Shown here one piece after another: positions 1 through 64,000 of a stretch of DNA of 64,000 nucleotides. This DNA comes from an uncultured Gammaproteobacteria bacterium (lineage in GTDB: Bacteria > Patescibacteriota > Microgenomatia > UBA10105 > UBA927), in NCBI GenBank assembly GCA_964349125.1, contig CAYGFH010000003.1, positions 103,194-167,193 of the forward strand, in the 5' to 3' direction. The position numbers were made by a program, and so were the translations under genes. How positions within the stretch are numbered: position 1 is the first letter of the stretch; every line of letters begins with the position of its first letter. The notes under the pieces are model-generated. The model did not search any database, was not told where the DNA came from, and saw only the letters and a program-made list of their open reading frames with translations.

Positions 1-2
1 AA

Positions 3-359
3 GTGTACGGAAAAGTGAGCGCAGTTGACACGAAAGAGTTCACAATTTCGGTAGAGACTGCAGAAAAGCAGACCTATGTCATAGATATTGAAAAGTACAC
101 AGTGGTTTCTGCGTTCTCATCCGGCGGTGGCATAGCAAAAAGCGGATTTTCGAAAATAGAAACGGGCCATAGCGTGTTTGTGAGCGGTACAAAAAATACA
201 AAAATAGATAACAGACTGAGTGCCGACCGAATATTAAATATCGGAAATATGTCAGGAGAAACACCGACACCCACGGAAGAGCCCGCACCGACTGCAAGCG
301 CAAGTGCGTCACCTACCACGACCAAGAAAATAACGCCTACACCCACAGTAAAGAAGTAA
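3..359 (+). CDS. Hypothetical protein, 5'-truncated at the window edge, with a Pro/Thr-rich C-terminal tail
   Basis: ORF runs off the window start. The C-terminus is low-complexity PT-rich, like a secreted or cell-surface linker. No recognisable catalytic motif. Confidence 0.4.
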   Translation: MYGKVSAVDTKEFTISVETAEKQTYVIDIEKYTVVSAFSSGGGIAKSGFSKIETGHSVFVSGTKNTKIDNRLSADRILNIGNMSGETPTPTEEPAPTASASASPTTTKKITPTPTVKK

Positions 360-367
360 GATATCGT

Positions 368-679
368 ATGAAAACTGATGTGCAGGAAACCTATCCATCT
401 CCAGAGATTACCGATCTCGTCAGCGCACTACGAGCATGTACAACAGATAAAGAAGCTTCAAATTTCCTCCGTGATTTACTCACCATAGCTGAATTGAAAG
501 AGTTTGCCAATCGCTGGCAAATGGTAAAAATGCTATACCAGGGACTCTCCTACGCCGCTATAGCACAGAAACTTCAGACATCCACAACAACTGTAACCCG
601 CGTCGCCCACTGGCTCAATAATGGCATGGGTGGATACAAAACAGTTGCCAATCGCCTCTTTCCAAAAAAATCTAAGTAG
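368..679 (+). CDS. TrpR-like HTH protein (YerC/YecD family)
   Basis: 103 aa; HTH-like segment LSYAAIAQKLQTSTTTVTRVAHWL and overall Trp-repressor-like layout. A paralog lies at 41918-42367. Confidence 0.55.
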   Translation: MKTDVQETYPSPEITDLVSALRACTTDKEASNFLRDLLTIAELKEFANRWQMVKMLYQGLSYAAIAQKLQTSTTTVTRVAHWLNNGMGGYKTVANRLFPKKSK

Positions 680-735
680 ACCCTCATATAATCAATCTCC
701 CTTTTTACGTACGTATGACACACAGAGGTTTACTG

Positions 736-764
736 TTGACATATTCATGTTAACGTGTTAATAT
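736..764 (+). promoter_or_regulatory. Sigma70-type promoter for the his leader and operon
   Basis: TTGACA at 736-741, a 17 nt spacer, then TAATAT at 759-764. Both hexamers are near consensus. Confidence 0.55.
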
Positions 765-770
765 GCTAAT

Positions 771-1030
771 ACAAACGGAAAGCGTTGCAGTGGAGTCACG
801 ATCCACAATTTCGACTAACATCGAAAACGCAGACAGCCAAAAAGCTGTACGGAAGTTTGACCGTAAAATATAACACCCAGTGTCGCCAACTGCGGAGCTG
901 GACAGAGAGTCCCGACAGAAACGTCGGGAAACAAGGATGGGACCGCGGGAGCAAACCTCTCGTTCCTTTTTATCACAGCGACTGGTTGTTGTGGTGAAAA
1001 AGAACGAGAGGTTTTTTGGTGGCTGTAGCT
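771..1030 (+). promoter_or_regulatory. T-box riboswitch leader, probably tRNA-His responsive, upstream of hisG
   Basis: AAACAAGGATGGGACCGCGGGAG at ~929-952 resembles the T-box consensus AAnnnGGGUGGnACCGCGG. The bulge reads UGGG, which would pair with the CCCA 3' end of tRNA-His (discriminator C73). A candidate CAC specifier sits at ~808. A terminator hairpin follows. Confidence 0.55.
956..1019 (+). terminator. Intrinsic terminator of the T-box leader
   Basis: CCTCTCGTTCCTTTTT ... AAAAAGAACGAGAGG stem followed by TTTTTTGG. Confidence 0.6.
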
Positions 1031-1116
1031 CAAAAGTAGAGTGCCCCGTTGTGAACGGGAGTGTAGCGGGGGCAGTACCCGTCAGTCACCCATACAAACG
1101 TAACTGGTCTAAACCT

Positions 1117-1998
1117 ATGAAAAGCAACACACTAAAAATAGCGGTGCAAAAAAGCGGACGCCTATCGGATGGTTCGCTTGAGTTCCTGCGCAAATCCGGT
1201 CTTGATTTTGAAAGTTATACAAAACGGCTATTGTGCCGTTGCCGTAATTTCCCGCTTGCAATACTCTATGTGCGTGATGATGATATAGCCGGCTACGTTG
1301 CGTCCGGTGTGGCTGATATCGGGATTCTTGGGCAGAATCTGTTATACGAGCTGCGTCCAGCTGTAAAGAAACTGTTAAATCTGCGTTTTGGCCCCTGTGC
1401 CCTTTCCATCGCGGTTCCAAACACCTCGCCAATACGGGAAATATCCCAACTGAAAGACACGACTATAGCCACAAGCTATCCTATTTCTACTCGGGCGTTT
1501 TTGGATAAAAACGGGATATCCGCAACCATTATCACGCTCTCCGGCTCTGTGGAAATTGCACCGACTCTCGGGATTGCAGATGCTGTGTGTGATCTGATAT
1601 CGACAGGCAGCACACTGACTGTCAATGATTTGCGTCAGATACAGACTGTGTACACATCGGAAGCAGTCCTGATTGCAAATCCTAAAGCCCTGAAATCCGC
1701 CGATAAGACTCCCCTATTGTCGCGATTACTTATGCGGTTTGAAAGTGTCCTGTCTGCGAAAAATTACAAGTACATTTCCATGACTGCCCCGAATATATAC
1801 ATACGGAAAATCAACAGATTGCTCTCGGGCATACCATCATCCACAACAATCACACCGATTTCCGGAGAAATCGCGAGTATGCAAACCGTTATAACGGAGG
1901 ATCGTCTCTGGGAAACAGTGGAGAAGATTCAATCCCTTGGCGTTTCAAAAATTATTGTCACACCGGTCGAAAATATTATTTCCAAAGGAGGAATATGA
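1117..1998 (+). CDS. hisG: ATP phosphoribosyltransferase, long form
   Basis: MKSNTLKIAVQKSGRL... is a typical HisG N-terminus. About 293 aa including the C-terminal regulatory domain. The ORF-track extension from 880 is leader RNA, not coding. Confidence 0.9.
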   Translation: MKSNTLKIAVQKSGRLSDGSLEFLRKSGLDFESYTKRLLCRCRNFPLAILYVRDDDIAGYVASGVADIGILGQNLLYELRPAVKKLLNLRFGPCALSIAVPNTSPIREISQLKDTTIATSYPISTRAFLDKNGISATIITLSGSVEIAPTLGIADAVCDLISTGSTLTVNDLRQIQTVYTSEAVLIANPKALKSADKTPLLSRLLMRFESVLSAKNYKYISMTAPNIYIRKINRLLSGIPSSTTITPISGEIASMQTVITEDRLWETVEKIQSLGVSKIIVTPVENIISKGGI

Positions 1999-3284
1999 AA
2001 GTCACACAACTGAGGTCACTGTCAGGAAAAGAATATACACGGATAGTCGCCCGCTCGCTTGGGACTAACAACGATATCATGCCCCAGGTTCAAAACATTC
2101 TGGATACCGTGAAAAAAAATGGAGACCGTGCACTGCTGTCGAAATACCAGTCACGGTATGGTGCTGACGTATACACCTCCATACAGGTTACACCAGGTGA
2201 GATACGGGAGGCATACAGCCGAACCACCAAGGAAACGATTCGCGCACTCACGCAAATGAGAAAAAATATAACTGCGGTGCACTCCGCACAGTTACCAAAA
2301 AAAACGGATACGGTTGTTGCAACCGAACCGGGCATTTCGGTGTGGAGAGAGTGGCGCCCGATTGAAAAAGTCGGTTTATACATACCCGGTGGGAAAGCGA
2401 TTTACCCATCGTCGGTACTGATGAGCGCCATACCCGCACAGATTGCAGGGTGCTCTGAAATAGTACTCTGTTCCCCTCCAGACCGAAACGGGAAGATGCC
2501 CTCTACAACAGTTGTGGCGGCAGACATGCTGGGCATTACCAAGCTGTACAAGATAGGCGGAGCGGAAGCAATTGCAGCCATGACATACGGGACAGAGACA
2601 GTGCCCGCCGTATACAAACTGTTTGGTGCGGGGAACTCCTATGTGACAGCAGCAAAAATGTTGGCATTCGGGAAAGTGGCGATAGATATGCCGGCCGGGC
2701 CTTCGGAAATATTCATCATTGCGGATGAATCGGCAAACCCCGCATATATCGGGGCAGACCTTTTAGCTGACGGTGAACACGGAGAGGATTCCGCGTGTGT
2801 GCTTCTGACTACCAGTCGACGAATCGCCGAGGAAACAATTCGTGAAATTACGAAACAACTCAAATCGCTTCCCACGGCATCGCGCGCCCGCGAATCGATC
2901 AGACGGTACGGATTGTTTGCGGTGGCCCGATCGATTGAGGAAGCAATTGCATTTACCAACGTGTATGCGCCGGAGCACTTGGAAATTATTACCAAGAGAC
3001 CGCGCAGTGTGGTGAAACAAATTGTAAATGCAGGATCGGTATTTGTCGGGGCGTATACCAGTAAAGCAACCGGAGACTACGCCACGGGGGCTAACCACGT
3101 ATTACCCACGGGAGGGATGGCAAAAATGTATCCTCCCTTGGGAGTGGACGCGTATGGCAAATGGATGCAGGTGCAGTCATGCAGTAAAAAAGGTTTGTCC
3201 ACCATACGCCGTACCATCGAAACGATTGCCATGGTTGAAGAATTACCGGCTCACAAAAATTCTGTCAGTGTCAGATTTGAATAA
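1995..3284 (+). CDS. hisD: Histidinol dehydrogenase
   Basis: 429 aa with HisD hallmarks. GGAGG RBS. Start overlaps the hisG stop. Confidence 0.92.
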   Translation: MKVTQLRSLSGKEYTRIVARSLGTNNDIMPQVQNILDTVKKNGDRALLSKYQSRYGADVYTSIQVTPGEIREAYSRTTKETIRALTQMRKNITAVHSAQLPKKTDTVVATEPGISVWREWRPIEKVGLYIPGGKAIYPSSVLMSAIPAQIAGCSEIVLCSPPDRNGKMPSTTVVAADMLGITKLYKIGGAEAIAAMTYGTETVPAVYKLFGAGNSYVTAAKMLAFGKVAIDMPAGPSEIFIIADESANPAYIGADLLADGEHGEDSACVLLTTSRRIAEETIREITKQLKSLPTASRARESIRRYGLFAVARSIEEAIAFTNVYAPEHLEIITKRPRSVVKQIVNAGSVFVGAYTSKATGDYATGANHVLPTGGMAKMYPPLGVDAYGKWMQVQSCSKKGLSTIRRTIETIAMVEELPAHKNSVSVRFE

Positions 3285-3291
3285 CAAAACT

Positions 3292-4359
3292 ATGAAACAG
3301 TGTGTACCAATACTATCGAAAATAGCCCGTCAGGCAAGCCCATATATCTGGGAGGAGCCATCGGAGGAAGAATCAGTGCGGTTTGACGCAAATACCATGC
3401 CTTCCCCTCCTCCCAGTGCGGCAGGATTTATGCGCAGAAACGGCGCTGATATTCCCGTGAATGAGTATGCAGATCCCGGATATACGGGAATCAGACGGGA
3501 GATTGCCTCGTATGAACAAACAGACGTGGATACAATAACCATTACCAACAGTGGCGATGAAGCTATAGACATACTGGCAAAAGCGTTTTTAAATCCCGGA
3601 GATCTGTATGTCACTACCCCACCGACCTATGAAATGTATGAGATTCAATGTCGCGCAAACGGAGGAGTGATGCGGGAAGTGCCGCTTACGCGAACATTTG
3701 CAGTGAATGAAAAAGAATTAATCAGGCAGTCCAGAGACAAAAAAACTAAACTGCTGTTTCTGACCAATCCCAATAATCCGACAGGCTCTGTTATCCCTGA
3801 GGGTACGCTTAGGCGAATCATACAAAATGCCGCGTGTGCGGTCGTGGTTGATGAAGTGTACCGTGAGTTTTACGGATACAGTGTAGTTGGGCTCATTGCA
3901 CAGAATCCGAACCTTATTGTCCTTCGCAGTTTATCCAAATTTGCAGGCCTCGCCGGTGCCCGTGTGGGATACCTGATTGCGTCTCCCACGCTCACTCAAA
4001 CATTCACAGCGATAAAGTTACCCATGGGAGTGAGTTCTCTCTCGGCGCTGTTGGCGGAAATGGTGCTTAGAAATGACAGAGCATGGATACGGGAGCAAAT
4101 TGCCATGATCATATCTGAGCGAACAACAATGGCCACCCGACTGACCGCACTCGGTTTTTTTGTATACCCGTCTGCGGCAAATTTTCTTTTGGTCAATATG
4201 GGTACTCGAGCGTCTGATATATGCCTCAGGTTAAAAGCAAAAGGAATTCTGGTCCGTGACCGCAGTGGTTTGCCGTATCTACGTGGCTGTGTCCGGATAT
4301 CTGTCCGAAGTCCTGGAGAGAATGCGTTCTTACTCACGTCAGTACAGGAGCTCTTATGA
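3292..4359 (+). CDS. hisC: Histidinol-phosphate aminotransferase
   Basis: Class II PLP aminotransferase in its operon position. Start taken at the internal ATG (MKQCVPIL); the longer ORF from 3028 overlaps hisD. Confidence 0.85.
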   Translation: MKQCVPILSKIARQASPYIWEEPSEEESVRFDANTMPSPPPSAAGFMRRNGADIPVNEYADPGYTGIRREIASYEQTDVDTITITNSGDEAIDILAKAFLNPGDLYVTTPPTYEMYEIQCRANGGVMREVPLTRTFAVNEKELIRQSRDKKTKLLFLTNPNNPTGSVIPEGTLRRIIQNAACAVVVDEVYREFYGYSVVGLIAQNPNLIVLRSLSKFAGLAGARVGYLIASPTLTQTFTAIKLPMGVSSLSALLAEMVLRNDRAWIREQIAMIISERTTMATRLTALGFFVYPSAANFLLVNMGTRASDICLRLKAKGILVRDRSGLPYLRGCVRISVRSPGENAFLLTSVQELL

Positions 4360-5066
4360 AACAGCAATTCGACAGCATTATTTTTGATATGGATGGCGTG
4401 CTGGTATCCAACAGCTCGTATATACAGGCAATTAAAAAAACTGTAGCGCAATACTGTCCCGGGACTGACATGCCAACAGAGTATATTGAGGAAATTAAAT
4501 CCATCACGGGATTTAATAACGATTGGGACACATCGTATGCACTCATACAACTGCTTGGCAGTAACGTACCCGTTGGACGGTTTGCTTCCCAGGTCAATCG
4601 CATCACGGACGAAGTAAGGGCTGCTCCCTTCTACCGAATCATGAGGGATACATTCCAATCGTATTATCTTGGAGACAATAATTCCGGATTTATTGCCACA
4701 GAAACTCTGCTTATTGGGCTTCCAGTCGTGCAACGTCTTTCCCGCTATTATACATTGGGTATCGCAACATCCAGACCGCGATATGAAGCGGTATTTGCGG
4801 CGACGAACCTCAGGATTTCCCCATACTATATCCCTATAGACTTCATCGTGGCAAAGGAGGATGCCCCGCGCGAAAAACCGTTTCCTGATCCGCTCATTCT
4901 CGCCAAAAACCGTATGGGTGTTTCAAAGCCAATCTATATCGGCGATACCATCAACGATACCGTCGCAGCTGCGGCGGCCGGGATGCCGTGCATATATGTG
5001 GGAAAACGGGACTTGGGAGACTTTCAGATACAAAATCCTAATCAAATTACGGAGGTGCTTCTATGA
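4356..5066 (+). CDS. HAD-superfamily hydrolase, putative histidinol-phosphatase
   Basis: N-terminal FDMDGVL HAD motif I. Its position between hisC and hisB suggests the missing phosphatase step. Confidence 0.6.
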   Translation: MKQQFDSIIFDMDGVLVSNSSYIQAIKKTVAQYCPGTDMPTEYIEEIKSITGFNNDWDTSYALIQLLGSNVPVGRFASQVNRITDEVRAAPFYRIMRDTFQSYYLGDNNSGFIATETLLIGLPVVQRLSRYYTLGIATSRPRYEAVFAATNLRISPYYIPIDFIVAKEDAPREKPFPDPLILAKNRMGVSKPIYIGDTINDTVAAAAAGMPCIYVGKRDLGDFQIQNPNQITEVLL

Positions 5067-5656
5067 CAAAACGAACCGGTACGGTAAGCAGAAAAACAAA
5101 TGAAACGGATATCAGTGTGTCTATCTGCCTGGATGGCACGGGAGTACGGGAGGTATCCATACCGAACGGATTTCTCACGCACATGCTCGATTGTTTTGCC
5201 CTGCAGGGAGTATTTGATCTCACGGTCAGGGCGGTTGGTGACACCTACATAGATGAACACCACACAGTTGAGGATATAGGGATTGTACTGGGGCAATCAT
5301 TTGCCAAAGCCATTGGAGATAAAAAAGGAATCATAAGATATGGATTCTTTATCCTGCCAATGGATGAGGCAGTTGCCACGGTCGCTGTGGACTGCGCCGG
5401 AAGATACGCGTTCACGATGGATTGTCCCTTCACGCGCGAAACGGTCGGTGATCTTGCGACTGAACTGGTCTACGATTTTTGGAATGCATTCGCCCAGAGT
5501 GCAAAGATCAATCTGTACATTCGTGTGGAAAACGGCAGAAATGATCACCACAAAATAGAGGCAGTATTTAAATGCGTCGCGCGGGCACTCTCTATGGCAG
5601 TATCACGCGATAGCAGACGAAGGAGAGAGATCCCTTCGACGAAAGGAACATTGTGA
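5063..5656 (+). CDS. hisB: Imidazoleglycerol-phosphate dehydratase
   Basis: IGPD motifs (HMLD, DEHHTVEDIGIVLG). 197 aa. Confidence 0.9.
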   Translation: MTKRTGTVSRKTNETDISVSICLDGTGVREVSIPNGFLTHMLDCFALQGVFDLTVRAVGDTYIDEHHTVEDIGIVLGQSFAKAIGDKKGIIRYGFFILPMDEAVATVAVDCAGRYAFTMDCPFTRETVGDLATELVYDFWNAFAQSAKINLYIRVENGRNDHHKIEAVFKCVARALSMAVSRDSRRRREIPSTKGTL

Positions 5657-6267
5657 TAACAATTATTGATTATGGAGTCGGCAATATCGGGAGCCTGTGC
5701 AATATGCTTGATCGCATAGGGCAGCCGTATGTCATAGGCAATACTCCGGAGAGCATTATGAGCGCGTCCGCGCTCATTCTCCCCGGCGTGGGGGCAGCGG
5801 GCGTGGGAATGGAATATCTAAAGCGGAGCGGTCTTGATGCTGCAATCAAGCGTGCTATCGCCAGTGGCACTCCTTTTTTGGGCATCTGTCTTGGGATGCA
5901 GCTGTTGTTTGATACCAGTGAAGAAAACGGGACTGACTGCATGGGGATACTGAAAGGATCGGTAAAGAAATTCCGAATAGAGCGCAAAGTGCCGCAGATC
6001 GGATGGAATGATGTGATACCGAACAGGGAAAATCCAAACGCGGTGAAACTGTTTACAGGAATACCGGATGGTAGCGCGTTTTATTATGTGAACAGTTTCT
6101 ACCCTGATCCGTCAGACAGCACAATAACCGCTGCCACATCGGTATACGGTGAAACATTTGCAGCAGTTGTTGCAACTGATTCTATAGTAGCAACACAATT
6201 CCATCCGGAAAAAAGCGGTGAAGTTGGGCTCAAGTTTATAAAAAATTTTATGAAGGAGTATGTATGA
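5653..6267 (+). CDS. hisH: Imidazole glycerol phosphate synthase, glutamine amidotransferase subunit
   Basis: Class I GATase; GICLGMQLL catalytic Cys motif. Confidence 0.9.
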
Positions 6268-7028
6268 CAACGAAACGAATAATCCCTTGCCTGGATATGA
6301 CAGAAGGCAAAGTAGTAAAAGGTATACAGTTTATCAATTTTCGCGACGCCGGGGATCCTGTGCTGCTTGCAAAGCAGTACAGTGAGACGGGTGCGGACGA
6401 ATTGGTATTTCTGGATATCACAGCCACTACACAAAACAGACCGATACTGCTGGATGTGGTATCACGCACTGCTCAAAACGTGACTATCCCCTTTTCTGTC
6501 GGCGGGGGTATCCGGACAGTCGATGATATGCGCCAGATTTTGCGTGCCGGAGCTGACAAGGTATCGGTAAACACCGGCGCGGTGGTAAATCCTCAATTGA
6601 TCACGGACTGCGCAAAGACATTCGGATCGCAGTGTGTCGTGTTATCACTGGATGCGAAAGAGGTTCGGCCCGGCAAGTGGAATGCGTTTATCGAGGGTGG
6701 TATGAAAGATTCCGGCCGTGATGCCGTCTCCTGGGCGAAAGAAGCTGCACTTCTGGGAGCCGGGGAAATACTCCTGACCAGCATAGATCAGGATGGTACA
6801 AAGAAAGGGTTTAATGTGGCGCTCACAGCACAGGTATCGGCTCAGGTACCCGTACCTGTTATCGCATCCGGCGGCGCCGGAAGGAAAGAAGATTTCCGAG
6901 ATATCTTTACAGAGGGCATGGCAGATGCAGCGCTGGCAGCATCGCTCTTTCACTTTGGTGAATTAACCATCCGCGAACTCAAAGAGTATCTGGACGAAAA
7001 TAGCATTCCAATCAGGAGGATAGTATGA
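6264..7028 (+). CDS. hisF: Imidazole glycerol phosphate synthase, cyclase subunit
   Basis: [12 protein letters not shown]... is a typical HisF N-terminus. 254 aa TIM barrel. Confidence 0.92.
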
Positions 7029-7357
7029 ATCCTCCGACCGTACGATATTCAGCCGCCGACGGCTTAGTACCTGCCATCATCCAGGACACGCAGTCACGCG
7101 AAGTGCTGATGCTTGGATACATGAACGCTAAGTCACTGGAGTTGTCCACTACAACTGGATATGTCTATTTCTACAGCCGCAGCCGTGGCAGGCTCTGGAA
7201 AAAGGGTGAGACGTCAGGCAATCTGCTTAAAATTGATGCGATATCCATCGACTGCGATAGTGATACGCTGCTCATTGAAGCTACCCTTTGTGGCGCTGCA
7301 GTCTGTCACACAGGAAGTCTGTCCTGTTTCTTTACACCAATCGGGAGGGATGTATGA
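7025..7357 (+). CDS. hisI: Phosphoribosyl-AMP cyclohydrolase
   Basis: 110 aa with HisI conserved motifs. ATGA overlap with the next gene. Confidence 0.8.
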   Translation: MNPPTVRYSAADGLVPAIIQDTQSREVLMLGYMNAKSLELSTTTGYVYFYSRSRGRLWKKGETSGNLLKIDAISIDCDSDTLLIEATLCGAAVCHTGSLSCFFTPIGRDV

Positions 7358-7632
7358 CACTCGCGAAGCTCTATACTATCGTGAAATCACGGGCAAAGGA
7401 AAACCCGTGTGGATCCTATGTGACATCTCTGTTTATTTCCGGTCGTGACAGGATAATTCAGAAAGTGGGAGAAGAAGCCTGCGAGGTCCTGATCGCCGCG
7501 AAGAATACAGATAAAAAGCGGCAAATTGAAGAGATCAGCGATCTGCTGTTTCACGTACTGGTACTACTGGTTTCCCTTAATATCCCCCTTTCGTCGGTTT
7601 GGGATGAATTGGAGCGCAGAAACAATACGTAG
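7354..7632 (+). CDS. hisE: Phosphoribosyl-ATP pyrophosphatase
   Basis: ~92 aa MazG-like HisE starting MTLAKLY. ORF track gives 7288, but the ATG at 7354 overlaps the hisI stop. Confidence 0.75.
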   Translation: MTLAKLYTIVKSRAKENPCGSYVTSLFISGRDRIIQKVGEEACEVLIAAKNTDKKRQIEEISDLLFHVLVLLVSLNIPLSSVWDELERRNNT

Positions 7633-7656
7633 AGCCATGATATACTACAAAAATAT

Positions 7657-8727
7657 ATGAATCCTCTCCTGATTTCCAATCCCACAAATATCCGGTATCT
7701 GACGGGATTTGTGGGGGCATCTCCTACTGAGCGGGAAGCGTACGTGCTCCAGGCAAATAACAGGATTTACCTGTTTATCAACCCGCTCTACCGGGAAGAG
7801 GCTAAAGACTGCGAAGCACGTGTAGTCAACTGCACTGCAATTGAGGTATCCAGAGATCACCCGTTTTCCCGGGAACTTGCGTTGATCTGTGAAAAAGAAT
7901 CGATCCAGAAATTGGATTTTGAGGAGGATGATTTGAATGTTTCAGAGTATGAGACACTGAAAAACGCGCTCAAGAGAACAACGCTCATTCACAGCAGACA
8001 ACGCATAGAAAAGATCAGGCAGATCAAACGGCCTGATGAAATCGCATCTATACAAAAAGCGGCAGAGTTGACAGACGCATGTTTTAGAGCAATCGTACAA
8101 TTACTAAAACCAGGTGTTACAGAATCAAAAATTGTTTCTGAGATAGAATATTTTTTCAAGAAGCACGGACATGAGAGCGCATTTTCCCCCATCGTAGCAT
8201 TTGGGAAAAACACGAGCAAACCGCATTATAATAGCCTGTCCGACGGCGCCAGAAAATTTCAAAGCTTAGCTTTAAAATCAAGTGATATGGTGCTTCTGGA
8301 TTTTGGCGCAAAGGTAAACGGATACTGCGCCGATATGACCCGCATGGTATTCCTTGGCTCACCCATACCACAATGGCAAACCGCATACGATGCGTTGCTC
8401 GCAGCTCAAACGCATGCACTATCGCTCCTGTCTTCGGGAGAGCGAAACGGAGCCAAAATCGACAACGAGACCAGAAAGATTATTGAACATGCTTCTCTGC
8501 CGACCTATCCGCATAGTCTCGGACATGCGTTGGGCCTGGATATACATGAAACTCCTCGGCTATATAAAAATATTGATGAAGAGATACAGACAAATATGGT
8601 CATAACCATAGAGCCGGGCGTCTACGTTGACGGCGAATTCGGGATGAGGATTGAGGATACGGTACATATCACAAATTCCGGTATCGAAATATTGACACGC
8701 ACACCAAAGGAACTACTTGTTATATAA
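7657..8727 (+). CDS. M24 family Xaa-Pro aminopeptidase
   Basis: Creatinase/prolidase N-terminal region plus M24 metal ligands (HGHESAF..., HSLGHALGLDIHE). Confidence 0.85.
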   Translation: MNPLLISNPTNIRYLTGFVGASPTEREAYVLQANNRIYLFINPLYREEAKDCEARVVNCTAIEVSRDHPFSRELALICEKESIQKLDFEEDDLNVSEYETLKNALKRTTLIHSRQRIEKIRQIKRPDEIASIQKAAELTDACFRAIVQLLKPGVTESKIVSEIEYFFKKHGHESAFSPIVAFGKNTSKPHYNSLSDGARKFQSLALKSSDMVLLDFGAKVNGYCADMTRMVFLGSPIPQWQTAYDALLAAQTHALSLLSSGERNGAKIDNETRKIIEHASLPTYPHSLGHALGLDIHETPRLYKNIDEEIQTNMVITIEPGVYVDGEFGMRIEDTVHITNSGIEILTRTPKELLVI

Positions 8728-8780
8728 TATATGAGATTGCCACGCCGTATGAACGGACTCGCAATGACAACAATAAACAT

Positions 8781-9986
8781 ATGATTACACCACAAACATT
8801 AAAAGGATTTCGGGATTTTTTGCCAAAGGATGCGATCAAGCGGCAGTACGCCATACATATCATCCGGAAAACGTTTGAACTGTACGGATTTGAGCCCCTT
8901 GAAACTCCCGCGCTTGAGTATCTCGAGACATTTTCCGGCAACATCGGCGAGGATGAAAAACTGTTTTTCAAATTTGAGGACCAGGGCGGACGCAAAGTGG
9001 CGCTCCGATATGATCAGACAGTACCGACCTGCCGTGTGATCGCACAGTATCCAGAAGAAATAAAACTGCCATTTAAGCGCTATCAGATCCAGACTGTGTG
9101 GAGAAGTGAAAAACCGCAGAAAGGACGATTCCGCGAGTTTTTACAGTGTGATGCCGATATCTTTGGCGTAGATAACAGAACAGCAGACGCAGAAACGGTC
9201 GCCCTGACGATTCAGATTTTCAAAAACCTTGGATTCAAGCGGCCGATTGCCCTTATTAACGACCGTGCACTCTATGCCGGCGTTCCCTATGAAGCGATCG
9301 TTGCCATCGATAAACTGGCAAAAATCGGCGACGAAGGTGTGGTCAAAGAACTGGTCCAAAAAGGATATTCGAAGGAAGATGCCGAGAAGCTGCTGTCTGA
9401 TACAAAAAATAAGAAGCCCAACGCCGAATTACAAAAGATATTTGATTACCTGGATACCTACGGGATGAAAGATAATTACCGTTTCGAGCCGACGCTCGCA
9501 CGGTCTTTTTCCTACTCCACCGGAACAATTTGGGAAATCATAGATGAAAATTTCCCCACCGGGTCACTCTGCGGTTGTGAGCGCTTTGACAGTTTGGTCG
9601 GCAGATTTTCTAAAAGAAACGTTCCCGGCGTCGGCTTTGCCGTCGGATTTGACAGGACGCTGGTGGCGATGGAAGACCTGAATCTGTTCCCCCCGCTTAC
9701 CACAACCACAGATGTTGTGGTCACGATTTTTGCACCGGAGCTGCTCAAAAACGCCCAGGAAATTACGATGAAACTTCGCGCTGCGGGTATTGCCACCGAT
9801 ATCTATCCTGACTGTGACGTAAAGCTCGATAAGCAGATGAAATATGCGGACAATAAAGGCGTGCGCTACCTGATCGTACAGGGACCTGATGAGGCCGGTC
9901 GTGGCGTGGTAAAACTGAAGACCATGGCGACCAGACAGCAGGATGAACTGACCATTGAGCAGGTGATAGAAAAATTAAAAAAATAG
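8781..9986 (+). CDS. hisS: Histidyl-tRNA synthetase
   Basis: GFRDFLP motif, class II motif 2 (WRSEKPQKGRFREFLQCD) and a C-terminal anticodon-binding domain. Motif 3 is degenerate (CGCERFD). Confidence 0.8.
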   Translation: MITPQTLKGFRDFLPKDAIKRQYAIHIIRKTFELYGFEPLETPALEYLETFSGNIGEDEKLFFKFEDQGGRKVALRYDQTVPTCRVIAQYPEEIKLPFKRYQIQTVWRSEKPQKGRFREFLQCDADIFGVDNRTADAETVALTIQIFKNLGFKRPIALINDRALYAGVPYEAIVAIDKLAKIGDEGVVKELVQKGYSKEDAEKLLSDTKNKKPNAELQKIFDYLDTYGMKDNYRFEPTLARSFSYSTGTIWEIIDENFPTGSLCGCERFDSLVGRFSKRNVPGVGFAVGFDRTLVAMEDLNLFPPLTTTTDVVVTIFAPELLKNAQEITMKLRAAGIATDIYPDCDVKLDKQMKYADNKGVRYLIVQGPDEAGRGVVKLKTMATRQQDELTIEQVIEKLKK

Positions 9987-10099
9987 ATACATCCCTACCA
10001 GAAAATCCCTAAGTAGTATATTGTTATATACGGAGGGGTTGAGATTGCTTCATCACCTTCGAGAATCTCAGGATTCTTCGCAATGACATACATACTATT

Positions 10100-11143
10100 A
10101 TGAGATTTACTACCGTTCAAAAAGCATTTGGAGCCATCATTGTAGCGAATATCATTTGGAGTGCTGCGTCTGTTATTTTTAAAATATCTCTGACGAACAT
10201 CCCTCCGTTTACCCTCGCGTTTCTCCGGTTTGCCATTGCTCCGCTTCTCATACTGCCGCTTCTCGGAAAGAAGGCTCAACTGCATCTCCATGAACGGCGC
10301 GATCTCTGGGCACTCGTTGCCTATGCATTAAGCGGCATAACGGGAAATATCATTTTTTACTTTCTTGGATTACAGCGTACCTATGCGATAAATGCCACAA
10401 TCATTGCTTCAGGAGCGCCTATCCTCACGCTCTTTCTGGCTCATACCTTTCTTCGCGAGAAAGTCAGCTTCAGAAAGCTCTCAGGTTTTCTGTTTGGCGC
10501 AGCAGGACTTGGAGTCATAATACTGCAACCGCTCCAGGCTCATGAAATTGATGGAACGGTGTCAGGCAATCTGTTTATGGTACTGGCAATACTCTGCGCC
10601 GTGATCCAGACTATTATCGGTAGAAATATTTTACAAAAATATAATCCACTCACATTTACCTTTTGGGCATTTATCATCGGGGCTGCCAGCTTCCTCCCAC
10701 TTGCTGTGCATGAGTACATCACCATCCCCCATCTGATACCTTCCCTCGATTGGCGGGGTTTTATGGGCATAGCGTACGGATCTTTATTTTCCAGTGCGAT
10801 TGCGTATTCACTCTTTGCGTGGGGGTTATCAAAAATATCCGCAACAGATACATCGCTTATCGCACATCTGGATCCGATTATCGGGACTATTCTGGGGTAT
10901 TTTGTCCTGAGTGAGCCTATCACCCGCCCGTTTATCACCGGTGCAATACTTATCTTTGTTGGTATTTATATTGCAGAAGGACGGCTTCACTATCATCCTA
11001 TTCACAAACTTCGGCGCATCAAAGAGCCTTTTGAAGATGTCCCCATCGTACTATCACCTCATCCCGTGAAGCGGCATAATGCGCATACCAAGGATGTGAT
11101 AGCCGCACTCTACGGCAAGGGTGATTCTACTGATACGCACTGA
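10100..11143 (+). CDS. EamA/DMT family transporter
   Basis: Ten predicted TM helices in two EamA-like repeats. Confidence 0.75.
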   Translation: MRFTTVQKAFGAIIVANIIWSAASVIFKISLTNIPPFTLAFLRFAIAPLLILPLLGKKAQLHLHERRDLWALVAYALSGITGNIIFYFLGLQRTYAINATIIASGAPILTLFLAHTFLREKVSFRKLSGFLFGAAGLGVIILQPLQAHEIDGTVSGNLFMVLAILCAVIQTIIGRNILQKYNPLTFTFWAFIIGAASFLPLAVHEYITIPHLIPSLDWRGFMGIAYGSLFSSAIAYSLFAWGLSKISATDTSLIAHLDPIIGTILGYFVLSEPITRPFITGAILIFVGIYIAEGRLHYHPIHKLRRIKEPFEDVPIVLSPHPVKRHNAHTKDVIAALYGKGDSTDTH

Positions 11144-11185
11144 TAATAGACAGAATGGCCACGGGAATGATATAATAAATATCTT

Positions 11186-11494
11186 ATGAAAACGACGATT
11201 CACCCACAATGGTTCAGCGACGCAAGTGTTGTGTGTTCCTGTGGGAACAAATTTACCGTAGGATCCACCCGAAAAGATATCCACGTTGATATCTGCTCAA
11301 AGTGCCATCCGTTCTATACCGGTGAAATGAAGTTCGTCGATACGCTCGGTCGCGTGGAGAAATTCCAACAGAAACAGAAAGCCGCAGCCGCAAAAGCCGG
11401 CGAACTGGCTGAAAAGAAGAAAAAGAAAGAAGAGCGAGTCGCAAGCCTCAAGAATCAGAAATCCCTCAAGGACATGTTGATGGGTATTAAGTAG
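11186..11494 (+). CDS. rpmE: Ribosomal protein L31 with a Lys-rich C-terminal extension
   Basis: CSCGNKF...[10 protein letters not shown] zinc-ribbon L31 core, then a KKKKKEE tail. Confidence 0.85.
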
Positions 11495-11572
11495 ATACCC
11501 AAAATTTCCAAATCACAATGTCCAAATCTAAATTTTTCCTTTTTGGTATTTGGATTTTGAGTGTAGGTTATT

Positions 11573-12277
11573 ATGTCATATAACAACAACGTAGCTATAT
11601 TAGAATTTCGAGCAGGTCCAGGTGGAGACGAAGCGAAGATTTGGGCTACAGACCTTATGCGGATGTATACTCGCTACGCTAATATCATCGGGTGGAAAGT
11701 AGATGAAGTATCCGAAAATGCGATACGGATAAAAGGTCCCAGCGCATTTGAAAAGCTCCAATATGAAGCAGGAACCCACAGAGTACAACGTGTACCCACA
11801 ACAGAGCGTGCAGGTCGTATACATACATCAACAGCAACCGTTGCTGTTCTCCCTGAAATACCGGAAACAGAGGTCGTCATACGCAATGAAGATATAGAGT
11901 GGGATTTTTTCCGGAGCGGTGGTGCAGGAGGACAAAACGTAAATAAAGTAAGCTCTGCAGCACGTCTCCGACATAAACCGACAGGTATCGTCGTGTCATG
12001 CCAGATTGAACGCGACCAGTTCCAAAATCGGCAAGTTGCACTCACGATGCTTCGTGCCAAACTGTGGGAAATGCAGGAACTGAAAGCAGCCGCAACAATC
12101 GGCGCAGCCCGCAGTGTCATCGGTCGCGGGATGCGTGCCGAAAAGATCCGCACCTATAACTATCCGCAAAACCGGGTAACCGATCACCGCATCAACAAAA
12201 GCTGGCATAACCTCGATGATATCGTCGGCGGAAAGATGCAGAAGATTACCGAAGCAATGGTCACGTCACAGGCATAA
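11573..12277 (+). CDS. prfA: Class I peptide chain release factor (RF1-like) lacking N-terminal domain 1
   Basis: GGQ motif ([12 protein letters not shown]) and a PxT-type recognition loop ([14 protein letters not shown]). Only 234 aa. It aligns to RF1 residues ~108-355, and only ~78 nt separate it from rpmE. Confidence 0.75.
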
Positions 12278-12280
12278 TTG

Positions 12281-12838
12281 TCACTTCGAAAGCAACGTCA
12301 TTTTATCTCTCCGGGCCGCAAATTCCCTGTAAGACATATCCGGAGAAAACTGAAATGCGTATTCCCTCTCATCCATAAATTTACACAGAGATTTCAGCTG
12401 CGTGTTAAGTCCCGTGTTGAATTGATACTCATCAAACTTTCTATGTATGATCCTCTTTTCGGGAAACAGGTGTTGCGCAATCTTCACTTTATGCGTGGGA
12501 ACATCTGCAAATCCATCATAGGCGGTGTATAACTGCAGCTGCTCATGGGGAGTTAATATTTCCGCGACACGCGGGGTAACACGCAGCAGCCCAACAAGCG
12601 TGTTTCGAACCTGGAATCCACTATGATTTTCCGTTAGCTGGCAGAATATGGCCTGAAAATTCAGCTTCCCTCTGGACTCCGCAAAGCTCCGGATTATAAA
12701 GGACGTGAATGTTTGCCTGGTAACTAGCTCAAATGGCGCATACTCCCCTAGCTGATCCGGCTCAAGCGGTATAGAAAAATCAGCTAGTGTCAGGATTGTG
12801 GCATCTGCCGACCCTTCATAGACATAGCGTTCAGACAT
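12281..12838 (-). CDS. Hypothetical protein
   Basis: 185 aa ORF convergent with prfA. No motif recognised. Confidence 0.4.
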   Translation of the reverse strand: MSERYVYEGSADATILTLADFSIPLEPDQLGEYAPFELVTRQTFTSFIIRSFAESRGKLNFQAIFCQLTENHSGFQVRNTLVGLLRVTPRVAEILTPHEQLQLYTAYDGFADVPTHKVKIAQHLFPEKRIIHRKFDEYQFNTGLNTQLKSLCKFMDEREYAFQFSPDMSYREFAARRDKMTLLSK

Positions 12839-12839
12839 G

Positions 12840-14030
12840 TTATTGATCCGATTGGTTCCCCAGCCGCACGGAAACGGTTTCTTCCTGGGAGTCCCGGTAG
12901 ACAGTCACGGAAATGGTGTCTCCAACTTTTTTCTTGCTTATGTGCTTTGACAGCTCAGCATTATCTCCTGAGAGTCTGACACCGTCTATTTTAGTAACGA
13001 TATCTTCTTCTTTGATTCCTGCATTTTCAGCTGGGCTGTCGGGTACTACTTCTATGATGTATGCCCCTTCCGGCACGTCGTTAAGAAGGGCAACATCCCG
13101 GGTAACCAGTTTATACCGTACACCCAGATATGGGCGGTCAAATTGGCCTGTCTGGTTAAAGTTTGTTATGGCATCTTTAATCACGTTGATCGGCAAGGCA
13201 AATCCTATATTTTGGCCGTCTGATGATACGGCGGTATTTACACCCACGACCTGACCCGATGAGTTGAGAAGCGGTCCGCCGGAATTACCGAAATTGATCG
13301 CGGCATCTGTCTGGATGACATTATCAAGCCGCTCTGCGTCTCCCACGAACGGACTTCCTGCTGTAATACCACGTCCCATGCCAGATATCACCCCCGTCGT
13401 TACTGTGTTTCTAAATTCTCCCAAGGCAGTACCGATGGCGATGGCAAGTTGTCCTACTTTGATCTTTGAGGAGTCTCCCATATCCACGACAGGAAGCCCA
13501 CTTGCCGAAATTTTCAGCAGTGCGAGATCATTAACGGGATCTCGATAAATTTTTGTCACTTCGAAGGATTTATCATCCTTGGTGATGACTTTATAGGTGG
13601 CATCAGGATCTGACACAACGTGTTTGTTGGTCACGATAAGGCCGTCTGCTGCCACAATAAAGCCGCTCCCGATATCCTGTTCGATTTTCTGCTGTTTGCC
13701 TCCCGTCGGCGCCCGAAAGGGAGCAAAGGGGTCAAACGGATCTATCTGGAATATATCTCCTACACGACGTGTCTTTGTGATACCGATTGTCACAACCGAC
13801 GGGGATACTTTGTCCACCACATCAATAACCACAGATTCTTCTGAGACTACCTTTACCTTTTCACCTGATAATTGGGCAAACCCTTTTGTTGGCGCTGCGG
13901 GTAGTTTTATGAAGCGCTCCACATAGGACCAATTAAGTCCGAACGTACCCGAGGCAACTATGGTACCAACTGCGACGCACGCAATTGCAATGATAAGAAC
14001 AACATTTTGTTTTTTAGCTGTAGATTTCAT
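12840..14030 (-). CDS. htrA: HtrA/DegP-family serine protease with PDZ domain
   Basis: Trypsin-like motif GNSGGPL, a C-terminal PDZ domain and an N-terminal TM anchor. Confidence 0.9.
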   Translation of the reverse strand: MKSTAKKQNVVLIIAIACVAVGTIVASGTFGLNWSYVERFIKLPAAPTKGFAQLSGEKVKVVSEESVVIDVVDKVSPSVVTIGITKTRRVGDIFQIDPFDPFAPFRAPTGGKQQKIEQDIGSGFIVAADGLIVTNKHVVSDPDATYKVITKDDKSFEVTKIYRDPVNDLALLKISASGLPVVDMGDSSKIKVGQLAIAIGTALGEFRNTVTTGVISGMGRGITAGSPFVGDAERLDNVIQTDAAINFGNSGGPLLNSSGQVVGVNTAVSSDGQNIGFALPINVIKDAITNFNQTGQFDRPYLGVRYKLVTRDVALLNDVPEGAYIIEVVPDSPAENAGIKEEDIVTKIDGVRLSGDNAELSKHISKKKVGDTISVTVYRDSQEETVSVRLGNQSDQ

Positions 14031-14083
14031 GATCCTCCTTCCTTATGACAACATGAACTACATTTCTGTACTATTTTAGAAGA

Positions 14084-15367
14084 TTATTGTAATAACATTT
14101 CCACGGCTTTTGCAAGTTGTGCATCCGCCGTCGCGTCAAAACTTTCCATCTCTACGAGCACATCGGGAGTGACACCCTTTTTGTGAATCCAGTCTCCCTT
14201 CGGAAGCAACCATTTACCTGTGGTGATATGAATGCCGGCTCCACCCGGAAGATCTTCAGGAGTCTGAACAGAGCCTTTGCCAAATGTGACTTCACCAACC
14301 AGTTTGGCACGGTTATAATCACGGAGAGCTCCCGCCACAATTTCCGCGGCCGACGCGCTTCCTTTATTTACCAGCACCACCATCGGGATGGTAAGCAGTT
14401 TTCCTTTGCGAAGAACAGGATATTCCTCTACCGTCCCGTTGCTGTTTTGCTGAGACGCGATATTTCCTTTGGTGACAAATTCACTGCCTATATATACAGC
14501 GCCTTCCAGATAGCCGCCGGGATTGTTTCTGAGATCAAATATGAGTCCCTTGAGTGACGGATCCTTGGCCTGTGCATTTGCCACTGATGTGACAGCTTTG
14601 TCCCACTCATCACTGGTCCTGTCGCCAAATCGGGAGAGCCGGATATATGCGACCTTGCTGCCTGAACTAATCAAATTCTTGATCGCCGGAACTCCGGATA
14701 TTTCCTTGATTTCCGACGGTGTCTTCATCCAGGAGTCCACAGAGGCAACAACAATTGTGTTTCGTACAATACTTACCTCCACCGTTTTAGATTCTTTTTC
14801 GTGGAGTATCGTCAGATTTACTGTGGTACCGCGCGGCCCACGGATTTTTGTAACAGCCTGAGCTACCGTCCAGCCGGATGTGTCTTCACCGTTTACTTTA
14901 AGGATATAGTCGCCAGCCCGGATGCCTGCTTTTTCCGCCGGATTATCTTTGATGGGGGCTACCACCATAATGGTGTTATCCTTTATGCCGAGTTGTGCTC
15001 CAATGCCCTCAAATTGGCCTCCCAGTTCCTCTTTAAAGTCTTTGTTCTCTGTCGGTGGTAGAAACATCGTATAGGGATCTCCAAGTGATGAGACCATGCC
15101 TGAGATAGCACCGTATACCATCTTCTGGGTATCCATATTCGCGCGGTCTATGTAGGTCTGGGACAATCGTTTCCATACTTCCCAGAACAGTGAAAAATCC
15201 ACGGTGGATCCTGAAGAATTTTCCTGGTTTACGACCGGCCGGTTGCCTACTTCGGTGGATATGGTCGGATTCTTTTGCCCAAATCGGTACCCGATACTGA
15301 CACAGATAATACAAAATGAGATAAGAAGTATGTACTTACGCACTGATGAAAACGGTACTGATTTCAT
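14084..15367 (-). CDS. ctpA: Carboxyl-terminal processing protease (S41)
   Basis: S41 motifs including FDLRNNPGGYL. PDZ domain. N-terminal TM helix. Confidence 0.88.
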   Translation of the reverse strand: MKSVPFSSVRKYILLISFCIICVSIGYRFGQKNPTISTEVGNRPVVNQENSSGSTVDFSLFWEVWKRLSQTYIDRANMDTQKMVYGAISGMVSSLGDPYTMFLPPTENKDFKEELGGQFEGIGAQLGIKDNTIMVVAPIKDNPAEKAGIRAGDYILKVNGEDTSGWTVAQAVTKIRGPRGTTVNLTILHEKESKTVEVSIVRNTIVVASVDSWMKTPSEIKEISGVPAIKNLISSGSKVAYIRLSRFGDRTSDEWDKAVTSVANAQAKDPSLKGLIFDLRNNPGGYLEGAVYIGSEFVTKGNIASQQNSNGTVEEYPVLRKGKLLTIPMVVLVNKGSASAAEIVAGALRDYNRAKLVGEVTFGKGSVQTPEDLPGGAGIHITTGKWLLPKGDWIHKKGVTPDVLVEMESFDATADAQLAKAVEMLLQ

Positions 15368-15480
15368 AGAGATACCAACGGATTAGTCCATACTATCAAT
15401 AACACTTCCGTGCTGTAAATGGGGAGAATCCGTCAGGTAAACGCCAATTTTCATCCTGAATTCAGGATACTACGTGACTA

Positions 15481-15720
15481 TTATGCCCGTACGATAAACG
15501 GCAACAAAGCCACGTGTCTGGCCTGTTTGATGACTCGCATGACATCTCTCTGATGTCTGCTGCAAATGCCGGTTCGGCTACTTGCCAATACCTTACCGCG
15601 CTCTGTCATGAATTTACCCAGCATGGTGACGTCTTTGTAATCAGGCACCGTGTTGTTGTCACAAAAATTGCAATTTCGTGCAACCGGTCGTAGTCTTTTC
15701 TGCTTTTTCTTTGGTTTCAT
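15481..15720 (-). CDS. rpsR: Ribosomal protein S18
   Basis: 79 aa typical S18 sequence. Confidence 0.9.
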   Translation of the reverse strand: MKPKKKQKRLRPVARNCNFCDNNTVPDYKDVTMLGKFMTERGKVLASSRTGICSRHQRDVMRVIKQARHVALLPFIVRA

Positions 15721-15732
15721 ATGGCTCCTTTA

Positions 15733-16254
15733 TTAAAACGGAATATCATCCGGGTTTATATCTTCTGAACCTGTCGGCCCCGATTGAATCGGGGTCGGTG
15801 CAGAAGTCTTTTCTGGCTGTGTTGTTGCCGGCTTTTTCGTAACCGGAGCAGGTGTGGACTGGACCGGTTGTGAGAGTGACACACCTTCCCCTTCCCCACC
15901 TTCAGCACCGCCTGTTCGCTTTGAATCAAGAATGATCATGTCTTCGATGACTACTTCTGTGGTATTTCTCTGTGAGCCGTCCTGACCTGTCCATGTGTTT
16001 GTCCTGAGCCGACCTTCCACAAAAATTTTTCGACCCTTCGCGAGCAGTTGGCTGCAAAGTTCGGCAAGCTTATTCCACGCAACGACGCGATGGAATTCTG
16101 TTTCTTCTTTTTTCTCACCTGATTCTGTGGTCCAAGTGCGGTTGGTGGCAAGACCAAGTGTACAGACAGCTGCGCCGGTAGGTGTGTATCGGAGTTCCGG
16201 ATCACGGGTGAGGTTTCCAATCAGTTGTACTTTATTTAAACTTCTGGAAGACAT
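15733..16254 (-). CDS. ssb: Single-stranded DNA-binding protein
   Basis: OB fold with an acidic C-terminal tip DDIPF. Confidence 0.9.
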   Translation of the reverse strand: MSSRSLNKVQLIGNLTRDPELRYTPTGAAVCTLGLATNRTWTTESGEKKEETEFHRVVAWNKLAELCSQLLAKGRKIFVEGRLRTNTWTGQDGSQRNTTEVVIEDMIILDSKRTGGAEGGEGEGVSLSQPVQSTPAPVTKKPATTQPEKTSAPTPIQSGPTGSEDINPDDIPF

Positions 16255-16255
16255 A

Positions 16256-16534
16256 TTACTTTTTGGCTATCAACAGGAATCGGATTACATCTGTACCCAT
16301 TTGTACTTTCTTTTCCAATTCATTGACATGCACATGCTCGCCTTCAAGCTGAGCTGTGACATAGATGGCTTCTGAGAATTTTTTGATGACGTATGCCATC
16401 TTCTTTTTCCCAAGAAGTGCAACTTCTGTTACGGTTGCCTCTCCCGCTACCATTTTTTCCACCATTTCCTTGGCGGACTTTTCTGTGACCTCTACGGTCG
16501 GTGCAAATAAAACCATCAATTCGTAATTACGCAT
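16256..16534 (-). CDS. rpsF: Ribosomal protein S6
   Basis: MRNYELMVLF... Canonical rpsF-ssb-rpsR order. Confidence 0.9.
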   Translation of the reverse strand: MRNYELMVLFAPTVEVTEKSAKEMVEKMVAGEATVTEVALLGKKKMAYVIKKFSEAIYVTAQLEGEHVHVNELEKKVQMGTDVIRFLLIAKK

Positions 16535-16607
16535 AAGGGTTTAATGATACCATGAAGCGCTTTTTGAGGCAAGAGAGAGTTGGCAACTCTACCAGACAAT
16601 CGCAGAA

Positions 16608-17684
16608 TTACGCGCCGATTTTGAATTCAATGACATCGCCGTCCTGTACTATGTACTCTTTTCCTTCAAACCGAGCTTTGCCGTGCTCGCGAGCTGCTTT
16701 CCAGCCACGGAGTGTGGTGAAATCGCCATAAGAAACCGTATCAGATTTGATAAACTTCTTTTCAAAATCCGTATGGATCGTGCCAGCAGCAGCCGGCGCC
16801 TTCATACCCTTTTCTATCGTCCATGCCCGCACCTCTTTTTCCCCGCAGGTCAAAAATGAGATGAGGCCAAGCGTCTCATATGCTTTACGGATCAACAGAT
16901 CCAGTCCCGATGCCGTAACGCCGAGAGAGGCAAGATACTCTGTCTGCTCATCTGCATTCATACCAGCGAGCTCAGATTCCGTCTGTGCACAGATAAACAC
17001 GATCGGTGAAATCGGCGTAGATGGCGGTGTCGCCAGTTGGCCCTCGGACACATTCCCGATATAGAGAATCGGTTTCATGGTCAAAAGCTGGAGCGGCACA
17101 AGCAGTTCCCACTCATCGGGATCGGTAATGACCGTGCGGGCCAGTTTGCCTGCATCGAGCTCAGGTTTGAGGCGCTTGACCAGTTCAAAGCGTGCGCGAT
17201 CCTCTTTCGTCGCGTTCATTTTCGGTTCAGTTTGTTTGCTCAGGGTCTGTAAGTCAGACAAAATCAGCTCTGTTTCCACAATCTCCCGGTCACGTCCGGC
17301 ATCTGGCGCTCCCTCGACGTGGACGATATTGGGATCTTCAAAAAATCGCAGCACATGGCAAATAATGTTTACCTCGCGTATGTGGGACAAAAATTTGTTC
17401 CCCAACCCCTGCCCTTCTGACGCTCCTTTCACCAGTCCCGCAATATCCACAAACTCAACAACAGCGGGTACAAGCGGAGGCAATTTTTCCAGCTTTTCTT
17501 CCTCTTTGGTAATCTCGGCTAGCTTAGCAAGACGTTCATCAGGTACCGGGACAACACCTATATTTGGTTCAATCGTTGCGAATGGATAGTTGGCAGCCAA
17601 CGCCTGCTGTTTTTTAAGCAGCGCATTAAATAAAGTAGACTTCCCCACGTTTGCCAACCCAACGATGCCGATTTTCAGATTCAT
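16608..17684 (-). CDS. ychF: Ribosome-binding ATPase YchF
   Basis: G1 GLANVGKST, a TGS domain and a C-terminal YchF domain. Confidence 0.9.
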   Translation of the reverse strand: MNLKIGIVGLANVGKSTLFNALLKKQQALAANYPFATIEPNIGVVPVPDERLAKLAEITKEEEKLEKLPPLVPAVVEFVDIAGLVKGASEGQGLGNKFLSHIREVNIICHVLRFFEDPNIVHVEGAPDAGRDREIVETELILSDLQTLSKQTEPKMNATKEDRARFELVKRLKPELDAGKLARTVITDPDEWELLVPLQLLTMKPILYIGNVSEGQLATPPSTPISPIVFICAQTESELAGMNADEQTEYLASLGVTASGLDLLIRKAYETLGLISFLTCGEKEVRAWTIEKGMKAPAAAGTIHTDFEKKFIKSDTVSYGDFTTLRGWKAAREHGKARFEGKEYIVQDGDVIEFKIGA

Positions 17685-17765
17685 GGGGATAATTGTAGCA
17701 TGAAAAGAAGATTTATTGTTATGATTCCACCCGACTCACATGAATCGATTCATGTGAGTTATTAT
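17685..17765. repeat. ~80 bp promoter/operator module, copy A, containing a 20 bp perfect palindrome
   Basis: GGGGATAATTGTAGCATGAAAA...TTATGATTC...CACATGAATCGATTCATGTGAGTTA. Read on the minus strand it gives an extended -10 (TGCTACAAT) a few nt upstream of the ychF ATG. About 88% identical to copy B. Confidence 0.7.
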
Positions 17766-17817
17766 GCATACTCTTGGTATTCCCACACTATGCATGCTAT
17801 TGAAGTAATATACGGTT

Positions 17818-19020
17818 TTAATTATTCTGCCATTCAAATGATCTTGCTGTGTTTGTGTTAGGTTTAACAAACTTTACGCCGACCTCGTAGAGTCTTGAGT
17901 TGCTTTCATCGCGTGTAGTTCCATATTCCTCTAAAATCTTCTCAGCAATCTCCGGGGTATGCGCGAAGAATATATGATATTTGGCAGGCGTTTCACGATC
18001 GAGAGGATTCACAATTATAAACTCACTCGCTTCTGATGGCAATAATGGCAACGCTAATACACTGGCTCTGGATCCTGTATTTCTAAAAACAGCTTCAAAT
18101 TCCTGTGCTACGTTACCCCTTACGATTTGACAGTATTTTATATACGTATCAAAAAATGTATCTGCATATTTTCCGAGTTCAGGGTATTGAAGAAGTGAAG
18201 ATGTAATACTTTCGATCACCTGCGCTCGTTCCAAAACGCTGTAATTTGGAAAATCCTCATGAGAAAAGCGATCAATATCTTCTGTCGTTACTCCAATTTC
18301 CAATTTTTGTTCCTGTGACATTCCCGAATACCGTCTCCATAATTTTGGAGAATATGTCTGTACTGCTGCTACCAGTTTTTTCAGCAAAAATATGTTCCCC
18401 TCCTCCTCGGATTCGATGGCGAACATATGACTTAATACAGCGTCCTCGTCAGCATCAGCATTTGTAACTCCCTCGGCTAACCGTCCCAGAAATTCCTGTG
18501 GTGACACAGAAAGAATAAGTGAATCTTCTAAAATTTTAAAACCTTTTCTGACGCGTTCAGATCCAATTTGCCAACCGGGTGTTCGTCCGAATTGCTCAAT
18601 TAATACTCGTGCAGCAGCATACCGCACAGGAACAGAGCCTTCCGGAACTGTGTGGATATATTCACTTGGAACTGCTCGTGGATCGAAATTAAACGGGATT
18701 TCTGCTGATGGTCTTTTTTCTGATTGATGTAATAATTCATATAGGCTTGGGTTCAATTCTTTTGCCTTTTCCAAGATCCAACCACCCACAAGGTTACATT
18801 CAGCATACCGTTGAATTGTCTTTTCATTCCCACCGAAGGTTTCAGCTACCATTGAAGGATTTGGACAACCGTCAAGTACACCTAAAACACGTAAACGTTC
18901 ATCTATCGATGCATCAGGAAAGTAGTTATCTGTGCCTTCGACCCAATTTTTCGCAAAATGTAATTCTGCTGAAATTTCAACTGTCATAATAGTCGGATAA
19001 TTTGAATCGAATAATACCAA
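17818..19020 (-). CDS. Hypothetical protein (400 aa), accessory cassette
   Basis: Long ORF with below-average GC and no recognisable motif. Confidence 0.5.
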   Translation of the reverse strand: MVLFDSNYPTIMTVEISAELHFAKNWVEGTDNYFPDASIDERLRVLGVLDGCPNPSMVAETFGGNEKTIQRYAECNLVGGWILEKAKELNPSLYELLHQSEKRPSAEIPFNFDPRAVPSEYIHTVPEGSVPVRYAAARVLIEQFGRTPGWQIGSERVRKGFKILEDSLILSVSPQEFLGRLAEGVTNADADEDAVLSHMFAIESEEEGNIFLLKKLVAAVQTYSPKLWRRYSGMSQEQKLEIGVTTEDIDRFSHEDFPNYSVLERAQVIESITSSLLQYPELGKYADTFFDTYIKYCQIVRGNVAQEFEAVFRNTGSRASVLALPLLPSEASEFIIVNPLDRETPAKYHIFFAHTPEIAEKILEEYGTTRDESNSRLYEVGVKFVKPNTNTARSFEWQNN

Positions 19021-19124
19021 AATCCAGCCAGGAAGTCAAACTATAGGTCTTATTTTATAACCTAACTCTACGTCAAAAGTATTATATTTTGAAATCCCGA
19101 TATGTCTAGGTCTAAAGGAATTAA

Positions 19125-19673
19125 TTACCGAATATCTACATCCATGTATCCATCAGGAGCAAGAAGATCATATGCCTGCCGAAGAAATTTTTCCCTAAAA
19201 TCATCCAACTGCACACCTCTGGCTGATAGTACTCTGAGCGCATCAAAATCAGGATTAGAACCAACAAAGCGATGTGAGTGTATGAGGTCGAATGTTCTGC
19301 CAGAAAGAATAGGGATACTTCGTAAGCCACCACTTATAACCGTTTGAATAACATCCGCACTAACCCAATGAAGCAGTCTCGCGTCAACCCCCTCCTGTGG
19401 TTTTACATCGACTGAAAATACCTGGGCACCAAATACGGCACAGGTTCTGGAAAACCACGGAGGATACTCACTCGCCAATGATCCTGAGGCAATATCCAAC
19501 ACATATTGACCTTTAAGCACTGACCATGGAGCATCAGGTGATATCCAATTAGCAATTGCAGTTCGAAGTATTGCTATCGACGGCTTCGCCCGTTTGGCAT
19601 CTTTGCCAAACAACGGATGCAACCTATCCATCGCTTCTTCTACGAAATTTGGAGACATGTCATATTCATTCAT
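19125..19673 (-). CDS. Hypothetical protein, possible class I SAM-methyltransferase fold
   Basis: VLDIASGS (weak motif I) and LLAPDGYM (post-II-like). 182 aa. Confidence 0.4.
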   Translation of the reverse strand: MNEYDMSPNFVEEAMDRLHPLFGKDAKRAKPSIAILRTAIANWISPDAPWSVLKGQYVLDIASGSLASEYPPWFSRTCAVFGAQVFSVDVKPQEGVDARLLHWVSADVIQTVISGGLRSIPILSGRTFDLIHSHRFVGSNPDFDALRVLSARGVQLDDFREKFLRQAYDLLAPDGYMDVDIR

Positions 19674-19711
19674 TGAAGTATAGATATTCTTTCATCAATC
19701 GTGTGTGATTC

Positions 19712-19792
19712 TGGGGATAATTGTAGCATGAAAACCTGATTTATAGTTATGATTCTACTCAATACACATGAATCGATTCATGTGAGTTAGTT
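19712..19792. repeat. ~80 bp promoter/operator module, copy B, containing the 20 bp palindrome
   Basis: Near-identical to copy A, including TGCTACAAT and CACATGAATCGATTCATGTG (core ~19765-19784). Sits ~40 nt upstream of the minus-strand gene that starts at 19673. Confidence 0.7.
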
Positions 19793-19851
19793 TCGCTATT
19801 TTCTGATGTGTCTAGCTATTTCACACTTAGTATATGTTACGATTCCATGGA

Positions 19852-20886
19852 TTATATTAGAGAATGAAGTCTATTAAATTCTGAAAACCCTCCATTTATT
19901 ATTTTACCTTTCTGAAAATTAGGCGCCCAACTCCGAATGTTATCTGATATCGTTTCCGCTTCATTGAAAGATACTACATGTAAAACTGGTTTTTTTGGGA
20001 TATGTGATAAAAGATCTTTTATTATATCGTCCTTTGCTCTATAACCGATTATATAAATTTCATCAGCTTGTTTAACCATTTCTTTACCTTTTTCAATAAC
20101 TTGTTCGTAAAAATTTATAAAATGGTCTAATTTCTTCTGAGCAAGTGGTAAAAATACCAGTGGATAGAAATAATCCATTCTTAAATTATCCCATACGTTT
20201 GCAATATCTGTATAACGAATTTGCTCGAGAGATGGACGTAATACCCGCAATGTTTTAATAGGAATCGCTCCATTCATGAAAAAATTATCCATAGCTAAAT
20301 CAATCCGAGTTTTCATATCACTATTGGTCGGAACTATCGGATCATTTTCTCGCTTTTCAATTACCCAGTTAACAGATCCGTGAGGCTTAATAAAGTTTGC
20401 TTCAAGATAGCTACTCATGCTCAAAAAACTCGTGTGAAAAACTTCTTCATATGCCCTATCCAACAGAGTGTCATAATTAAAGTTTATTATTCCAAACTCT
20501 TCATCTTCTACGTAAAGACTATTCAGAAAAGATCTATAAATATTATTTGCGCTATAAGTATTTGAGACATTTCTTAGAGTATTCCAAATGTACATAACGA
20601 TCCTGCCAAAAAGTCTTAACTGGGATTTTTTATGTATGGGTGATTTAATTTCTTCAATTTTTTTCCATTTTTCTCCTAACCATTCTTCAACAGAATTATT
20701 CTTTTGCAAAACTATTTCTTGTCTGAACACACCTAGCTCGCTAGATGTGAGCATATAGAGCGAATGCTCTTTATATCGACCATCGAATAGCTCATCTATT
20801 AACGGAGCCCTTAATGGGGAGGATAGTGGATATTCATTATTCTGAGATCCTAATGACGCACCGGCACCAAATATATAAATTTTCAT
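19852..20886 (-). CDS. SIR2_2-like (sirtuin-superfamily) protein, putative NADase-type defense effector
   Basis: N-terminal IYIFGAGAS, INFNYDTLLD and KPHGSV match the SIR2_2 (PF13289-like) signature. The gene is conspicuously AT-rich (~32% GC). Confidence 0.6.
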   Translation of the reverse strand: MKIYIFGAGASLGSQNNEYPLSSPLRAPLIDELFDGRYKEHSLYMLTSSELGVFRQEIVLQKNNSVEEWLGEKWKKIEEIKSPIHKKSQLRLFGRIVMYIWNTLRNVSNTYSANNIYRSFLNSLYVEDEEFGIINFNYDTLLDRAYEEVFHTSFLSMSSYLEANFIKPHGSVNWVIEKRENDPIVPTNSDMKTRIDLAMDNFFMNGAIPIKTLRVLRPSLEQIRYTDIANVWDNLRMDYFYPLVFLPLAQKKLDHFINFYEQVIEKGKEMVKQADEIYIIGYRAKDDIIKDLLSHIPKKPVLHVVSFNEAETISDNIRSWAPNFQKGKIINGGFSEFNRLHSLI

Positions 20887-21061
20887 ATTTTGTTCGCGAA
20901 GTTTTTACGGGGAGGCTTGATTGGAGTCGCTCTAGGTATACTTCGCCAGTATATTTTTCTTGAATATAACAAATGACTTCTTAATTAGCAACGGATTAAT
21001 TCGAGTGCTAATTTTAGAGCATTATAACAATGCAAAGAGGATATTATGCTATGATAAATAC

Positions 21062-21709
21062 ATGAAACGGTTGGGTGGATATGCACTATCCATACTGCTT
21101 TTAGCCTCAATACTTCTTAATGGGTATTTCGTCCTCTCCAAACAAAAGGAATCCACGGTGGTAGATGTGCATGACGGGGATACGTTTACCCTCGGTGATG
21201 GGCAACGGGTGCGTTTACTGGGCGCGGATGCTCCTGAAACCGAGAGATGTGGCGCTGAGGACGCGAAAAAACTTCTGGAATCACTTGTGCTTGGAAAACA
21301 AATCCAAATCACCGATGAGAAACGGGATACCTATGGCAGGCGCATGGGACTTGTGTATGTCGGAACGACACCCGTAAACGAGCAAATGCTCAAACGTGGA
21401 TTTGCCCGACCAGACTATACGGCAAACAGTAAATCAAATGCTCTGAAAATCGCATATAAAGAAGCCACAGATGCGAAGCGAGGAATCCATTCATCCCTGT
21501 GTAAAAACATTGCCCCAACTCCCCCTTCTGCCAACTGTACCATCAAAGGGAATATCGATAAGGCAACCTATACTTATTATTATCACCTACCCACATGCCG
21601 GCACTATAATCAAATCGTACTTGATGCGGACATGGGTGAACAGTTTTTTTGCAGCGAGACGGAAGCGAAGGCTGCAGGATTTACATTGGCGCCTGATTGT
21701 CTGCGGTAG
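21062..21709 (+). CDS. Membrane-anchored staphylococcal-nuclease (SNase) family nuclease with a C-terminal Cys-containing domain
   Basis: VVDVHDGDTFTL...VRLLGADAPE SNase core after an N-terminal TM helix. C-terminal CTIKGNI...YHLPTC..YNQI...FCSETEAKAAGF domain. ORF track start 20960; ATG at 21062 follows an AAGAGGA RBS. Confidence 0.75.
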   Translation: MKRLGGYALSILLLASILLNGYFVLSKQKESTVVDVHDGDTFTLGDGQRVRLLGADAPETERCGAEDAKKLLESLVLGKQIQITDEKRDTYGRRMGLVYVGTTPVNEQMLKRGFARPDYTANSKSNALKIAYKEATDAKRGIHSSLCKNIAPTPPSANCTIKGNIDKATYTYYYHLPTCRHYNQIVLDADMGEQFFCSETEAKAAGFTLAPDCLR

Positions 21710-22526
21710 GCGCACGATAAGACTCTGTATTTATCCGCTGCATATACCCCAACTGACGTTCCAGTGGCGCAATCGGCGCATCAGGATACGCGAGAATGAG
21801 AATCTGTGTGGTCATAAATTGATGCTCCGGGTACGCACCGTACACAGTAATCCCACGCGTTTCCCATTCATGCAGCGATTCCCAGTATAACAGTGAGTTA
21901 AAACCCGTAATAAGCATACCTAGCTTTGGGTGGAGAGATTCCATAACCGCTTGCATTGCCTGTCGCTGGTGATGATGATGCTCCAGTCCACCGAAGTATT
22001 CATGCACCAGATGAAATCCCTCCGGAGCAATCTGTTCTTTTAATCTAACCAGAGCAGTGGTATCCAGTTCTGAAACATAGGTGATATCTGCCCTTGATCT
22101 TCGAGCCATTGCCAATTCGGAAGCCGATGGGCAACTGAACCAATGACCCAATAGACTTTCAGCACCTTCAGGATCGCTCTGACTGTATGTTCTAAGAATT
22201 TCCAATGTTCTCACGCTATCTTGTGCATTAAACTGTTCCTTATTAGTCACTGTGCAGGTAATGCGACTGTTTACGAATCGTGGAAGAATTGATCTAACGG
22301 TTTTGAAGCCAACACCCAAGCCGCCCCCTAGGTCAATACACTGCACGTCCCGTAGTGCATATCTGTTTACCAAAACGCTCACAGCACCAGCTACTGCCAT
22401 ATCTATATCCGCCGGTATAAGATTGCCTGCCGGAGATTCCTGATGGACAACACCACAAAGATTCCCGATATTGAACGTCTCATACATCGGTGCCGGTATC
22501 TCTGATGGTTTAGGTCGCTCTGTCAT
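21681..22526 (-). CDS. Class I SAM-dependent methyltransferase
   Basis: Motif I IDLGGGLGVG. Confidence 0.6.
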   Translation of the reverse strand: MTERPKPSEIPAPMYETFNIGNLCGVVHQESPAGNLIPADIDMAVAGAVSVLVNRYALRDVQCIDLGGGLGVGFKTVRSILPRFVNSRITCTVTNKEQFNAQDSVRTLEILRTYSQSDPEGAESLLGHWFSCPSASELAMARRSRADITYVSELDTTALVRLKEQIAPEGFHLVHEYFGGLEHHHHQRQAMQAVMESLHPKLGMLITGFNSLLYWESLHEWETRGITVYGAYPEHQFMTTQILILAYPDAPIAPLERQLGYMQRINTESYRAPTADNQAPM

Positions 22527-22529
22527 ATC

Positions 22530-22967
22530 CTAGTGTCCGGCCTGATAAAACACCTCCATAGAAGATTCTGAAAGCATACGGACGAGGAAACTCATCGGAT
22601 ACCCTTCAACGCCCATAAAATTCGATTGCACGACAGGATGATATGGCTCAAAATCCCTAACTGAACCACCAATCAACCCACCATACCCACCATCGATTTC
22701 CGGAATTACGTCTCTAAAATACTTTGGAGACACATGGTACATATGCGCTTCACCATTTGCATCTATAGAAAATCCATCCACACACGGACCGGCACCCAGC
22801 ACTTTATAGTACAAACCCGCATGCATTTGTTGAATTGAATCTGATAGGACAAATATTGCAGCACCGGAATAGTACGACAACACATTTGCACGGCAGACAG
22901 ATATATCAAATCCACCGATAGATACCCTGTGTACATCATAATTTGGTGGTAAAAATCGTTCGGTCAT
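22530..22967 (-). CDS. Hypothetical protein
   Basis: 145 aa ORF tightly packed 3 nt downstream of the methyltransferase. Confidence 0.4.
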   Translation of the reverse strand: MTERFLPPNYDVHRVSIGGFDISVCRANVLSYYSGAAIFVLSDSIQQMHAGLYYKVLGAGPCVDGFSIDANGEAHMYHVSPKYFRDVIPEIDGGYGGLIGGSVRDFEPYHPVVQSNFMGVEGYPMSFLVRMLSESSMEVFYQAGH

Positions 22968-22972
22968 AGGGA

Positions 22973-23491
22973 TTATCTTTCCGCGAATGCCCAGCTGGTC
23001 GGGTGGTACTGAACTTCGACTGATTCCAGATCAAAATGAAACTGTGCGTTTTCCTCAGTAAAAATCGCTGCATTACGATCCATATCGAGTGGCATCCTCG
23101 TTTCTTCTTCTTCATGCAACGCCCTCTCCTGGGCAAACGATGATACGAGATTATTTCTCACACGCTCCATTGCAGCATCTATTGCTACCAACGGATTTTT
23201 TCCGTATCTGGCAATGCTGTTTTCTCCATTGTCGCGCGGATATACCGATCCATCGATACCATCAACTTTATGAGAGCCGTATTCGTTGTCATTGAGTGTC
23301 ACTGAATATGAATAGCCTGCATCCGCAATAAAATTGCCGAGAACGGACGCTATATCTTTTGGAACAGTATTACCCTTCATCTGAAAACGAAACAGAAATC
23401 CCTGAAGGTTATCCTTTCGCTTTGATGCTATCAGTTCCACTTGTACACCAAGTTTTTCCAATGCTGATATGTATTTCTCTTCCTGTCCCAT
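22973..23491 (-). CDS. Hypothetical protein
   Basis: Start taken at the internal ATG (MGQEEKYIS) to avoid overlap with the upstream gene. The longer ORF reaches 23581. Confidence 0.35.
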   Translation of the reverse strand: MGQEEKYISALEKLGVQVELIASKRKDNLQGFLFRFQMKGNTVPKDIASVLGNFIADAGYSYSVTLNDNEYGSHKVDGIDGSVYPRDNGENSIARYGKNPLVAIDAAMERVRNNLVSSFAQERALHEEEETRMPLDMDRNAAIFTEENAQFHFDLESVEVQYHPTSWAFAER

Positions 23492-23510
23492 ATGCCATGT
23501 ATACACGCTT

Positions 23511-24155
23511 CTACTGTGTTGCCTGTGTGGTGGGCGTCGGTGTCGGCGATTGGGTGATCTGATTGGTCGGGTTTGCAACATCCACTATAAAATTTCGCTT
23601 CACAAGTTCTGATATATTCCCTACTCCATCTTTTGCCTGAACCATAAACGTGTGAGAACCATTTGATACCGATGAAAAACAGGGAGCGTAATTTTGATTC
23701 CAATCACTCGGTGAACCCGCATCCATGCCGTAGCGCACAGTGATAGGCGACGATGCATCGCTGAACTTCATCGGAAAACAGAAGCTGTTAAATGTCACTG
23801 TTGATCCTTCTGCCGGTCCTGTCATGTAATCAAACGTCGGAGCACTGGTGTCTGAACTGGGGATCGGTGTACTGGTGAATGTTCGTATAACCGGTGATGG
23901 CGTGGACGTGGCATATTGTACTGCTTTGGGTGTGGGCGTTGGGGTCTTTGTAACGATTCTAGAAGATGATGGGTTCGGGGTGTTCGATGGAAACGTTTCG
24001 GACGATACAGATGGATCCTCTGAAGGCGTCACGATGACAGATGGAATCGATACAGTCGGAGTCGGTGCGATTCGTTTTGCTGTGTACGGAAAATTTCTGA
24101 CACCAACAGCAACGAAAAATGAAAGAAGTGCGGCAACAACAACGGCAATCGGCAT
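23511..24155 (-). CDS. Membrane-anchored Pro/Thr-rich protein
   Basis: N-terminal TM helix, long PT/S-rich linker and a C-terminal globular segment. Confidence 0.5.
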   Translation of the reverse strand: MPIAVVVAALLSFFVAVGVRNFPYTAKRIAPTPTVSIPSVIVTPSEDPSVSSETFPSNTPNPSSSRIVTKTPTPTPKAVQYATSTPSPVIRTFTSTPIPSSDTSAPTFDYMTGPAEGSTVTFNSFCFPMKFSDASSPITVRYGMDAGSPSDWNQNYAPCFSSVSNGSHTFMVQAKDGVGNISELVKRNFIVDVANPTNQITQSPTPTPTTQATQ

Positions 24156-24215
24156 AGGTATACAATGATATACTGTCTTATAGTATATGTCAAAACTGTG
24201 CCAACGCCTGCCCGG

Positions 24216-25085
24216 TTATTCGTGCGCAACTTCTGCGTGCTTTTTGAAATTATTCAAAATCGCCTGCCACCCATCTCGCTGCAACTGTCTCGAGTTCTCA
24301 TTTTCCATCTCGAACGTTACCACCACCTGAACAGACTTCTCTCGTGGGACAAATGTGACTGTGACTTTGCGACCATCTTCCATGCTGTAGTCTATCTGTT
24401 TATGGGTATCTACTTTCGTGTATGTCCCAGTGAAGTCAAATTTGTTCTTCCCATCCTTGGAAGCCATGACCGTGGTAAACGATCCGCCAACGCGTAAATC
24501 GCACGTAGCACTCGGAGCTTCCCAATCATCGGAAGCAAATGCCCATTTCGTCACATGAGACGGATCGTTGTAACAATTCCATACCGTTTCAATCGGCGCT
24601 TTCACATACGCCAGTACACTGATCGTGTGACTTGTGCCTGTTTCCGCCACCTCTTTGAGTTTCGATAATGCTTTGTTCCACAGATCTGTAAACATACCCG
24701 CCATCTCTTCAGGGACATCGATATCAACTACAAATTCTGTCGTCGTTCCCAAATCTCTGAACGTGTAGTTTTCATTTGATGGCGTCCATTTTTTGACTTC
24801 TTCACTGGTGATGTCCTCCACGCCATTCTTTATAATGCCCAGATGGCGAATAGAAATATATTCATGAAGTCTGTTCTCTGCAATCTCACTGGACATACCG
24901 TCCTTTTTGCCAAATTCATTCGGGCCGACAAACCTTATTTTTGAGCCCCGTTCCCACGAACCTTCAATATCTGATCCCGGGGAAAACACTTCTGTCCACA
25001 TCGGATAGGTATCTTTGCCTATAACAGCGTCCCAGACTTTTTCTCTCGGAGCGTTTATACTGATGTGGAAGTGTAGTTGTTTCAT
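24216..25085 (-). CDS. Tandem SRPBCC (AHSA1/START-like) domain protein
   Basis: Two repeats of an Aha1-like SRPBCC fold. Start set at MKQLHFH. Confidence 0.55.
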   Translation of the reverse strand: MKQLHFHISINAPREKVWDAVIGKDTYPMWTEVFSPGSDIEGSWERGSKIRFVGPNEFGKKDGMSSEIAENRLHEYISIRHLGIIKNGVEDITSEEVKKWTPSNENYTFRDLGTTTEFVVDIDVPEEMAGMFTDLWNKALSKLKEVAETGTSHTISVLAYVKAPIETVWNCYNDPSHVTKWAFASDDWEAPSATCDLRVGGSFTTVMASKDGKNKFDFTGTYTKVDTHKQIDYSMEDGRKVTVTFVPREKSVQVVVTFEMENENSRQLQRDGWQAILNNFKKHAEVAHE

Positions 25086-25136
25086 ATACGTACTATAAAT
25101 AATTGTACGAAATATTACAAATACCCGAATATTTTT

Positions 25137-25358
25137 ATGAAAGTTACAGTCATAGCCCACCCAAACGCTAGAAGACCACGCATAGAGGAAGATTTACTTG
25201 GCACTCTGCATGTCTATGTGAACGCTCCGCCTCTGGAGGGTAAAGCGAACAAAGCGGTATTGGAAGCACTTGCCATACACTTTCAGGTAAAGAAATCCCA
25301 AGTGAAACTCGTCTCCGGTGCTACCTCAAAGATAAAAGTTTTTACTCTCGCAATCTGA
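25137..25358 (+). CDS. DUF167 (YggU-like) protein
   Basis: VYVNAPPLEGKANKAVLEALA...VSGATSKIK matches the DUF167 pattern. Confidence 0.6.
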   Translation: MKVTVIAHPNARRPRIEEDLLGTLHVYVNAPPLEGKANKAVLEALAIHFQVKKSQVKLVSGATSKIKVFTLAI

Positions 25359-25491
25359 GCATTTGTAAACGTGTTGTACAAAGGAGTACAATACGTCCCA
25401 CACTACAAAAACTCAGGTGTGCAACTAAGTTTTCGAGTATATACCCATCTAATCCGCTTTTTCGTCCCAAGGGACTGTAAACCGGAGTAAG

Positions 25492-27150
25492 ATGGATATA
25501 GAATTACCTATGAAAAAGAAAATTGAACACTATTCTAAAAAAACACAGATAAACATGAAGCCTGGAATCACAGTCGGACTCGTATCTATACCACTGTCTA
25601 TTTCCCTCGCTCTCGCCTCCGGAGTCAGTCCTGTCATCGGTGTACTCTCGGCATTCTGGGGCGGTGTTGTTGCGGCACTGTTTGCGGGATCTGCGTATAA
25701 CATCATCGGACCTACCGGGGCACTTTCGGGACTGATCCTCACATTTGTACTGTCTCACGGCGTTGCCATGGCACCGGTGCTCACCATTTTTGCCGGTTTT
25801 CTGATTCTTATCGCATGGGCGTTTAATTTCCATAAGTACCTGATCTATATTCCCGGTGCCGTCATCCACGGATTTACCCTTGGGGTCGCGTTCATCATCG
25901 GGCTTGGACAACTGAATAACGCATTCGCGCTCACACCACATCACACGCATGAGAGTTTAATACTGAACATTATGGAGTCGCTCAAGGTGTTGCCTGAGGC
26001 CAGGATAGAATCTGTTGTGCTGTTTGTTATCGGATTACTTTTTCTTATCACAGTAAAAAAGAAAGCACCAACAGTGCCAGGAGCAATCGTACTGTCCCTC
26101 ATGGGTATAGCAGTAGGATATGCATCTACGAATGGACTTTTCCCCATTGCGGTTCCCACACTGTTCTCAAAATATGGAGCATTGACCTTACAGCTGTTTC
26201 CGTCTGCACTTCCGAAGTTCTCCATGTCTCCCTACCTGTTTCAGGGAGCATCAGTGATTGCCATAATCGCAATTATCGAAACGATGCTTTCTGCGAAAGT
26301 AGCTAATCTCATGACGAAAACCCGGTTCCACCAGCGGCGTGAAATGCTCGCGCTGGCGCTTGCCAATATAACGAGCGGTCTTATGGGAGGCATACCCGTG
26401 ACTGCTGCGCTTGCCCGCACCAGTTTAAATATAAAGACAGGCGCAAGCAGCAGGATTTCCGCTCTCATATCTGCAATAACGATAGGTATTATCTCCGTAG
26501 CGTTTTTTGGCATGTTCCAATACCTGCCACTTCCTATTATCGCCGCCATTCTCGTAAATGTCGCCATTAATATGGTGGAGCAGGAACATTTTGCTTTTCT
26601 TTTCAAACACGATAAACCATCATTTGTCATATCCTTGATCGTCGGTGTTGTAACAATTGCCGCTGATCCCATTATTGCCGTAAGCTTGGGATCTATCATC
26701 CTACTGCTTAGACAAGTACAGAGGCTGAGCATCGGCGATTATGAGATACTCGTGAATCACAACAAGAAACTCACAAACAGACTCACAGATGAAAATCTGC
26801 ATGAACTGGAAAACGGAGGAGATCCGTTTGTATATTCGTTTAATACCGACCTCACCTACCTGAACCGTGATGCGCATTTGCTTCGTATCCACCAGTTGGC
26901 ACCAAAGGCACATAACGTGATTCTACGTTTTCGCACCGTGTCGTATATCGATCCCGACGGTATCCTGATGCTTGAGGAAATCATAGAACTGTTTGAGAGG
27001 CATAGCGCACTCGTCTATTTCGTCGGGTTATCTGAGGAAGTACGGCTAGAATTAGAAAAGACACCATACTTTGACCGGTATACAAAGCACAACAGGATAT
27101 TTGAAAAGACCACGGATGCGCTTGCGTATATCTACAAAAAGAAGAAATAG
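25492..27150 (+). CDS. SulP-family anion transporter with C-terminal STAS domain
   Basis: Multi-TM SulP core and a C-terminal STAS-like domain. Confidence 0.85.
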   Translation: MDIELPMKKKIEHYSKKTQINMKPGITVGLVSIPLSISLALASGVSPVIGVLSAFWGGVVAALFAGSAYNIIGPTGALSGLILTFVLSHGVAMAPVLTIFAGFLILIAWAFNFHKYLIYIPGAVIHGFTLGVAFIIGLGQLNNAFALTPHHTHESLILNIMESLKVLPEARIESVVLFVIGLLFLITVKKKAPTVPGAIVLSLMGIAVGYASTNGLFPIAVPTLFSKYGALTLQLFPSALPKFSMSPYLFQGASVIAIIAIIETMLSAKVANLMTKTRFHQRREMLALALANITSGLMGGIPVTAALARTSLNIKTGASSRISALISAITIGIISVAFFGMFQYLPLPIIAAILVNVAINMVEQEHFAFLFKHDKPSFVISLIVGVVTIAADPIIAVSLGSIILLLRQVQRLSIGDYEILVNHNKKLTNRLTDENLHELENGGDPFVYSFNTDLTYLNRDAHLLRIHQLAPKAHNVILRFRTVSYIDPDGILMLEEIIELFERHSALVYFVGLSEEVRLELEKTPYFDRYTKHNRIFEKTTDALAYIYKKKK

Positions 27151-27156
27151 ATACGA

Positions 27157-27193
27157 TAAAACCCGCCCGGACGCAATTTCCGTAGCGGGTTTC
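27157..27193. terminator. Hairpin between convergent genes
   Basis: AAAACCCGC ... GCGGGTTT stem. Confidence 0.4.
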
Positions 27194-27224
27194 GTACACA
27201 TCCCTTCGTGTATTCGTTACCTAA

Positions 27225-28199
27225 TTACTTACTCCAATTCCCCAACCCTGATCTCAGTTGACTCTTATAATTCATCAAATCAAATTCTCCACATGGATCA
27301 TCGCTGACTTCTTGAATGATCGCAAAATCACCCCATATCGCAGGACCGATTTCTACGTCCTCAGCTGTTGTCCAATTAACCCCATCCAACTTAGATGATG
27401 TCGGGACTGCAACAATTTTTACAAAATCACTCCATTCACATGTTTTGTATGTTGTTGTTGCGTTACCAGCTGATGTTGACCAAGTTCCAGAAGCGTTATC
27501 AGTACCATCATCAGACCAGGTGCCACTCATCATCCCCGATCCATCTATCATCCCAATATATGTTCTGATTCCCCATGATGGACCTGGATACACAACATCA
27601 AGAACGATATCGTTACCTGACAACGCTCCAATCACTGCCAAATCTTTATTGGGATATTGTGCAGGAAGGTAATTGTCCGTTAACGCTCCCGTAATTGAGT
27701 CACCGTTTTGGATTAAATCAACGTCGTAGTAGTAATGATTGCCGGAAAAAATGACATCGAATTTGTACGTGTTGGTAACATCCGAACTGTATTGTGTTTT
27801 ACTTTCATACGATCCTTTAGCATGGTTAGTAAGCCACGCTCCTGAACCTATATATGTTGAATACCCAAAATGTCTGTCTAACGTAGTATCACCATCACAG
27901 TCTTTGTTACTTAGCCATGCATCATTCCATTTCATCATCAGACTGTCTCCACTTGTGACCGGGATTGCCGGACGGGAAAAATTATCATACCAACCATTGA
28001 ACATATTCGCCTGGTAATTATATCCCCATTGATCATATCCAAGTGAAATGGTGCTTCCAGCGGAATCAACCAATGTTTTACTTTGAATAGTCGTACAGGA
28101 ATTAACTGTAGGTTTTGCTGCAAAAACTGGACCTGTTATGAGCAACATGGCTGCGCCTATCACTAAACTAAATATTATTTTTTTCATATTATTTTTCAC
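27225..28199 (-). CDS. Secreted hypothetical protein
   Basis: Signal peptide (MKKIIFSLVIGAAMLLITGPVFA), then a W/Y/G/D-rich domain. Confidence 0.5.
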   Translation of the reverse strand: MKNNMKKIIFSLVIGAAMLLITGPVFAAKPTVNSCTTIQSKTLVDSAGSTISLGYDQWGYNYQANMFNGWYDNFSRPAIPVTSGDSLMMKWNDAWLSNKDCDGDTTLDRHFGYSTYIGSGAWLTNHAKGSYESKTQYSSDVTNTYKFDVIFSGNHYYYDVDLIQNGDSITGALTDNYLPAQYPNKDLAVIGALSGNDIVLDVVYPGPSWGIRTYIGMIDGSGMMSGTWSDDGTDNASGTWSTSAGNATTTYKTCEWSDFVKIVAVPTSSKLDGVNWTTAEDVEIGPAIWGDFAIIQEVSDDPCGEFDLMNYKSQLRSGLGNWSK

Positions 28200-28250
28200 C
28201 TCCTTCCGTTTTGAGATTCACATCTATCTATACAGAATATCGAAATAGGC

Positions 28251-28280
28251 CAAAAAAAATCCGCCCATACAAGGCGGATC
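28251..28280 (-). terminator. Intrinsic terminator
   Basis: On the minus strand: ATCCGCC-loop-GGCGGAT followed by TTTTTTTT. Confidence 0.7.
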
Positions 28281-28394
28281 AACAAGAATTATTTACCCAT
28301 TGCACTTTAAAATGACATTTACAGGTATTCATAGCGACTTGAGACTACTCCCAAATGGAACCCATGTCTGTACTGCAGCGTACATCCACCTTCA

Positions 28395-29228
28395 TTAATT
28401 CACCACACGGTGAGTATGGGATTTTATATGATCCTCACAATAACATACTTCGGGTATACAGGTGTGGCAATAGTAAAATATCTTCCGATCCTTTTCCGTT
28501 TTATGACACACGCTGCAGCGCATGTACGTTTTCATCTGTTCGCCCGTATGTTTGAGGACAAATGCTCCATGTCTCACACGGTCTAATACTTCCAGATAGA
28601 TACTTTGTCCGAAGAAGATAATAAAATTAGTAACAGACAGTATCACCATGCTTTTGAGTGCCAAATCCCCTGTCACCAATGTCCGGGCAAGGCTTATCCA
28701 CATAAGATAGGCAATCCACTTGATCTTTATGGGAATGATGAAAAATAAGAGCAGTGTAAAGTTAGGATTCAAATACGCGAATGCCAAAAACAGCGAAGAA
28801 AACAGAAACCCGTTATAAAACGCTGTTTGAGGAAATAAAATTGCCCCGATGATTGTAGCCACATAAACGATAATCAGATAGGCCACGTAGTTATATGACC
28901 CCCACTCATTCTCCAATGCCTGACCGATCAGATACATGAAATACCATTCAAGCACCACCCATATAGGCGATAACAGAAGCGGTTTTGCCATGAACGTAAA
29001 TACCCTCCACCAGTCTCCAGCAAATACAGCATCTCCCCGAAGAATCATCGCGTTTAGGTTGTTCGGATTTGCCAGAAAAAATAGGTATCCGATAACCTGT
29101 AAGCCGATAAGATAATAGGTAATATTTGATATTGGGAATGCGCCGAAGCGTTTCTCGTATTCAACTTCCAGATTCATAGGAATAGTATAGCGTAACTGAC
29201 TGTAGAGCAGTATACTCACACCATGCAC
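28395..29228 (-). CDS. Polytopic membrane protein with C-terminal Cys/His zinc-ribbon-like tail
   Basis: About 6 TM helices. C-terminal CSVCH...CHTCIPEVCYCEDH. Confidence 0.45.
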   Translation of the reverse strand: MHGVSILLYSQLRYTIPMNLEVEYEKRFGAFPISNITYYLIGLQVIGYLFFLANPNNLNAMILRGDAVFAGDWWRVFTFMAKPLLLSPIWVVLEWYFMYLIGQALENEWGSYNYVAYLIIVYVATIIGAILFPQTAFYNGFLFSSLFLAFAYLNPNFTLLLFFIIPIKIKWIAYLMWISLARTLVTGDLALKSMVILSVTNFIIFFGQSIYLEVLDRVRHGAFVLKHTGEQMKTYMRCSVCHKTEKDRKIFYYCHTCIPEVCYCEDHIKSHTHRVVN

Positions 29229-30728
29229 CTGAAACGGTTCCTCTTTCCTCTTTTTTTGCTAATCGTGGGTATAACATTGTTTTTTGCCTCGTGGAGCGTA
29301 CTGCATGGGGACATCAATTTTATATCCGATGTAGCCCGCGACATGTTTTTGTTTGAAGAAATTCTGGAAAAGAAACTCATACTCATAGGACCCCGCGCAA
29401 GCGTAGGAGGGTTGTTTCATGGACCGCTCTGGTCGTACCTCACACTGCCCGGCTTTCTACTCGGTAATGGAAATCCTGTCGTGGTGGGATGGTACTGGAT
29501 AGGGCTGATTACACTTACACTGGCCGCCTGGTATATCGTATTCAAGCGCATGTTTGGATCTATAGCGGCAATGTGCTCTGTCCTATACGCTTCGCTCTAT
29601 TTTGTGTTCCACTCCAATTCCCTGTTTAACCCCGACGGTGCACTGTTTTTGATTCCGATCTTTTTTTATACCGTGGTGCGCTATGAGGAAACAGTGAACA
29701 TAAATTATTTACTTGGATCAATTCTTTTACTGGGGGCGATCATCCAATTTCAAATGGCTATCGGTGTACCGTTTCTCATCCTTCTTCTCCCTATTGCCCT
29801 CTATATCGCCATACGCGAAAAGAAACTGACGCATATGCTTACATTTTTGCTGATCCCAATCCTGTTATCCAATTTCCTCCTGTTTGACTTGAGACATGAG
29901 CATATCCTTGTGAACAACACACTGCGCCATCTGGGTACACATGACAGCACGAGTACGATGGCAAGTCTACTGTCTGACCGAATTACCTATCTGTATTCCC
30001 GCATAGAATTTTTACGGTTCGGCCCTCCAAACGGACAGATATATGCAAGTTTTCTGTTTGCCACGTTTCTTTTTATTCAAATTGTCCAGAATGTGCATAG
30101 GAAAAAATATCTGCTGTTTCTCTACTTTCTGCTCGGATATTTTGCCCTCAGCCTACTCAACCGCTATAACCTGCTCACGCACTATGTATCTCCACTGGTA
30201 CCGTTTATTTTTCTTATGTTTGGCTCACTTGCCACATCCAAATTTCCGAAAGTATTCTTCGTACTGTTTGCCATTATGTATGGACTCAATATCGTAGGGG
30301 CAAAAAATTATATACAAAGTCTGAACCGGTTTATCGGATATGACCAGTATTCATGGAAAGCACTACATGAGGCCACATCAACACTCGTCAAAGGCGAAGA
30401 GGGTGAATTCGGCTACTTTGTCTATGCGCCGGATATCGTAGGATATGGACCCAGATACGCAATGCACTACGCAAACCGTATGAATGGGAATCACGGACGT
30501 GCATTTGAGAAAAAGCCCGTTACCTACCTGTTTATAGAACCAGCCGCCCGTAACAACGCATTTACGTCCAAAGATAAATGGAAGCGGGATCAGATCCATA
30601 TCACGTCCACTCCTACACTTGAGAGAACATTTTATAACGGCTATTCATTTGAACGGCATGAACTGACTGAGGATGAGCAGAAGCAACCGTTTGATCCCGG
30701 TGTAAATCCCGGTCTGCATTACCGGTAA
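29223..30728 (+). CDS. Large polytopic membrane protein, possibly GT-C fold glycosyltransferase
   Basis: About 12 TM helices. Weak resemblance to PMT/ArnT-like families. Confidence 0.35.
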   Translation: MHLKRFLFPLFLLIVGITLFFASWSVLHGDINFISDVARDMFLFEEILEKKLILIGPRASVGGLFHGPLWSYLTLPGFLLGNGNPVVVGWYWIGLITLTLAAWYIVFKRMFGSIAAMCSVLYASLYFVFHSNSLFNPDGALFLIPIFFYTVVRYEETVNINYLLGSILLLGAIIQFQMAIGVPFLILLLPIALYIAIREKKLTHMLTFLLIPILLSNFLLFDLRHEHILVNNTLRHLGTHDSTSTMASLLSDRITYLYSRIEFLRFGPPNGQIYASFLFATFLFIQIVQNVHRKKYLLFLYFLLGYFALSLLNRYNLLTHYVSPLVPFIFLMFGSLATSKFPKVFFVLFAIMYGLNIVGAKNYIQSLNRFIGYDQYSWKALHEATSTLVKGEEGEFGYFVYAPDIVGYGPRYAMHYANRMNGNHGRAFEKKPVTYLFIEPAARNNAFTSKDKWKRDQIHITSTPTLERTFYNGYSFERHELTEDEQKQPFDPGVNPGLHYR

Positions 30729-30735
30729 GCCCGAA

Positions 30736-31452
30736 TCAGTTCAGTGAGCGAAGTCTGCGGTAGAAATACATGTGTGACGCCACCTGAAGCACTGCAGTGA
30801 TACCGATAATCACACTCCATTTTGATACACCCTGAATCGCCAGATGCAGAAATATGAACCAAACAGCAACGTAAATGAGCGTGTGAATTTTCCCCCACCA
30901 CTCTCGGAGCGTTTTTACACTCCAGTCGTTGGAAGTTATAAATAGGGCAAATAACGCCATATTTGCCAGTGATCCGGCTGCTACAAACAACTCAAATGTT
31001 AGTGGGATCTGAGTGGTAACCCATGGAATAATGCGAAGAATAAGCGCATGCATCAGAATAAGCAGATACGTAAGAACCCCGAGCTGCCTTCTATACATCG
31101 AGATGATCATAATGAGCTTGTGACTAAATCTGAAGCGCCTGGCAATTCCGGGAATGCTTACAAGCACAAAAAATAACGTAGCATATTCCCCTGCCTTCAG
31201 AGCGAACATGCTAAACATCGCGCTGTTTATATCTCTGACAAAAGTGGAATATCCGCCAATGACTAGTAAGACAACCACAAGCCAATTGATAGACAACAAC
31301 GCGGTCATCAACTGATTACGGAATTTGGAAACCCACAGAAAAACAGAATCAATGAGTGTAGAAACTTTCATAATAGTCCAAGATTCCCGTCTGCCTGCCT
31401 CGTCGGCGAGCGGGCGCAAGAATGACAGGGATACATTAGCCCTCAGGCTCAC
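30736..31452 (-). CDS. Membrane protein, ferric-reductase-like TM domain (MsrQ/YedZ-like)
   Basis: Six TM helices with conserved His in helices. Confidence 0.4.
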   Translation of the reverse strand: MSLRANVSLSFLRPLADEAGRRESWTIMKVSTLIDSVFLWVSKFRNQLMTALLSINWLVVVLLVIGGYSTFVRDINSAMFSMFALKAGEYATLFFVLVSIPGIARRFRFSHKLIMIISMYRRQLGVLTYLLILMHALILRIIPWVTTQIPLTFELFVAAGSLANMALFALFITSNDWSVKTLREWWGKIHTLIYVAVWFIFLHLAIQGVSKWSVIIGITAVLQVASHMYFYRRLRSLN

Positions 31453-31981
31453 CCGGAGGTGGTTCCTGCTCGAGTATGGCTCCCGGTTTTAGCCACTCCA
31501 CATACGTGCACCCTGTTGCTACTTTCTTTTCTCTGTCCCAGCCTGCTGTTGAACACTTTTTCATCTTCTTTCCTGCAGCCGTGGTATAGAGAACCAATGA
31601 CTCTCCGCACTCAGGACATTTTTCAGGAAGTGGTTCTGTCGTACCGTTGATCCATTCAACATACTCACAACCTGTCGCTTTCTTGGTTGCTTTGTCCCAT
31701 CCGCCGGTCGAACACTTCTTCATCTTTTTCCCGAAGCGGGTCACCATAAGGACGAGCGGGTTGCCACACTTTGGGCATTTTTCATCCAGCGTCTGCGGAG
31801 GCGTTTCCAGCCATTTCACATAGTCACATCCTTCGTTTTTCTTTGTGTCAGGATTCCAGCGGCCTGCACTGCAGCGCTGCAGTCGTTTACCAGTTGCAGT
31901 CGTCTGTACTTCAGAAAGAGGACTGCTGCACTTTGGACACGCTTCTGTACCGGTTTGAGAGGAATCATCTGTATTTTTCAT
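31436..31981 (-). CDS. YrdD-like protein with three topoisomerase-type C4 zinc ribbons
   Basis: Three ~55 aa repeats of the form CPKCG/CPECG...KKCS.GGW...GC.YVEW. Confidence 0.6.
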   Translation of the reverse strand: MKNTDDSSQTGTEACPKCSSPLSEVQTTATGKRLQRCSAGRWNPDTKKNEGCDYVKWLETPPQTLDEKCPKCGNPLVLMVTRFGKKMKKCSTGGWDKATKKATGCEYVEWINGTTEPLPEKCPECGESLVLYTTAAGKKMKKCSTAGWDREKKVATGCTYVEWLKPGAILEQEPPPGEPEG

Positions 31982-32046
31982 ATCTTACAAACGTACCATA
32001 AATATCGGGGAGATAAAAGGGATAGATTCAATTCCTGTACGGTGTG

Positions 32047-34326
32047 TTACTTTACCATCAATTTGTATGTTTTTGAGGTCTTGTGTCCTGCTGCATCCAC
32101 AGCGGTAAACGTGGGAGTAAAGTTTCCACGAACACTGGGTGTGCCGCTGATTGTGCAAGTCGTGCTTACGCCGGAGAATCCGCCTCCACTGGTGGTACAG
32201 CCTGTTAGGGATAATCCTGTCGGCAATTTGATCGCAGAGACAGTCAATGTGTCTGATGGGGTTGAATCCGTCACCACTACTGTTGCGTTATATGCAGCTC
32301 CCCGCTTCCCCTGCGGGAGGCTAGTCGTCTTAAAGACAGGGGCTGTGACCGACACTGTCGGAGTGGGGGTGTATGTGGCGCTCACCGGGGTTGGAATCGG
32401 TGTGCCAGTTGCAGTCGGCGCCATCAAGGTCGGAGTAGGTGTACTCACAATACCTACACATGCATCTCCAGTTCCAGTAGGAATACAGGTAGCATCTTTG
32501 GTAAATAGGAGCCTGTCTACCGCAACTCCCGGCTCTGCTGCATTGCCAATAAGGGTAATGGTATGCGTCCCTTCAGCAATGATTGGCATAGGAATCTTAT
32601 TCGTCGTATTTCCGTTTTGATAATCTACCCATACCCAACTGCCTACCGGCATGCCGACCAAGTCTCCCACTTTCACACAGTACAATCCGTCAAGCTGCGC
32701 AAACAATGAATTAGCACTATCTCCATTGCCTTTCATCTGTACCCAAAGTTTATAGTTACCGGAGACAGGCAGGTTTATGCTATAGGAAGCTATTCCTTTG
32801 CCCGTGTATCCTGCCGGTGGACATGTATATGTAGATTGTGTGGGTATCGGTGTGAGTGTGTAAATCGGCGTGGAAGTGGCTATCGGTGTCGAATTTACAG
32901 TCCCCGTATATTCGTGGGCGCCAATATCCGATACTGCATTTTGAGGCCTGGATGAACCGAAATAATCATCTGTTACCCCTGAAACAGGACCAGCCATGTT
33001 TATAGCCGGAGAAAGGCTGCTCAATTTAAACGAATCAGCGGATGTATTTGGAATCACTGCAAATTTCACATCGCCTGACTTATCATTTGTGCCGGTAGCA
33101 TTGGTTGATGACGAAACCATCGTAGGTGACCAAAAGTTATTGTACAGAGATATACCGGTCTTATTTGTTATCCAGGCGAGTTTACCGGATGATTGATGAA
33201 TAATGTTATTTGCAATGACTGTATTTCGCTGTTTAGTCGCATCGTATGCAAGTGACAACGCGGTAGACGTACTATTCCAAAATGTATTATTGACGACGGT
33301 GATAGTATCCAGTCCCCCGCCGGGAACATCCGCATTCCATGTCGCAAGTGATTTATAGCAACCGGACGCAATATTGTTTTTTATGGTGACGCGGGCAAGC
33401 TGCGCTCCCCATCCGTCATAATATTCCTCACCCAATGCGTATGCCGTGGCGGGGTTTCCTCCCCGTTCAAATCCGCTGTTTGGTGTACACCAGGAAATGT
33501 TTTTTTCCACCAGCACATCATGGGAATTGTCCACATAAATGTTTGCTGTGTAATTATTATATGCTTTGTTGTTTCTTACAACGACATTCGTCCCCCGTGT
33601 AACCGCTATACCTTCACCGTAATTGTTGTAGGTGAGATTATCGGCAATGAGGATATTATCTCCTCCAACTTTTACCTTAATTCCTGAGCCGTACCCGCTG
33701 GTTTTATACGGTAATCCGTTTGCATCTTTATTCTCTGCAGCGGCATGATGAACCGTATTGCCGACAAATTCTATGTGTTTCCCGTCCATAAACGCGCCCA
33801 TGCCCTTACAGTCATGGATAAGCAAACCTGAGGCACGAATATACGAGCCACCCAGATTGACACAGTACTGCGTGCTGTTTTTCACTTCAATCCCTGAGAC
33901 GTTTATATATGAACCAGTTATCAACATACCATTGTCCGTCGCATATTGAAGGTCAATAACTGGTGTTTGTCCAATGACAGGTTGTATGGTAATCCGACTT
34001 GTCTCTGTCCCGCTTTTGGATACCGACAGGCGCTGTGTATACGTGCCGCCAAATACGTAGAGTGTATCGCCTGGCTGCAGCATCGTCACGGCTTTTGCAA
34101 ATGTTTTAAACGGCGAAGTTTCTGTGCCAGAATTTGTATCACTCCCGCTTGGAGAGACATAATACGCATTTCCTGATGCAAAAATATGTGTAATAAACCT
34201 AGGTCCCGATACAAATGCCACTGTTACGGCAACGACAGCAAGAAACAGCAACATAAATGGAATACTCAACCGATTATTCCACAATGCTTTTTTTGTATCC
34301 GGCATTCTGCGGTAGTGTCGTTTCAT
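32047..34326 (-). CDS. Large cell-surface protein: right-handed beta-helix (pectate-lyase-like) plus PT linkers and a C-terminal Ig-like domain
   Basis: N-terminal TM/signal. Repeated NN..N beta-helix turns (VVRNNKAYNNY, IANNIIH). PT-rich linkers. Confidence 0.55.
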   Translation of the reverse strand: MKRHYRRMPDTKKALWNNRLSIPFMLLFLAVVAVTVAFVSGPRFITHIFASGNAYYVSPSGSDTNSGTETSPFKTFAKAVTMLQPGDTLYVFGGTYTQRLSVSKSGTETSRITIQPVIGQTPVIDLQYATDNGMLITGSYINVSGIEVKNSTQYCVNLGGSYIRASGLLIHDCKGMGAFMDGKHIEFVGNTVHHAAAENKDANGLPYKTSGYGSGIKVKVGGDNILIADNLTYNNYGEGIAVTRGTNVVVRNNKAYNNYTANIYVDNSHDVLVEKNISWCTPNSGFERGGNPATAYALGEEYYDGWGAQLARVTIKNNIASGCYKSLATWNADVPGGGLDTITVVNNTFWNSTSTALSLAYDATKQRNTVIANNIIHQSSGKLAWITNKTGISLYNNFWSPTMVSSSTNATGTNDKSGDVKFAVIPNTSADSFKLSSLSPAINMAGPVSGVTDDYFGSSRPQNAVSDIGAHEYTGTVNSTPIATSTPIYTLTPIPTQSTYTCPPAGYTGKGIASYSINLPVSGNYKLWVQMKGNGDSANSLFAQLDGLYCVKVGDLVGMPVGSWVWVDYQNGNTTNKIPMPIIAEGTHTITLIGNAAEPGVAVDRLLFTKDATCIPTGTGDACVGIVSTPTPTLMAPTATGTPIPTPVSATYTPTPTVSVTAPVFKTTSLPQGKRGAAYNATVVVTDSTPSDTLTVSAIKLPTGLSLTGCTTSGGGFSGVSTTCTISGTPSVRGNFTPTFTAVDAAGHKTSKTYKLMVK

Positions 34327-34327
34327 A

Positions 34328-34594
34328 CTAAAATTGAATAAATGAACCTGTACTATCTTTCGTCACACTTCCAGACAAGGTCATATCTTCTCCTTCGATC
34401 CGTACTCCTGTCGCCGTTTGGATAAACGCTTTGGCTCTAAGATCACGAGATTTTCCATTGTTTTGCATGCGATCCAGTTGAACAAACACCGCAATAGCCG
34501 TCATCGTAATAATTGCCAGAAACAGAAATGGCATCTTTGTATTTGCCTCGTGCAGGCGTTGATGGAGGTTAGGTTTCTTGGATACAAATCCCAT
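34328..34594 (-). CDS. Small membrane protein
   Basis: 88 aa with one TM helix, tightly coupled upstream of the beta-helix gene. Confidence 0.3.
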   Translation of the reverse strand: MGFVSKKPNLHQRLHEANTKMPFLFLAIITMTAIAVFVQLDRMQNNGKSRDLRAKAFIQTATGVRIEGEDMTLSGSVTKDSTGSFIQF

Positions 34595-34654
34595 AGGTAT
34601 GACTCAAGTATGTAAGAAGTGTACAAATAGAGTCAAGACACCAAAAACAGGTTG

Positions 34655-35632
34655 TTACGATACACGTTCAAGTAAGGAAATAATTTCTTCAATAACTGGA
34701 TACACCTCTCCCGGTTCGCGAGTTTCCATACATTTTGCCCGCCAATCTGATGCGCCGTCAAATCCTCGTACATAGATCTTAAAAAACTTTTTGAGAATCG
34801 GATAGTGCTTCCTCTTTCCCCAGACTTCTTCATACATCTCTACATGTCGTTTCATAATCCGCATATACTCTATCGGTGTATGCGTGGGTTTAGGTGATTT
34901 CTTCTCAAATGCCCACATGTCCTCAAATATTCCCCGACCGATCATCACACCGTCCACACCACTGTGAGCAATTTTTGCCAGACCGTCATGGTAATTTTGT
35001 ACATCACCATTGCCCAGTATAACAGTCTCTGGACTTACGGAATTTCGCAGCTGCACCGCGCGGGCTATCTCATCCCAATGGCAGGGAACTTTTGACATCT
35101 CCGCGGCCGTTCGCCCATGCACAGTCAGCGCCTGTATGCCACAAGAGAGCACTGTTGATATCCACTCCTCTGTACTAATCTTGGAAAACCCAATGCGCGT
35201 TTTTACACTGACTGGTATTCTCCCGCCTACTCCTTCTTTTGTCGCGTGTATAATTTCTTTGGCCAAACCCGGCGTTTTTATCATGGCTGCACACGCACCG
35301 TGCCCGATAATCGCACGCTGGGGGCAGCCCATATTGATGTCTACACCATCAAAGCCCATTTCCACGATCTCGGACGCGGTTTTGTAATATGTTTCCGGAT
35401 GGATTCCCCACACCTGCGCGACCAATGGCTTTTCACTGTCGGTGAATTTGAGCCTATGCTCTACAGCTTTTCTTCCTACGGATTGCATGCCATCACAATT
35501 AGTAAACTCTGTGTAGAACACATCGGGTCGTGCGCAGGAAGCAACCATTTGGCGAAATACCGTATCGGTGACATCCTCCATGGGTGCAAGCGCAAAAATC
35601 GGTTTGGGCAGAGTTTGCCAGAAGTTATTCAT
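34655..35632 (-). CDS. dus: tRNA-dihydrouridine synthase
   Basis: ALAPMEDVTD... and MGCP catalytic Cys motif. Confidence 0.88.
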   Translation of the reverse strand: MNNFWQTLPKPIFALAPMEDVTDTVFRQMVASCARPDVFYTEFTNCDGMQSVGRKAVEHRLKFTDSEKPLVAQVWGIHPETYYKTASEIVEMGFDGVDINMGCPQRAIIGHGACAAMIKTPGLAKEIIHATKEGVGGRIPVSVKTRIGFSKISTEEWISTVLSCGIQALTVHGRTAAEMSKVPCHWDEIARAVQLRNSVSPETVILGNGDVQNYHDGLAKIAHSGVDGVMIGRGIFEDMWAFEKKSPKPTHTPIEYMRIMKRHVEMYEEVWGKRKHYPILKKFFKIYVRGFDGASDWRAKCMETREPGEVYPVIEEIISLLERVS

Positions 35633-35744
35633 GCTCCTATTATCCCATATAGAAGCGCCATTTGTCCTATCCGAAGCGCGCTAAGTCATAGTGCATCATG
35701 CTTGAATAATGTATGTTTTGTCGATTTATAAACCAGTTAGGCTT

Positions 35745-36749
35745 TTACAAAGAGGCTTTATGCGGCATGGCACCGTACGTGTCTGAGCCCAGTACGTGGG
35801 CAATCTGAAGCACAGCTTCCCCCGCGATGTTTCTATACGCTTCATCTCCTTTTACCTCTATCTCTACACCCAGTTCAGATGGAACTGTAGCGTAATAGTA
35901 TCCGCCCAACAGTTTTGACGGTTGCATGATGCCTTTTTTCAGTGAAAGTGATGTCGCGAGACCTTCTAATCTAGATCTGGGCTCTACGAACGCAATACGT
36001 GTGGTATTTGAAATAACACCCTTACAGAAAAAATCTACCGAATTGATACCATTTTTCTGTGTAACATTTACACTGTCTCCCCGTTCATTGATAATCCGGG
36101 CATCTCTATATTCCCGTTCAAACTGCGGGCCAAATGAGATTTCGCTGCTTTCCTTATGCACAATATGCGTCACCGCGCACCCTTCGGAAAAAAACTGCCC
36201 GATTGTGGCCTTATCAAGACGATCTTTCCGTAGCCGATCTATCCCTTTAAAATTTCGCATGACGATGAGCACGTTTTCCACCCGAGCTGTTACAAATTCA
36301 TTCCAACTCACAACGCCCTCCGGCCCCGCATCAATCGCAAACAGATACCGCAGTGACTCCAGCTTGCCATCAATAAACCCCAACCGAAGCCTGCTGGTAT
36401 GCTCCAGATCCGAAGAAAACCCTTCAAACTGCGCATAATAATCAATGGATTCTCTGAGTTTGCCACACACCGGCCTGATATTGCCAGGAAGTCTGACTCT
36501 GCTGACAGCACGGGCAACAGACTGGACTGATCTAAATCCATCTGGCACCTTGATCTCCGCCTCCTCATGCGGATTGACTGTCGCTGGATATATCCCCGGA
36601 GGAAGAATACGATTATCCCTCAATTCGTGAAACAGGTTTACGCTTGTGAGCGGTATAGTCATTTCCTGTTTGTTTGGTTTCCTCAACAAAAGCCCATCCG
36701 GGTTTGCATCCTCTGCCATGCCTGAGGATCGTGCGAGTTCTACTGCCAT
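35745..36749 (-). CDS. Hypothetical protein
   Basis: 334 aa ORF with no motif recognised. Confidence 0.4.
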   Translation of the reverse strand: MAVELARSSGMAEDANPDGLLLRKPNKQEMTIPLTSVNLFHELRDNRILPPGIYPATVNPHEEAEIKVPDGFRSVQSVARAVSRVRLPGNIRPVCGKLRESIDYYAQFEGFSSDLEHTSRLRLGFIDGKLESLRYLFAIDAGPEGVVSWNEFVTARVENVLIVMRNFKGIDRLRKDRLDKATIGQFFSEGCAVTHIVHKESSEISFGPQFEREYRDARIINERGDSVNVTQKNGINSVDFFCKGVISNTTRIAFVEPRSRLEGLATSLSLKKGIMQPSKLLGGYYYATVPSELGVEIEVKGDEAYRNIAGEAVLQIAHVLGSDTYGAMPHKASL

Positions 36750-36825
36750 ATGGTATCTCCGAGAGATGTAATATTATAGGTTATATCTGAGTGGAAAACA
36801 AGACGTTGTAATATATTTTACAACA

Positions 36826-37998
36826 TTATTTCGAGGAAAAGAATTCCCTATAGAGGAATAACACTGTGAGTATCGATACGTGCGCAATAACAAGCGCATT
36901 GGCTGGACCTATCCGATCTGCCAAAAATCCGAGTGAGATGACTGAAATACTGAAGGCCATACTGCCCAACAGAGAACTTAATGATCCCAACGTCGCCCGC
37001 TGCACATGGGTAAACTCCACCTGCTGGAGCGAGTTAACAGCAGTCGTCGTGACACCATAAAACAGTGAAGTGGAACTCATAAGTGCGGGTGATGCAAGAG
37101 ACGGAAACAACAACGCCGAAATATTTATGATACGGTTTATGATAATTTCGTATACCAATATACGTTTGTATCCGAACCTCTTCAATAATGGTCCGCTATA
37201 GTGAAAACTAATCGCCGCGCCAAGATGAGAAAGCGCCTTTGCAATTCCGACCGCCCACAGTGGCCAGAGAGATGCCACAAACGCGGTGCGAAACTGGAAT
37301 GCTCCCTCATATACCGCAGTCCTCATCGCGGAAATAATAGCCAATAACCGCAGCTTGCGATTTACCTTAAACTGACCGAGGGATTCCCTCATATGGGTGT
37401 ATATATTTGTATGGGAGGCTGATTTCTTTTTGGGCTCGACAATCTGAAATGCGAGTGCAACCAAAATAAGACGCGGAATAAGCGATGCCCATAATACCAA
37501 CGCATACGAGATATTTGCCATGATTCCGCCTGATACTGCTACGATCACCAGACCAATCTGGTTATAGCTGTTAAATTTACCGTAATACTGTTTGTATTCC
37601 TCCACCTCACCGGTCTCACTAACGGTATCATGAAGCAACGCATCGTTGTTTCCGCTATAGAACGAACTGCCTATTCCTTCAAACAGCGCGCCTGATGCAA
37701 GCCACCAATAGTTACCCCCGATAGCGTATAGAACGACAGATACAGTGGAGCAGAGTGCACCCGCGATAACTGTGTTTTTTCTGCCAATCATGTCCGAAAA
37801 CACACCAGTGGGCACTTCAAAAATAGCGGCAGAAAGCCATATCACAGAATAGATACTCATCGCTGCCGCGTACGAACCCGTGACATGCGCAAAATATAGA
37901 ACCGCAATAGGATTGTAGAAGACAAAGTCTATAAAAAAATTAAACCAAGACAATATGCGGATATTTTTGTGCATAGGGTACTCACGGTATTGTACCAC
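36826..37998 (-). CDS. MFS transporter
   Basis: 12 TM helices; GRK-like motif in loop 2-3. Confidence 0.75.
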   Translation of the reverse strand: MVQYREYPMHKNIRILSWFNFFIDFVFYNPIAVLYFAHVTGSYAAAMSIYSVIWLSAAIFEVPTGVFSDMIGRKNTVIAGALCSTVSVVLYAIGGNYWWLASGALFEGIGSSFYSGNNDALLHDTVSETGEVEEYKQYYGKFNSYNQIGLVIVAVSGGIMANISYALVLWASLIPRLILVALAFQIVEPKKKSASHTNIYTHMRESLGQFKVNRKLRLLAIISAMRTAVYEGAFQFRTAFVASLWPLWAVGIAKALSHLGAAISFHYSGPLLKRFGYKRILVYEIIINRIINISALLFPSLASPALMSSTSLFYGVTTTAVNSLQQVEFTHVQRATLGSLSSLLGSMAFSISVISLGFLADRIGPANALVIAHVSILTVLFLYREFFSSK

Positions 37999-38011
37999 CG
38001 CGAGTATCCCC

Positions 38012-39052
38012 TTATGGTTTGAGGTGTTTGTCGAAGAATGCGATGGAACGGTTCATAGCCAGACTAAAGTTGGCTGCAATATTATGATCATCTCCTTTGT
38101 ACTCAAACAGCGCAGACTCTTTACCAGCCGATTGCATACGCTCCTGCAGCTTTCTTGAGAACAGCACCGGTACGGTTTCGTCTGTATCACTGTGATGAAT
38201 TTCCAGTGGTCCTGATATATCGGTAAGGAATGATGTGGCTGAGATGGAATCCCAAAACTGCGGATTTTTTTCCGGTGTACCGAACTCATCCGACATTCGT
38301 TGCCTCCAACTGCGAGATTGAGACTGAGAGGGAAATGGCGTGATATTTGCCTGACGCCTGCGCCAATTATTAAGCAAATCATCATAGGATCCCACTACAC
38401 CACCCCAAATAACACCCGCTTTTACATCGGGTATGGTTACCATGACACGGAGCGTGATAAACCCACCCATGGAATGTCCCCACATACCGATCTTATCCAC
38501 ATTCACATCACCGCGTTTTTTGAGTGAAGAAACGGCATTTAATACATCAATAGTATAGTCATTTGAACCATATGCACCAGACGCGATACCCTCGGAATTG
38601 CCGTGACCACGATAATCAGGACGAAGCACGATGTAGCCGTTTCTGGCAAATCCGTCTACATATGCGATATATCGTTCGGTTGTCCTGTACTCTTTCGGTG
38701 GGATATAGCCATGATTAAACACAATTGCCGGGTATCCTTCAACGGGCATTGGTGCCATGGGAACCGTGAGCAGCGCGAAATTTTTGTTTCCCTCTGACTG
38801 ATACGATACGATATACCGCTTGTAATTACTGCCATTTGCGAGCGTTTCCTCAATAACAAGGTCGCTTCCGGGGTACTTACCGTTTCGGAGGCTCTCTATA
38901 GTAAGTGGATGCAGTTCTGCAGCGAAGGCATCGAGATTTTCCGCATCGTTTGTCATCGATATCCCAGAGGGAACATCTGTTTTAAATGACAATAATCGAT
39001 ACCCACCAAACGCGACTAATACAACACACAGCACAAGGATGAATCGTTTCAT
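38012..39052 (-). CDS. Alpha/beta hydrolase, S9 prolyl-oligopeptidase/dienelactone-hydrolase-like
   Basis: GHSMGG nucleophile elbow, a C-terminal Asp/His and an N-terminal TM/signal. Confidence 0.7.
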   Translation of the reverse strand: MKRFILVLCVVLVAFGGYRLLSFKTDVPSGISMTNDAENLDAFAAELHPLTIESLRNGKYPGSDLVIEETLANGSNYKRYIVSYQSEGNKNFALLTVPMAPMPVEGYPAIVFNHGYIPPKEYRTTERYIAYVDGFARNGYIVLRPDYRGHGNSEGIASGAYGSNDYTIDVLNAVSSLKKRGDVNVDKIGMWGHSMGGFITLRVMVTIPDVKAGVIWGGVVGSYDDLLNNWRRRQANITPFPSQSQSRSWRQRMSDEFGTPEKNPQFWDSISATSFLTDISGPLEIHHSDTDETVPVLFSRKLQERMQSAGKESALFEYKGDDHNIAANFSLAMNRSIAFFDKHLKP

Positions 39053-39096
39053 ATCTGTGAGATAGTATACAAAATCATTACTGAAAAAATGCTGAA

Positions 39097-39954
39097 TTAT
39101 ACGATCAGAGACTTGAGTATATCCTGCGCCCTGGTATGAAATATATAATGTCCCGATTCAGGGAAATAGGTGGCCGTGCATGCGGGCAATTGAGATGCAA
39201 CATATCTGGCCATACCAATCGGAACAATAGTGTCTTTCTCACCATGAAACAGTACTACCTCGTGTTGTATATCCCGAAGCGAAAATCCCCAATCTGTCGC
39301 ATATATTTCACTATCCTGTATGGCCCCTCTGTATCCCATACGCAGGCCTTCAAGATAACTTTTTCTATATGATTCCAGTTGCACGGACAGTGCCTCTTTA
39401 TCTATATTTGGCTTTCCGATACTCGCTATATATCCGTATACGGACGGTATATACGTGACAATTTTTTTCATGGCAAACAACTGATATGGAATAAGAAATC
39501 GAAATGAAGGGCCATATGTGAGAAAAAGCCGTTGTTTCAATGTCAAATCCCGCATTCGTTCTGACTCCCATATGGGCCCAACTCCACACGCTGTGGCAAT
39601 TCGGATAATCTTCTTTGGGATTTTATACGCACAGGCAAGCGCGTACGGACCTCCTCCGGAGACACCAAGAATGGAAAACTTTTTATGCTTAAGAATATGT
39701 GCAAGCTCGGCAATATCATCAGGAAAATCCAAAAGAGTCCTATTGTGTTGAACCGATGATTCACCATAGCCGGGACGGTCAACGGATATTATTTTTATCC
39801 CCAACGTTTTGGCTGACTGATCCAATCGTACGCCACTAAGGCGTGACGAAGGCCATCCATGGAAATAAAACACAGGACTGCCATGCGGATCACCGTAAAG
39901 GGAGTACCCAAGTATTCGTCCGTCCGAGAGTTGTATATGCTGCGCATCACTCAT
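39097..39954 (-). CDS. Alpha/beta hydrolase
   Basis: HGWPSS and GVSGGG motifs. Confidence 0.7.
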   Translation of the reverse strand: MSDAQHIQLSDGRILGYSLYGDPHGSPVFYFHGWPSSRLSGVRLDQSAKTLGIKIISVDRPGYGESSVQHNRTLLDFPDDIAELAHILKHKKFSILGVSGGGPYALACAYKIPKKIIRIATACGVGPIWESERMRDLTLKQRLFLTYGPSFRFLIPYQLFAMKKIVTYIPSVYGYIASIGKPNIDKEALSVQLESYRKSYLEGLRMGYRGAIQDSEIYATDWGFSLRDIQHEVVLFHGEKDTIVPIGMARYVASQLPACTATYFPESGHYIFHTRAQDILKSLIV

Positions 39955-39972
39955 ACGTATAGGTATCTGTGT

Positions 39973-41820
39973 TTATAGTTGGCGGTTTCGCACAAACGGC
40001 GTTGGGGTGACGGTCGGCGTCGGATACCGGCCGTATTGGGGTTTCATAGTGGTTTTAATACGGATGTACGGATAGTTAAAATCATAGAGAATCCACCGTT
40101 CCCTATCAGCAAGATCAATGTGATTCAGTCTCTGATAGGCATCCAACTGATACAGAAAGGAGTCGACGCGGTCAAACAGAACAGCTCGATTGTTTAGCAG
40201 ATATTGGTATCCTGAATATTCCGACCGATTATACGCCTGCCATCTGCGATTATGGTCAAACCAATTGTCCAGCGCTTTTTTACGTATTTCCCACGGAACC
40301 TGAGACTCAGCAAGGCCAACTTCATATGATTTTTTAGGGATTTCATCGCGATACAGTTTCTTTACTGTGTCCCAGTCCCCGTATTTTTTCTCCAGTTGTT
40401 CGCGCTGCGCCACCAGTGAATACATGGCGAGTTTTGCATTGGCCAGGCGTGATTTTTCCTCATCCGTAAGCACCGCTTTATCTTTGAGTGTGCCGAACAA
40501 ACTTTCCGCGCCCGCGACGATTGACTCCCATGAGCTGGCGGAGTCCTCAGACATATTGGCGAGGTAAAACAGATCCGTCATACCGTCCCGTTTGGGTGGT
40601 GTGGCCACAATTCGCATATCCATATTTACAGCAGATAGGTAGCCAAGGGTGAACAGGGATATGACTGCCATCCCGATCATAAAATGTTTCTCCTGGAAAC
40701 TTTTCCATATGGCCACAAGTAACAAGAGCACGACATTGCCAAGAAGCCAGAACAAAAATACTTCCCCGATAATCCGCATACGGGTGAGCCCGAATACCTC
40801 TATATACATGACATCGCGCCGCCAGGCTGAAGCAAGAAGGAGGATGAGTTCCGAAATAAGCACGACATTAAGCCAGGTAAGAATCGGCTTCCCGCTCACC
40901 CTATGCTTTATAATCACCACATAACTGATCACCGATGCGATTGCCGCGGCCGTAAGAAGCTCCGTAAATCCCTGCCGCACATACTGCGAGTAGGTGATGT
41001 TAAATTGCTTAAATATTTCATGTGACGCGTACAGATACTTGCCCTGCATTGATAAAAACAGGCCAAATAATCCGACCAGAGAGACGACCGGGATAACGAC
41101 ATCCTGCGTGGAAAGAAATCCCAGTTCCAGATACTTTTTTTCCTGTTTGGATACTACGATAGTAAGACACCCAGCAAATGCCGCGGCGAGAAACACTGAC
41201 CAGCCGACACGGCCGACTATCTGCTCAACAAACTTCTCCGCCATCTGCTTAAATATCGGGTCTGCCGACATGAGGATCCCTGCAAACACCGCAAAAATAA
41301 TAACGGTAATACCTGCTGTTTTCATGATTTTGAACGGTTGCATCCAGGATGAAGTGGGGGTACCCTGAAGACCACCTTCACTCATACGCTGTATGAGCCG
41401 GAAAGGACCGAATATGCTTTGTATGGCATAGTGGACACCTGATGCGATCAGCTCCCAGATTGTTGTGGGGATATGCGGAGTACTCACTAGCAACATGAGA
41501 TATCCGAGAGCCCCTGCGGCTATCATATAGTCCATGGCCTGCACAAATCCATTGGCACGGTAGAATACCAGAAATCCTGAAACGATACTGACCAGTGCAG
41601 TGAGTGCGGATGTGATTGTGCGCTTTTCCCGTGGTACTGCAATAAAAATTCCAATCGTGGCAAACAAATGGAATACTCCGTACCCTATCCCGATTGCGCC
41701 GTGGTAAATACCCACGTTAAATCCGAAGATAATACATGTGAGGGAAAGAAAAAGAGTTGATACAGATATTCCCTCGTCCGGCTTGGTAACAGCGTCTTTT
41801 ACCCCTGTCCGTTTTACCAT
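39973..41820 (-). CDS. Polytopic membrane protein with a large C-terminal soluble domain
   Basis: About 12 TM helices, then ~230 aa hydrophilic. Its promoter region carries palindrome copy C. Confidence 0.5.
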   Translation of the reverse strand: MVKRTGVKDAVTKPDEGISVSTLFLSLTCIIFGFNVGIYHGAIGIGYGVFHLFATIGIFIAVPREKRTITSALTALVSIVSGFLVFYRANGFVQAMDYMIAAGALGYLMLLVSTPHIPTTIWELIASGVHYAIQSIFGPFRLIQRMSEGGLQGTPTSSWMQPFKIMKTAGITVIIFAVFAGILMSADPIFKQMAEKFVEQIVGRVGWSVFLAAAFAGCLTIVVSKQEKKYLELGFLSTQDVVIPVVSLVGLFGLFLSMQGKYLYASHEIFKQFNITYSQYVRQGFTELLTAAAIASVISYVVIIKHRVSGKPILTWLNVVLISELILLLASAWRRDVMYIEVFGLTRMRIIGEVFLFWLLGNVVLLLLVAIWKSFQEKHFMIGMAVISLFTLGYLSAVNMDMRIVATPPKRDGMTDLFYLANMSEDSASSWESIVAGAESLFGTLKDKAVLTDEEKSRLANAKLAMYSLVAQREQLEKKYGDWDTVKKLYRDEIPKKSYEVGLAESQVPWEIRKKALDNWFDHNRRWQAYNRSEYSGYQYLLNNRAVLFDRVDSFLYQLDAYQRLNHIDLADRERWILYDFNYPYIRIKTTMKPQYGRYPTPTVTPTPFVRNRQL

Positions 41821-41886
41821 ATAAGATCTATAAGGATAGCACTCACACTACGACTCATGCAAATTTGCATCTCATTGTTATGAACA

Positions 41887-41906
41887 CACATGAATCGATT
41901 CATGTG
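41887..41906. promoter_or_regulatory. 20 bp palindrome, copy C
   Basis: CACATGAATCGATTCATGTG, flanked by TTGTTATGA as in copy A. Confidence 0.7.
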
Positions 41907-41917
41907 TGTTATATACA

Positions 41918-42367
41918 TCAAAGTGAGTTTTTACCAGCGAGGTCTCGCTTCGCTTTGAATATTTCTTTGCCTCGCCTGCTCCAATCAGTCCCGTATCGGG
42001 GAGGAAGATTGTAAAACAATGCATCAAGCTTATCGATAAACCGATCCCAGTTACTTTTTTGTATAATTTTCTCAAGTGTGGCGATCGTTTTTGGGTTAGC
42101 ATTCTTTAGCCAGGCTGATACCGCTCCGGTTGCGGAATTGGATACATGAAGCATTGCTTTAACATCTTTCGGCCGCTTTCCACGATGAAGTAGTACCGCC
42201 ATGGCAAATCGCTTTGCCAACATGAGCTCTTCAGTATCAGAGAGAAAATCTGAAAGGAACACGGAAGCATCATCCGCAGTGCTCAGGAACGATATTGACT
42301 GCCAGAACTTACTAAACATCTCGTCTTTTATACTTTTATCCAAAGGATATTTGGATGTCTGTGGCAT
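41918..42367 (-). CDS. TrpR-like HTH protein (YerC/YecD family), paralog 2
   Basis: LSDTEELMLAKRFAMAVLL..GKRPKDVKAMLHVSNSATGAVSAWL parallels the protein at 368-679. ATG (MPQTSKY) at 42367; the ORF track uses a GTG at 42385. Confidence 0.5.
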   Translation of the reverse strand: MPQTSKYPLDKSIKDEMFSKFWQSISFLSTADDASVFLSDFLSDTEELMLAKRFAMAVLLHRGKRPKDVKAMLHVSNSATGAVSAWLKNANPKTIATLEKIIQKSNWDRFIDKLDALFYNLPPRYGTDWSRRGKEIFKAKRDLAGKNSL

Positions 42368-42378
42368 ACAACTATATC

Positions 42379-42420
42379 CTATCACAACTCACATGAATCG
42401 ATTCATGTGAGTTGTGATAG
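42379..42420. promoter_or_regulatory. 42 bp perfect palindrome (copy D) immediately upstream of the TrpR-like gene
   Basis: CTATCACAACTCACATGAATCGATTCATGTGAGTTGTGATAG. The 20 bp core begins ~23 nt upstream of the ATG. Confidence 0.75.
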
Positions 42421-42494
42421 TATGGAAGTAATACGTAAATCGAAGTGGAATAGATTACTCGATTACTCAGTCAGATAATCGAACGTACTAACGA

Positions 42495-42794
42495 CTAGTT
42501 TTGTTTCACGCCCGTTTGATTGCTTCCTTCGGTCATGGCAAGAAGTTTGCCCAATTCTTTCACAAACTTTTTCGCATGACTGCGACTCATACCAATTCGA
42601 GAAACGATTCGGATTTGATTTGTAGTTCCCAGTTTTTGCGCAACATCCAACACCACGCCATCTTCATTGGTAGTCATAAAAATATTGTCAGTATACAGAA
42701 CCGGTGTTGTATCCAAGTTCACATTGACCGATATATTTTGTGTCGCATCTTTTTGATCCATATTTATCCTTTTCTTCATGGGCACACAATACAC
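42495..42794 (-). CDS. Small protein, possibly DUF3467-like
   Basis: About 95 aa. The YTDNIFMTTNEDGVVLDV pattern resembles DUF3467. Its start region overlaps palindrome copy E. Confidence 0.4.
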   Translation of the reverse strand: MYCVPMKKRINMDQKDATQNISVNVNLDTTPVLYTDNIFMTTNEDGVVLDVAQKLGTTNQIRIVSRIGMSRSHAKKFVKELGKLLAMTEGSNQTGVKQN

Positions 42795-42811
42795 ATGAAT
42801 CGATTCATGTG
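42792..42811. promoter_or_regulatory. 20 bp palindrome, copy E
   Basis: CACATGAATCGATTCATGTG. Confidence 0.7.
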
Positions 42812-42835
42812 TATTACATGATTGAAACTCAATTA

Positions 42836-44008
42836 CTATTTTTGTTTATGATTATGTTTCTGAAACGAGAGGATGAAGGCACCGAGTCCCAGAATAATCG
42901 AAATAAATGAAAACAGCCCACCGACAAACGGAGCCTTAAACATACACCACAGTATCGGCACGCCAATGAGTGACTGCATGTACAGATTATCCGCATTCTT
43001 GAGTTTAAATCCCTTGAGTACCGATTTGCCAAATACCTGAGCTGCCACTATGCGACCAAATCCCGTGGCGACTGCCGCGGCAAGGATGGGAACAGGAATA
43101 AGCAGAATGCCGATAATGGTGACCAATAAAAATAACGAGACAAACGGCAACGCGATTGCCCCGAGCATACCGACACCCATAGAGAGTAGCCATCGCTTTT
43201 CTATCACAGCTGCCACCTCATGGATTTTCCTGCTAAACAGTGCGTTTGCGATCAGAGAGAGCAACAGGTAAAAGATAACGCCTGTTACCGCATTTGCGGG
43301 CCATGACGCCATTGCCTTTTGTACGGATGCTTTTTCTTTTGATTCCGGTTTTTTCTCAGGAGCGGGAATAACATGAGAAACAATGCCTGATACCGCGGCG
43401 CCATCAGCGATGGTGGCGGGCTTTTCACTGGTGTATTTGAGGGAACCAAATATGCGTGCGTCTTTCTCTATCACCAGTTCCTGTGCCCCCAACTGGGCGT
43501 CTCCCTTTACTTCGCCCGCAAGCTCGATGTATTTTGCGACACCCGCAAGCGGCCCGATAAAACCCTGTGAGAGAAATGACTGTGACGCAAACAACACCTC
43601 ACCGTTTATGTCTGCCGTCGGGTCAAAGGTTATAGATTGTGAGAGTGTCGTTGCGTTTCCTTCGATACGACCCTGTACATACAAGGATTGGGTCGCAAGC
43701 CGGGCGTCTCCCGTCACGATACCGGATATGATCATTTCCTGTGCCGCACAGATAAGATCTCCGTCAATAGTTCCTGATATCACGACTTTCTTCCCTGCAC
43801 AAAAGACATCCCCCGTGACCAAGCCGTCGATTACCACGGAATTCCCCCCTGCCAAAAGTGATCCTTCGATTTTTTGTTCTTTGACAACCGTGACGGTATC
43901 CCCCTGTTTGATTTCAAATGCCTGAGCAGTAGTTGGAGCAAGAAGTAACACACTTATACCAAGGAGAAGAGCCATGAGATGATTCATACCATTACTGTAT
44001 ACCCTCAA
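42836..44008 (-). CDS. Bactofilin-like (polymer-forming cytoskeletal repeat) protein with a C-terminal multi-TM region
   Basis: Signal peptide. Repeated G-rich beta-solenoid units (VVIDGLVTGDV, ISGTIDGDL, ISGIVTGDA, ...). Three or four C-terminal TM helices. Confidence 0.5.
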   Translation of the reverse strand: MRVYSNGMNHLMALLLGISVLLLAPTTAQAFEIKQGDTVTVVKEQKIEGSLLAGGNSVVIDGLVTGDVFCAGKKVVISGTIDGDLICAAQEMIISGIVTGDARLATQSLYVQGRIEGNATTLSQSITFDPTADINGEVLFASQSFLSQGFIGPLAGVAKYIELAGEVKGDAQLGAQELVIEKDARIFGSLKYTSEKPATIADGAAVSGIVSHVIPAPEKKPESKEKASVQKAMASWPANAVTGVIFYLLLSLIANALFSRKIHEVAAVIEKRWLLSMGVGMLGAIALPFVSLFLLVTIIGILLIPVPILAAAVATGFGRIVAAQVFGKSVLKGFKLKNADNLYMQSLIGVPILWCMFKAPFVGGLFSFISIILGLGAFILSFQKHNHKQK

Positions 44009-44089
44009 AATGCCAGGGTCAAGATAATGGCTTATGTTCCCACATGGTAGAGGTACGAATCAATGTTCGTCGCACCTGTGAGGCAATCT

Positions 44090-44272
44090 CCGCAGAGCCT
44101 ACTTCAGAACATAACATTTACCGCCACCCCCTACTTTCTATTGACACAGAAAATATATTCCCGTATCTTTGTATCAGCTCTCGTACGCGAAGTCTGTGTG
44201 AATCAGACGCTGGACCGCAACCGTCAAAGCCGGGTCGCCGATACGAGAACAGGTCTGCCTTCGGTATCAAGG
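44090..44272 (+). promoter_or_regulatory. Putative cobalamin riboswitch
   Basis: GUGUGAAUCAGACGCUGGACCGCAACCGUCAAAG resembles the conserved GGUGnGAAUCC...GCnGnCCCGCAACnGUAA core. GAACAGGUCUGCC resembles the 3' B12-box region. The 5' boundary is uncertain. Confidence 0.45.
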
Positions 44273-44277
44273 AATAT

Positions 44278-44724
44278 ATGAAAAAACCTTATTTAATTGT
44301 CACAGCTGTCATATACGCTGTCCTTATCTCCGGAGTCTTTTACTACAGTGCCGTCATCAAACCAAAGCTGGGTCAAACTCCCGTCGAGCGCGGACTTATA
44401 TCAAAAGAAGGTGCAGCACTCCGTATCAGAATATCGCAAAAAATTCTGCATTCCCCTTCGGAGGCGTCTTCTTCCGCACAGCCGATGGATATCCGTGACG
44501 GAGAAACCGCATTGGAACTAATCAAACGCACTCATCCGACTGAAACAAAAGACTACGATTTTGGCACACTCGTGGAATCTATTGATGGCGTGAAGAACGG
44601 AACGGACAACAAATACTGGATACTCTATATTAACGGAAAACAGGCTACGGTCGGTGCAGGTAGCTATACCATACAAAAAAATGATGCACTTGAATGGAGG
44701 TTCGAAGCATATGCACAGCAATAA
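44278..44724 (+). CDS. DUF4430 domain protein (cobalamin-associated, transcobalamin-like)
   Basis: N-terminal TM helix. C-terminal GTDNKYWILYINGKQATVGAGSYTIQKNDALEWRF is a typical DUF4430 ending. The ORF track start at 44044 would run through the leader. Confidence 0.6.
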   Translation: MKKPYLIVTAVIYAVLISGVFYYSAVIKPKLGQTPVERGLISKEGAALRIRISQKILHSPSEASSSAQPMDIRDGETALELIKRTHPTETKDYDFGTLVESIDGVKNGTDNKYWILYINGKQATVGAGSYTIQKNDALEWRFEAYAQQ

Positions 44725-45232
44725 CCAGAAACACATAGTTGCAGCCATAGGACTTCTTGTTATCGGTGTCGCGTCCCGGATAGTGCCGCATGAACCAAAT
44801 CTGACTGCGGTATCTGCAGCAACGATAGTAGCTGCCCTCTATTTGCCAAAACATTTTGCGTTTATACTTCCCTTTCTTATCATGATTCTCTCTGACCTGA
44901 TACTTGGCGCCCACCCGACAATTGCGTGGGTATATGGGAGTTATGCACTTATAGCCGCAATGAGTGTATTTCTTGCTAAACGGTACGCAGTGGCATTACC
45001 ACTTATCTCCTCCGCACTATTTTTTATCATCACCAATTTTGGTGTTTGGGCAAGCACTCAGATGTATGCAAAAACACTTGCAGGTTTAATCGAGTGCTAT
45101 ACGATGGCAGTACCATTTTTGCGTGGAACCGTTGCAGGTGATATAGTCTACACGACACTGTTTGTTCTGGCATATCAGGCAATTCAAGTGTACAGGCTGA
45201 GAACTGTCAAACTGCTTGCCCAAGCTATATAG
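44711..45232 (+). CDS. Small 5-6 TM membrane protein, candidate ECF-transporter S component (CbrT-like)
   Basis: About 174 aa from MHSNNQKH. All hydrophobic helices. Overlaps the DUF4430 stop. Confidence 0.4.
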   Translation: MHSNNQKHIVAAIGLLVIGVASRIVPHEPNLTAVSAATIVAALYLPKHFAFILPFLIMILSDLILGAHPTIAWVYGSYALIAAMSVFLAKRYAVALPLISSALFFIITNFGVWASTQMYAKTLAGLIECYTMAVPFLRGTVAGDIVYTTLFVLAYQAIQVYRLRTVKLLAQAI

Positions 45233-46487
45233 CCATATGGCAGCACAATCCCATAAAGAAGTTGAACAACCATCTCCTGCTTTTATTTCCGCTATTGCCG
45301 GACCTAATCCTGATGTACACCCAGGAGAGGCTGCGTTTGCTTTTGCGCGAAAAGAACTGGATGCAGTACTGATGCGCGAACAGGATGATGCAGCACAGAT
45401 TGTGGAGTTAAACCTCATACGGAAAACTGCTGATGATATCGAAGCAGAGTTTACGGAAAAGGGATTGGATTTGCCAAATATATTTATCCTCTATAGCGCA
45501 GGGGTCGATGTACCTGATGATATTGTTGAAAAATACATGTACGGTACCGGCCCGATTGAACAACTCCCAAAGGCGGATATAGCGGGACATCTGGGTATCG
45601 CAGGTGCGATACAACTTGATACGCAACATACGGCAATGGTCTTTAATGGCCGTGCACACCCGTTCTCGGGTGTGGGACAACGGTATGCGGAGATGATCTA
45701 TGCAAGACCACTCAATGTCATAAAGGAACTAATGAGACGGCAACGGGAACGCGGTATTCAAAGTGCGGTTATAACAACCTACTTAACAGGAGTGGATGAA
45801 CTTTCTCCTCTGGGCAAAGGTGATTTGGGCATTGTGGTTGACCACACGGAATTTGGCGGCGGACGAAGTGCACTCAGCGCGGGAGCCGGCCCACGCAATT
45901 TTTTGGATAAATTTATTGGCGAGCGGTTTCAGCCTAAAGTAGGACGCGCATCTCATGTGGATCTCGCAAAAGTATTGACTGATCAAGCCAAGAGCATGGG
46001 CATACGTGTCGGTGCCGCTGCAGCGATTGGAACACCCGGAACCACCAGTTATCAATCAGTCTTTGATAGGGCTATATCGCTCGCGGGGTTTGACAGGCTC
46101 AAAGAGCGGTTTGATTCACTCGCAGAAAAGATTTTCGGTGAGGGAGCAATAGCTTCATTGTTCTTTGATATGTCTTTATCATTTGAAGTTGATGTCTTGA
46201 AGCAAACTGTTGTCCGTACCAATACGGAGACACAAGTGCAGTATGCAGAGGAGGATTTCCCGACACTGTTTGTCGTTGTCCCTACTGATACAGTGGGTGC
46301 AGAGAGTGATGTTGTGGATCACAACGAAGTGGTAAAGGAAGCCAGACGGCAAGGGAAACGAAACGGAGAACTCATCAGAAATGTTGCAACGGCTCTTAGC
46401 TCTCAGGTGCAGATGTTACAGCCAATTGGAAAACTTCCTGATTGGGTGGATCCCAGATTTTCTCTCAAGTCACTGTTACCAGCATAG
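45216..46487 (+). CDS. Hypothetical protein
   Basis: 423 aa soluble protein co-directional with the DUF4430 pair. No motif recognised. Confidence 0.4.
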   Translation: MPKLYSHMAAQSHKEVEQPSPAFISAIAGPNPDVHPGEAAFAFARKELDAVLMREQDDAAQIVELNLIRKTADDIEAEFTEKGLDLPNIFILYSAGVDVPDDIVEKYMYGTGPIEQLPKADIAGHLGIAGAIQLDTQHTAMVFNGRAHPFSGVGQRYAEMIYARPLNVIKELMRRQRERGIQSAVITTYLTGVDELSPLGKGDLGIVVDHTEFGGGRSALSAGAGPRNFLDKFIGERFQPKVGRASHVDLAKVLTDQAKSMGIRVGAAAAIGTPGTTSYQSVFDRAISLAGFDRLKERFDSLAEKIFGEGAIASLFFDMSLSFEVDVLKQTVVRTNTETQVQYAEEDFPTLFVVVPTDTVGAESDVVDHNEVVKEARRQGKRNGELIRNVATALSSQVQMLQPIGKLPDWVDPRFSLKSLLPA

Positions 46488-46519
46488 TAGAATAAGGACC
46501 TGATATAATCAGTACATCT

Positions 46520-47077
46520 ATGGAAACAATCGTTCCGACTGTCGCCAAACTTCTCGCTGTCCTTACGGTCGCAACCGATGTGGCAATTGTCCTGTATTTC
46601 CTCAGTGCGGTCGTAGGTCTCGTTGTGCCGAAGATAAAAACACTCAGGTCCCGCATCATAGCCGGTATCCAACCCTATGCGCGGATACTTGCCTTCATAA
46701 TCGCAATGGTATCCATGAGCGGAAGCCTGTTTTATTCCGAAGTTGCCAAGTATACCCCCTGCTTACTCTGCTGGTGGCAGCGTATATTTATGTACCCGCA
46801 GACCCTGATAATCGCCATGGGAATAATAAAGAATGATAAAAATGCTGCGGATTACAGCATAGGCCTCAGTGCGGTCGGAGCGATTATTGCGACGTATCAC
46901 TACTACATTCAACTTGGCGGGAAATCATTTTTCTCCTGCGCACAGATCGGTTTTTCCAGCGAGTGTTCGGAGCGGTTTTCTCTGGAATTCGGCTATGTAT
47001 CTATCCCGATGATGGCGTTATCCGCGTTTGTTGCGATTATGATTCTTATGATTATTTCAAAAAAGAATACAAAATGA
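46520..47077 (+). CDS. Disulfide bond formation protein B (DsbB/BdbC family)
   Basis: Four TM helices. CLLCWWQRI motif and a second Cys pair (CAQ...SEC). Confidence 0.7.
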   Translation: METIVPTVAKLLAVLTVATDVAIVLYFLSAVVGLVVPKIKTLRSRIIAGIQPYARILAFIIAMVSMSGSLFYSEVAKYTPCLLCWWQRIFMYPQTLIIAMGIIKNDKNAADYSIGLSAVGAIIATYHYYIQLGGKSFFSCAQIGFSSECSERFSLEFGYVSIPMMALSAFVAIMILMIISKKNTK

Positions 47078-47080
47078 TTA

Positions 47081-47108
47081 CCCTAAAAAATATATATATT
47101 TTTTAGGG
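47081..47108. terminator. AT-rich perfect hairpin
   Basis: CCCTAAAAAATATATATATTTTTTAGGG. Confidence 0.5.
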
Positions 47109-47140
47109 CATAATTCCATCTAATCCGAATTTTCTTCTAG

Positions 47141-47491
47141 GTGCAACCTGACTGTAATTCGGATATGATGTACGTAATGCTTGGAACAATCATTGTCATT
47201 CTTGCGCTACTGTGGGGACTAGGATTTCTGAACCTACCCGCTCTCCCGTTTCAAAACATGGTGCTTTTTCGTCTGTTTGGCCATGCGATCACATTGTGGG
47301 AACTTCTGATGTTTGTCGTTATTCTCTGGGCCATGGAATCACTCCCATCGCCATTGCGACAGATTGCGTTTGTCCTCGTACTGCTCTGGGTACTCTCTAT
47401 ACTGGGGATTATCGCGATCACAGGACTGTCCAACCTTATCATCGGCGCCCTGATTATCGGCATAGTCCTTGCGATTTTTCAGAACAGGTAA
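47141..47491 (+). CDS. Small membrane protein
   Basis: 116 aa with 3-4 TM helices. Confidence 0.35.
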   Translation: MQPDCNSDMMYVMLGTIIVILALLWGLGFLNLPALPFQNMVLFRLFGHAITLWELLMFVVILWAMESLPSPLRQIAFVLVLLWVLSILGIIAITGLSNLIIGALIIGIVLAIFQNR

Positions 47492-47560
47492 TTCACGTCA
47501 TATTGTGGTTCGCGGATACTATGCAGATCCTCGCATTCGCAAGGATGACATACTTTTTGA

Positions 47561-49360
47561 TTATTTACTTGCCCGCAGTGCATTGAAGATTACTCCTACG
47601 TCAATTGCCTCCTGAATAAACGCACCCATAATCGGCGGTATGTATCCCATGGACGCACCAATCATACCGATGGTACTTAACCCGATACCGATAAAAATAC
47701 TCTGCCTGGCTATATAGAGCGTATGCTTCGCCACACGGAGAGATTCAAGTACCTGCGAGAAGTTACCGCCAAGGAATATGAGATCAGCAGCTTCCGATGC
47801 GGCGGTATGCTCCTCGTTACTGAAGACCATACCCACATCGGCGGCGGCCAGCGCTGGCGCATCGTTAATACCATCCCCGACCATGGCGCTCACACGTTTT
47901 TGATACCGGAGCTGTTTAATACCACGTAATTTATCTTCAGGAGAACAGTCAGTTTTCACTTCCAAGTCCACCCCTGTCAGGTGAGCAAGTGCCAGTCGCG
48001 TTGCTTCCTTTTTATCGCCTGTATAGATGGACATATGGATGCCAAGCTGTTTGATACTGCGAAATACAGATGGAGCATCTTCTTTGATCTTGTCTTCGAA
48101 ATAAAATGTGGCAATTTTTACCGATTTTCTCCGTAGTTCGATGGCAAACCCTGCAGTTCCTTTTACCTTCGACAGCGTGTATGACACGCCGTCAACAATA
48201 CCCGTAATACCGTAACCGATTTTTTCCATGACGTGACTGGCTTTATACGTTTTTGCTTTCTCCTCACGGGCTTTTCTCACAATGGCTTTGGCAAGAGGGT
48301 GCAGAGAATTTCTCTCTATGGATTCTGCAATGCCGAGTATCGCTTTTTTTGTGAACTGGGATTTTTTGACTACGACGGAAATTACTGTCGGTTTTCCCAG
48401 AGTGAGTGTGCCTGTTTTATCAAACATAATATCCGTCACCCTGGAAAGTGCTTCTATGCTCGCCAGCGTTTTTCCGATGATCTTTCGTTTTGCCAGTGCG
48501 TTCATACCACCCATAAGTGCGATCGGTGTAGCAAGGATAAGCGGACACGGGGTTGCGATGACAAGCACTGCGAGGACCAGTTTAATATCGTGTGACGAAA
48601 GATAGGCGTACAGAGCAATAGCAAATGTAATAAGTGTAAAAATACTACTGTACTTATCGGCAATACGGATAAGCGGAGACCGCTCCTGCTGCGCACGCGC
48701 AACCATATCGATGATCTTTCTGTATGTAGAATCTTTGTCACTCTTGGTTACCAAAATCACCATAGGTGAACCTATGTTTATGGTGCCACTCCTAATGGTA
48801 TCCCCCTGCCGTTTATCTATCTCATAGGGCTCACCTGTGAGGGATGATTCATCCGCCAACCCGGTTTCTGACTCCAACACGCCATCCAGTGGAATAACTT
48901 CGCCTTTTCTCACAAATATCCGCTGCCCTACAGTCACCGATTCTATGAGCACTCGGTCACCAAACGTGTCTCCCACCCAGAGGAGCACATGCTTTGGGAT
49001 CCGGTCCGCAAGTGCTGTGAGTGATTTTTTTGCCCTCGCAATCGCATACTTTTCTAGTGTCTGTCCCCCTGCGAGCATTAGCACAATAACCGACGCCACC
49101 ACCAGCTCCCCTGACACGACACCTGTGGTGATAGCAACAAGCGCGATATAGTCCAGCGCAAACTGACGGGACATAAGGGATTTCCACGTATCACGGAGAA
49201 GATCAATACTGCCAATGGCAATAGCGATACTGATGAGTATGGTAGCCCACCCTGGTTTTCCAAACCAGCCGAGTACAAAGTACCCGATGATACTGAAAAG
49301 AACAAACGCTGGGACTTTGAACAGATCGATAAGTTGTCTGGTTTTTGAAGATACCGTCAT
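47561..49360 (-). CDS. P1B-type heavy-metal-translocating ATPase
   Basis: CPC motif (ATPCPLILATP), DKTGTLT, GDGINDAP. No N-terminal CxxC metal-binding domain. Confidence 0.88.
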   Translation of the reverse strand: MTVSSKTRQLIDLFKVPAFVLFSIIGYFVLGWFGKPGWATILISIAIAIGSIDLLRDTWKSLMSRQFALDYIALVAITTGVVSGELVVASVIVLMLAGGQTLEKYAIARAKKSLTALADRIPKHVLLWVGDTFGDRVLIESVTVGQRIFVRKGEVIPLDGVLESETGLADESSLTGEPYEIDKRQGDTIRSGTINIGSPMVILVTKSDKDSTYRKIIDMVARAQQERSPLIRIADKYSSIFTLITFAIALYAYLSSHDIKLVLAVLVIATPCPLILATPIALMGGMNALAKRKIIGKTLASIEALSRVTDIMFDKTGTLTLGKPTVISVVVKKSQFTKKAILGIAESIERNSLHPLAKAIVRKAREEKAKTYKASHVMEKIGYGITGIVDGVSYTLSKVKGTAGFAIELRRKSVKIATFYFEDKIKEDAPSVFRSIKQLGIHMSIYTGDKKEATRLALAHLTGVDLEVKTDCSPEDKLRGIKQLRYQKRVSAMVGDGINDAPALAAADVGMVFSNEEHTAASEAADLIFLGGNFSQVLESLRVAKHTLYIARQSIFIGIGLSTIGMIGASMGYIPPIMGAFIQEAIDVGVIFNALRASK

Positions 49361-49405
49361 GCGGATATCATACTAGAAAATCGCCAACGTATCCATGTGG
49401 ATAGA

Positions 49406-50587
49406 TTACAACACCGCCGCCTTGGCATGTGATTTTGCCAGAATTTTCATAGATAGGGCAGCGCACAGCAATGTTGCCATACTGGCTGCAAAAAATGGCA
49501 ACGGAGTGCTGAACGTAGTAAGTGCCCCTCCGACAATCGGGCCGACTATCATGCCGACACTCATGTAGGATGAATTTACCCCCTGTATCGCCCCCTGAGA
49601 ATGCGCATCGACTTCTTTGGATAGCAGTGTCTGGATAAGCGGATTTATGAAGGCGTTGGCAAACGCATGAAACACAGATACGACAAGGAGCATTGGGTAC
49701 GATGTGACAAAGAAAAATCCGAGGAGAGTCACCATTTCCACAAACAATGCATTTCGAAATACGAGCGTATCCCGTACCCGCTTCATAACCCGTGGAATCA
49801 CAAACGCCTGCGCGATAAGTCCGATAAACCCAATAAGTGTAAAATTCATGGATATTTCAACCGGTGTAAGCCCTAAGACTTTTACGGAAAGCGGCTGATA
49901 CCCATAGATAAACATCGAAAATGCGAGAGAATATATAAATGAGACAAGTAGTGTCGTCCCAACATTCGGATCAACAAGGGCGTGGATGAGGTGTCTAAAA
50001 TCAAAAACCGATCCCTTTTTCGCCACTCCCATATGCTGATTTGTTTCCGGCAAGAGCCAGACCGTCAACACCGTAGCCAACAGTGACACACTCCCCGCAA
50101 TAATAAACGGCACATGAGCACCATACCTGAAGGTAAATGCGGAAATAGCCGGGCCAAATATAAATCCGAATCCGAATGCAGCACCCATAATGCCAAAACC
50201 CTTTGCCCTGTCCTCCGGTTTTGTGGTGTCTGATATAACAGCTGATGCAACCGGGATATTTCCAGCCGTAATACCATCAAGGGCTCGAGCGATAAACAGA
50301 AATATGGCACCAGGGGCAAATGCCATCATAAAGAACGATATCGCAGTTCCCGCTGTGGAAATAACAAGCAACGGTTTACGACCATATATATCTGACAACT
50401 TACCAATGACAGGTGTTGCGATAAATTGACAAAGAGAAAATATCGAGAAGAGTAATCCGTTCTGGAAGTCAGTAAGGCCAAACTTTTGCGAATAGGAATA
50501 TAAAACAGGAATTATAATGCCATACCCGAGCGCATTGACGACAGCGATAATGGCTATAATTATAAGATTTTTATTATTTTTGAACAT
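49406..50587 (-). CDS. MFS transporter
   Basis: 12 TM helices; GKLSDIYGRKP motif. Confidence 0.8.
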   Translation of the reverse strand: MFKNNKNLIIIAIIAVVNALGYGIIIPVLYSYSQKFGLTDFQNGLLFSIFSLCQFIATPVIGKLSDIYGRKPLLVISTAGTAISFFMMAFAPGAIFLFIARALDGITAGNIPVASAVISDTTKPEDRAKGFGIMGAAFGFGFIFGPAISAFTFRYGAHVPFIIAGSVSLLATVLTVWLLPETNQHMGVAKKGSVFDFRHLIHALVDPNVGTTLLVSFIYSLAFSMFIYGYQPLSVKVLGLTPVEISMNFTLIGFIGLIAQAFVIPRVMKRVRDTLVFRNALFVEMVTLLGFFFVTSYPMLLVVSVFHAFANAFINPLIQTLLSKEVDAHSQGAIQGVNSSYMSVGMIVGPIVGGALTTFSTPLPFFAASMATLLCAALSMKILAKSHAKAAVL

Positions 50588-50676
50588 ACTCTAGTGTATC
50601 ATACCGCACCTGTACCGTTTTCGTATTTTGCTATGGGATTGACAAAATATATGATCACATGGAAGAATGTACCTAT

Positions 50677-51066
50677 ATGAATAAAAATATGTTATTAGTC
50701 GGCAGTCTGGTACTTATTGTTCTGGCAATCGGTATGGTTGCAATCCTTGATAAAACAACCTCATCAAAAGATGGCTCCACAGATGTCCGAGCACGCGCCG
50801 CGACAGCAAAAGATCTCCAAGTTAACGCAGTGGTGGAATCGGTTGATGAAGCAACAGGAACTATCACAGTACAGAATCTCTACTTTGCAGATACCAGCCG
50901 CGCCGGAGATGCTAAAGATATGGGAACATGGATCGTAACTCCGCCATCAGGATTTGTCCTATCGACATTGACACCGGGCACAAAAGTTGCCATCGGTGTG
51001 GACTCAAAGACCTTCCTTGCGATCAAAAGAACGCTTACCGCCAATACGATTACGCAGATTAAGTAA
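50677..51066 (+). CDS. Secreted/anchored hypothetical protein
   Basis: N-terminal TM/signal (MNKNMLLVGSLVLIVLAIGMV). Confidence 0.4.
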   Translation: MNKNMLLVGSLVLIVLAIGMVAILDKTTSSKDGSTDVRARAATAKDLQVNAVVESVDEATGTITVQNLYFADTSRAGDAKDMGTWIVTPPSGFVLSTLTPGTKVAIGVDSKTFLAIKRTLTANTITQIK

Positions 51067-51080
51067 GTGTAGCGTGTAGG

Positions 51081-52535
51081 TTAGATATGTTTGGCAGTGG
51101 ACCCTGTTTTGGTATCCACTACGGAATACCCTCTAGACTCTATTTCTTTGCGGATCTTGTCTGCCTCGGTAAACTGTTTCGCTGCTTTGGCTTCCTGACG
51201 TTTGGCCAGTAAGCTTCGAATATCATCGGGAACACTATCTGAAGACGTATCCTTTGCTACCGCTTCTCTCGAGCTCTTTTGCGCTTTCGCATACACCTGC
51301 AACCCCAAGACAGAATCAAACATATGTAAGAGAGATAGTTTTTCTTCTGCAATAAGAACGTCTGATTTCATTGTCCTCCACAGCGCCGCAAGCGCTCTAG
51401 GAGTGTTCAGATCATCTTCCAATGCCGCAATAAATTCTTCTTTCATGCCGATTGCAACGTTTGAGTACTGCACCTCATTTTCCGCGGGATGGTAGCTGCT
51501 GTTTTCCATAAGACCTGCCATGCGTGCGATAAGATCTATATAGGCATTATTCGCAGCTCCGAGTGCTTCCCATGTGAAATTGAGCGGCTTTCTATATTGA
51601 GCTGAGAGATAGAGATAGCGAAGTGACAGCAAATCAAACCCTTTTTCCCGCACATCATCTATGGTATAAAAATTTCCCAGAGATTTACTCATCTTTTTTC
51701 CGTCTACCATCAGAAATGCGTGATGGACCCAGTACCGTACAAACTGCTTTCCGGTAGCGGCTTCACTTTGGGCTATCTCATTGGGATGATGCACGGGAAT
51801 ATGATCAATACCACCTGTATGAATATCTATGGTATCGCCCAGATACCGCATACTCATAGCGGAACACTCGATGTGCCATCCCGGGAATCCGTCACCCCAC
51901 GGACTGTCCCAGTGCATAGCGTGATCCGAAAACCTGCCAACGCGTTTAAACCATAGTGCGAAATCGATGGGATTTTTTTTATGCTTACCCGTCTGCACTT
52001 CATCACGCACCGCCGTCAGTTTGTCTTCCAATTTCTGTCCAAACAGATCCCCATATGTCGGGAATTTAGCAACGTCAAAATAGACTGCTTCCGGAGTATC
52101 GTATGCATATCCGTTGTCTATCAGTGTGTGGATAAGTTTTATCTGATCGGGTATATGATCGGTGGCTTTGCAGCTAACTGTAGGACGCAGATTGCCAAGC
52201 GCGTCCATGGTTTGGAAAAAATGGTCGGCGTAATAGGCAGCAACGTCCCATACAGTTTTCCCGTATTTCTTCGCGCCCTTTTCCATCTTGTCTTCACCTT
52301 CATCGCTATCTGAGGATAAATGCCCGACATCAGTAATGTTTTGGACATGGATAACCTGATATCCTTTGTACTCAAGCAGGCGCCTCAAGATATCATCGCC
52401 CACATATTTTTTACCATGGCCGATGTGTGCAAAATCATAGACAGTCATTCCACACGTATAGAGTCCTACCTTGGGAGGATTAAGGGGAGTAAATTCTTCG
52501 ACGGACCGCGACAGTGTATTGTAGAGATGAATCAT
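51081..52535 (-). CDS. cysS: Cysteinyl-tRNA synthetase
   Basis: HIGH, KMSKS and Zn-ligand residues. 484 aa. Confidence 0.93.
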
Positions 52536-52588
52536 GGGTCTAGCTTACTATCAAAACCCGGTATTTTCAATGCATCTGTGCATCAAAC

Positions 52589-54223
52589 TTACCGTCTCTC
52601 ATAGATATTCCAGATTTTTCTGAGTGTTTCTCCCCTATCCCGAATGGTTGCACTTGGCGTCGATTGCGGGTGGCATGAATCCCGAGTAATGTACAATGTC
52701 CCTGCGGGTAACTCTGAATTGGGATCAAATGTTACGGGAGTATCTCCCAGACAGTCCTCCAACAAAGATACATTTCCGATTGTATACGGCGGCATTCGCG
52801 TATTCCAGGCATGGGTGATGTCTTCCAATGAGATGCGGTTATATACCGCGTATTGGAACATAAACATTTTTCCGGCCTTGCCTATGTATACCCGATCGTA
52901 TCTGTGTTTCAGTATACCTGCAATTTCTGCTACATCCCTAGAACTGGCAAACCAGTATTCTGCTCCGGTCACCTTATACCGATAAAAATACAGGTACGTG
53001 TACGCAGCAACCGAAAAGCAGTATCCGATGATCACTGCGACTGAAAAACTGCGAGCAAACAGTGTACGGTTCACGTAACACCAGGAAAATACCTGATAAA
53101 ATCCCATACCCCAAAAGATCATGAGAAACGGAAGCATGAAAATGCCGCGAAGCGCATAGGATACATCTATGGTCAACGTCGAGGGCAACGGGGCGAGCAT
53201 GAGAGACCCAAACAGAAGTACATTTAACTTCACTGAACCGCGTCTAAGCAGGTACGCAACACCGGACAGCAACAGTCCTATATCGATGAGATATAACATG
53301 CCATGCCGGTATGACCCATAAATGCCACCTTCTCCATATACAAACAAGAACTGAGGCGTGAAGGCCTGTATGTATCTGTGGAGCAATTGATTTGTATAAT
53401 TTGTGAGTTTGTTTGAGAAGATTGAACGAAGCCACAACGGACCGCTGCTATACTCGCGTTCCATATCTACTTCCCTGCTGATTTTTGGGATGTCCGGCCA
53501 CAACAACACCTGTTGTCTGGTAATGGACTGCGCGCGAAGCACATACACGAATGATCCGAGTATAATCATACATAGTATAGTAAACTGTATAACGTTGCGG
53601 CGTTGTTTCTCCCACAATTCTTTCCCGTAGAGCACCATAAGTAGCGGCAATCCAACAATCCAATAGATCTTAGTAGCATGATAGGAATAGAATGACAGCG
53701 TAATCCACGGAATCGACCAGAGGATATTGCCCTTCCGTACCTGCACTATAAATACGTAGAGTGACAACAAAAATAAAAATGTGATTGGCCCATCATATGC
53801 TCCGTGATTCATATGGATATGCCACGGTGATATGGCAAGCCCCAGCATGCTGGACATGGCAACCCAGGTATTGCCCGTAAGCTCGTGCACTAATGCGAAT
53901 AACAGAATAACGCCCAAAAGTGATAAGAGCGCAAACGGCATGCGAAGCCCATACGCATTCGCCCCAAACAGTGCCACAAACGGTGCATCCATGTAAATGG
54001 CAACCGGTCCGTACGAATTATCCAGATTGAATGTCAACGGAAGAAATCTTCCATCCAGTGACCGGAGATTCCTGCTTATGGAATATGAGGAATAGATGGA
54101 ACCACCCTCATCGTTGGTGATCCCAATTGGCACTGAACCTATTTGCCAAAATCTAAAAAATGCCGCTATTGCGAGTATCGCGATGTAAACATAGAGCTGT
54201 ACGCGCGTCATAGATAGTCGCAT
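52589..54223 (-). CDS. GT-C glycosyltransferase, family 39/83-like (ArnT/PMT-type)
   Basis: About 12 TM helices. N-terminal loop with ITNDEGGSIYSSYSI (DE motif). Confidence 0.55.
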   Translation of the reverse strand: MRLSMTRVQLYVYIAILAIAAFFRFWQIGSVPIGITNDEGGSIYSSYSISRNLRSLDGRFLPLTFNLDNSYGPVAIYMDAPFVALFGANAYGLRMPFALLSLLGVILLFALVHELTGNTWVAMSSMLGLAISPWHIHMNHGAYDGPITFLFLLSLYVFIVQVRKGNILWSIPWITLSFYSYHATKIYWIVGLPLLMVLYGKELWEKQRRNVIQFTILCMIILGSFVYVLRAQSITRQQVLLWPDIPKISREVDMEREYSSGPLWLRSIFSNKLTNYTNQLLHRYIQAFTPQFLFVYGEGGIYGSYRHGMLYLIDIGLLLSGVAYLLRRGSVKLNVLLFGSLMLAPLPSTLTIDVSYALRGIFMLPFLMIFWGMGFYQVFSWCYVNRTLFARSFSVAVIIGYCFSVAAYTYLYFYRYKVTGAEYWFASSRDVAEIAGILKHRYDRVYIGKAGKMFMFQYAVYNRISLEDITHAWNTRMPPYTIGNVSLLEDCLGDTPVTFDPNSELPAGTLYITRDSCHPQSTPSATIRDRGETLRKIWNIYERR

Positions 54224-54288
54224 AGTACATCATGTGGTGATATATGTTAAGTGAAAAAAATGCGGAGTGCGCCGTGAAATCCGGTTCT

Positions 54289-54774
54289 CTAATCCTGTCT
54301 GAGGCTTTTGTTTTCCATGGCCGTTGATTTGGCCTTCTTCCCATACAGATCTCCCCGAGGACGCTTAGCCGAAGAAACAGGCAATGCCTGTGCGTCATTT
54401 TGCGCTTTTTGCTGTGACTGCATCTGCTTCTTTTGCTCCTGCTCCTGCTGCAGTCTTTCCCAAATGGAAGGTTCCCGCTGTTTTTTGATCGTTCCACCTG
54501 ACAACTCTTCCAGCGCTCTTCTTGCTATCTGGCGCTTAATCTGCACATCTTTTTCCGTGCCGATCTGATCCCACGCGCTTTGTTTACCAGCGCTTTCGGG
54601 AGTATTTGACTGAACTGTGAATTTGGCACTGCCAGGCTTTGTGCCGCTTGAGGCACCCATACTTTCCAGCGCTTTGCCCACGATATCTTTAGGGATTTGT
54701 GTCACCTGTTTACCGACATCCTTAGCAATAGCCCCTAATTCACCGGCTATTTGTGATCCGAGATTATTGTTCAT
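54289..54774 (-). CDS. Hypothetical Gln/Lys-rich protein
   Basis: Low-complexity 161 aa ORF. Confidence 0.3.
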   Translation of the reverse strand: MNNNLGSQIAGELGAIAKDVGKQVTQIPKDIVGKALESMGASSGTKPGSAKFTVQSNTPESAGKQSAWDQIGTEKDVQIKRQIARRALEELSGGTIKKQREPSIWERLQQEQEQKKQMQSQQKAQNDAQALPVSSAKRPRGDLYGKKAKSTAMENKSLRQD

Positions 54775-54810
54775 ATCCTTCTTGTCTTCCCCGACCAGTT
54801 CGGGAATCTC

Positions 54811-55101
54811 TCATACTAGCTTATCATATAAATCCATGAATGTCGGATTCTGATTTTTAATCAGGTGTAACTTCCAATCACGCTTCCAATGTTTGAGTTG
54901 TTTTTCTCTTTCAATAGCTCTTTGTATATCCAAATATTCTTCGTAATATACTAACTTTGATATGTTATATTTCTTCGTGAAACCGTCAGCAATTTTTTGT
55001 CGGTGCTCCATGACACGACGCCATAAATTATTCGTAACTCCAATATAAAGCATAGGGCGATTATTCGCCAATATATAGATAAAATAGTGTCGTACTGACA
55101 T
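54811..55101 (-). CDS. GIY-YIG nuclease superfamily protein (UPF0213-like)
   Basis: YFIYILANNRPMLYIGVTNNLWRRVMEH...GFTKKYNISKLVYYEEY matches the GIY-YIG motif. Hairpin repeats lie immediately upstream. Confidence 0.8.
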   Translation of the reverse strand: MSVRHYFIYILANNRPMLYIGVTNNLWRRVMEHRQKIADGFTKKYNISKLVYYEEYLDIQRAIEREKQLKHWKRDWKLHLIKNQNPTFMDLYDKLV

Positions 55102-55105
55102 ATTC

Positions 55106-55175
55106 GAGCAGATCCTCGCTTTCGCAAGGATGACAACTCCCTATAGAGCAGATCCTCGCTTTCGCAAGGATGACA
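55106..55175. repeat. Two tandem copies of the CAGATCCTCGCTTTCGCAAGGATGACA hairpin repeat
   Basis: Copies at 55106-55135 and 55146-55175, separated by 10 nt. Stem ATCCTCGC / GCAAGGAT with a TTTC loop. Confidence 0.8.
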
Positions 55176-55176
55176 C

Positions 55177-55479
55177 TCAGAGAAAGCCAAGCTGCATTTT
55201 AGCTTCTTCGCTCATTTTATCCGGAGACCATGGAGGCTCAAAAGTGAGATCTATTGTTATAACTCCTATGCCCTTGAGTTTGCCAACTTGGTCACGAATG
55301 GGTGCTTCTATCTGATCAAATAACGGACACCCTATTGATGTGAGCGTCATAAGAATGCGTACATTATTTTTGGGATCCACCTCAACATCATACACGAGCC
55401 CCAGTGAAAAAATAGAAATTCCGATCTCCGGATCAGGTATATCGTCCAAAATTTTTTCGATTTGCTGTTTGGTTATCAT
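55177..55479 (-). CDS. DUF59 / MIP18-family Fe-S cluster assembly protein (SufT-like)
   Basis: 100 aa. LTSIGCPLFDQIEAPI matches the DUF59 conserved Cys region. Confidence 0.7.
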   Translation of the reverse strand: MITKQQIEKILDDIPDPEIGISIFSLGLVYDVEVDPKNNVRILMTLTSIGCPLFDQIEAPIRDQVGKLKGIGVITIDLTFEPPWSPDKMSEEAKMQLGFL

Positions 55480-55522
55480 AGTTTTTTGTATTGTCTTTCC
55501 CGAGTGTATACGTGGCCAATAC

Positions 55523-55552
55523 GAACAGATCCTCGCCTTCGCAAGGATGACA
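55523..55552. repeat. Hairpin repeat copy
   Basis: GAACAGATCCTCGCCTTCGCAAGGATGACA. Confidence 0.8.
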
Positions 55553-55559
55553 ATACGTT

Positions 55560-56240
55560 TTAATAATCTCGACGGCCCTCCAATGCCCTTGAAAGCGTGA
55601 TTTCATCAGCATACTCGATATCTGCTCCCATGGGAAGTCCATGCGCCAATCTGGTTATCCTGGTTGTGGAGCCTTGATGTGACTGTCGAGCAGCCAGCTG
55701 TTTTTGGATATACATACTGGTGGCCTCGCCTTCCATATTTGGATTGAGTGCGAGTATGATCTCGGAAATGCCCGTAGGATTTCTGTCTAAACGTTTAAAC
55801 AGATCCTCCATGTAAATTTCATCCGGACCGATATTGTTCAAGGGATCGATTGACCCGTGAAGCACGTGGTACACACCTGTAAATTTTCCCGTCTTTTCGA
55901 TGGACAGCACATCGGTTGGCTGCTCCACCACACAGATAAGAGAAGTATCGCGTTTATCGTCGCCACATATCGTGCATGGATCCGATTCCCAAACGTTTTT
56001 GCATATACTGCACAGCACGGTGTTGCGTTTAAGATCCGATATATTTTTTGCAAATGCATCCAATTCTTCCTGAGGCACATGCAGCAGGTAAAACGCCAGT
56101 CGCGTTGCTGTCTTTGGCCCCACTCCCGGTAACCGGTGAAAACTGTCTATGAGTTTTGAAATAGGTTTAGGAAGAATATTCATATGCGCTTCCGATGTCA
56201 TCCCCGATCTGATCGTGGATCCAAAAATATTTTCAAACAC
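55560..56240 (-). CDS. recR: Recombination protein RecR
   Basis: HhH (LPGVGPKTATRLAFYLL), C4 zinc finger and a Toprim domain. Confidence 0.9.
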   Translation of the reverse strand: MFENIFGSTIRSGMTSEAHMNILPKPISKLIDSFHRLPGVGPKTATRLAFYLLHVPQEELDAFAKNISDLKRNTVLCSICKNVWESDPCTICGDDKRDTSLICVVEQPTDVLSIEKTGKFTGVYHVLHGSIDPLNNIGPDEIYMEDLFKRLDRNPTGISEIILALNPNMEGEATSMYIQKQLAARQSHQGSTTRITRLAHGLPMGADIEYADEITLSRALEGRRDY

Positions 56241-56243
56241 TAG

Positions 56244-56268
56244 ATTCCCGCATTCGCAGGAATGACAA
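56244..56268. repeat. Degenerate hairpin repeat copy
   Basis: GATTCCCGCATTCGCAGGAATGACA. Confidence 0.6.
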
Positions 56269-56277
56269 GAGTATAGT

Positions 56278-57192
56278 TTACCTCACCAATGTGGATATTG
56301 CACCCGCGAGCAGTGATGCAATAGACACCTGACGGAGTTTTGGAAACTTTTTATCTCCTACGATGTTTATGGAATTTGTAACAAGCACGGTATCAATCGG
56401 TGCATGGGAAAGCTTTTCAACCGCTTCTCCCGCAAGCACCCCATGAGTTGCAGCCACTACTATGCTTGTGGCGCCGGCTTCCTTGAGTGACTCGGCTGCA
56501 TGGGCGATGGTACCACCCGTGGAGATAATATCGTCTACGATAATCGCTGTTTTATCGTTTACGTCTCCGATAATCTGATACGATTCGCTTGTATCATGCT
56601 TATCCAAAAATCTGCGCTTCTCCATGACAACCATGGGCATATCAAGCAAATATGCCATGTTTCGTGCGCGCTTTACCCCACCGACATCCGGAGAGATAAC
56701 AATACCGTTTTGAATGTTCATCTTTTTTACCTCATCGGCCAGAGTTGCCAGTGCGGAGACATGCGTCACAGGAATCTGGAAAAATCCGACGATAGCATCG
56801 TTATGTAGATCTGTGGCGATAATTTCGTCAAACTGTGTAGTCTCTATAAATTTTGCGATAACACGCGCAGAGACAGGCTCACCTATCCTGTGCAGCTTGT
56901 CCTGTCGTGAGTATCCCATATACGGAATAACCGCGATAACCTGTTTCGGGGCACATCTATGAATCGCGTCTCCCATAAGCACCAGTTCCATGATGTGCTC
57001 ATCCATGGGATATGCCAGTGATTGCAGCACAATGACGGTCTTATCACGTATGTCATCCTGGATCCACGGGCGCATTTCCCCATCGGCAAAACGGGTAAGT
57101 TCCACGGTCCCAAGCGAGATATTCAGTGCATGTGCAATCTCATGTGCAAGGGGTAAATTACTGGATCCGGAATACAGGATATAGTCTTTCAT
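56278..57192 (-). CDS. prs: Ribose-phosphate pyrophosphokinase
   Basis: PRPP synthetase N- and C-terminal domains with a PRPP-binding loop. Confidence 0.9.
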   Translation of the reverse strand: MKDYILYSGSSNLPLAHEIAHALNISLGTVELTRFADGEMRPWIQDDIRDKTVIVLQSLAYPMDEHIMELVLMGDAIHRCAPKQVIAVIPYMGYSRQDKLHRIGEPVSARVIAKFIETTQFDEIIATDLHNDAIVGFFQIPVTHVSALATLADEVKKMNIQNGIVISPDVGGVKRARNMAYLLDMPMVVMEKRRFLDKHDTSESYQIIGDVNDKTAIIVDDIISTGGTIAHAAESLKEAGATSIVVAATHGVLAGEAVEKLSHAPIDTVLVTNSINIVGDKKFPKLRQVSIASLLAGAISTLVR

Positions 57193-57251
57193 AGGAATAA
57201 CGATACACCAAAAAAAATAAATTCACAACAGGGGTGAACACCGCTACTTCC

Positions 57252-57953
57252 TCAGGATGTCAGAAGATGAAGCACTTTCGGATCCATGAGGGAGTCAGTC
57301 AGGATATCCGGATTTTCTGCCGCGAGCACCGTAGGATCTCCATGCATACCGGTCGTGACTGCTATGGTATGTGCGCCAATAGCTTTACCGCACCTGATAT
57401 CGTGGATAGTATCTCCAATTACGACTATATCCTTTGGACTAAATTGTCTGTGTAAATCCCGTTTTGATTCATCGAATACCCTGGAGGCAAGTTCAATTCT
57501 GTTGGTTGCGTCGTCACCGTACATGCCAAATTGAAACAGGTCTCCGTATCCTGCGTGCGATAACTTCCAAAGGGCTATCTTCATGGCATTACCAGTCAAA
57601 ACCCCACGAATAACGGTCGGATGTTTGGCAGCAAGGAGCTCTACCAGCTGCTTTGCGTCATGTATTGCCTGAAACACTTCCCCCTTACGGCTCCAGTGGA
57701 TGAGATGATCATACATAGCATCCAGATAGTGAGGATACTGTTTTTGAAATGTATCTTTATCTACACCATGTGACTGGGATACTTCCCATGCCAATTGCCA
57801 CTCTACATTTCCATTATGCTTTTCCAAGTTGTCCTGAATGTCCAAGCCATATGCGAGTTTAAAACCGTACATATACTGCTCTTCCCACCTACGCGGACCC
57901 ACATGATATGTGAGTGTGCCATCGATATCGAAGAGAATGAGTTTCGAGTTCAT
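57252..57953 (-). CDS. HAD-family hydrolase (phosphoglycolate-phosphatase-like)
   Basis: LILFDIDGTL motif I and a GDT.HDI motif IV. Confidence 0.75.
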   Translation of the reverse strand: MNSKLILFDIDGTLTYHVGPRRWEEQYMYGFKLAYGLDIQDNLEKHNGNVEWQLAWEVSQSHGVDKDTFQKQYPHYLDAMYDHLIHWSRKGEVFQAIHDAKQLVELLAAKHPTVIRGVLTGNAMKIALWKLSHAGYGDLFQFGMYGDDATNRIELASRVFDESKRDLHRQFSPKDIVVIGDTIHDIRCGKAIGAHTIAVTTGMHGDPTVLAAENPDILTDSLMDPKVLHLLTS

Positions 57954-58040
57954 AAAGTTAAAAAGTTCATAAAGTTAGAAAGTTCGTAACGTTTATAAAG
58001 TTAGAAGGTTCGTAAAATTGACGTATACACTTTATGAACT
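57954..58040. repeat. Direct and inverted short repeats upstream of the HAD gene
   Basis: GTTCATAAAGTTA(A/G)AAA appears twice directly, then GTTCGTAA units. An inverted copy ACTTTATGAAC lies at ~58029. Confidence 0.6.
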
Positions 58041-58067
58041 TAGTACTTTAAAAACTGAGAACTGCGA

Positions 58068-59279
58068 TTATTTTTTATATTGGCTGAGGGCAATCTTGAG
58101 CAGTTCCACGCACCGCGTGAGGTCTGTGGTGTTGAGCACATAGGCAATGCGGACTTCGTTTTTGCCCAAACCCTTTGTCGCGTAAAATCCTCCTGCGGGC
58201 GCAACCATGACTGTTTCAGCTTGCCCTGAGCTTGCCGAAGGGTGTCTGAAATCTGTAAGCAGCCATTTAGCAAAATCCTCACTATCGGAGACAGGCAGTC
58301 CGACGATGCTGTAAAACGCCCCTTCCGGCTTCGGAATGGTAACACCCGGAATATTTTTTAGACCTTCGTAGAGTACATCACGACGTCTGGCCCATTCGTC
58401 ATGCGTTTCGTCCATCCAGGATTGTGGAACTTCTGTAAGCCGGGATGCTACCTGCTGATCTATGATGCCTGATGACAGTCTCCCCTGCGCGACACGAAGG
58501 ACACCTGACATAACATCTGTGTTCAAAGAAATAAGCGTTCCAAGCCGGGCTCCGCACAGGTTGTACCGTTTTGACATACTGTCGAGCATAATTGCCTGAT
58601 TGGGGATTTCCTGCATATAGGATAAGAGTGATGTTTGCACGCGTCCATCATATGTATATTCACGATACACTTCATCAGTTAACAGGAACAAACTGTGCTC
58701 TTTGACAATGGATACTAACAACTCTGTTTCGCTTTTCGTAAATACAGTTCCCGTCGGATTGTTCGGGGAGCAGATAAGGATTGCCTTTGTTTTTTTGGTG
58801 ATGTGAGATTCTATCGTTTTTTTATCTGGTAAATGGAATCCGTCTTCAATGGATGTTCTCACCGGAACGAGCGTCACGCCGTTGACAACTGCATAGGTAT
58901 TATAATTTGCGTAAAACGGTTCAAAGACTATAACTTCATCTCCAGGTTCACAGATAGCAAATAGCGCCATCGAAATGGCTTCCGATCCGCCGCTTGTCAC
59001 CTGGATATGTGCAATGTCGAGGAATGTGGCACCGAGTGAGTGGTAATACGATTTGAGTGATTCGAGGAAAATCGGCTCACCCTGAGATAAACTGTACCCT
59101 ATCGGGTTGATGCTCCAGCTTTTGAGGACATCCATCATCACTTTCGGTGTTTCTATATCCGGATCTCCGATATTGAGGTGATAGACTTTCACTCCCTCTT
59201 TTTTTGCTGCCTGAGCAAACGGGACGAGCTTACGGATGGGAGATGCGGGAACAGCATGAAGTCGTGATGAAACCTGCAT
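58068..59279 (-). CDS. PLP-dependent aminotransferase, class I/II
   Basis: 403 aa. SKRYNLCGARLG PLP-lysine motif. Confidence 0.85.
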   Translation of the reverse strand: MQVSSRLHAVPASPIRKLVPFAQAAKKEGVKVYHLNIGDPDIETPKVMMDVLKSWSINPIGYSLSQGEPIFLESLKSYYHSLGATFLDIAHIQVTSGGSEAISMALFAICEPGDEVIVFEPFYANYNTYAVVNGVTLVPVRTSIEDGFHLPDKKTIESHITKKTKAILICSPNNPTGTVFTKSETELLVSIVKEHSLFLLTDEVYREYTYDGRVQTSLLSYMQEIPNQAIMLDSMSKRYNLCGARLGTLISLNTDVMSGVLRVAQGRLSSGIIDQQVASRLTEVPQSWMDETHDEWARRRDVLYEGLKNIPGVTIPKPEGAFYSIVGLPVSDSEDFAKWLLTDFRHPSASSGQAETVMVAPAGGFYATKGLGKNEVRIAYVLNTTDLTRCVELLKIALSQYKK

Positions 59280-59320
59280 AATCGTTAATCGTTAATCGTT
59301 AATCGTTAATCGCTAATCGT
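59280..59320. repeat. Tandem heptamer repeat (TAATCGT)n, ~6 units, abutting the aminotransferase start codon
   Basis: AATCGTT x4, then AATCGCT and AATCGT, beginning at the nucleotide after the minus-strand ATG. A partial inverted copy CGATTAGCGA lies ~40 nt further on. Confidence 0.85.
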
Positions 59321-59373
59321 ATATTTATATTGCGTTTTACGATTTGCGGTTCGCGATTAGCGAGAGTTATATC

Positions 59374-60171
59374 TTATTCAACAAATTCCTCTATGGTCAA
59401 TGTCTCTTCCCCTGTCGGTTTACCGAGCTCTTTCCATGCGGATAACCCACGAAGGAATAATTCCATAAACCGATCATCCCCACCTGAAGATCCGGGAGCA
59501 AATGCGAGCTCACCTTCTCTCACGCTGAATGTGCCATCGGAAAACCACGCTGTGCGTTTCATACTCCCCAAAGAGACAAGAAGCGGCTGTCCTGGCTTGT
59601 ATTTACCCGCAACCTGACTCTGACGTGTGGTTGTTTTGATATTGCCGTATCCATCTACCCATGCAATTCTGCCTTCCGGAATTTCGGGAATGCTTTTGAT
59701 ATCCAGTTTTTCGCCTATAAACTTTTTCTCATCACGCGCGACGCCGATGACCGCTTCAGGATAAAAATCCCGTGAACGGAACTGTGATCCTTTGTTTGCG
59801 ACATTTACCAAATACAGTTCCTTGATTTCATTCTTTACAAATGAAAAGCAGTATCCGGCATTTACGCCTACGATCTTTGTACCATTTTTAAGTAGTGCGT
59901 ACACTAACCGTTCGCCCTCATTGTCTTTACGCTTCTCGGCATTGTCTTTGCGGGGGGCTGTATTTGTGTAAATAATCATCCCGTCAAACGGGTTAACGAG
60001 ACCGTACTGAGCTGTCCAAAAGCCGGTAGCAATTGTGTTGAATGAAGGAACAGCAGTGGGGTACACGGAAACTTCCGGAGCTAGCATCTCGAGCTTCTGG
60101 ATAACTTCACCAAATGAAGGGTCGCCGACACCATAATCTGCAATAAGCTGAACGAACGTTGGGTTATTCAT
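59374..60171 (-). CDS. SAM hydroxide adenosyltransferase family protein (DUF62; fluorinase/chlorinase-like fold)
   Basis: N-terminal LIADYGVGDPSFGEVI and overall length/pattern fit PF01887. Confidence 0.65.
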   Translation of the reverse strand: MNNPTFVQLIADYGVGDPSFGEVIQKLEMLAPEVSVYPTAVPSFNTIATGFWTAQYGLVNPFDGMIIYTNTAPRKDNAEKRKDNEGERLVYALLKNGTKIVGVNAGYCFSFVKNEIKELYLVNVANKGSQFRSRDFYPEAVIGVARDEKKFIGEKLDIKSIPEIPEGRIAWVDGYGNIKTTTRQSQVAGKYKPGQPLLVSLGSMKRTAWFSDGTFSVREGELAFAPGSSGGDDRFMELFLRGLSAWKELGKPTGEETLTIEEFVE

Positions 60172-60301
60172 AGATATGTATGCAAAAAACCACTAACAGT
60201 TTATATACGGTCGGCATCAACGTGTTGTTATAGACGTTGATGCATAGACATTCGTATTCCTAAATCCAATCAATAGGATTTAGGAACGATGCATATGTAT
60301 T

Positions 60302-61663
60302 TTATGAATAATACTCAATTAAATCAATACGGGTGATCACACCCAGTGCTTTCCCACCTTTTTTTACCACAACAACGAGATTCTCATGTTCGAGAATATT
60401 TGAGACATGATCCAAAGATTCGTCCTCAAGAACTGTGATAACATTGCTGTCATACACTGCCGCCACATGATTCGAGGGACCGATACTCTTATGATAGAGC
60501 CCTGTGAGTAGCTGCCTTTCCGTCACTTTACCAAGAACAATCCCTTTTTGTATCACAGGCATTTGAGAAATATCTTTGGATTTCATAAGATTTATGGCCG
60601 TTTCCACGGTATCGCGGGGAGAGATAGCGATCATTTTTTCATCACCTTTTTTCTTTGCCAGCACATCGGCGACAGATCCCTGTGTTTCTTCACTACCCAG
60701 AAATCCGAATTCACGCATCCAATTATCTGAGTAAAGTTTCGTTAGATAGGACTTCCCGCTGTCGGGAAACAGCATGACCACCACTGCGCTTTTTAGTTTC
60801 GCGACGTAGGACGCCGCAGCAAATAACACCATACCTGATGAACCCCCAGCTAAAATCCCCTGTGTCTTTGCGAGCTTACGCGCAGTGACAAAACTGTCAC
60901 GATCTGAGACTTGAATAACATCATCTATATATCTGAAATCTATAGTTGATGGGATAAAATCCTCCCCGACACCTTCGACTTTATACGTTTTCATGACATC
61001 GGGGAATTTCCCTGTCTTTTTATATGCTGTATATACTGATCCTTCAGGATCAACGCCAATAATTTTTATGTTTGGATTTTGTTCTTTCAGATACTTACCG
61101 ATACCCGTTATGGTTCCGCCTGTGCCCATACCACATACAACATGCGTAACTCTTCCTTCCGTCTGCTCCCAAATTTCAGGTCCTGTCGTCTTGTAATGAA
61201 TGTCCGGATTTGCAGGATTATGATACTGATCGGGTTTATACGCACCGGGTATTTCCTTTGCCAGTCGATCCGATACTTTGTAATAACTACGCTCATCGCC
61301 GGCCATAACAGCGGTGGGTGTGATAACGACTTTGGCACCATACGCACGTAGCAAATTACGTTTCTCGTCACTCATCTTGTCAGGCATGACGAAGACTGTA
61401 TTGTATCCGCGAAGGGCCGCCACCATTGCAAGACCTGTACCTGTATTGCCACTCGTCGGCTCCACGATAGTCCCGCCCCGTTTCAGTTTGCCCTGTTTTT
61501 CCGCACGATCGATCATCGCGGGAGCAATACGGTCTTTGACGCTTCCGCCTGGATTAAGGAATTCGAGTTTAGCAAGAAGTTCTACGGAAGGATTTGTATG
61601 AAATGAACGGATACGGACAAGGGGTGTACGTCCTATGAGATTTAGTATCGAGTCGTAAATCAT
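60302..61663 (-). CDS. Cystathionine beta-synthase-like protein (PLP CysK fold plus tandem CBS domains)
   Basis: Lysine PLP motif region (GSVKDR), a Gly-rich loop (GTGGT) and two C-terminal CBS domains. Confidence 0.85.
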   Translation of the reverse strand: MIYDSILNLIGRTPLVRIRSFHTNPSVELLAKLEFLNPGGSVKDRIAPAMIDRAEKQGKLKRGGTIVEPTSGNTGTGLAMVAALRGYNTVFVMPDKMSDEKRNLLRAYGAKVVITPTAVMAGDERSYYKVSDRLAKEIPGAYKPDQYHNPANPDIHYKTTGPEIWEQTEGRVTHVVCGMGTGGTITGIGKYLKEQNPNIKIIGVDPEGSVYTAYKKTGKFPDVMKTYKVEGVGEDFIPSTIDFRYIDDVIQVSDRDSFVTARKLAKTQGILAGGSSGMVLFAAASYVAKLKSAVVVMLFPDSGKSYLTKLYSDNWMREFGFLGSEETQGSVADVLAKKKGDEKMIAISPRDTVETAINLMKSKDISQMPVIQKGIVLGKVTERQLLTGLYHKSIGPSNHVAAVYDSNVITVLEDESLDHVSNILEHENLVVVVKKGGKALGVITRIDLIEYYS

Positions 61664-61767
61664 CTCTGTGGGAGTATACGACAGGGTTCACACGAAAATC
61701 AACTACAGTATTTTTGTATCTATACTTGCCGTGAGAACTTGTAGTACAGATGTTATTATCCTCGATA

Positions 61768-63855
61768 TTATCCTGAAATAGAACTTGGTTTTATTGATGC
61801 GTAAATTGCAGGAAGCATTGTACTGAATACATGAAGCGGTTTTGGCACACTTGCTTGTTGTTTGATCTTCCATCTATTTCGCATGAGCATGTCAAATTTG
61901 TCTATAAACTCCTGCCCTTGCTCTCTGAGAGCTGACGTAATATAAAACCCAAACCATTTATCAACCAAAATACTTTTATCATTCTGAACTGTATCTAGTG
62001 TTTGCTGAAGTAATTCTTTATAAATTGGCCAATATTCATCTGGTTTACGTAATAAATCACTGACATAACTATTGAGCGTTTGCATTAGAATGCGGTTCGC
62101 CCATACATTTAGACCATACTTATGACTTTTCATCGCCCTTTGATTGCACCACCACTCCCAGTTATCTTGTGATCTTGCATGAAACCGAATAGCATCTCCC
62201 GGACTCATGGGTCCAAATAAATAGTTTATGGCATCCATATCAAGCCAATGAAATACCGGCAGGTTGAACCATGTGTGTAAGGCTAAAGCTTGAGACCAAT
62301 ATGTTGCGTCTGTATCGTCTGCAATAAATATTTCCCCTTTATCGGCAAGAACATAGAGAATTTCCATAGTATCTGGCATAAAACCACATTGTTCACACAA
62401 GTATTCTCTATATATCTTCCAATCCGCTGATAAACCACTTAGCGATTCTATTTGATCTGCTAATCTAATAAGGAATTGCTCTTTCGCTTTTGAATCGAAT
62501 CCGCTAAACAAGTCCACAAATCTGAGCATCTGCTTAATTCCACAAGAGAGACTACCTATTTCCCAGTGAGTAAAAATCGGGTCTTCCCTGTAGAAAACTG
62601 CCTTCTCTAACAATTCATTTTTTTCTGTATGAAATAATCCGGTGGTTATATCAAATTCCTGATACGAAGCCCTAAATGCATCTTTTGCCAAATCCTGTCT
62701 CGTTTGAGAAACCCAGAAAATAACCGGAGATTTTTTATTCTGTTTAAGCATTCTGTTAAGATCATTCAATACCTGTTTTGAATTTTCTTCGTCTAAGCCT
62801 TCCAGGATTTCATCTAATATTAAGACATCTACCGTATCACTAAGAAGATACCCAGATATTATCGCGTTAATAACCCTTTGCTGCTGTCCTTTTGACAGTT
62901 GCGCATAGAAACTGTCCGCTGCGACATGTTCTGATTTACCAATATAACGAGCCAGTAACTCTTGCGTATATCGGAATTTAAGTTCAAAAAAAGCAGGGGC
63001 AATATGTTGTATTTCAACAGGAATCTCTGGATTATTTTTTACTTTTTGTGACTCATCATATGCACTATAGAACAATACATCCTGCTGCCACTTCGGAATT
63101 GAGTCAAGAAGCTGATGTAGTTCGACTATGATGGGATTATTCAAATTATTACGATAGGAAGAACGAAACACGTCAGACATGTAATCAGAAACTCGACTAC
63201 CGACAGACCGCAAAGATTCTTTTGAGATAGATACGATTTGATCTCGTACTGAATCGTAGTCTTGCTGACGCATACCCACCGCTGCACCCGGCTCTATGAT
63301 ACTCACAGATCCCTGATAATTGACAGTTCGCCGAATCGATTCTACGAATGCTGTTTTTCCAATCCCACTTTTTCCCAGCACAGCGTACACATTTCCACGT
63401 TCAAACGCTTTGGTAATACCCGCTTGTGGGAATGAGCCAAAAAATGGCTTAAAGTCTGTGAGTACAAGTCCCGTTTGAATTGTTTGTTCTTGTTTCGGTA
63501 CTGACGCTCCTTCTCGTTTATTCCAGTTCCATGGAGATAACAGCGGCGAAGTGTCACTTCCCAGATAGGATAATACGCGTTCAATTGCCACAACATCCTG
63601 AGCTCTTGATGCATGAGTGCGCTGTGAACTAAGCATACTGTCATACCCCGATAAACCAGTAACAAGTGCAATCAACGTGCCTGTGTACGCGTCGCCCAGT
63701 TGTGCGCGAAAGCCGGACACCACCGCCTGCAACAGGACTGGAATCTCACTCGCTCCACGAAGCCAAGACACCATACGTAAATGGTTTTTGCTATCAAGCT
63801 TACTTAACTCCTCCACACCGACATGGGCTGCGTATTGGGATGCCGGTTTTCTCAC
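61768..63855 (-). CDS. Large soluble protein with an N-terminal ABC-type ATPase domain, unknown function
   Basis: Walker A (GKSGIGKT), ABC signature-like (LSKGQQQRV) and Walker B (VLILDEILEGLD), then ~330 aa of unknown sequence. No TM helices. Confidence 0.5.
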   Translation of the reverse strand: MRKPASQYAAHVGVEELSKLDSKNHLRMVSWLRGASEIPVLLQAVVSGFRAQLGDAYTGTLIALVTGLSGYDSMLSSQRTHASRAQDVVAIERVLSYLGSDTSPLLSPWNWNKREGASVPKQEQTIQTGLVLTDFKPFFGSFPQAGITKAFERGNVYAVLGKSGIGKTAFVESIRRTVNYQGSVSIIEPGAAVGMRQQDYDSVRDQIVSISKESLRSVGSRVSDYMSDVFRSSYRNNLNNPIIVELHQLLDSIPKWQQDVLFYSAYDESQKVKNNPEIPVEIQHIAPAFFELKFRYTQELLARYIGKSEHVAADSFYAQLSKGQQQRVINAIISGYLLSDTVDVLILDEILEGLDEENSKQVLNDLNRMLKQNKKSPVIFWVSQTRQDLAKDAFRASYQEFDITTGLFHTEKNELLEKAVFYREDPIFTHWEIGSLSCGIKQMLRFVDLFSGFDSKAKEQFLIRLADQIESLSGLSADWKIYREYLCEQCGFMPDTMEILYVLADKGEIFIADDTDATYWSQALALHTWFNLPVFHWLDMDAINYLFGPMSPGDAIRFHARSQDNWEWWCNQRAMKSHKYGLNVWANRILMQTLNSYVSDLLRKPDEYWPIYKELLQQTLDTVQNDKSILVDKWFGFYITSALREQGQEFIDKFDMLMRNRWKIKQQASVPKPLHVFSTMLPAIYASIKPSSISG

Positions 63856-64000
63856 ATTTTTATCATATGAATATACCGCTTTTCCTATATATGGAGCAGC
63901 GGATCCGACAGCAGCGACAAGCCATCCCCATGGGTTACCGCTTTCTACTATGGCAATTGCATTTAGTAGGGGTTGTGCGTTATTTGAAAATGTGCGTTCC

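Follow-up and report, generated by a model that had tools for sequence, protein, structure and literature searches.

Within the 64-kb window (the whole stretch of DNA analysed here, to which all coordinates refer), the region between AHSA1 and ychF contains a SIR2-like gene, a nuclease gene and a set of variably present neighbours. The ORFs named in a first-pass annotation of this DNA all exist at or near the coordinates it gave; the real start of the SNase gene is 21062 and that of p202 is about 23491. The features are as follows.

16608..17684, minus strand: ychF, a conserved gene that anchors the variable stretch on one side (Pfam; 92–93% identical in the relatives L175 and L176)
17684..17761: promoter region of ychF, which is copy 1 of a direct repeat of 78 nt and 88% identical to copy 2
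17706..21036: variable stretch of low GC (37.6%) from ychF to the SNase gene, holding the SIR2-like gene, p182 and unk400; absent from L175
17818..19020, minus strand: unk400, an ORFan (389–400 aa) matching only itself and one other protein among 5.8 billion clusters
19125..19673, minus strand: p182, a divergent class I SAM-methyltransferase-like protein (relatives' Pfam matches, motif I)
19712..19789: copy 2 of the direct repeat, between the SIR2-like gene and p182; with copy 1 it brackets p182 and unk400
19852..20886, minus strand: stand-alone SIR2_2-type (SIRim-type) protein of 344 aa, the sole part of the region with a defence-like signature
21062..21709, plus strand: membrane-anchored SNase-family nuclease with a C-terminal 'sunset' domain (Pfam, NCBIfam)
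21681..22526, minus strand: p281, with a Rossmann-like GxGxG motif (IDLGGGLG)
22530..24155, minus strand: p145, p202 and p214, lineage-specific genes (comparison with L175 and L176)

The variable stretch beside ychF

The region had been described as 6.5 kb of low-GC DNA, but GC is low only across about 3.3 kb (17706–21036, with junctions read off by aligning the intergenic sequences of the window and of L175); from 21.0 to 24.2 kb it is 43–48%, which is normal for this genome. The low GC reported for the SIR2-like gene itself was confirmed, at 32.8% against 45.4 ± 3.0% for 1-kb windows over the whole 64 kb, and the gene is the lowest-GC kilobase of the window. Its companions in the stretch differ, with 44.4% for p182 and 40.3% for unk400. 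Two close relatives with the same flanking synteny have no SIR2 gene. In L175 (YchF 93% identical), the SNase and ychF starts lie about 55 nt apart, and in L176 (CtpA 99% identical) the SIR2 slot is filled by a different AT-rich gene encoding 308 aa (32% GC). The stretch from AHSA1 to ychF is thus a mosaic, made up of genes whose presence varies and a resident SNase gene in their midst, rather than one functional island, and the best explanation for the SNase–ychF slot is a single horizontally acquired AT-rich gene, SIR2.

We considered whether the 78-nt repeat is an att duplication. Copy 1 carries TGCTACAAT on the minus strand and a 26-nt palindrome, and its core is also found upstream of ychF in L175 and L176. 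In L176, a 20-nt core of the repeat is additionally duplicated upstream of p182. Because the core is duplicated around p182 alone in that genome, and because the repeat contains the ychF promoter, we rejected an att origin and interpret the repeat as duplicated promoter sequence, not as a scar left by integration. No tRNA gene was found in the window, no Rfam family between 16.0 and 25.5 kb, and no integrase or transposase at the insertion.

The SIR2-like protein and its family

The first-pass annotation called the 344-aa protein SIR2_2-like on the basis of the motifs FGAGAS, NYDTLL and HGS; all three are present, and the fold and catalytic motifs bear the assignment out. Its score against Pfam SIR2_2 (PF13289) is 21.6 bits, below the gathering cut-off of 24.5, so we base the assignment on the fold and the family profile. 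Sequence-only searches of the PDB gave no significant match (phmmer, top match E = 0.068 to an unrelated dehydrogenase; family profile, E = 0.046 to PsSIR2), which made a fold search necessary. The predicted structure (pLDDT 94.5) has the SIR2 Rossmann-type catalytic fold, and its best structural matches are defence-type SIR2s. Among 44 family members, 37 match Pfam SIR2_2 (E ≤ 0.01; best E = 7.6 × 10−8) and no other family. The family profile aligns NYDtLL and KpHGSvNW with NYDLLM and KLHGSINW of PsSIR2, and in the alignment of the 44 sequences N137, D139, H169, G170 and S171 are invariant and the GAGAS loop (G7-A8-G9-A10-S11) is at least 90% conserved. The protein therefore has both the Gly-rich NAD-binding loop and the catalytic Asn/Asp and His. 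No invariant or nearly invariant Cys occurs in the same alignment, hence there is no Zn module, and the protein has no match to Pfam SIR2 (PF02146). It is a single domain with no extra domain, in which residues 36–127 form an insertion that is all-helical in the predicted model. Matches to PADLOC SIR2 models are only local (18–65 residues), and we rejected membership in a PADLOC-defined system because they are so short. Both the sub-threshold SIR2_2 score and these short matches count against the reading preferred below.

The gene had also been described as stand-alone, without a TIR, SLOG, HerA or Argonaute partner, and so it proved: PADLOC detected no HerA, TIR or pAgo in the entire window (66 ORFs), which contains no SLOG match either. 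It is one more member of a widespread family of partner-less proteins of about 340 residues, abundant in Candidate Phyla Radiation (CPR) bacteria and scattered across Bacteria and Archaea. Among 120 homologues listed, lengths are about 305–382 aa, except for one partial sequence of 213 aa; more distant bacterial and archaeal relatives span about 240–550 aa, mostly 330–470 aa. Close members are few and patchily distributed, with about 18 recovered by motif scan among 185,579 species genomes. Family genes lie below their flanks in GC in nearly all loci, by 10–18 points in about a dozen (duplicate contigs included), and one member (L018) is split into two ORFs. The gene in the window looks horizontally acquired and AT-rich, and the compositional foreignness claimed for it stands; no relatives were found on mobile elements in IMG/VR viral contigs, PLSDB plasmids or GenBank phages.

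Neighbouring genes and rival explanations

The 215-aa product of the SNase gene matches Pfam SNase (PF00565; 56.4 bits, cut-off 21), a PHROG endonuclease family (E = 1.3 × 10−15) and the NCBIfam sunset model (30.8 bits, cut-off 27), and begins with a hydrophobic anchor (MKRLGGYALSILLLASILLNGYFVL). A literature search for 'sunset domain' returned nothing relevant. The description of the 182-aa protein as a small methyltransferase holds at the family level, where 14 of 50 relatives match Pfam Methyltransf_23, 31, 25, 11 or 12, but not for the window protein itself, which has no match (E = 0.085 against a methyltransferase profile). A p182 profile matches a SAM-methyltransferase in the PDB (E = 1.7 × 10−3), motif I reads VLDIASGS, and the family has 101 representative relatives. 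The claim that p281 is a class I methyltransferase is unproven: the protein has no Pfam, NCBIfam or PADLOC match and is matched only by itself and a 68% homologue. Its AlphaFold2 model, built from a two-sequence alignment, is not confident (pLDDT 45.8), and the Foldseek matches of this model to class I methyltransferase folds (E ≥ 6 × 10−3, TM about 0.3) may be taken as a weak hint. Unk400 has no match in Pfam, NCBIfam, PADLOC or PHROG; its one relative in the 5.8 billion clusters is a 54%-identical protein on a 1.7-kb contig. The tight packing noted earlier was confirmed, with the 281-, 145- and 202-aa ORFs separated by 3 and 5 nt. No matches were found for p145 and p202; p214 combines a transmembrane anchor, a PT-rich linker and an OmpL47/PKD-like domain (NCBIfam OmpL47, E = 7 × 10−7).

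The first-pass annotation had proposed, as a candidate, one new multi-gene defence or abortive-infection module in which the SIR2-like protein is joined by the SNase, both methyltransferase-like proteins and the unknowns, an idea that our comparisons do not support. The genes are physically close, the SIR2-like and SNase genes are divergent, as it had noted, with 175 nt between them, and SNase-type nucleases and methyltransferases are known from some defence systems. However, conservation of the SIR2–SNase–methyltransferase neighbourhood, on which the idea had been made to depend beforehand, is absent. Searched by tblastn, the seven neighbouring proteins gave zero matches within 8 kb of SIR2 homologues across 93 loci, p182 included, and neighbour clustering across 83 homologue loci yielded no conserved partner. 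The SNase is retained without SIR2 in L176, L175 and L095 (90%, 71% and 58% identity), at the same place in the first two and with or without p281, p145, p202, p214 and p182; it is a resident, conserved gene and not a SIR2 partner. The other neighbours come and go independently: p281 is beside the SNase in L175 and absent from L176; p145, p202 and p214 are in L176 (80%, 53% and 60% identity) and absent from L175; p182, likewise absent from L175, has a 78% homologue directly upstream of ychF in L176, in a genome with neither SIR2 nor unk400, and is not linked to SIR2; and unk400 is missing from both. The genes also differ sharply in GC, from 32.8% to 48%. The comparative data already refute most of the module reading, which we regard as hardly credible. 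The nuclease and methyltransferase-like genes beside SIR2 are residents unrelated to it, not parts of a new multi-gene defence system. The main value of this check is therefore negative: 'SIR2 + nuclease + methyltransferases' is a combination brought together by chance in a variable part of the chromosome, and for that reason is not worth pursuing as a new multi-gene system.

SIR2 could be the toxic half of a toxin–antitoxin-like pair with a variable small neighbour, or belong to a cassette with p182 and unk400, both of which we judge quite improbable. In several loci the gene after SIR2 is small and lies on the same strand (p182 in the window, and genes for 137 aa in L001, 152 aa in L008 and 103 aa in L010), and toxin–antitoxin pairs adjoin several family members. 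Yet these downstream genes are mutually non-homologous, and the next gene is ychF in L007 and L014 and a convergent TrmB gene in L004. When variable neighbours from relatives were scanned with Pfam and PADLOC (the 308-aa protein of L176, the 400- and 245-aa proteins of L175, the 326-aa protein encoded upstream of the L094 ychF, and the small genes downstream of SIR2 in L001, L008 and L010), there was one match, a sub-threshold methyltransferase for the L175 400-aa protein. SIR2, p182 and unk400 do share one strand and all lie inside the inserted 3.3 kb, but their GC is unequal, L176 has p182 alone, p182 has a duplicated ychF promoter element, and consensus scans placed separate promoter-like sites upstream of SIR2 and unk400, although the number of such matches was not above that in shuffled controls. 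It is also possible, though unlikely, that the SIR2-like protein has no immune role and instead modifies proteins in an NAD-dependent manner (as an ADP-ribosyltransferase or deacylase), acting as a cellular regulator, possibly connected to translation because of its recurrent position beside ychF. Besides the window, ychF lies within 8 kb of SIR2 homologues in seven loci from four phyla. In two Levybacteria (L007 and L014) the SIR2 gene is immediately upstream of ychF in the same orientation, and its identity to the window protein (58–61%) is similar to that of YchF (55–60%), which could equally indicate a constrained cellular function and counts against defence. On the other side stand the absence of the gene from the two closest relatives, the patchy distribution of the close members, the strong AT bias of the gene relative to its hosts, the missing Zn module and PF02146 match, and the defence-type SIR2s as best structural matches. 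None of 80 metagenome ychF loci has a SIR2 homologue, which argues that the association with ychF is a hotspot effect or chance.

Proposed function of the SIR2-like protein and comparison with known systems

Our preferred reading, to which we assign a probability of roughly 0.55, is that a stand-alone single-domain SIR2_2 (SIRim) gene in a mosaic stretch acts alone as an NAD-depleting, abortive-infection-type effector. Its product is most likely an NAD-consuming, possibly defensive enzyme, and a defensive role of the gene itself is plausible. NAD+ would be bound through the GAGAS loop and its nicotinamide–ribose bond cleaved using N137, D139 and H169, and the protein by itself could deplete NAD in the manner of abortive infection. 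Activation may proceed by self-assembly into a higher-order oligomer, which to our knowledge activates all characterised SIR2_2 enzymes. All characterised bacterial defence SIR2s that we know of come with either a partner or a sensor domain. On its own, a SIR2 domain has no obvious means of sensing infection or of staying off, an observation that speaks against defence. Taken as a whole, the SIR2_2/SIRim clade shows enrichment in the vicinity of antiphage systems (bioRxiv 10.1101/2024.09.18.613514; PMC12700824). No known defence system lies in the window or beside the eight SIR2 homologues having Pfam-annotated neighbours, which also counts against a defensive role, and a literature search combining Patescibacteria, SIR2 and defence systems returned nothing relevant.

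More tentatively, and with the odds against it, the whole partner-less family of about 340 aa might be a minimal self-contained antiphage NADase, in which sensing and activation, for example by infection-triggered filamentation, would reside in the SIR2 domain and its conserved helical insertion. If the family is antiphage, it would be to bacteria what the FAM118 proteins, with their bare-SIR2 architecture, are to vertebrates. No SIR2-based immune effector known so far would be smaller, and the family would join the few defence genes that have been identified in ultra-small CPR bacteria; how an NADase domain without other parts stays silent and is then triggered would be a further question.

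Thoeris ThsA has a sensor domain (SLOG, or Macro/TM) and acts together with the TIR protein ThsB, whereas the window protein consists of the SIR2 domain only, with no SLOG sensor and no TIR neighbour. DSR1 and DSR2 are about 1,000 aa long with large sensor domains; the window protein (344 aa) and its listed homologues (213–382 aa) have no large C-terminal sensor domain. Unlike SPARSA (short pAgo with SIR2–APAZ), the protein has no APAZ fusion, and there is no Argonaute/Piwi in the window or among conserved neighbours. The SIR2 subunit of SIR2–HerA (Nezha/GAO_19; PDB 8w9l, 8sub and 8j4u) is only about 19% identical to the window protein, and no HerA ATPase adjoins the gene in the window or its counterpart in any of the 83 homologue loci, whereas the activity of published SIR2–HerA systems requires the second protein (PMC11514479). 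Canonical sirtuin deacylases (CobB, Af Sir2 and SIRT1–7) are set apart by the Zn-binding Cys4 module and the PF02146 match that the window protein lacks, and the phyletic pattern of its family is accessory, AT-rich and patchy rather than housekeeping. Vertebrate FAM118A and FAM118B are similar in architecture: they too measure about 300–350 aa, consist essentially of a SIR2_2 domain and have neither a Zn module nor a fused sensor. Head-to-tail filament formation regulates FAM118B (PMC12700824), so that control by self-assembly has a precedent in a bare SIR2_2 domain.

Gene content and composition around the SIR2-like gene

All ORFs named in the first-pass annotation are present in the sequence, and the SIR2-like gene lies among them as follows.

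Genes from ychF to the double-AHSA1 gene (window coordinates, strand, product; unknown or putative proteins named by length)
16608–17684, minus, YchF, 358 aa
17818–19020, minus, unk400, 400 aa
19125–19673, minus, p182, 182 aa
19852–20886, minus, SIR2-like protein, 344 aa
21062–21709, plus, SNase, 215 aa
21681–22526, minus, p281, 281 aa
22530–22967, minus, p145, 145 aa
22973–23491/23581, minus, p202, 172–202 aa
23511–24155, minus, p214, 214 aa
24216–25160, minus, double-AHSA1 protein, 314 aa

At its longest, the SNase ORF would begin at 20960; the start used in the public gene call and in homologues is MKRLGG, position 21062. The public contig L174 is 100% identical to the window across 21 kb. 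Its gene call splits p214, leaving an 86-aa C-terminal gene, and chooses a 106-aa ORF on the opposite strand (window 23511–24168). Because p214 is kept in the close relative L176 (60% over 220 residues, tblastn), a single 214-aa ORF on the minus strand describes this gene better.

The whole region had been described as a low-GC island, which is true of only part of it. The SIR2 gene, at 32.8% GC, is the lowest-GC kilobase in the 64 kb (mean 45.4 ± 3.0), and unk400 and p182 have 40.3% and 44.4%, whereas the genes from SNase through p214 are normal at 43–48%. Over the window as a whole, the best protein matches are to Levybacteria, members of the Candidate Phyla Radiation. Biosynthesis is usually very reduced in such bacteria; the window has histidine biosynthesis genes (HisG, IGPD, His_biosynth) and several aminotransferases.

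Two close relatives, contigs L176 and L175, share the gene order SulP, DUF167, AHSA1 ... SNase ... ychF.

The region in two close relatives (percentages are amino-acid identity to the window protein)
Conserved flanks: L176, CtpA 99%, S18 100%, HtrA 95%, SulP 94%, YchF 92%; L175, YchF 93%, SulP 88%, SSB 90%
Additional gene past AHSA1: L176, DUF1801; L175, unrelated 245-aa gene
p214, p202 and p145: L176, 60%, 53% and 80%; L175, absent
p281: L176, absent; L175, 66%
SNase: L176, 90%; L175, 71%
SNase–ychF interval: L176, 54-aa and 308-aa unknowns (32–33% GC), then p182 (78%); L175, empty, SNase and ychF starts about 55 nt apart

In the more distant contig L095 (YchF 65%), SNase is retained (58%) about 3 kb from ychF, and the interval holds a kinase-like protein, an EamA transporter and a HAD hydrolase. 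From the gene content of these three contigs, SNase is resident and the remaining ‘island’ genes come and go independently. The SIR2 gene and unk400 occur only in the window genome when compared with the L176 and L175 contigs, and the junctions read from the alignment delimit the window-specific DNA to about 17706–21036. In L176 (6668–7859), the closest relative, the SIR2 slot is filled by the 308-aa protein, which has an N-terminal hydrophobic segment, and the 54-aa ORF; both are AT-rich in a genome of 46% GC and have no Pfam or PADLOC matches. The same site thus takes different AT-rich cargo. In L175 (12608–13810), another 400-aa gene, with sub-threshold methyltransferase Pfam matches, is inserted between ychF and rpsF, so ychF is variable on both sides in this lineage.

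The p182 family (101 representative clusters) is divergent class I SAM-methyltransferase-like, and p214, anchored in the membrane, is a surface protein carrying an OmpL47/PKD-like domain. Against 5.8 billion protein clusters, unk400 and p281 both come out as near-ORFans; the p281 model is of low confidence, and its weak matches to methyltransferase folds are a hint only. Given its conservation in relatives, SNase is most simply a resident membrane-anchored nuclease. Its C terminus (about residues 160–210 of 215) matches the NCBIfam ‘sunset’ domain NF051437 (30.8 bits; cut-off 27), described there as a small Cys-containing domain that is also fused to ribosomal proteins L4, L17 and L20; we found no literature on this domain.

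A direct repeat and a recurrent palindrome

A 78-nt direct repeat (17684–17761 and 19712–19789; 88% identity) flanks p182 and unk400. One copy is the DNA directly 5′ of the ychF start codon and the second lies in front of p182; the ychF-upstream part carries an extended −10-like TGCTACAAT on the minus strand, and the repeat also includes a 26-nt perfect palindrome. Its 20-nt core has two copies in L176, one in front of p182 and one in front of ychF. Because of this ychF-upstream content and the L176 core copies, the repeat reads as a putative duplication of the ychF promoter region, and we rejected it as an integration scar. There are no tRNA genes in the window, no Rfam families at 16.0–25.5 kb and no sign of an integrase or transposase.

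A perfect palindrome of 20 nt, CACATGAATCGATTCATGTG, has five exact copies in the window (17737–17756, 19765–19784, 41887–41906, 42390–42409 and 42792–42811), against 0.01 expected. Each lies just 5′ of a minus-strand gene, these being ychF, p182 and the genes for a DUF4153 membrane protein, a TrpR-like protein (155 aa; Pfam Trp_repressor, 25.6 bits) and a DUF3467 protein. It looks like an operator serving a small regulon, and the TrpR-like protein may be the regulator, acting on its own gene as well. The palindrome is absent from the sister contigs L175 and L176.

A stand-alone SIR2_2 family

The 344-aa protein scores 21.6 bits against Pfam SIR2_2, below the cut-off of 24.5, and PDB sequence searches were uninformative. 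It has 213 homologues at E ≤ 1e-3, which among the matches listed are stand-alone and about 340 aa long; those with a named source come from Levybacteria, Curtissbacteria, the Patescibacteria group and Chloroflexi. In an alignment of 44 family sequences, conservation of the FGAGAS loop at the N terminus is at least 90%, the residues N137, D139, H169, G170 and S171 (FNYD...KPHGS.NW) never vary, and there is no conserved Cys; SIR2_2 is the sole Pfam match in 37 of the 44 members. The AlphaFold2 model built from this alignment is confident (pLDDT 94.5, pTM 0.92), and in the family profile NYD and HGS.NW align with the same motifs of the PDB protein PsSIR2. Because motifs, family matches, model and PsSIR2 alignment agree, the initial description of a stand-alone SIR2_2-like protein is confirmed. 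More distant relatives (21–28% identity; Bacteria and Archaea) likewise consist of single proteins, most of them 330–470 aa long. Within the SIR2_2 superfamily, the protein is best treated as representing a new family that is still uncharacterised.

The neighbours had been proposed to form a new multi-gene system with SIR2. We fetched 93 SIR2-homologue loci, 13 by exact-protein look-ups and 80 by a scan of one genome per species, and tblastn found no match in any of them to unk400, p182, SNase, p281, p145, p202, p214 or AHSA1. De novo clustering of ORFs within 8 kb on either side of 24 close and 59 distant SIR2 loci, with the actinobacterial subset run separately, returned only promiscuous families (response regulators, sigma factors and ABC components) at varying positions, and no HerA, TIR, Argonaute, nuclease or methyltransferase partner. 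With no partner in the 93 loci, and with SNase and some of its neighbours persisting without SIR2 in relatives, the multi-gene proposal is not supported. The finding reduces to a single stand-alone SIR2_2 gene, acquired horizontally and lying in a variable slot adjoining ychF.

Family members have a GC content below that of their flanks in nearly all loci, by 10–18 points in about a dozen that are partly duplicate contigs of the same gene; in Chloroflexi at 66% GC, the copy has only 49.5%. In low-GC Levybacteria (35–40% GC) the gene matches its host in composition, which suggests that such lineages are the donor pool. Close members were found in only about 18 of 185,579 species genomes, a lower bound from a motif-based scan, and no relatives were found in viral contigs, phages or plasmids. 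Several copies are adjoined by complete toxin–antitoxin pairs. A Zixibacteria MAG copy (L018, 8001–9020) is broken into 142-aa and 187-aa ORFs, a probable pseudogene or assembly frameshift. A PADLOC scan of the window's 66 large ORFs returned no complete known defence system; matches elsewhere in the window were to mad3 (E 2.7e-9) and PDC-M35A (E 5e-7). The GC bias, sparse occurrence and PADLOC result together indicate an accessory, horizontally mobile gene outside any recognisable defence island.

Proposed role and relation to known systems

The SIR2_2 active-site signature of the protein is intact, its SIR2 fold is predicted with confidence, and neither a fused sensor nor a conserved partner was found for it. 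By precedent of the SIR2_2/SIRim enzymes (ThsA, DSR1/2, SIR2–HerA, SIR2–APAZ, Avs5 and FAM118), it would consume NAD+, with NAD depletion upon infection as its most likely biological role. To our knowledge, a shift in oligomeric state is what activates each member characterised so far, and control may therefore be by self-assembly. Our overall reading, an accessory stand-alone SIR2_2 gene encoding an infection-linked NAD-depleting enzyme controlled by self-assembly, has a probability of about 0.55: its genomic and structural part is near-certain, and the putative defence-NADase part stands at roughly even odds. That the protein is a minimal self-contained SIR2 defence effector is doubtful.

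The main rival is a non-immune NAD-dependent modifying enzyme, a reading supported by repeated placement near ychF and by the degree of conservation. Beyond the window, the SIR2 gene recurs beside ychF in seven loci from four phyla, within a few kb in the unrelated Levybacteria, Parcubacteria, Frankiales and Verrucomicrobiae.

SIR2 homologues near ychF (compared locus, coordinates)
L007, 6322–8508
L014, 5341–6542
L001, 8001–11778
L021, 6713–9053
L048, 7989–10417
L089, 5970–8378

In L007 and L014 the SIR2 gene is the one immediately 5′ of ychF and has the same orientation, its conservation is similar to that of YchF, and roughly 4 of 80 species loci have the two genes in proximity against about 0.6 expected by a rough estimate. 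However, the SIR2 gene is in none of 80 metagenome ychF loci and is absent from the two nearest relatives. The proximity may reflect an insertion hotspot upstream of ychF, or chance, and we consider a cellular modifying role unlikely.

Among known systems, membership of SPARSA was rejected, there being no Argonaute in the window or among conserved neighbours and no domain beyond SIR2 on the protein. ThsA differs in that the present protein has no SLOG domain and no TIR partner, and DSR proteins are about 1000 aa long compared with 344 aa here. Of known proteins, the SIR2 subunit of SIR2–HerA comes closest, although the defining HerA partner is missing.

Follow-up and report, generated by a model that had tools for sequence, protein, structure and literature searches.

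The window analysed here, a stretch of 64 kb of DNA, carries a perfect 20-bp palindrome, CACATGAATCGATTCATGTG, in five exact copies, two of which bracket the gene for a 149-aa protein with a predicted TrpR fold (Table 1). The first-pass annotation had reported the copies near 17737, 19765, 41887, 42390 and 42792, coordinates that proved exact, and had considered their number too high for chance, which is borne out by an expectation of 0.01 copies in the window. When up to three mismatches were allowed, the search of the 64-kb window returned nothing beyond the five exact copies and no degenerate variants, and isolated half-sites and degenerate cores of the 20-mer showed no excess over chance in the window. 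The signal-peptide region of a 346-aa gene contains a near-core match (39040-39051), which was judged to be fortuitous. All five copies are intergenic, between co-directional minus-strand genes (5/5, p ~3e-6, the window being ~92% coding on a crude ORF map). Measured from the end of the 20-mer, the ATG is 22 nt away at the TrpR-like gene and 66 nt away at the DUF4153 gene (62 nt from the end of the 28-bp palindrome); the remaining distances are given in Table 1. Perfect symmetry runs past the 20-mer to 26 bp at the fourth copy (17734-17759), to 28 bp at the downstream and third copies, and to 42 bp in front of the regulator gene, where the long palindrome already described in the first-pass annotation was recovered at 42379-42420. 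A relative that is 81% identical (L007) has the 20-mer alone at this upstream site, so the 42-bp extension is specific to the window genome.

Table 1. Genes, palindrome copies and promoter modules in the 64-kb window
Feature	Position	Strand	Remarks
149-aa TrpR-fold (predicted) regulator gene	41918..42367	-	ATG 42367, stop codon 41918-41920
Regulator-gene upstream operator (putative)	42379..42420	.	42-bp perfect palindrome CTATCACAACTCACATGAATCGATTCATGTGAGTTGTGATAG; core 42390-42409; 11 nt short of ATG 42367
Downstream operator (putative)	41883..41910	.	28-bp perfect palindrome; 20-mer 41887-41906; 7 nt past regulator stop
Third copy	42788..42815	.	28-bp perfect palindrome; 20-mer 42792-42811, ending 30 nt before ATG of DUF3467-like gene
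Fourth copy	17737..17756	.	20-mer ends 52 nt before ychF ATG
Fifth copy	19765..19784	.	20-mer ends 91 nt before ATG of 182-aa gene
DUF4153 membrane-protein gene, candidate target	39973..41820	-	First of the co-directional array after the regulator
DUF3467-like 88-aa gene, candidate target	42495..42761	-	Weak Pfam match PF11950, E 1e-4
78-nt promoter module, copy 1	17684..17761	-	Palindrome, diverged spacer, TGcTACAAT extended -10 at 17692-17700
78-nt promoter module, copy 2	19712..19789	-	Precedes the 182-aa/400-aa cassette
ychF, candidate lineage-specific target	16608..17684	-	
Two-gene cassette, candidate lineage-specific target	17818..19673	-	182 aa, 19125-19673; 400 aa, 17818-19020; between the 78-nt repeats

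The 149-aa protein scores 25.6 bits against Pfam family PF01371 (gathering score 27 bits); its L001 orthologue reaches 27.5 bits, and a precomputed match to the family exists for all 50 full-length homologues. An AF2 model (pLDDT 87.6, pTM 0.72) was compared with the PDB using Foldseek, and the best 42 matches were all TrpR or TrpR-like chains, with rmsd values of 2.2-5.2 A and a target TM of 0.68-0.81, the exception being one 3kor chain (6.3 A, TM 0.64). As modelled, the protein has the all-helical TrpR fold with its helix-turn-helix (helices D/E), followed by two additional C-terminal helices (107-119 and 129-148) that are absent from TrpR and HisR. A profile search with the regulator found 3g1c at an E value of 1.8e-7, making HisR its best sequence match among the solved structures, with the same fold. 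E. coli TrpR also has this fold (target TM 0.71-0.81), but its sequence similarity to the regulator is marginal (6ejz, E 0.39) and its operator is different.

The regulator had been assigned at first pass to the YerC/YecD family, which was described as uncharacterised. The description is outdated, since the YerC protein of B. subtilis has been identified as HisR, the TrpR-family histidine repressor of Firmicutes, whose 20-bp palindromic operator is validated (PMC9413887), and the assignment fails at the curated threshold. Neither the window protein nor the Gottesmanbacteria protein P0024 matched TIGR02531 (YerC/YecD, that is HisR; cut-off 42.2 bits), for which P0050 scored 26.5 bits; with TIGR01321 (TrpR proper; cut-off 67.25 bits), the window protein gave no match and P0050 21.1 bits. 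HisR is under 100-110 aa long, whereas the 149-aa protein adds a conserved MxQxSKYPLD segment at the N-terminus and the two C-terminal helices, and the DNA-contact residues of TrpR and HisR, Ala80, Thr81 and Arg84, are not kept in the regulator subfamily (alignment; PMC9413887). The targets of HisR are histidine biosynthesis and uptake genes; in contrast, no histidine genes lie near any of the sites. YerC/HisR orthology was therefore ruled out by the NCBIfam cut-off, the protein length and the target genes. Judged from these comparisons of sequence, the 149-aa protein is an orthologue of neither YerC nor TrpR and belongs to a separate CPR subfamily of 145-150 aa. This subfamily comprises at least 840 protein clusters in Gottesmanbacteria/Patescibacteria, its CPR assignment being taken from named YchF and regulator homologues, and is uniform in length (140-153 aa, typically 145-150 aa); the N-terminus MPQTSKYPLDK is kept in 26 homologues. 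Most likely it represents an unstudied new branch of a well-known regulator type, and no new regulatory principle or system.

The palindrome accompanies the regulator gene in its relatives. Only three of 185,579 species genomes (reference MAGs) contain the exact 20-mer, in 4, 4 and 2 copies, and all three encode the regulator with one copy on each side, as do L007 and L096. Among 72 distinct homologues, with a palindrome defined as at least 12 of 14 paired positions, the gene is flanked by one upstream at 43 of 68 loci and downstream at 41 of 70, compared with 21 of 1360 control windows. The palindrome centre lies at a median of 25 nt from the ATG on the upstream side and 17 nt from the stop codon on the downstream side, and long perfect palindromes are typical of these homologues, 3-23 nt 5' of the ATG and 0-20 nt 3' of the stop. 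Most 20-kb loci of the relatives have the two bracketing copies only, and the TrpR-like gene is the sole gene that adjoins palindromes in all lineages. Thus, as far as the sequences tell, the conserved unit is the regulator with two bracketing, putative operators. The proposed tie between palindrome and TrpR-like gene held in every genome examined, and the palindrome also covaries with the protein (see below).

A palindrome-gene-palindrome unit could also be a small mobile or selfish cassette (REP/RAYT- or IS200-like), with the dispersed copies as its footprints. The unit is compact (~500 bp), its repeats lie tight on both ends of the ORF, related genomes differ in the neighbouring genes, and a 78-nt duplication, lying on both sides of a two-gene cassette, has spread one copy. 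REP/RAYT elements and MITEs likewise show palindromic repeats around a small gene and elsewhere between genes, but these occur in tens to hundreds of copies, the RAYT type with an HUH/Y1 enzyme, whereas here there are 2-5 copies per genome in a conserved chromosomal context, the protein has the TrpR fold, and no HUH/Y1 or other catalytic motif was found among the invariant residues of the regulator family. Moreover, the palindrome is absent from viral contigs, and the differing neighbours can be traced to a single conserved array (abhydrolase, MFS, DNA_alkylation, Dus; 44-85% identity), truncated in different ways, a pattern across lineages that indicates vertical descent with deletions. A REP/MITE repeat, the concern raised in the first-pass annotation, was ruled out by the low copy number, mostly the two bracketing copies, and by the absence from viral contigs, and a mobile cassette in general seems to us highly improbable.

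In total, 24 distinct palindrome cores were found among the regulator homologues. In 22 of 26 loci, the upstream and downstream cores agree at no fewer than 17 of their 20 positions, the between-lineage mean being 11.7/20, and from one lineage to another the sequence shifts mirror-symmetrically. Recognition helix HVSNSATG pairs with core CAC[A/T]TGAATC, HVSYSATGSV with CACTTGCATC, HVSDSS with ACATTAATC and KVTPGT with GATGATAC|GT; the counterpart palindrome of P0024 is CACTTGCATCGATGCAAGTG, that of the window protein CACATGAATCGATTCATGTG. The 20-mer is 100% conserved, compared with 65-74% identity in the flanking coding DNA, and the dyad centre ATCGAT, itself palindromic, is invariant. These data bear on the possibility that some other, unlinked protein recognises the palindrome and that the TrpR-like gene is one of its targets. 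In its favour, three genomes have a site at the DUF3467-like neighbour as well. However, the TrpR-like gene alone adjoins palindromes in all lineages, the operator variants follow its recognition helix, and the size and symmetry of the operator are those known for the TrpR fold: TrpR and HisR have 20-bp palindromic operators and are frequently autoregulated, HisR in about half of genomes (PMC9413887). The HisR operator consensus cacTTTAnnnnnnTAAAgtg resembles CACTTGAATCGATTCAAGTG, both being 20-bp palindromes with CAC...GTG ends, although the HisR centre is N6 instead of a fixed ATCGAT and the inner positions differ. We consider recognition by an unlinked protein very unlikely.

Alternatively, the palindromes could work as RNA stem-loops (in stability, termination or translation control) or as DNA cruciforms, the TrpR-like protein being merely linked to them. 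The 42-mer folds strongly (-30 kcal/mol, z = -7.8), a result that does not discriminate because any palindrome folds. Also in favour of a hairpin are the site-specific perfect arms and the mirrored double changes at individual sites, which distinguish the two sites of one genome in L030 and L033, as well as an additional copy in L014 that sits between convergent gene ends. Template-switch correction of quasi-palindromes is an established mutational mechanism that can yield perfect arms, and we infer that those of the sites can arise in this way. Against a hairpin, the invariant palindromic centre ATCGAT is not required by a hairpin loop, and the strand-bias test for RNA-hairpin selection was negative: internal mismatches (35 G-U vs 25 A-C) showed no G-U enrichment and hence no strand-specific RNA signal. 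Hybrid sites that join CACTTG and CACATG halves, as in L015 and L021, break the pairing with U-U, not G-U. A known RNA family was ruled out, since none of the five sites had an Rfam match, and so was an intrinsic terminator, the stems being AT-rich with no GC-rich stem plus U-tract on the transcribed strand. The terminator scan flagged 19765-19784 only, on the plus strand, opposite to the genes, leaving the other four sites unflagged, and the flanks in relatives have no consistent T-run. A role as hairpin or cruciform is, in our judgement, quite improbable.

The upstream palindrome of the window overlaps a -35-like ATGAAT and a -10-like TAGGAT, identified by homology to relatives. Nearer relatives have TTGAAT (within the palindrome), 17 nt, TAnnnT, 6 or 7 nt and the ATG, and distant clade members TTGACA-17 nt-TATCAT, with spacer and -10 filled by the palindrome. 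As the upstream neighbour is divergent in 31 of 70 loci, the promoter must sit in the short gap. Searching the whole family for a -10-like hexamer at a fixed distance from the palindromes, towards the gene, revealed no asymmetry, and the idea of a promoter embedded in every palindrome was dropped, the overlap being clear only clade by clade. Overlap of the upstream palindrome with -35 and -10 in the relatives fits autorepression. Given the gene linkage, the covariation with the protein, the promoter-region overlap and the low copy number, the best reading of these sequences is a TrpR-fold DNA binder, dimeric or of higher order, that regulates its own gene, and the palindrome is probably the operator of the 149-aa protein, which would repress its own gene while further copies would reach other genes. 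Among known systems, E. coli TrpR is one of the closest, a symmetric dimer with a palindromic operator overlapping the promoter and subject to autoregulation.

According to this operator reading, the 149-aa protein would bind the dyad site as a dimer, possibly as two dimers in view of the ~28-bp conserved extent of the site, for which the tandem TrpR dimers on extended operators (PDB 1trr) are a precedent. The own-gene copy would overlap the core promoter, the transcript having no leader or a very short one, and binding there would stop synthesis of the regulator, i.e. autorepression by promoter occlusion. What the sequences show is the anatomy of the sites, their co-occurrence and covariation with the regulator, the modelled fold and the promoter overlap in the relatives; binding as such, whether it represses or activates, what the second operator does and whether a small molecule acts as co-repressor are presumed. 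Several observations sit uneasily with an operator: sites are either perfect or missing, an unusual rigidity for a regulon; at 26-42 bp, the individual perfect palindromes exceed the need of one HTH dimer; three DNA-contact residues common to TrpR and HisR are not kept in the subfamily; the family-wide -10 test was negative; and there are the convergent-gene copy of L014 and the mirrored double changes of L030 and L033.

The sites before ychF and the 182-aa gene belong to two 78-nt modules that form a direct repeat, 88% identical. In copy 1, 7 nt separate the -10 from the A of the ychF ATG, an arrangement conserved in L095 and L096, and the palindrome is centred ~62 nt upstream of the point where the leaderless ychF transcript is predicted to begin. 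All five sites, described at first pass as promoter-proximal to minus-strand genes, are upstream of ATGs. The ychF and cassette sites lie upstream of the core promoter; at ~62 nt upstream of the conserved TGnTACAAT leaderless promoter, simple occlusion cannot work there, and this position also counts against an operator. The ychF-upstream palindrome is absent from relatives with YchF proteins 93% and 82% identical. Sequence comparison traces the sites before ychF and the 182-aa gene to the 78-nt duplication, and both are lineage-specific. In the window lineage, the three further copies might place the DUF3467-like gene, ychF and the two-gene cassette under the influence of the regulator. A regulon defined by five sites is nevertheless too simple, because the ychF site is missing in close relatives and the ychF and 182-aa sites stem from the duplication; the family-wide feature is the pair of operators around the regulator gene. 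Of the autoregulated repressor originally proposed, linkage, covariation and promoter overlap thus find support, whereas the YerC identity and the five-site regulon do not. No family assignment was found for the 182/400-aa cassette in Pfam, NCBIfam or PADLOC, and a defence-system identity was set aside, as these searches gave nothing solid.

The downstream palindrome is anchored to the stop codon of the regulator, with the next gene start 0-122 nt away, and the downstream neighbour is co-directional at 64 of 71 loci. In the operator reading, this second copy would control or insulate the co-directional downstream genes, although its placement by the regulator stop codon, and not by the start of the next gene, argues against an operator. 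For HisR, no additional operator past the stop codon has been described, in contrast to the window family. In the lac (O1/O2), gal (OE/OI) and deo systems, a transcription unit is surrounded by identical or nearly identical operators separated by a few hundred bp; here, in contrast, the operators bracket the coding sequence of the regulator itself, and no phasing was found. The same protein might bind, yet the operator pair could be mainly architectural, a loop or roadblocks insulating the regulator gene from read-through, with the sites, ~490 bp apart, bridged via the extra C-terminal helices; coding sequence makes up 92% of the genome and terminators are few, and the control of other genes would be secondary. 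The bracket as the only family-wide feature, the anchoring to the stop codon, the two helices that TrpR and HisR do not have and the lack of an intrinsic-terminator signature at the sites would all agree with this. However, a co-directional downstream neighbour is expected for a regulated target, nothing supports tetramerisation, and DNA-loop phasing was rejected, since the 26 centre-to-centre spacings showed no helical phasing (Rayleigh test, not significant). A mainly architectural pair is unlikely. Doubtful too, if conceivable, is a conserved, self-contained bracketed-autoregulator module of CPR bacteria in which the C-terminal segment would serve oligomerisation and bridge the operators ~490 bp apart (loop or double roadblock), gating read-through from the regulator's own leaderless promoter into a variable downstream array with DNA-repair and nucleotide-pool genes; if true, the reduced CPR genomes would have in this protein one of their rare general regulators, for stress or housekeeping.

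To our knowledge, transcription control in Patescibacteria (CPR) is almost unstudied, few regulators are encoded and pure culture is impossible. The present data define by sequence a predicted regulator-operator pair across at least 840 protein clusters. The 24 operator types would be natural specificity variants, suited to direct tests in vitro or in heterologous hosts, and form a natural series for the coevolution of TrpR-fold recognition helices and operators. They also give a handle on CPR promoters, the leaderless TGnTACAAT and TTGAAT-17-TAnnnT.

The genes adjoining the sites (ychF, DUF4153, DUF3467-like, abhydrolase, MFS, Dus, EamA and unknowns) do not point clearly to any metabolic pathway that would suggest a ligand; as far as we know, the Patescibacteria hosts are not expected to make tryptophan. 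Downstream arrays in different lineages include RecJ, RecA, RmuC, AlkD-like, NUDIX and dCTP deaminase genes. Downstream positions are enriched in RecJ, RecA, RmuC, NUDIX, DNA_alkylation and DCD, several of the loci being close relatives whose counts are not independent, and for this reason a DNA-repair regulon theme was kept as a lead only. The DUF3467-like gene and its palindrome copy are in the same place in L005 and L007. After the DUF4153 gene, the array continues with abhydrolase, peptidase, MFS, unknown and Dus genes, and, with lineage-specific deletions, it follows the regulator in L001, L005, L006, L007, L011 and L096.

A scan of the window recovered the 20-mer CACATGAATCGATTCATGTG at exactly the five positions reported in the first-pass annotation, with no further site at up to three mismatches (chance expectation 0.01). 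All the copies lie between minus-strand genes of the same direction; with about 92% of the window coding, five intergenic copies out of five are improbable (p ~3e-6). As had been claimed, each is promoter-proximal, 22-91 nt upstream of an ATG, and the copy before the TrpR-like gene is indeed extended to a 42-bp perfect palindrome. The sites are all-or-none, since half-sites on their own and degenerate cores were about as frequent in the window as expected by chance. A 12-bp core with one mismatch (TGAATCGTTTCA), though located in the gene array that follows the regulator, was judged a chance match.

Palindrome copies and associated features (window positions unless another contig is named)
Feature	Position	Strand	Context
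20-mer copy	17737		ends 52 nt upstream of ychF ATG
20-mer copy	19765		ends 91 nt upstream of 182-aa gene ATG
20-mer copy	41887		ends 66 nt upstream of DUF4153 gene ATG
20-mer copy	42390		ends 22 nt upstream of TrpR-like gene ATG
20-mer copy	42792		ends 30 nt upstream of DUF3467-like gene ATG
Downstream palindrome, 28 bp	41883-41910		behind regulator stop
Upstream palindrome, 42 bp	42379-42420		core at 42390
Regulator gene, 149 aa	41918-42367	-	
78-nt direct repeat, copy 1	17684-17761		ychF palindrome
78-nt direct repeat, copy 2	19712-19789		182-aa gene palindrome
Extended -10, TGnTACAAT, with spacer to ATG	17685-17700	-	exactly 7 nt before ychF ATG
182-aa/400-aa cassette	17818-19673	-	between ychF and SIR2-like gene
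SIR2-like gene, 344 aa	19852-20886	-	directly upstream of cassette
12-bp core, one mismatch	39040-39051		over first codons of 346-aa peptidase gene
tRNA gene	1019-1090		inside 372-aa ORF
372-aa ORF	880-1998		mechanically called
Third L014 palindrome, 32 bp, perfect	10128-10159 (L014)		upstream of no called gene

An exact scan of one genome per species (185,579 species) found the 20-mer in three MAGs only, with 4, 4 and 2 copies, and it was absent from 2.9 million viral contigs; it is thus low-copy and not the high-copy REP- or MITE-type repeat initially considered as an alternative. Near the sites, coding DNA of these MAGs is 65-74% identical to the window versus 100% for the 20-mer, which at the sequence level amounts to phylogenetic footprinting. 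The MAGs (CAYHQC, CAYHHA and CAYIBX; loci L001-L006) are titled 'uncultured Gammaproteobacteria'. This label is doubtful, and probably wrong: the MAGs are syntenic with both the window and Patescibacteria/Gottesmanbacteria contigs, and the regulator and YchF have their nearest named homologues in Candidatus Gottesmanbacteria and the 'Patescibacteria group'.

In the three MAGs and in two related contigs (L007 and L096), the TrpR-like gene is closely flanked by one copy on each side. The proposed co-occurrence of motif and regulator orthologues extends further, since homologues at 57%, 60% (Gottesmanbacteria), 56% and 44% identity show the same bracketing, each with its own palindrome (CACTTGAATCGATTCAAGTG, CACTTGCATCGATGCAAGTG, TGTAAATGAATCGATTCATTTACA and TACTATCAATTCATCGATGAATTGATAGTA, respectively). 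A protein-guided metagenome scan added 80 more loci, and statistics were calculated on 72 distinct regulators, scoring a palindrome when at least 12 of 14 pairs were formed. Palindromes were present in 43/68 upstream and 41/70 downstream flanks, and in 21/1360 control windows by the same criterion. In 22/26 loci the upstream and downstream cores agreed at >=17/20 positions, against a mean of 11.7/20 between lineages; the cores fall into 24 types, which follow variants of the regulator's recognition helix. Median distances were 25 nt from palindrome centre to ATG and 17 nt from stop to centre. Most 20-kb loci carry the bracketing copies alone, extra ones being lineage-specific; the third copy in L014 sits where a thymidylate-synthase fusion gene and a GlmS-like gene converge, between their stops. 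Family-wide, the outer arms retain ACT...AGT at about ±12-14 and the centre is ATCGAT (TACGTA in a distant clade), so the conserved predicted operator spans about 28 bp. We consider it likely, and well supported by the comparative evidence, that the regulator binds DNA through its TrpR fold, uses the palindrome as its operator and controls its own gene. The TrpR fold, the copy number and the conservation of the context contradict a mobile element.

That the invariant centre is palindromic too, that G-U is not in excess of A-C among the internal mismatches (35 vs 25), that hybrid half-site combinations break the pairing, and that no Rfam match was found at the palindromes all argue against their acting as RNA hairpins, although the sequences do fold, as any palindrome would. 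For a DNA operator, dimer binding alone does not explain the perfect arms of 26-42 bp or the mirrored double changes in loci L030 and L033; quasi-palindrome correction via template switching could plausibly have produced the perfect arms neutrally. In each of these two loci the palindromes differ at 1-2 positions, mirrored on the other arm, and both are perfect.

Conservation of the N-terminus MxQxSKYPLD marks the ATG at 42367 as the true start of the regulator. The protein scored 25.6 bits against Pfam PF01371 (gathering score 27) and did not reach the cut-offs of the NCBIfam YerC/YecD and TrpR models. In a search with a profile of 26 homologues, the solved TrpR-like proteins 3g1c (E 1.8e-7), 3frw and 3kor ranked above E. 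coli TrpR. The AlphaFold model (pLDDT 87.6) has eight helices, and its top 42 PDB matches are all TrpR or TrpR-like chains, compared with which helices 107-119 and 129-148 are extra. At E <=1e-3 an exhaustive profile search returned 2447 clusters, of which 840 reached E <=1e-10; among the best 150 listed, most are full-length matches (140-153 aa) and some are shorter fragments. Judged from these searches, the subfamily is large, coherent and Patescibacteria-specific, with a predicted C-terminal extension, and apparently unstudied: a literature search on these 145-150-aa regulators found nothing.

The YerC/YecD family is no longer uncharacterised, contrary to the earlier statement: the B. subtilis member, YerC, is the histidine repressor HisR of the TrpR family. 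HisR recognises a 20-bp palindromic operator, cacTTTAnnnnnnTAAAgtg, confirmed with binding assays in Ruminococcus gnavus, and regulates its own gene in roughly half of genomes; PDB 3g1c is the E. eligens HisR (PMC9413887). TrpR-family repressors with such operators are therefore already known, and the subfamily here is a variant. The window palindrome has the same 20-bp length and the same CAC/GTG ends, but the regulator is 50 residues longer and lacks in alignment the DNA-contact residues common to TrpR and HisR, and histidine genes are absent near all the palindrome sites. New here would be the predicted operator centred on ATCGAT and the conserved pair clamping the regulator gene.

Because upstream neighbours are divergent in 31/70 loci, the regulator promoter must lie in the short palindrome-bearing gap. 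In a distant clade it is textbook (TTGACA-17 nt-TATCAT), and the palindrome ATGATA..TATCAT fills the spacer and -10. In the nearer clades, TTGAAT or TTGCAT comes from the palindrome's left half, with TAnnnT 17 nt on and ATG another 6-7 nt later, a spacing that would imply a leaderless mRNA; a Shine-Dalgarno-like motif occurs in just 12/67 regulator upstream regions. The window equivalents, assigned by homology alone, are ATGAAT-19 nt-TAGGAT-8 nt-ATG, and this promoter looks weaker. When a gene-side -10 at constant distance was tested for statistically over the whole family, the result was negative; promoter overlap is thus shown clade by clade, not for the family as a whole.

The downstream palindrome is tied to the regulator stop (0-20 nt past it), not to the next start (0-122 nt away). 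It may serve the promoter of the next gene as an operator, act as a roadblock to transcripts reading through from the regulator promoter, or take part in looping; it has no U-tract, and helical phasing of the ~490-bp palindrome spacing was not found. The downstream neighbour has the same direction in 64/71 loci and in the window's clade always comes from one conserved array (DUF4153, abhydrolase, peptidase, MFS, unknown, DNA_alkylation, Dus), with deletions that vary by lineage. In Gottesmanbacteria-type loci (L008, L010 and L014) the regulator lies beside an AlkD-like DNA_alkylation gene and a deoxynucleotide-metabolism cluster (dCTP deaminase, thymidylate synthase, deoxynucleoside kinase, thymidylate kinase and thymidine kinase), and in other clades RecJ, RecA, RmuC or NUDIX genes are downstream.

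The palindrome at the DUF3467-like gene is conserved in the related loci L005 and L007. Those of ychF and the 182-aa gene belong to 78-nt direct repeats, 88% identical, that flank the cassette; the palindrome and the extended -10 (TGcTACAAT) are identical in both and the spacer between has diverged. Each copy forms a complete promoter module of palindrome, spacer, extended -10 and predicted start. The repeats look like the product of a Campbell-type insertion or of a promoter duplication, either of which would have put the cassette before ychF. Relatives with 93% and 82% identical YchF keep the extended -10 (in L095 and L096, just upstream of 10001) without the palindrome, which is therefore a recent acquisition. 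No Shine-Dalgarno motif was found at ychF in three genomes (window, L095 and L096), which, with the extended -10 so close to the ATG, would imply leaderless translation. Similar arrangements, TATACT-7 nt-ATG, occur in L031 and L037. The ychF palindrome has its centre ~62 nt ahead of the leaderless start predicted for that gene, so occlusion cannot operate there.

The 344-aa protein has weak SIR2-like matches (Pfam SIR2_2 E 2e-4; PADLOC SIR2 E 2e-6), and the VLDIASGS motif of the 182-aa protein recalls SAM methyltransferases; the SIR2-like gene and the cassette may form a small defence or modification island. The sole Rfam match in the window is a tRNA gene; it lies inside the 372-aa ORF, so the 5' end of that ORF was probably miscalled.
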